A stretch of 13,978 nt of DNA from Stecheria intestinalis (GTDB taxonomy: Bacteria > Bacillota_I > Bacilli_A > Erysipelotrichales > Erysipelotrichaceae), in assembly GCF_009696165.1 (NCBI RefSeq), contig NZ_VUMN01000027.1, positions 26,819-40,796 on the forward strand. Direction: 5' to 3'. Position 1 is the first letter of the stretch. Each line of letters opens with the position of its first letter. The notes under the pieces were generated by a model. That model did no database searches. It had not been told where the DNA came from and saw only the letters and a program-made list of their open reading frames with translations. Shown here in pieces: positions 1-13,978 of this stretch. The position numbers were made by a program, and so were the translations under genes.

Positions 1-436
1 AAAGCAGGTTGAAGAGAATCACCAGCCCAAGCACGATGGAAATCGATGCCATAATGAGATAGACCCAGCTCTTCGGATACCCCATCCGGATGGCATCAAT
101 GCCATCCTGCAGCTTCAGGAAACCGCTGCTGATGATCATGATGCCCATGATGAACGGAATCATCGTCTGGAATATCGTCTTCTCCTTAACGATCAGAATA
201 CCAAGCAGAATCCATACAATGCCGAACACGAAATCATTGCGGAACAGCGAATCCTGCAGATCCATCATGAAATAGCTGATCATCAGCACTGCACCATAGA
301 CCATCATGCCGATGCCGACCAGATTGCAGACCAAGTCTGCAACATTCTGCGGATAGAACAGCAGAAGAAGACCGGCAATCAGGTAGAGCACAGCAGCAAT
401 CATCGACTGCCACTTGAAGTGTTTCAGTTTTCTCAT
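1..436 (-). CDS. DUF308/HdeD-like small integral membrane protein. The N-terminal ~145 aa are present and the C-terminus lies beyond the window start.
   Basis: Open minus-strand frame running off the window edge. ATG at 436-434 is preceded by a GGGAGGATGT RBS (rc of 441-450). The translation MRKLKHFKWQSMIAAVLYLIAGLLLLFYPQNVADL...GILIVKEKTIFQTMIPFIMGIMIISSGF...IMASISIVLGLVILFNLL is a series of repeated hydrophobic helices typical of DUF308. This ORF is not in the supplied ORF track because it has no stop within the window. Confidence 0.6.
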   Translation of the reverse strand, partial: MRKLKHFKWQSMIAAVLYLIAGLLLLFYPQNVADLVCNLVGIGMMVYGAVLMISYFMMDLQDSLFRNDFVFGIVWILLGILIVKEKTIFQTMIPFIMGIMIISSGFLKLQDGIDAIRMGYPKSWVYLIMASISIVLGLVILFNLL

Positions 437-531
437 AATAACATCCTCCCTTTGAATCATAAGAGTTTCCGGATAGATTTCAATCAACATATGACGATTT
501 GCGTCTAATCGCCTGTGTTAGAATAATGCCT

Positions 532-1473
532 ATGAAAAAGCATACTCTAGTAACCCTTCTGCTTGAGCAGAAAACCATCGATGCCATGAATGGCATTGAT
601 GGCTATGAATACCGGTTCAGAAAACCAGAGGAGGTCACTGCCGATGACCTTTCCTGGGCAGAAATCATTGTCGGAGATCCGACCATGGAGCAGATTCGCA
701 TGGCTGAGCATCTGGAATGGATCCAGACAGATTCTGCCGGAGTCGACCGCTATCGCAGTCTGGACCCGCAGATCGTCTTGTCGAATGCCTATGGAGCTTA
801 TGGTCCAGGCATTGCAGAATTCATGACTGCCTGCATTCTGATGACAGATAAGAAGCTGAATCGCTATGTCAAAGCACAGGCAGATCACTCCTGGAAGAAT
901 CTCGGCTACGGGATCGGCATCGAGAACATGAAGGTTCTTTCGGTTGGCATGGGCTCAATTGGTTCTGAGTTTCTGAAACGCATGCATGCACTCGGAGCTA
1001 AGTGCTATGGCGTCCGCCGATCTGTTCATGAAGTTCCGGAATTTGCGGAAGCCGTATATCAGACCAGCGATCTGAAACAGATTCTTCCGGAAATGGATGC
1101 TGTTGCTCTCAGCCTTCCGGAAACGCCCGACACGATTCACCTGTTTGACAGGGAAATGCTTTCCTGCACGAAACGCGGCAGCATCCTCATGAATGTCGGC
1201 AGAGGCACTGCGATTGATCAGACTGCTCTTCTCAGCTTCACCCGCCAGCACTGGTTTTCGGCAGTGATTCTCGATGTTACCGAACCGGAACCGCTGCCGA
1301 AGAACAACCCGCTCTGGAATGAAGAAGATGTCATCATCACGCCTCACATCAGCGGAAGATATCATAATCCGCTCAATTATGACCGGGTCAGTGCAGTGAT
1401 TCTCGAGAACCTGAAACATGCAGCGGCCGGTGAGCCTCTGAAGCATGTCATTGACCTCAAGAAGGGCTACTGA
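532..1473 (+). CDS. D-isomer-specific 2-hydroxyacid dehydrogenase, NAD(P)-dependent (glyoxylate/hydroxypyruvate reductase-like).
   Basis: Rossmann motif VLSVGMGSIGSEFLKRMHALG. Catalytic Arg/Glu/His triad context: GRGTAID, LDVTEPEPL, ITPHISG. The ORF track begins at a TTG (499). ATG 532 (MKKHTLVTLL) matches the usual family N-terminus. No strong RBS is visible, so the start is uncertain (526 or 532). Confidence 0.8.
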   Translation: MKKHTLVTLLLEQKTIDAMNGIDGYEYRFRKPEEVTADDLSWAEIIVGDPTMEQIRMAEHLEWIQTDSAGVDRYRSLDPQIVLSNAYGAYGPGIAEFMTACILMTDKKLNRYVKAQADHSWKNLGYGIGIENMKVLSVGMGSIGSEFLKRMHALGAKCYGVRRSVHEVPEFAEAVYQTSDLKQILPEMDAVALSLPETPDTIHLFDREMLSCTKRGSILMNVGRGTAIDQTALLSFTRQHWFSAVILDVTEPEPLPKNNPLWNEEDVIITPHISGRYHNPLNYDRVSAVILENLKHAAAGEPLKHVIDLKKGY

Positions 1474-1490
1474 AACACAGGAGGGGACAG

Positions 1491-2423
1491 ATGGGAATTG
1501 TCGTAATAGGAGCAGTATTCGTGGATATCAAAGGATATCCGCTCGGCAAATACGTACCGGACGGAAGAAACGCCGGCCGGGTTGTCCAGGTTCATGGCGG
1601 TGTCAGCCGCAATGTCGCTGAAGACATCGCAAACGTCGAACTCAGGCCGACCTTTCTGAGCGTCGTCGATGATACCGGAACCGGCGAAGACGTCATTCAT
1701 AAACTTCAGCGGCATAAAGTCGTGACAGATTATATTCAGAAAGTCCCAGGAGGTCTTGGCACCTGGCTTGCAATCTTCGATCAGGATGGCGATGTTGTCG
1801 GATCCATCTCTCAGCGTCCGGATCTTTCCGTGCTCAGTGACGTCCTTGCGGAACATGGCGATGAGATCTTCCGCGATTGCGACAGTGTAGTAGTCGAGAT
1901 CGATATGGCTTCCTCCCTCCTCAAGCAGATTTTCGATCTTGCCGACAGGTATCATAAAGTCGTCTATGCAGTCGTTTCCAATATGTCCATTGCATTGGAG
2001 CGCAGAGATCTTATGATGCGCACCGGCTGCGTTGTATGCAATCAGGAAGAAGCCGGGCTCCTGTTTTCCGACGATTTCACCGGCATGACTCCAGAAGAAC
2101 TTGCTCCGATCATCTACCGTAAAGCATGCACTGCGCAATATCGCAGAGTTGTCGTGACGATGGGAAAAAGCGGAGCAGTCTATGCAGAGCCCGATATCGG
2201 ATGCGGAGTATGTCCTGCTCAGGAAACAGCTGTCATCGATACTGCCGGATGCGGGGACGCATTCTTTGCCGGAGTCACGATAGGACTCACCTATGGCAAG
2301 AAGCTGAAAGAAGCATGTGAGATCGGAACAAGACTTGCTTCCTCCGTCATCGCAACAAAAGAAAATGTCTGTCCGAGATTCCGGCCTGAAGAATTCGGCC
2401 TGTTCCCGGGAAGAAACTGCTAG
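1491..2423 (+). CDS. PfkB-family carbohydrate/nucleoside kinase (ribokinase-like fold).
   Basis: GG motif GGVSRNVA and C-terminal anion-hole/catalytic motif DTAGCGDAF. RBS GGAGGGG lies 7 nt upstream. It starts 18 nt after the dehydrogenase stop, so the two genes form an operon. Confidence 0.85.
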   Translation: MGIVVIGAVFVDIKGYPLGKYVPDGRNAGRVVQVHGGVSRNVAEDIANVELRPTFLSVVDDTGTGEDVIHKLQRHKVVTDYIQKVPGGLGTWLAIFDQDGDVVGSISQRPDLSVLSDVLAEHGDEIFRDCDSVVVEIDMASSLLKQIFDLADRYHKVVYAVVSNMSIALERRDLMMRTGCVVCNQEEAGLLFSDDFTGMTPEELAPIIYRKACTAQYRRVVVTMGKSGAVYAEPDIGCGVCPAQETAVIDTAGCGDAFFAGVTIGLTYGKKLKEACEIGTRLASSVIATKENVCPRFRPEEFGLFPGRNC

Positions 2424-2457
2424 AGGCTGCGGAAGGGCAGGGATTCATAAAACAGTT

Positions 2458-2489
2458 GCATTCCCGGCAGATGTTTCTGACGGGAATGT
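2458..2489 (+). terminator. Hairpin after the kinase gene, a possible operon terminator.
   Basis: Inverted repeat CATTCCCG(2459-2466)...CGGGAATG(2481-2488) with a 14-nt loop, followed by T/A-rich sequence (ttcatgtatattgtgtatattt). This is not a clean U-tract. Confidence 0.35.
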
Positions 2490-2570
2490 TCATGTATATT
2501 GTGTATATTTCATCGATTTGATAGAAAAGACTTAACAATTCGACAAGCTTAAATTTGACGAGATAGGGAA

Positions 2571-3032
2571 ATGCTTGAATTATATAAGCCTCATATTGAG
2601 GACTTGTGGTTTAAGGAAAAAATGATGAGTGATGAGCAGACGATGGCTTACAACCATGCCTGCGGAGGCACAATTCCATTCCCTAAAGAATATTGGGCAG
2701 ATTGGCATGACAGATGGATCATAAACCACAATAACAAACGCTTTTACAGATACATTAAAGATAATGGCACTTTTATTGGCGAGGCAGCATATCATTTTGA
2801 CGAAGAACGGCAGATTTATATTGCTGACGTGATCATTTATGCCCCGTACCGAGGAAAGGGATACGGCCGCAACGGACTATTGCTTTTATGTGAAACGGCA
2901 AAAGACAACGGCATCATGGAACTCTATGACGATATTGCTATAGACAATTCTTCTGTTGCACTATTCCTTAAATGTGGGTTTGTGGAAGTTCTGCGAACCA
3001 CCGAGTACGTTTTAGTAAAAAAGGAATTGTGA
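2571..3032 (+). CDS. GNAT-family N-acetyltransferase.
   Basis: Acetyl-CoA-binding motif YRGKGYGRNGLLLL and the beta-strand pattern typical of GNAT. The gene and its flanks are visibly AT-richer than neighbouring genes. The ATG at 2622 (MMSDEQ...) has a better RBS (AAGGAAAAA) than 2571, so the true start may be 2622. Confidence 0.75.
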   Translation: MLELYKPHIEDLWFKEKMMSDEQTMAYNHACGGTIPFPKEYWADWHDRWIINHNNKRFYRYIKDNGTFIGEAAYHFDEERQIYIADVIIYAPYRGKGYGRNGLLLLCETAKDNGIMELYDDIAIDNSSVALFLKCGFVEVLRTTEYVLVKKEL

Positions 3033-3107
3033 GCAGCCAATTCCAATTTGTTGAACAGATAAAGGGTGCACTTCTATACGCCGCCCGGTGTAGTGCGTTG
3101 AGTACGA

Positions 3108-3130
3108 TTATGCACTGCGCCGGTGCATAA
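3108..3130. repeat. Perfect 8-bp inverted repeat TTATGCAC-N7-GTGCATAA.
   Basis: TTATGCAC at 3108-3115 and its exact reverse complement at 3123-3130. The repeat is not followed by a U-tract on either strand. It sits directly beside the bidirectional terminator. Confidence 0.4.
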
Positions 3131-3133
3131 CAC

Positions 3134-3170
3134 GAAAAACCGACCTATGATCGTAATCATAGGTCGATTT
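3134..3170. terminator. Bidirectional rho-independent terminator, serving the minus-strand aldolase operon and plausibly the plus-strand GNAT gene.
   Basis: An 11-bp perfect stem CGACCTATGAT/ATCATAGGTCG (3141-3151 and 3156-3166) with loop CGTA. It is flanked by AAAAA (3135-3139, giving UUUUU on the minus strand) and by TTTACTGTTTTA on the plus side. Confidence 0.65.
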
Positions 3171-3210
3171 ACTGTTTTATGGACACCTGCCAAATCTGCA
3201 GCCTCTTTTT

Positions 3211-3876
3211 TTACTTTCCAAGATGGATTTCTGCAGGATAGCCCCACTTCTGCAGTTCCTCTGCAGGAAGCACCTCAGGTTCTTTTCCCTGATTCAGCAG
3301 CAGGGCATGTTCATACAATTCTGCAATCTCTTCTACATAGCATGCCTTGAGATATGCCTCTTCAATACTTGCTTCATCGACCGTCACATCACCATGAGCC
3401 TGCAGCAGGAACGCATCATGATGCTTCACCGGCTCAATGACCGATTCTGCTAATGCCATAGTCCCCGGTCTTGCATAGGGAGCGACCGGGATGATTTCAT
3501 CCGCATTGCCAAGATGGAACATCTCATACACCAATGCAGGAATCGGCTTATTCAGCACTGCAAATACCGTAGCAAATTTGGAATGCGTATGCACGATTGC
3601 GGTTACATCCTTCCTTGTGCGGTAGATCGCCAGGTGCATCATCGCTTCGCTGGTCGGTTTAAGTCCATTGACCGATTCCACCACTTCTGCATCCATATTC
3701 ATGACTACCATATCCTGAAGCACCATCTTCTCCCGATCCACTCCGGTCGGCGTGATCACAACCAGGCCGCTCTCCAGGTCTCTGGCAGAGAAATTCCCAG
3801 ACTTATGCCTGCATAGTCCATCTCTCTGAGCCGTCTTTGCGACCTCCATCACCTGTTCTTTCAGTTCTTCCAGCAT
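3211..3876 (-). CDS. Class II aldolase/adducin-family protein (FucA / L-ribulose-5-P 4-epimerase / MtnB-like).
   Basis: Motifs GNFSAR, EAMMHLAIY, metal-binding HTHS, PALVYE and LLQAHG align with L-fuculose-1-phosphate aldolase. The start codon lies 4 nt after the alaX-L stop, and the RBS GAGAGGA sits inside the upstream gene. Confidence 0.85.
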   Translation of the reverse strand: MLEELKEQVMEVAKTAQRDGLCRHKSGNFSARDLESGLVVITPTGVDREKMVLQDMVVMNMDAEVVESVNGLKPTSEAMMHLAIYRTRKDVTAIVHTHSKFATVFAVLNKPIPALVYEMFHLGNADEIIPVAPYARPGTMALAESVIEPVKHHDAFLLQAHGDVTVDEASIEEAYLKACYVEEIAELYEHALLLNQGKEPEVLPAEELQKWGYPAEIHLGK

Positions 3877-3880
3877 CCTG

Positions 3881-5008
3881 TTACTGTCCTCTCTTTTCTT
3901 TCATAATTGCTTCTGCCGCAGCCGCAAAATCCGCTTTGCTGAGTTCGCTTCTTCCGCTTACGATCTTCGGGCTTCCGCCTCCTGAACATCCTGTCTTCTG
4001 CTTCAGAATTTCCAGAAAGTCACGTGCTTTCTGGTCTGGTGACACGATAGCAAAGTCAATCAGACTACCTGCGGAATAGATCATCGTCGTGTACTTTGCC
4101 ACCCTTCCATATTCCTGTGAGAACACTCTCAGCTTCTGACTCTGATTCTTTCCGAGGTCAATGATCAGAGGCTCTTTCTCTGCATATTCAGCTGCTTCAT
4201 ATCTGCAGAGACTCCTGGTCAGATCCTGAAGCTCTGCCTTCTGCTTCTTATTGTTTTCAAAGAGCTTCTCCAGTTTCTCTGGCAGCTCACTGATGCCGGT
4301 ATTCAGAATTCCGGCAAGCTCATGCAGAAGACGGTCTTCCCTGACCAGCATCCAGTCAGCTGCTCTGCTGCAGGCAAAATAGATTCTGGTACCTGAGCTG
4401 ATATGCTCGCTGTGAAGCAGCACAAAGCTTCCGATCTCTCCCGTATGATTTACATGCGGCGTTCCGCATGGCTGCTGATCCAGCCCTTTGATCGTAACGA
4501 TCCGCACCTGGTCATATTTCGCATATTCAGGATCCGGATACTCTCTTCCCTTCACATACGAAAAGGTCACCGGCACATCCATTTCGATTGCGTGATTGAT
4601 ATAGCTCTGCACTTCTTCCAGATGAGATGGAGGCAGATCTCTTGTATTGATGTCATAGTAGGAATTCTCCGGATTCACATTTGTGGATGAAATCAGAATT
4701 CCTTTCTTTCGGTAATACGTATCCAGAATATGAAGCGCTGTCTGGGGAGCAGTTACCGCCAGCCGGTATTCTGCATCCAATTCCATGACAATCGGATTAT
4801 GCAGAATTCCATTCACATGATGCCAGAGCTCCTCTCCCTCCCAGTAAAGTCCATCCACGTTCAAGCCATTGATCGTTCCACGATCATCAGGCATCCCGCC
4901 TTTTTCGCCATAAAACACCGTATCGGCAAAGCGATACCACCCATCCTTCTCGTCAGCGATTTCCGTTACACAGGAAACACGCTCATAATGATCATACCTT
5001 CCCTGCAT
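3881..5008 (-). CDS. AlaX-L-type alanyl-tRNA editing protein: AlaRS editing/SAD domain plus a C-terminal DHHA1-like domain.
   Basis: N-terminal DTVFYGEKGGMPDDRGTING matches the AlaRS-family FYPexGGQxxDxG motif. The SAD motifs QTALHIL (HxxxH position) and CGTPHV (CxxxH) are present. The C-terminal GGGSPKIVSG resembles the GGG motif of the AlaRS C-domain. A strong RBS AAAGGAGGA precedes the ATG at 5008. Confidence 0.75.
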   Translation of the reverse strand: MQGRYDHYERVSCVTEIADEKDGWYRFADTVFYGEKGGMPDDRGTINGLNVDGLYWEGEELWHHVNGILHNPIVMELDAEYRLAVTAPQTALHILDTYYRKKGILISSTNVNPENSYYDINTRDLPPSHLEEVQSYINHAIEMDVPVTFSYVKGREYPDPEYAKYDQVRIVTIKGLDQQPCGTPHVNHTGEIGSFVLLHSEHISSGTRIYFACSRAADWMLVREDRLLHELAGILNTGISELPEKLEKLFENNKKQKAELQDLTRSLCRYEAAEYAEKEPLIIDLGKNQSQKLRVFSQEYGRVAKYTTMIYSAGSLIDFAIVSPDQKARDFLEILKQKTGCSGGGSPKIVSGRSELSKADFAAAAEAIMKEKRGQ

Positions 5009-5628
5009 TCATATCCTCCTTTGCTGATCTTGCAATCTGGATCATCCGAACTCCGCCATCTGCAATCAGAATTGATCCGAGCGAAACCATATATCAGTCG
5101 ATTCCCCGGTCCATAGCAGCCAGAATATCCCCTCCGGAAACACCGAACAGAATCCCTGCAGCCAGGATCAGAATTGCTCTGCCTGCCATCGTTCATACAG
5201 ATTCTGACAATCTGATTCTGTTTTTCCCTGCCTAGCATTGCAGAACAGTACAGCACCAGATTTGCGCCTTCGGAATGTCCTCCGATCAGATATCGCCGTT
5301 CCGGTTTCATCACATGTTCTGCATAGCTCAGGGCGTACTGCTGGGAAATGGTCTTTGCAAAGGGAATCATGAAATCTTCCATTCACTCCGCTATAGAAGT
5401 ATCTGTTCCCCGGAAAGAAAGATAAGGGCACCGCTCATTCAGAACTATTTCAACTGCTCCGAACTGACATGCATGCTTCTCATCAAAATGATCCTCATAG
5501 TTTCTGAGAACCAGTCTTCCGGACCTTTCCGTATCAGCTGCAAGCATGAAATGATCAGTATCGCTGAATGTATCTTCTGCAAGCGGAATATTCCGGTGCC
5601 AGAGCAGGTAATCCTTCAGCGTATCCAT
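4966..5628 (-). pseudogene. DUF2974 (Mbeg1-like) lipase-fold alpha/beta hydrolase. It is disrupted by an in-frame TGA and is degenerate or truncated after the nucleophile elbow.
   Basis: ORFs 5383..5730 and 4966..5382 lie in the same frame, separated only by a TGA at 5385-5383: ...SFRGTDTSIAE*MEDFMIPF.... The TGA sits where the family has a Trp (TGG) after the FRGTD motif. The nucleophile elbow GHSEG (IGGHSEGANLVLY) is present. After ~25 more residues the translation becomes R/C/G-rich nonsense and then runs into alaX-L. The total length of about 220 codons is shorter than typical family members. The likely original start is ATG 5628 (MDTLKDYLLWHRN...) with RBS GAAAGAAGGG. Confidence 0.55.
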
Positions 5629-5664
5629 AATAGCCCTTCTTTCGCCCAGGACCATCTTAACATG

Positions 5665-5691
5665 AAAAGGACTGCTTCCCGCAGTCCTTTT
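5665..5691. terminator. Intrinsic terminator ending the EncFtn-encapsulin transcript (bidirectional shape).
   Basis: An 8-bp stem AGGACTGC/GCAGTCCT (extendable to 11 bp) with loop TTCCC, flanked by AAAA and TTTT. It lies 23-50 nt downstream of the encapsulin stop (5714) on the minus strand. Confidence 0.6.
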
Positions 5692-5713
5692 GTCATAGAC
5701 CGATCCGTGTCTT

Positions 5714-6487
5714 CTATCCCTGATAAACAACTACTGCATTCGGATTTTTCAGTCTCAGGAGAACCGTCTCGAATACCCGGAAATCATGATTCATTTCTGA
5801 AGATCCGAGGTATCCGGTCACAAGATCCTGTCCGATCGCAAGATCCATGTTCTGCTCATCCGGCGCTGCCAGCAGAGCAGTCTTTGCCGGAAGTACCGGT
5901 GACTGATAAATCTTTCCTTCAATCAGCGCACTGATTCTCTGACTTTCCAGGGTACCGGTGCCAGGCTGAATCCGCTGCAGCATTGCAAAGACATCCGGAC
6001 TCACCACCAGAACCTTTGAACCATAGGTACGATGTTCCAGCATGAACTGCAGGCCGGCAGAGACTGCCGCAAATGCATGTTCATCTTTATCCCAATTCTG
6101 CATCTTGATCGTCTTGCCAGGCTTGCTGACAAGACCAGCCGCACCCGTCTCTTCGTCTCCGAGGAAAATGAGCTTATCCTCATTCAGAGCCGTATTCACT
6201 GCCGCAGAAACTGCCTCGGAATAAGACATCGGCACATTGAGCCGTTCTGAAGTCTCCAGTTCTCTCCAGCCCAGCGTGAAATCAGAAGAGAGCTCCGTCA
6301 GCATTGCAAACTGCTTTTTTCCATCTTTTACGATCTCAGCTGCCGGTACCCCTGCCCCAAGCGGGCCATAGATATTCAGAAATCTTCTGCCTGTCAGCAC
6401 AGAACGTGCTGCTGCTACTACTTTTTCATCAATTGCTTTCCATTGTGCCTCTGAAAGCTTGCTGTCACTTCTCATCAGGAATTCCAT
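5714..6487 (-). CDS. Encapsulin nanocompartment shell protein (Family 1, HK97 fold, Linocin_M18-like).
   Basis: 257 aa. N-terminal MEFLMRSDSKLSEAQWKAIDEKVV...GRRFLNIYGPLG and C-terminal LAIGQDLVTGY...FRVFETVLLRLKNPNAVVV align along their length with the Thermotoga maritima encapsulin ([20 protein letters not shown]...GRKFVDVEGPYG...LILGQDLSIGY...FTFQVVNPEALILL). The RBS AGGAGG is embedded in the 3' end of the upstream cargo gene. Confidence 0.9.
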   Translation of the reverse strand: MEFLMRSDSKLSEAQWKAIDEKVVAAARSVLTGRRFLNIYGPLGAGVPAAEIVKDGKKQFAMLTELSSDFTLGWRELETSERLNVPMSYSEAVSAAVNTALNEDKLIFLGDEETGAAGLVSKPGKTIKMQNWDKDEHAFAAVSAGLQFMLEHRTYGSKVLVVSPDVFAMLQRIQPGTGTLESQRISALIEGKIYQSPVLPAKTALLAAPDEQNMDLAIGQDLVTGYLGSSEMNHDFRVFETVLLRLKNPNAVVVYQG

Positions 6488-6492
6488 ATGAT

Positions 6493-6849
6493 TTATTCCT
6501 CCTTCATGCTTCCTACTGTCACCTGACTCACGCCGGGAATCTCTGCCGGCTTGATGCCAAGTTCTTCCAGCATTTCTAATACTTCCTTCTCACCAGACGC
6601 ATACAGGTCTCCCTCTTTCGGATCCAGATACTTCAGCAGAGTCAGAAGTTCTCCCATATGTGTCTTTTCTTCATCACGAATGTCAGAGAGCACTGCTTTC
6701 GCAACCGGATCATCGGTTGCCTGAACGTGTGCATCATACCCATAGATCGCTTCCAGTTCTCCGGAGAGATCTGCCCGAATTGCCTGCACCAGTTCCTCTT
6801 TTGTCATCTTGCGCTCTACATTTGCTGAAAACGGATTGCCAAACATCAT
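6493..6849 (-). CDS. Encapsulated ferritin-like protein (EncFtn/Flp) cargo with a C-terminal encapsulin targeting peptide.
   Basis: 118 aa four-helix ferritin-like protein with di-iron ligand context (SGELEAIYGY, DEEKTHMGE = ExxH). The C-terminus ...IPGVSQVTVGSMKEE matches the TVGSLK-type Family-1 cargo-loading peptide. The gene sits immediately upstream of the shell gene with a 5-nt gap. RBS AAAGGAGGT lies 6 nt before the ATG. Confidence 0.8.
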   Translation of the reverse strand: MMFGNPFSANVERKMTKEELVQAIRADLSGELEAIYGYDAHVQATDDPVAKAVLSDIRDEEKTHMGELLTLLKYLDPKEGDLYASGEKEVLEMLEELGIKPAEIPGVSQVTVGSMKEE

Positions 6850-6997
6850 TCATTACCTCCTTTGAGAATGAGAAGCAGATCTGCAATATTCCAGTCTGCT
6901 CTCCTTATCTTGCAATAACACTATAGCATGGAAGCCAGACCATGAATTGCGAAAATTACTTCATTTTTTATCTTATTTACCTGATTAATTCATTTTA

Positions 6998-7012
6998 GGA
7001 TAATTATTGTCC
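6998..7012. promoter_or_regulatory. Candidate Fur/PerR-family 7-1-7 operator in the divergent EncFtn / MFS promoter region.
   Basis: GGATAAT-T-ATTGTCC, compared with the Bacillus Fur consensus TGATAAT-N-ATTATCA and the PerR consensus TTATAAT-N-ATTATAA. It is an imperfect dyad about 150 nt upstream of both divergent start codons, in an AT-rich intergenic region (6850-7162). Confidence 0.3.
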
Positions 7013-7162
7013 GATTTTAATGCATGATCTTCCTCAGAAACAGATTCTATGCAATTTATTTTCCTGCTCAGCACCAGAGAAAAAAATCCTTCCTCTTCCC
7101 GCATGAATCATCTCTAGGTAATAGAATATAAGAAAGCGCTTAAGCTTCAGAAAGAAGATTCT

Positions 7163-8335
7163 ATGAAAAAAGAGACAATCCAGTGTTTTCTGATGGATGG
7201 CCTGTTCTGGGCAATCATGGCCATCTTCTACGGATATTTAACGTATTACCTGAGATCGATCGGGTATTCCAGTGCCCAGATCGGCATCATGACCGCAATC
7301 GGAAGCATCCTTTCTGCTCTGACGCAGAACGTTCTCGGAACTCTGAATGACAAAGGCGGCTGGTGGAACTGGAAGCGGATCTTCTGTCTCATGCTGGGAC
7401 TTACTATCCTCTTGCTCGTATGTCTGACGATCATCCATCAGCCAGTGATTGCAGGGACGATATTCATCCTGGCAATGATTTCCGGAAACGGCATGATGCC
7501 ATTCACAGTCATCATCTGCTTCGAATACTATAACAGCGGCTTCCCGGTCGATTATGGAAAAGCCAGAGCTGGCGGATCTTTGTTCTATGCCATTGCAGTC
7601 TATCTGATCGGCGTTCTGACCGAGAAAGCTGGCCCGCTCATGGTGCCGGTTTCCGGAATCATTCTCTGCATTGCCGAAGGAGTGGTACTGATGACGATGA
7701 AAGCATCTGGGCAGCAGAGAACCTCAGAAAAAGCAGAAAAGAGAGTCGGAGTGAATGAGATTCGCAGGCGGTATCCGGCATTCTTTCTGATGACGATTGG
7801 CCTAGTTCTGCTGTTTGCATTCCACAATGGAACCAATACCTATCTCCTGCCGATTCTGGAACGGGTCGGCGGAGATACCCGGTCACTCGGTACTGCTTTT
7901 GCAATCTCGGCAATCACGGAAGTTCCGGTGGAAATATTCATCGAAAAAATCCTGAAGAAGATTTCTGCAGATAAGCTGCTGCTGATTTCAGGCTTCGGAT
8001 TCTTCTTCAAGGGAATCATGTATCTAGCAGCAGGAAGTGTCGCTGTCATCTATCTTTCCCAGCTGCTTGAAATCGTCTCCTATGCATTCTATTCCGGTGC
8101 AGCGCCATATTATGCCAATGAACGGATTGCCCCAGGATATCTTTCCGGTGCTCAGGCAATGATGACTTCCTGCACCATGATCGGGGCTGTGCTTGGCAAT
8201 CTGACATCGGGATGGATCTATGAAGGCCTTGGCCTTTCCAGCATGATTCTGCTCTGCATCGGATACGCAGCAGCAGGAACACTGATCATCAGCAGCTCTC
8301 TGAACTTGGAACGCAAAAAGGGAGCAGCTTCCTGA
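7163..8335 (+). CDS. Major facilitator superfamily (MFS) transporter.
   Basis: 390 aa with about 12 hydrophobic helices split into two halves by a charged loop (KASGQQRTSEKAEKRVGVNEIRRRY). Start MKKETIQ is preceded by an AGAAAGAAG RBS. Confidence 0.8.
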   Translation: MKKETIQCFLMDGLFWAIMAIFYGYLTYYLRSIGYSSAQIGIMTAIGSILSALTQNVLGTLNDKGGWWNWKRIFCLMLGLTILLLVCLTIIHQPVIAGTIFILAMISGNGMMPFTVIICFEYYNSGFPVDYGKARAGGSLFYAIAVYLIGVLTEKAGPLMVPVSGIILCIAEGVVLMTMKASGQQRTSEKAEKRVGVNEIRRRYPAFFLMTIGLVLLFAFHNGTNTYLLPILERVGGDTRSLGTAFAISAITEVPVEIFIEKILKKISADKLLLISGFGFFFKGIMYLAAGSVAVIYLSQLLEIVSYAFYSGAAPYYANERIAPGYLSGAQAMMTSCTMIGAVLGNLTSGWIYEGLGLSSMILLCIGYAAAGTLIISSSLNLERKKGAAS

Positions 8336-8362
8336 ATCGCTGCTTCCTCGCTTCCCATCACA

Positions 8363-8842
8363 TCAATGAGTTTTCTTTCTGCTGCGCAGATTCAGAACCA
8401 GATTGACCGCCAAGGTAATGATTCCAGCGAAAATCAGCAGCCAGCCGATTCCGATCATCCAGAAATTCTCATGCAGGATGCCAGCTTCATCCACATATTC
8501 CACGCTAGCACCTTTAATCAGGAACAGCAGTACTCCGGCAATCACAAGTATTGCTCCCGACAAAGAAGCTGCCATATTTCTTTTTGCACGTTTTCCCTCG
8601 CTGCCGTCATCAATCAGTTTTTCTGCCATGTCATTCATCGTTTCTTCTCCTCCGAATATGAGCCGGTCCAGGGAGACCTGAAAGGTCCTAGAGATTTCCA
8701 TCAGCATCTCAATATCAGGAAGATTCTTTCCGTTCTCCCAGTTGGAGATTGCCTGACGAGTCACATGCAGCCGGGCAGCCATCTCTTCCTGAGTCAGATG
8801 ATTTTCTTTTCTGATTTCTCTGATCTGTTCTGAAAATTCCAT
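8363..8842 (-). CDS. XRE-family HTH transcriptional regulator with a C-terminal two-helix membrane anchor.
   Basis: N-terminal LTQEEMAARLHVTRQAISNWENGKNLP is a classic Cro/C1-type HTH. The C-terminus has two predicted transmembrane helices (ILVIAGVLLFLI and IGIGWLLIFAGIITLAV). RBS GGAGAAAAGG. Confidence 0.85.
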   Translation of the reverse strand: MEFSEQIREIRKENHLTQEEMAARLHVTRQAISNWENGKNLPDIEMLMEISRTFQVSLDRLIFGGEETMNDMAEKLIDDGSEGKRAKRNMAASLSGAILVIAGVLLFLIKGASVEYVDEAGILHENFWMIGIGWLLIFAGIITLAVNLVLNLRSRKKTH

Positions 8843-8903
8843 GCCTTTTCTCCTTCCGGCTCTTACGGTTTACTCGACACAGTCAGGCTCTTCAAGAAAG
8901 CCG

Positions 8904-8945
8904 TGCTTGCAGTGAGAATTATGCCACGCAAGCAGTGCTTTACAA
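8904..8945 (-). promoter_or_regulatory. Candidate sigma-A promoter of the XRE regulator, with an overlapping dyad that may be an operator.
   Basis: On the minus strand, -35 TTGTAA (8945-8940), a 16-nt spacer, and TGG+CATAAT extended -10 (8926-8918). The dyad TGCTTGC (8904-8910) / GCAAGCA (8928-8934) spans the -10. Confidence 0.3.
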
Positions 8946-9057
8946 GCATGGAATCAGGCCATTCAATGATCTGATTTTGAGATGAAAGCAGGCTGATTTC
9001 TGCTCTTTCTGCCGTATTGTGAGAAACGTGATGCTACCCTCTCCTCAGGTGTGATCC

Positions 9058-10533
9058 CTAATTATCCGCTCTGGAATAGTTGTTCTTCATATCCATCGTA
9101 CGGATCCGGAGGACTTTCGCAAGCACATCATCAGCTTCTTTCTGCACTGCCTTAGCGATTTCCTCATTGGCCTGCTCACGCGTATGAGCAGGTTTTTCAG
9201 ATCCGAACTCTGCATCAAAGGTATGAATCAGTGCACGAGTTCTCGCATCTGTCTTCCCCTGATAGCGTTCAATCTCCTGCACCGATCCCGCAAAAGAAGC
9301 ATCTGCCAGCGCAGCAATCAGACGGCTTGTCCAGTGGAAGTTATCAGTCGACACCCGGTCATCTGCTCTGCCGACATACTTCGGAACTGCATCGACATTG
9401 GCATACAGCGGAATCATGACATTGAACACATTCGAGGCATAGCATACCCACTCTAATGCCCGGTAAGACTCCGGGAGATAAGGACGGATCTGAATCAGGG
9501 ACATGAAGTCCGTACGTGAGATTCCGATGGAGCGATACTTTCCCCTCTGCTCCGGATCACCATAGCTTCCATACGGATCATAAGGAGTTCCCTGATAGTG
9601 TGAAGACAGAAGATACTTCACATCCTCCGGTGTCACCTTGTTCTCCGGAATCACAGCAAATGGAATATCATCGGACTCCGGCGTGAACTGCGCATTCTCA
9701 CCATCCCAGCGGTACGTATGCGGGCAGAGGTATCTCCCCATAAACCACGCCCGCGGGGTATTGTAAACATGATCCGCGTCTGAATGACTTCCGAAAGCCT
9801 TTCTGGGATTCAGTACGCCATCTCGGGAAAGATCCAGGAAATTATCCGTAATGAATTCCTTCAGATCCCGGGAGCACAGGAAATTCTTTCCCTCACCCAG
9901 CGCATCATCCAGATCGAACGTATCCGTGCCGAACTGATTCGGCATGATAATCACCTTATCATCCGGAACCCTCGAAGCAATCCAATGATGACCGCCGATG
10001 GTCTCCATATACCAAGCCTCATCCGCATCATTGAAACTGATGCCATTCGGCTCATAGGTACCATACTGCTCCAGAAGATTTCCAAGACGAAGCACACCCT
10101 CCCGGGCAGAATGAATATACGGCAGCACCAGCATCACGATATCTTCTTCGCCGATACCACCTGGAGTTTCTTTCTGATTCCCCTTGGCAGGCTGATAGAC
10201 CACATAAGGATCTGCACCGAGAACACGCGGATTGCTGGTGATCGTCTCCGTTGCAGTGATTCCTACATTCGCTGCATTCACGCCGCTTGCTGCCCAGAGG
10301 CCTTCTTTCTTCAGAGACTCTTTTGATGCATTCGGCATTGCCGTGATGCGAAGCGCTTCTTCCGGAAGCGGAATCGAAACCTTCGAAATAACAGAATGAT
10401 AGACCTGAGGCAGGTCCTTTGGTTCAAAGATCTTCAGATGCTTCAGCGTATAGCCTCCGTCATCATTACGTGCAATCATTGTTGAACCATCATAGCTCGC
10501 GTCTTTACCAACCAGAATTGTAGTACATGACAT
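9058..10533 (-). CDS. Peptidase family C69 dipeptidase (PepD/dipeptidase A-like, Cys-Ntn hydrolase).
   Basis: N-terminus MSCTTILVGKDASYDGS with the nucleophile Cys right after the initiator Met. RBS GGGAGGT lies 10 nt upstream of ATG 10533. The ORF-track start at 10560 is a TTG upstream of that RBS. Confidence 0.9.
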   Translation of the reverse strand: MSCTTILVGKDASYDGSTMIARNDDGGYTLKHLKIFEPKDLPQVYHSVISKVSIPLPEEALRITAMPNASKESLKKEGLWAASGVNAANVGITATETITSNPRVLGADPYVVYQPAKGNQKETPGGIGEEDIVMLVLPYIHSAREGVLRLGNLLEQYGTYEPNGISFNDADEAWYMETIGGHHWIASRVPDDKVIIMPNQFGTDTFDLDDALGEGKNFLCSRDLKEFITDNFLDLSRDGVLNPRKAFGSHSDADHVYNTPRAWFMGRYLCPHTYRWDGENAQFTPESDDIPFAVIPENKVTPEDVKYLLSSHYQGTPYDPYGSYGDPEQRGKYRSIGISRTDFMSLIQIRPYLPESYRALEWVCYASNVFNVMIPLYANVDAVPKYVGRADDRVSTDNFHWTSRLIAALADASFAGSVQEIERYQGKTDARTRALIHTFDAEFGSEKPAHTREQANEEIAKAVQKEADDVLAKVLRIRTMDMKNNYSRADN

Positions 10534-10641
10534 AATCTTATCTACCTCCCTATTCCTCAACCATCATACTCCCATTCCGTGCTGAACCGTGGTTTCTGAA
10601 CTCTGAGCGTTAAACCGATCTGAATATAAGCCATAGTAAAT

Positions 10642-10680
10642 AAAAAAGGCTTGAAACCAAACGATTCTAAGCCTCTTTTT
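10642..10680 (-). terminator. Terminator downstream of ssrA.
   Basis: Stem GGCTT(10648-10652)/AAGCC(10669-10673), extendable with a bulge, flanked by AAAAAA (10642-10647, giving a U-tract on the minus strand) and TTTTT (10676-10680). Confidence 0.45.
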
Positions 10681-10686
10681 CGTTAG

Positions 10687-11043
10687 TGGAGCTGACGGGA
10701 GTCGAACCCGTGTCCAAGAATAGTCCCACATTCAGGAATCTACAGTTTATTGCACTGTAAGATAAGACAGCAGACAGAACAGTACACGAATCATCTGCTG
10801 AATCTGCCTGTAAATTGTCGGGATCCCCCTACAGGCATCAGGATCACCTTATCCGTTTTGATTACACAATCCGGGCAGAACGGCTAATACACGGATCGGG
10901 CGCTGCAGACGCGTCTAGCGTCAATTAAGCAGCGAAAGCAAAGCTTGTGCTATTGTTATTAGCGTTTAAATTTAGTAGTGATTAGGTCACCGCTCCACTG
11001 CATCCTGAATCAGACATAAACCTGTCGAAACCATGACAGCCCC
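10687..11043 (-). ncRNA. ssrA: tmRNA (SsrA), about 357 nt.
   Basis: The minus-strand 5' end is GGGGCTGTCATGGTTTCGACAGG..., matching the tmRNA 5' consensus. The 3' end is ...GGACACGGGTTCGACTCCCGTCAGCTCCA, giving a T-arm and an acceptor stem that pairs with the 5' GGGGCTG. The internal tag ORF is GCT AAT AAC AAT AGC ACA AGC TTT GCT TTC GCT GCT TAA. smpB lies immediately upstream. Confidence 0.85.
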
Positions 11044-11051
11044 ATGTAAGA

Positions 11052-11103
11052 AACGCATCCTAAGATGCGTTATCTTTATAGCATCTGCATCTTGATTTTG
11101 CAA
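11052..11103 (-). promoter_or_regulatory. Candidate ssrA promoter plus a precursor-leader hairpin.
   Basis: On the minus strand, -35 TTGCAA (11103-11098), a 17-nt spacer, and -10 TATAAA (11080-11075). A perfect 8-bp hairpin AACGCATC-ctaa-GATGCGTT (11052-11071) lies between the -10 and the mature GGGG 5' end. Confidence 0.3.
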
Positions 11104-11111
11104 GAAGCGGA

Positions 11112-11578
11112 CTAGCGATGAAACTTCAGAGCCTTTTCCATTTCCCGTTTTGCATCGCGAAGCTTCTGGTTCTGGCGCTTATCATAGAGATTCTTGCCCT
11201 TTGCTAGGGCAATCTCCATCTTTGCGCGGCCATTCTTCAGGTACATACGTACCGGCACTAACGTATAGCCCTTCAGACGCACCTTGTCATAAAGCTTGCG
11301 GATCTCATACTTATGCAGCAGCAGCTTCCGGTCTCGCTCTTCGTCAACATTGAAGATGCTGCCATACGTGTATGCAGAAATATGCATGCCCTTGATCCAT
11401 GCTTCACCTTTATAGATTGAGATATATGCATCCTTGAACTGCACATGTCCTGCCCGTACGGATTTGATTTCCGTTCCAGTCAGTTCAATGCCGGTTTCAT
11501 AGGTCTCTTCGAGAAAATAATCATGTCTTGCTCTGCGATTGACCGCTACATTTTTCTCACCGGTATTTTTTTCTGCCA
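11112..11578 (-). CDS. smpB: SsrA-binding protein SmpB.
   Basis: MAEKNTGEKNVAVNRRARHDYFLEETYETGIELTGTEIKSVRAG...LVPVRMYLKNGRAKMEIALAKGKNLYDKR is collinear with Bacillus subtilis SmpB and is about 155 aa. ATG 11578 has an AGAAGGAAA RBS. The ORF-track start at 11651 is too long for the family. The start overlaps the rnr 3' end by about 22 nt. Confidence 0.9.
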
Positions 11579-13836
11579 TTCTGTTTCCTTCTCGCATCTC
11601 TGCCATAGCGGAAATGCTTGCCATAATCGTAAGAGGAATAAGGTTCCTCAACCTGTTCTGACTTCCGTGCCGCTCTGGACCTGGCAGTGTATTTCTTGCC
11701 GGCAGAAACCGGAGCAGGCTTTCTGACAGCCTTCATATTCTGCAAGCCGAAGTCTACGGTCTTCGCATCTTTAGAAGCACCAAGCACCTTGATCTTGACC
11801 GTCTGGCCTACCCGATATTCGGCTCGTGTACGCTCACCGCGCAGACACATCTTTTTCTCGTCAAAGTGATAGAAGTCATCAGACATCGTATTCACGCGGA
11901 CCATGCCTTCCACGGTATTCGGAAGCTGCACAAAGAAGCCGAAATTGGTCACCGTCGTGATGATACCCTCGGCAGTCTCGCCGATATGATCCATCATGTA
12001 CTCTGCTTTCTTCATATCGTCGCAGTCGAATTCTGCATTCTGGCTTGCCCGTTCCCGTTCGCTGGAACTCTCGGAATAGGCCTGCATCTTCTTCTGATCT
12101 GCTGAAGGATTTCCCTGGAAATGTTCATAGTCATACTTCCGCAGCATGCGGTGCACGATCAGATCCGGATAACGGCGGATCGGAGAAGTGAAATGCAGAT
12201 ACTCCGGTTCTGCCAATCCGAAATGTCCTGCACACACACTGTCATACCTAGCTTTCGCCATCGTTCTCAGCAACTGCTGGGAAAGAACCGGATATTCCTC
12301 CGAATCTTTGCAGCCGAGAAGATACTGCTGAACACTCTTCGGGCTCAGATCCTTAGAAGAGAACGGAACGCCAAGCAGGTACGAAAGCTTCATGAAATCC
12401 TGAAGTTTCTTTTTCTGAGGTTCCTCATGAATCCGGTACACGCATGGAAATTCATGTTTATGCATGAAGTCAGCAACACAGACATTTGCCGCAATCATGC
12501 AGTCTTCGATCATCTCTTCGGCATGACCATGATGCTTCGGGCGGATCTCATACGGATGTCCCTTTTCATCGCAGAGAATCTCGGATTCCGTCGTATCGAA
12601 ATCAATCGCACCCTTCTGCTTCCGGTGAGCACGGATCGCATCTGCACACGCTGCCAGAGTCTCAAAGAGATTTCCAAGATGTTCATACTGTGCTTTTCTC
12701 TCTGCATTTCCTTGCAGGATTTCATTGACATGATCATAAGTCATCCGCTCAGCAGACCGCATGAAGGATGGATAGAGCTTATAGGATGCAATAGAGCCAT
12801 CTTTCCTGACCTGCATCTCACAGGTGTTGGTAAGTCTAACCACATGCGGATTCAGGCTGCAGATGCCATTGCTCAGAATATGCGGCAGCATCGGCACGAC
12901 CCGATCCGTCACATAAGTAGAACAGCCTCTCTTCTCGGCTTCCTGATCCAGCGGGCTTCCTTCTGTCACATAGTGCGAAACATCTGCGATGCTGACTTTC
13001 AGCAGCCAGCCATTCTCATTCTCCTGAACTCCCACTGCATCATCGAAGTCCTTGGAATCATTGCCATCGATGGTGACGATGGTATCTTCTGTCAGATTGA
13101 CTCTTCCTTCCATTTCAGAAGGCTGAACTTCCTGAGGAATTGCTTCTGCCTGCTTCATCGCATCTTCCGGAAATTCCATGACGATGTCATAGTCCAGAAG
13201 AACCGAAAGGATATCTACCCCCGGATCGTCTTTATTGCCCAGAGTCTTCACCACTTCCAGATGAAGCGGTGAACCGTATTTCACCACCTGCATCATGACT
13301 TTCAGGCCAGGAATCGGGCGAAAGTCAGAAGGAGCAGTGATATCCATTCTGACACTCTGCAGATGAATATCATCTGGCAGGAAACGAAGTCCGTAAACCG
13401 TATCCACATAGGTCCCGATCACATGCGTATGCGCACGCTTCAGAACCTTGATTACAGTTCCGGTATAGCTGACTTCTCCGGTTTCCGGATTCAGATCCGG
13501 AATCGGCTTTGTCAGAACCGTATCGCCGTTCAGTGCATCTTTCTGATCCGGAACACGGATCAGAATGGATGGCTGATCCGGCCGGTCCACAAACCCCGTG
13601 CCGCGCTTGTTGATCTTGAGAATGCCCTTTACATAGCCAGCCTGTTCCAGCGTCTTGTAACGATTATTTGAAGTCCGGATCAGATCATCGTCTTCTTCCA
13701 TCTGATCCAGAGTCTTTCCGAGTTCCACAATCTCTGCTGATGCTGTCAGCTTCAGGCCATTCTTCAGTCTTTCCCGATCCAGACCGCCCTTGGCAGATTC
13801 CAGCAGTTCAAGTATCTGTTTCTTCAGTTCTTCCAT
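11557..13836 (-). CDS. rnr: Ribonuclease R (RNB-family 3'-5' exoribonuclease).
   Basis: 759 aa with an N-terminal HTH/cold-shock region, a central RNB domain, a C-terminal S1 domain, and the characteristic Lys/Arg-rich tail (KKYTARSRAARKSE...RRKQNGRKKYR). RBS GGAGTG lies before ATG 13836. It occupies the conserved position upstream of smpB-ssrA. Confidence 0.9.
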   Translation of the reverse strand: MEELKKQILELLESAKGGLDRERLKNGLKLTASAEIVELGKTLDQMEEDDDLIRTSNNRYKTLEQAGYVKGILKINKRGTGFVDRPDQPSILIRVPDQKDALNGDTVLTKPIPDLNPETGEVSYTGTVIKVLKRAHTHVIGTYVDTVYGLRFLPDDIHLQSVRMDITAPSDFRPIPGLKVMMQVVKYGSPLHLEVVKTLGNKDDPGVDILSVLLDYDIVMEFPEDAMKQAEAIPQEVQPSEMEGRVNLTEDTIVTIDGNDSKDFDDAVGVQENENGWLLKVSIADVSHYVTEGSPLDQEAEKRGCSTYVTDRVVPMLPHILSNGICSLNPHVVRLTNTCEMQVRKDGSIASYKLYPSFMRSAERMTYDHVNEILQGNAERKAQYEHLGNLFETLAACADAIRAHRKQKGAIDFDTTESEILCDEKGHPYEIRPKHHGHAEEMIEDCMIAANVCVADFMHKHEFPCVYRIHEEPQKKKLQDFMKLSYLLGVPFSSKDLSPKSVQQYLLGCKDSEEYPVLSQQLLRTMAKARYDSVCAGHFGLAEPEYLHFTSPIRRYPDLIVHRMLRKYDYEHFQGNPSADQKKMQAYSESSSERERASQNAEFDCDDMKKAEYMMDHIGETAEGIITTVTNFGFFVQLPNTVEGMVRVNTMSDDFYHFDEKKMCLRGERTRAEYRVGQTVKIKVLGASKDAKTVDFGLQNMKAVRKPAPVSAGKKYTARSRAARKSEQVEEPYSSYDYGKHFRYGRDARRKQNGRKKYR

Positions 13837-13864
13837 CTTTCACTCCTGCAGAATCGAGTAGGAG

Positions 13865-13892
13865 GATGAGAGCGTGAGCTCTCATCTTTTTT
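13865..13892 (+). terminator. Strong hairpin plus T6 oriented on the plus strand, 30 nt upstream of the rnr start codon.
   Basis: A 9-bp perfect stem GATGAGAGC/GCTCTCATC (13865-13873 and 13878-13886) with a GTGA tetraloop, followed by TTTTTT (13887-13892). On the minus strand it is preceded by A6 and followed by CCTCC, so it is terminator-shaped only in the plus direction. Confidence 0.4.
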
Positions 13893-13978
13893 CCTCTCAC
13901 ACCACCGGAGAAGCCGTTCGGCGTCCGGCGGTTCGAAGCACCAACAAATTACATCACTGTTACATGTACCAAGGTAAA

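Follow-up and report, generated by a model that had tools for sequence, protein, structure and literature searches.

Two closely spaced genes on the minus strand of a 13,978-nt stretch of Stecheria intestinalis DNA, hereafter referred to as the window, had been read in a preliminary description as an encapsulin nanocompartment together with its ferritin-like cargo. This raises the question of whether both genes belong to a Family 1 encapsulin system and, if so, what kind of particle its shell protein would build. Based on curated profile searches, structure predictions and a comparison of related loci, the pair at 6849-5714 very probably forms a bicistronic operon of the Family 1 (classical) encapsulin type. 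An encapsulin with a packaged ferritin-like enzyme is a well-known system, to which the pair adds another case. Apart from its truncated E-loop, which is the sole point of wider reach, the result amounts to the correct annotation of a well-understood system.

Organization of the gene pair

Analysis of the window recovered two minus-strand ORFs with the same coordinates, strand and lengths as described before, namely a cargo ORF of 118 aa (MMFGNPF...VTVGSMKEE) and a shell ORF of 257 aa (Table 1). The cargo gene lies upstream of the shell gene, and the gap between them measures 5 nt. Since the shell ribosome-binding site is located within the final cargo codons, the two genes are, judging from the sequence, probably translationally coupled. 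As is characteristic of Family 1, a dedicated cargo gene whose product bears a targeting peptide at its C-terminus is found in the same operon as the shell gene. Both gene products scored above curated HMM cut-offs and the fold matches agreed, so that the assignment as encapsulin shell and EncFtn-like cargo was borne out. A composition check revealed a GC content of 0.47–0.51 over the operon, equal to that of the neighbouring genes; a compositional signal of horizontal transfer was rejected, as the operon displayed no GC anomaly compared to its neighbours.

Table 1. Features of the encapsulin locus, given as positions in the window and ordered in the direction of transcription.
Feature	Position	Strand	Basis
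Conserved upstream block GGTAAATAAGATAAAAAA, possible promoter-upstream or operator element	6964..6981	-	near-identical copies in the related loci L001 and L002
Candidate extended -10 promoter element TGCTATAGT	6920..6928	-	positional conservation
5'-UTR stem-loop GAGAGCAGA ... UCUGCUUCUC	6870..6903	-	minimum-free-energy fold
Cargo Shine-Dalgarno AAAGGAGG, 6 nt 5' of the ATG at 6849	6856..6863	-	direct sequence reading
Cargo gene, EncFtn-type ferritin-like protein with targeting peptide (FLP-TP)	6493..6849	-	profile, fold, ligand conservation
Targeting peptide V110-T-V-G-S-M115 with K-E-E tail	6496..6522	-	motif conservation, match to M. xanthus EncC peptide
Shell Shine-Dalgarno AAGGAGG, inside cargo codons K116-E117-E118	6498..6504	-	direct sequence reading
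Family 1 encapsulin shell gene, HK97 fold	5714..6487	-	NCBIfam encap_f1, Linocin_M18, AF2, Foldseek
Shortened E-loop, residues 45-68; modelled strands 49-54 and 57-62	6284..6355	-	alignment gap, AF2
Terminator-like hairpin, 10-bp stem, 5-nt loop, then UUUU	5665..5690	-	fold z-score

Shell protein

The shell protein matched the NCBIfam model encap_f1 (NF041155) with 244.9 bits (cut-off 100), residues 4-254 covering profile positions 1-260 of 261, and Pfam Linocin_M18 with 195 bits (cut-off 24.3, E = 1.7e-57). Structures were predicted as monomers with AF2, and fold searches were performed with Foldseek. The model of the shell (pLDDT 90.3, pTM 0.86) displayed the HK97 fold with a helix at residues 13-30 and a hairpin at 49-62, the E-loop being present though shortened. 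It matched more than 40 encapsulin chains with TM-scores of 0.80-0.93, those for 8rvj, 9fy6, 7s20/8vjo, and 6nj8 amounting to 0.91-0.93. PDB sequence matches of the two proteins were limited to encapsulin shells and encapsulated ferritins. Searching for the exact shell sequence brought up no record; close homologues already carry the public name 'family 1 encapsulin nanocompartment shell protein'. The end-to-end alignment with T. maritima encapsulin, noted in the earlier reading, could be confirmed (71 bits), but the nearest kin are the shells of M. xanthus (EncA), Q. thermotolerans, and B. methanolicus (~168 bits).

Regarding residues that contact the targeting peptide in M. xanthus, R28, R34, and D243 correspond to R28, R34, and D221 of the shell here, and R34 and D221 were invariant in the clade alignments. 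The acidic M. xanthus contacts D38 and D213 are replaced by N38 and G191. Due to these replacements, and with an acidic KEE tail on the cargo compared to the basic RR of M. xanthus, the details of peptide docking may differ between the two systems.

Cargo protein and targeting peptide

Comparison of the cargo protein with curated models resulted in 147.1 bits for NCBIfam EncB_fam (NF058679, cut-off 90) and a borderline 27.3 bits for Pfam EncFtn-like (cut-off 27). Two narrower models stayed below threshold: TIGR04535 for the ferritin reached 105.2 of the 125 bits required, and the 'exception' model for M. xanthus EncB 33 of 210. The top PDB sequence matches were M. xanthus EncC (7s8t) and P. 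furiosus EncFtn (5n5e), and in the fold search the best 50 PDB matches were all encapsulated ferritins. The AF2 model revealed helices at residues 17-44, 48-75, and 77-96 with a core pLDDT >86, i.e., the two long antiparallel helices and short third helix of a half-ferritin fold with ~100 structured residues. They are followed by a disordered tail, which is non-helical at 97-118 and has pLDDT <50 at 103-110 and 115-118. A di-iron ligand set of Glu, Glu-x-x-His, and a nearby Tyr is present, with a conservation among 120 homologues of 0.99 for E31, 0.98 for Y38, and 1.00 each for E61 and H64; in alignment A3, E31, E61, and H64 were invariant. Of the several ExxH iron-ligand motifs mentioned previously, one was found (E61-K-T-H64). 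A single ExxH is the normal count per EncFtn monomer.

The C-terminal sequence VTVGSMKEE had been proposed to be a Family 1 cargo-loading peptide, and this proposal held up. The motif agrees with published EncC, EncB, and IMEF peptides (PMC11202242, PMC10402063), and [TS][VI]G[SN][LM] occurred within the last 14 residues in 107 of the 120 cargo homologues, 100 of them with Leu and 7 with Met at the last position, preceded by a variable, disordered linker. V-T-V-G-S-M also fits the consensus for encapsulated ferritin-like cargo, L(F)-X-V(I)-G-S/T-L(I), both outer hydrophobic positions being conservatively substituted, and the EncC peptide of M. xanthus, RLTVGS(N)L(M), is of the same type as the cargo tail (PMC11202242, Table 2; PMC10402063). 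Two supposed peculiarities of the cargo turned out to be ordinary. GSM in place of GSL belongs to the minor variants already on record (7 of the 107 homologues), Met being tabulated as an alternative to Leu for EncC-type peptides (PMC11202242, Table 2), and a length of 118 aa, taken before for a short EncFtn form, is that of a standard FLP-TP with ~100 structured residues and a tail of ~20 (PMC11202242). Among the ORFs of the window, no second protein bearing a targeting peptide was detected.

Transcription signals and genomic context

The conserved block GGTAAATAAGATAAAAAA upstream of the pair is kept in the related locus L002 despite different flanking genes. As for the candidate extended -10 element TGCTATAGT, TGnTATAGT recurs at the equivalent relative site in L001 and L002 and also in L006, a distant locus. 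A promoter suggested by the consensus scan at 7020-6992 was discarded, since, unlike this candidate, it was not conserved; overall, the counts of promoters and terminators from the consensus scan were near the shuffled expectation. In the leader, a stem-loop was predicted in the window, in L001 (with a larger loop), and in L003; it may serve mRNA stability or regulation. Rfam at gathering threshold gave no family for the leader, and its only hit in the window was a tmRNA at 11043-10684. We also considered a 7-1-7 box-like Fur/PerR-type operator (GGACAATAATTATCC, 7012-6998), which was set aside as evidence given 2 hits in the window versus 2.29 expected at 3 mismatches.

Downstream of the shell gene, the hairpin AAAGGACUGC-GGGAA-GCAGUCCUUU (5690-5665) revealed a folding energy of -24.3 kcal/mol in a context of 71 nt (z = -4.2), with 1 of 200 shuffles as good. 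An intrinsic terminator was taken to need a GC-rich stem-loop with a U-rich tract, ~5–6 U or more, right behind it. From the 'clean terminator' of the preliminary description, the strong stem remains, but only UUUU follows, and the brevity of the U-run kept the consensus scan from calling the hairpin. In L002, L004, L006, L009, and L010, terminator-like hairpins with longer T-runs are located at the same place 3' of the shell gene, and DNA similarity to L001 stops within the hairpin loop, at 5675. Transcription probably stops at this hairpin. Some read-through is possible, as there are only four U and the next fragment follows 37 nt on, without room for a promoter.

With respect to the surroundings, each of the 12 loci of the short-E-loop clade described below has the shell gene preceded directly by the cargo gene. 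An all-vs-all comparison of flanking ORFs from 12 loci revealed no conserved accessory genes, e.g., for a ferredoxin, a regulator, or a second cargo, shared beyond close relatives. In the window, the neighbours of the pair encode an MFS transporter, an HTH regulator, an AlaX-like protein, and an aldolase. The immediate downstream ORF, on the same strand and with an SD-like GAAAGAAGGG, is a decayed Mbeg1-like fragment marked by an in-frame TGA and truncation.

Shortened E-loop and the clade that carries it

The segment between G44 and D69 of the shell comprises 24 aa, which appears as a single gap of 13-22 aa in the E-loop compared to relatives of 270-282 aa. It is 22 aa shorter than in M. xanthus EncA and 12-22 residues below every solved Family 1 shell matched, so that normal assembly is not guaranteed. 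The shell thus falls short of both usual E-loop lengths, ~36 aa for the T=1 class and ~45 aa for the class of T=3/T=4 shells; such a length is not a formal Family 1 criterion, yet it is common to all solved members. Family-wide, the segment ranges from 23 to 57 aa with modes at ~36-37 and 45, which places the shell here at the short extreme. Lengths were trimodal among close relatives, but a discrete short-E-loop class was rejected, as the family clustered at 50% formed a continuum of 23-57 aa and contained a few further short cases. Based on this continuum, we do not claim a categorically new subtype. A literature search for short, shorter or truncated encapsulin E-loops yielded one general remark (PMC8346489).

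The E-loop conformation is held to determine the triangulation number (PMC11664910, PMC6668986), and in a T=4 shell the extended E-loop locks adjacent capsomers at the three-fold interfaces (PMC6668986). By descent, the shell here falls in the T=3/T=4 lineage of M. xanthus and Q. thermotolerans, in whose shells the E-loop provides the contacts between capsomers; of this loop, it has lost ~20 residues. Lineage does not fix the T number, since M. xanthus EncA also forms T=1 shells (PMC10402063). Given that the shell is nearest to T=3/T=4 shells and has an unusually short E-loop, a particle of 20-24 nm is not to be assumed.

Short-E-loop shells of 255-260 aa grouped as one tight clade, with annotations from Erysipelotrichaceae, Lachnospiraceae, Mitsuokella, Dialister, Olsenella/Atopobiaceae, and Mesosutterella. 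This taxonomic spread implies transfer across phyla between anaerobes from gut, rumen, and oral sites. Identity was 52-59% for the shell versus 74-84% for the cargo, and so much faster a divergence of the shell would be in keeping with its adaptation once the deletion had occurred. With ~20 residues lost from the element behind both the two-fold pores and the chainmail between capsomers, these shells may assemble in a different way; that these shells assemble unlike any solved encapsulin nevertheless seems to us somewhat doubtful. Possibilities include a T=1 particle from a large-shell ancestor, widened two-fold openings, and a cargo-dependent or non-canonical geometry.

Alternative explanations

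It is hardly conceivable that the 257-aa protein is an HK97 major capsid protein of a phage or prophage, or a remnant thereof, with the ferritin-like neighbour next to it by coincidence. A marginal, partial match to PHROG 264 (25 bits, residues 56-132) and a Pfam Major_capside score of 21.5 bits, below the cut-off of 26.8, point in that direction, but the encap_f1 equivalog was hit over the full length (245 bits), the model possesses an N-terminal helix in place of an N-arm, the adjoining MFS transporter, HTH regulator, AlaX-like, and aldolase genes include no phage genes, and the cargo-shell pairing is kept in 12/12 loci. Similarly, the 118-aa protein might be regarded as a free ferritin-like, COQ7 or rubrerythrin-type enzyme that is not encapsulated, as suggested by homologue records named 'ubiquinone biosynthesis protein COQ7', 'rubrerythrin', or 'demethoxyubiquinone hydroxylase' and by a weak Pfam COQ7 match (20.5 bits, below the cut-off of 23.5). 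We consider this very improbable in view of the EncB_fam score above cut-off, the conserved C-terminal TVGS[LM] after the variable disordered linker, and the shell gene adjoining in all 12 loci. Furthermore, Flp, rubrerythrin, and CoQ7-annotated encapsulin cargos form one functional class (Andreas and Giessen, PMC8346489), and the COQ7 or rubrerythrin naming represents a frequent misannotation that is corrected by the family assignment.

For the encapsulin operon itself, the pair might not be an isolated transcription unit, the hairpin being leaky or an RNA-stability element and the downstream genes being co-transcribed. While the four U after the stem, the silent consensus scan, and the same-strand ORF 37 nt downstream with its SD-like GAAAGAAGGG and no promoter space would be in line with this, we judge it unlikely, since the hairpin fold is strong (z = -4.2), in five related loci clearer terminators occupy the equivalent position, none of the genes downstream is kept alongside the pair, and the decayed Mbeg1-like fragment leaves nothing functional to co-express. 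With regard to particle size, we weakly favour a small T=1 60-mer over T=3/T=4 or something else. That the shell builds a large compartment of 32-42 nm (T=3 or T=4), like that of M. xanthus EncA or Q. thermotolerans, seems less likely to us. In its favour are ~168 bits to T=3/T=4 shells versus 71 to T. maritima, TM-scores of 0.91-0.93 (rmsd 1.6-2.0 Å) versus 0.80-0.85 (rmsd 3.8-5.7 Å) for T. maritima, and a cargo nearest to M. xanthus EncC/EncB, the loaders of a T=3 shell; however, the solved relatives all have E-loops of 43-46 aa compared to 24 aa here, the extended E-loop of the T=4 shell locks its neighbouring capsomers (PMC6668986), and M. xanthus EncA makes T=1 shells as well (PMC10402063).

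Putative function and significance

By analogy to characterised homologues, from which decamer formation, encapsulation, ferroxidase activity, and mineralisation are carried over, the cargo would assemble into D5 decamers whose dimer interfaces hold di-iron ferroxidase centres (E31, E61, and H64, with Y38 nearby). Its disordered C-terminal tail ends in the targeting peptide VTVGSM. Fe2+ would enter via the shell pores, be oxidised by the cargo, and be stored as a ferric mineral inside the shell. For an anaerobic gut or rumen host, this could mean iron storage and less Fenton chemistry under exposure to oxygen or peroxide. The pair would thereby represent a compact two-gene iron-sequestration module common to strict gut and rumen anaerobes across phyla.

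Should the short-E-loop shells indeed assemble differently, the clade would be a natural experiment on E-loop length setting capsid size. A structure would reveal what a protomer of the large-shell lineage builds with a loop cut to a 6-residue hairpin, and the truncated E-loop also bears on the engineering of cage size and pore openings.

Comparison with known encapsulin systems

M. xanthus EncA with EncB/EncC (4pt2, 7s20, 7s2t, 8vjo; cargo 7s5c, 7s5k, 7s8t) is the best match for both proteins among characterised systems. The shell here reached 167.6 bits, ~34-35% identity, and a TM-score of ~0.9 to EncA, and the cargo 59.7 bits to EncC. The peptide core is of a like type, TVGSL/M here and RLTVGSL in M. 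xanthus (PMC10402063, PMC11202242). Differences were identified in the cargo genes, one located beside the shell gene here and several dispersed ones in M. xanthus (EncB, EncC, EncD), and in the tail after the motif, acidic KEE here and RR in M. xanthus. M. xanthus EncA forms T=3 shells, and T=1 shells when empty.

The T=4 shells of Q. thermotolerans and B. methanolicus (6nj8, 9fy6) were the top shell matches (168-169 bits, TM 0.89-0.93). They are iron-mineralising compartments of Bacillota with a cargo peptide containing TVGSL (PMC11202242). The Q. thermotolerans cargo, however, is IMEF, a four-helix bundle without ExxH (PMC11202242), and the 45-aa E-loop of these shells forms a non-covalent chainmail (PMC6668986). 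With an EncFtn-type cargo carrying ExxH and an E-loop of 24 aa, the pair described here does not group with the IMEF type of Firmicute T=4 systems, for which an ExxH-free IMEF bundle and a chainmail shell with long E-loop and G-loop are typical.

T. maritima (3dkt, 7kq5), the T=1 archetype, has an operon built alike, in which the gene of an Flp/EncFtn cargo directly precedes that of the shell. Its encapsulin aligned over the full length (1-254 here versus 1-262), but is more distant (71 bits, 25-27% identity, TM 0.80-0.85). Presumably, it also shares the N-terminus MEFL with the shell here. Its targeting peptide is of another type, GG(S)D(S)LG(D)I(L)R(G)K(S)L (PMC11202242).

Finally, the EncFtn proteins of R. 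rubrum and H. ochraceum (5da5, 5n5f) display the same fold and ferroxidase ligands as the cargo here, although the sequence match is lower (~31 bits) and their peptide reads SLGIGSLK compared to TVGSM (PMC11202242). Judging from their spacing, E31, E61, H64, and Y38 of the cargo would correspond to E32, E62, H65, and Y39, which were probed in R. rubrum mutant structures.

Gene pair organization and neighboring genes

The two minus-strand ORFs reported in the preliminary description were recovered with exact coordinates (see table), separated by an intergenic gap of 5 nt. The Shine-Dalgarno sequence of the shell gene lies within the final cargo codons K116-E117-E118, which suggests translational coupling of both genes. 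The GC content of the operon equals that of its surroundings.

Features of the encapsulin operon and its neighbors in the window
Feature	Position	Strand	Remarks
Upstream block GGTAAATAAGATAAAAAA	6981-6964	-	common to window, L001, and L002
Extended -10-like element TGCTATAGT	6928-6920	-	common to window, L001, L002, and distant L006
Leader stem-loop GAGAGCAGA/UCUGCUUCUC	6903-6870	-	just upstream of cargo Shine-Dalgarno; predicted in window, L001, and L003
Cargo-gene Shine-Dalgarno AAAGGAGG	6863-6856	-	cargo gene's own
Cargo gene	6849-6493	-	118 aa
Shell-gene Shine-Dalgarno AAGGAGG	6504-6498	-	within final cargo codons
Shell gene	6487-5714	-	257 aa
Terminator-like hairpin AAAGGACUGC-GGGAA-GCAGUCCUUU	5690-5665	-	downstream of shell gene
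Mbeg1-like (PF11187) gene remnant, probable pseudogene	4966-5628	-	directly after hairpin; ATG at 5628
MFS transporter	7163-8335	+	adjoins operon
HTH_3 + DUF3955 membrane-anchored regulator	8363-8842	-	adjoins operon
tmRNA	10684-11043	-	Rfam, 121.5 bits
179-aa ORF, presumably SmpB	11651-11112	-	upstream of tmRNA; read from translation alone
759-aa ORF, presumably RNase R	13836-11557	-	upstream of tmRNA; read from translation alone

Scanning one genome per species yielded 80 related loci, and the 12 closest of these (L001-L012, 52–96% shell identity) are annotated as Erysipelotrichaceae, Lachnospiraceae, Dialister, Eubacterium, Olsenella, Atopobiaceae, and Coriobacteriaceae. Protein records added further shell relatives from Mitsuokella multacida (84%) and Mesosutterella (77%). 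Since a ferritin-like gene lies immediately upstream of the shell gene in all 12 loci and no other flanking gene is shared across them, near-identical pairs excepted, the pair is a self-contained two-gene module, as previously proposed, which several phyla of gut, rumen, and oral anaerobes carry in unrelated genomic surroundings. Such a spread fits the frequent horizontal transfer described for Family 1 operons (PMC8346489). The MFS and HTH_3 neighbors, for which no link to encapsulin was evident, are co-conserved in L001 alone, a locus from an uncultured rumen Erysipelotrichaceae with 84% DNA identity to the window over 5675-8548. In the more distant loci L004-L012, cargo identity amounts to 74–84% vs. 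52–59% for the shell; in the short-shell clade, conservation is much stronger in the cargo than in the shell, the opposite of what might be expected for a cage and its enzyme.

The Mbeg1-like ORF carries an in-frame TGA at 5385-5383 ('...TDTSIAE*MEDFM...') and its match to the Pfam profile breaks off at position 121 of 224, just before an AlaX-like gene starting at 5008, so that it is probably a decaying pseudogene rather than a working gene. With a spacing of only 37 nt to the hairpin, it also has no room for a promoter of its own. Further along the minus strand, the tmRNA and the putative SmpB and RNase R genes form a trans-translation cluster. With its TTG start, the 179-aa ORF extends 95 nt into the end of the 759-aa ORF, and its true start is therefore probably located further downstream.

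Operon boundaries and candidate control elements

The preliminary description had assigned a clean intrinsic terminator to the operon. The hairpin indeed folds strongly (z = -4.2, with equal folding in 1 of 200 shuffles), but it is followed by a weak U-tract of only four U and was not reported by a consensus terminator scan. Hairpins with 5–7 T directly 3' of the shell gene in the related loci L002, L004, L006, L009, and L010 suggest that termination at this site is a family habit. Similarity between the window and L001 ends at 5675, inside the hairpin loop, after which L001 (2922-3019) continues with a different hairpin and T-run; a rearrangement breakpoint thus coincides precisely with the operon end.

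Upstream of the cargo gene, GGTAAATAAGATAAAAAA, TGCTATAGT, and the leader stem are candidate control elements. The first two are shared by L002 despite its different flanking genes and may be regulatory elements travelling with the operon. In L001 the loop of the leader stem is expanded, and a search of the leader, stem-loop included, against Rfam revealed no family match. A suspected Fur/PerR-like box upstream was no better than chance.

Shell and cargo proteins

With 244.9 bits, the shell covered the entire profile of the NCBIfam equivalog for family 1 encapsulin nanocompartment shell proteins (cut-off 100 bits); it also matched Pfam Linocin_M18 (1.7e-57), and the only solved structures matched by its sequence were encapsulins, in agreement with its first identification. 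An AlphaFold2 model based on 56 homologs was confident (pLDDT 90.3, pTM 0.86) and displayed an N-terminal helix (13-30), a short beta-hairpin (49-54 and 57-62), and P- and A-domain elements. Foldseek placed it closest to B. methanolicus (9fy6), an engineered encapsulin (8rvj), and M. xanthus EncA (7s20, 8vjo) with TM 0.91–0.93 and rmsd 1.6–2.1 A, followed by Q. thermotolerans (6nj8, TM 0.89) and the T=1 shells of T. maritima, Mycobacterium, and Haliangium (TM 0.80–0.85). The likeness to T. maritima encapsulin noted earlier does extend end to end (residues 1-254 on 1-262, 71 bits), but the shells of M. xanthus, Q. thermotolerans, and B. methanolicus are far closer (c. 168 bits), so that the lineage is M. 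xanthus/Q. thermotolerans-like and not T. maritima-like.

The cargo was likewise verified as an encapsulated ferritin-like protein, reaching 147.1 bits against NCBIfam EncB_fam ('encapsulin nanocompartment ferritin-like cargo protein', cut-off 90); it was barely at threshold for Pfam EncFtn-like (27.3 vs. 27) and stayed under the cut-off of the narrower TIGR04535 model (105 vs. 125). Solved structures matched by its sequence were encapsulated ferritins only, as were the top 50 PDB fold matches of its model (P. furiosus, M. xanthus EncC/EncB, R. rubrum, N. europaea). The model consists of helices 17-44, 48-75, and 77-96 and a low-confidence tail. As this is the standard layout of ferritin-like proteins with targeting peptide, i.e., about 100 structured residues plus a disordered tail of 10–40 residues (PMC11202242), the 'short EncFtn form' is no real peculiarity. 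E31, Y38, E61, and H64 are 98–100% conserved among 120 homologs, with E31, E61, and H64 invariant in a 52-sequence alignment, and their spacing is that of E32, Y39, E62, and H65 probed by mutant structures in R. rubrum EncFtn. Each chain carries one ExxH motif, as expected for a di-iron site built across the dimer interface (PMC11202242).

Two other identities were weighed. The shell has a partial PHROG match (25 bits) that could point to a phage capsid protein, but given 245 bits for encap_f1, the absence of phage neighbors, and the conserved pairing with the cargo, this can be excluded for practical purposes. Many database records name the cargo homologs as COQ7 or rubrerythrin-like enzymes, and a free enzyme of that kind is contradicted by the conserved targeting peptide and the adjacent shell gene. 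As for the extent of the transcript, read-through beyond the hairpin is possible, but would reach only the decayed gene fragment.

Targeting peptide and its pocket

The C-terminal targeting tail proved to be conserved in homologs: the motif [TS][VI]G[SN][LM] was found within the final 14 residues in 107 of 120 cargo homologs (Leu in 100, Met in 7), the remaining 13 being mostly fragments of 93–112 aa. The preceding linker is not conserved (2–38% at positions 100-110), which is the pattern to be expected for a tethered peptide. GSM instead of GSL, previously marked for follow-up, is an ordinary variant, since the M. xanthus EncC peptide is tabulated as RLTVGS(N)L(M) (PMC11202242, Table 2) and Met is thus an already recognized alternative. 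No second ORF ending in the motif was found among the window ORFs. A small group of cargo homologs from Atopobium/oral taxon (P0153-P0157), 80–82% identical over about 90% of their length, lack TVGSL and end in ...GELFDSSTNN(K/ECR); they may have lost the peptide or represent frameshifted gene calls.

In the high-resolution M. xanthus structure, the peptide EKRLTVGSLR contacts shell residues R28, R34, D38, D213, and D243 (PMC10402063, whose residue numbers are one lower than the chain index). Residue-level alignment showed R28 and R34 to be retained and D243 to correspond to D221, with R34 and D221 invariant in clade alignments; D38 and D213 are replaced by N38 and G191. The loss of these two acidic residues would fit the changed peptide tail, which continues with K-E-E after the motif instead of R-R as in M. 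xanthus.

Short E-loop and particle size

HMMER alignments to the M. xanthus, Q. thermotolerans, and B. methanolicus shells were split in two because of a single deletion in the E-loop (residues 45-68), where shell residues 49-53 align with EncA chain positions 50-76 and 22 residues are missing. The same gap of 13–22 residues separates every clade member of 255–260 aa from its relatives of 270–282 aa. Measured from the conserved GPLG to DFTL motifs, the segment spans 21–26 aa in the short clade, 33–38 aa in the 270-aa class, and 43–46 aa in the 278-aa class, to which the solved T=3/T=4 relatives belong. When the hits of an exhaustive search were clustered at 50% identity, the short clade collapsed to one full-length representative, beyond which scores dropped from 335 to 204 bits. 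Since the segment forms a continuum of 23–57 aa over 89 full-length representatives (modes 36–37 and 45), with a few other lineages also short, the window shell lies at the extreme of the range and does not constitute a separate kind. A distant Anaerolineae MAG locus (L074, 3502-4242) encodes a shell of about 248 aa (36% identity) with a segment of 24 aa, and the E-loop is likewise short in the distant representatives P0315, P0317, and P0363, suggesting more than one origin of the shortened loop.

In reviews, the E-loop is presented as a core element that is universally conserved and forms the two-fold pores; the T number depends on its conformation, and in the T=4 shell its extension interlocks capsomers (PMC11664910, PMC6668986, PMC11202242). 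A limited literature search found no description of a short-E-loop Family 1 subgroup. The 20–24 nm particles predicted earlier cannot be inferred from homology, since the nearest shells assemble into T=3 and T=4 particles and yet the loop is shortened. Descent would point to a large shell, but the missing loop argues against the chainmail contacts of such shells; a T=1 shell is weakly favored over T=3/T=4.

Proposed function and comparison with known systems

From homology to characterized systems (PMC11202242, PMC8346489, PMC10402063), we infer oligomeric state, encapsulation, and catalysis as follows: the cargo would form decamers with ferroxidase centers at the dimer interfaces, and during assembly its tail peptide would bind the pocket between N-helix and P-domain on the inner face of the shell. 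Fe2+ would then pass the shell pores and be oxidized, with the shell retaining the ferric mineral. In an anaerobe, such a compartment would presumably serve to store iron and to protect the cell against oxygen or peroxide.

Refinements are the naturally shortened E-loop, the weak U-tract, the ordinary cargo length and Met variant, and the lineage. Family assignment, fold, di-iron ligands, targeting peptide, and the pairing of the genes were shown directly. Cargo and shell represent a known type of system, as the preliminary description correctly recognized, and close homologs are already annotated accordingly.
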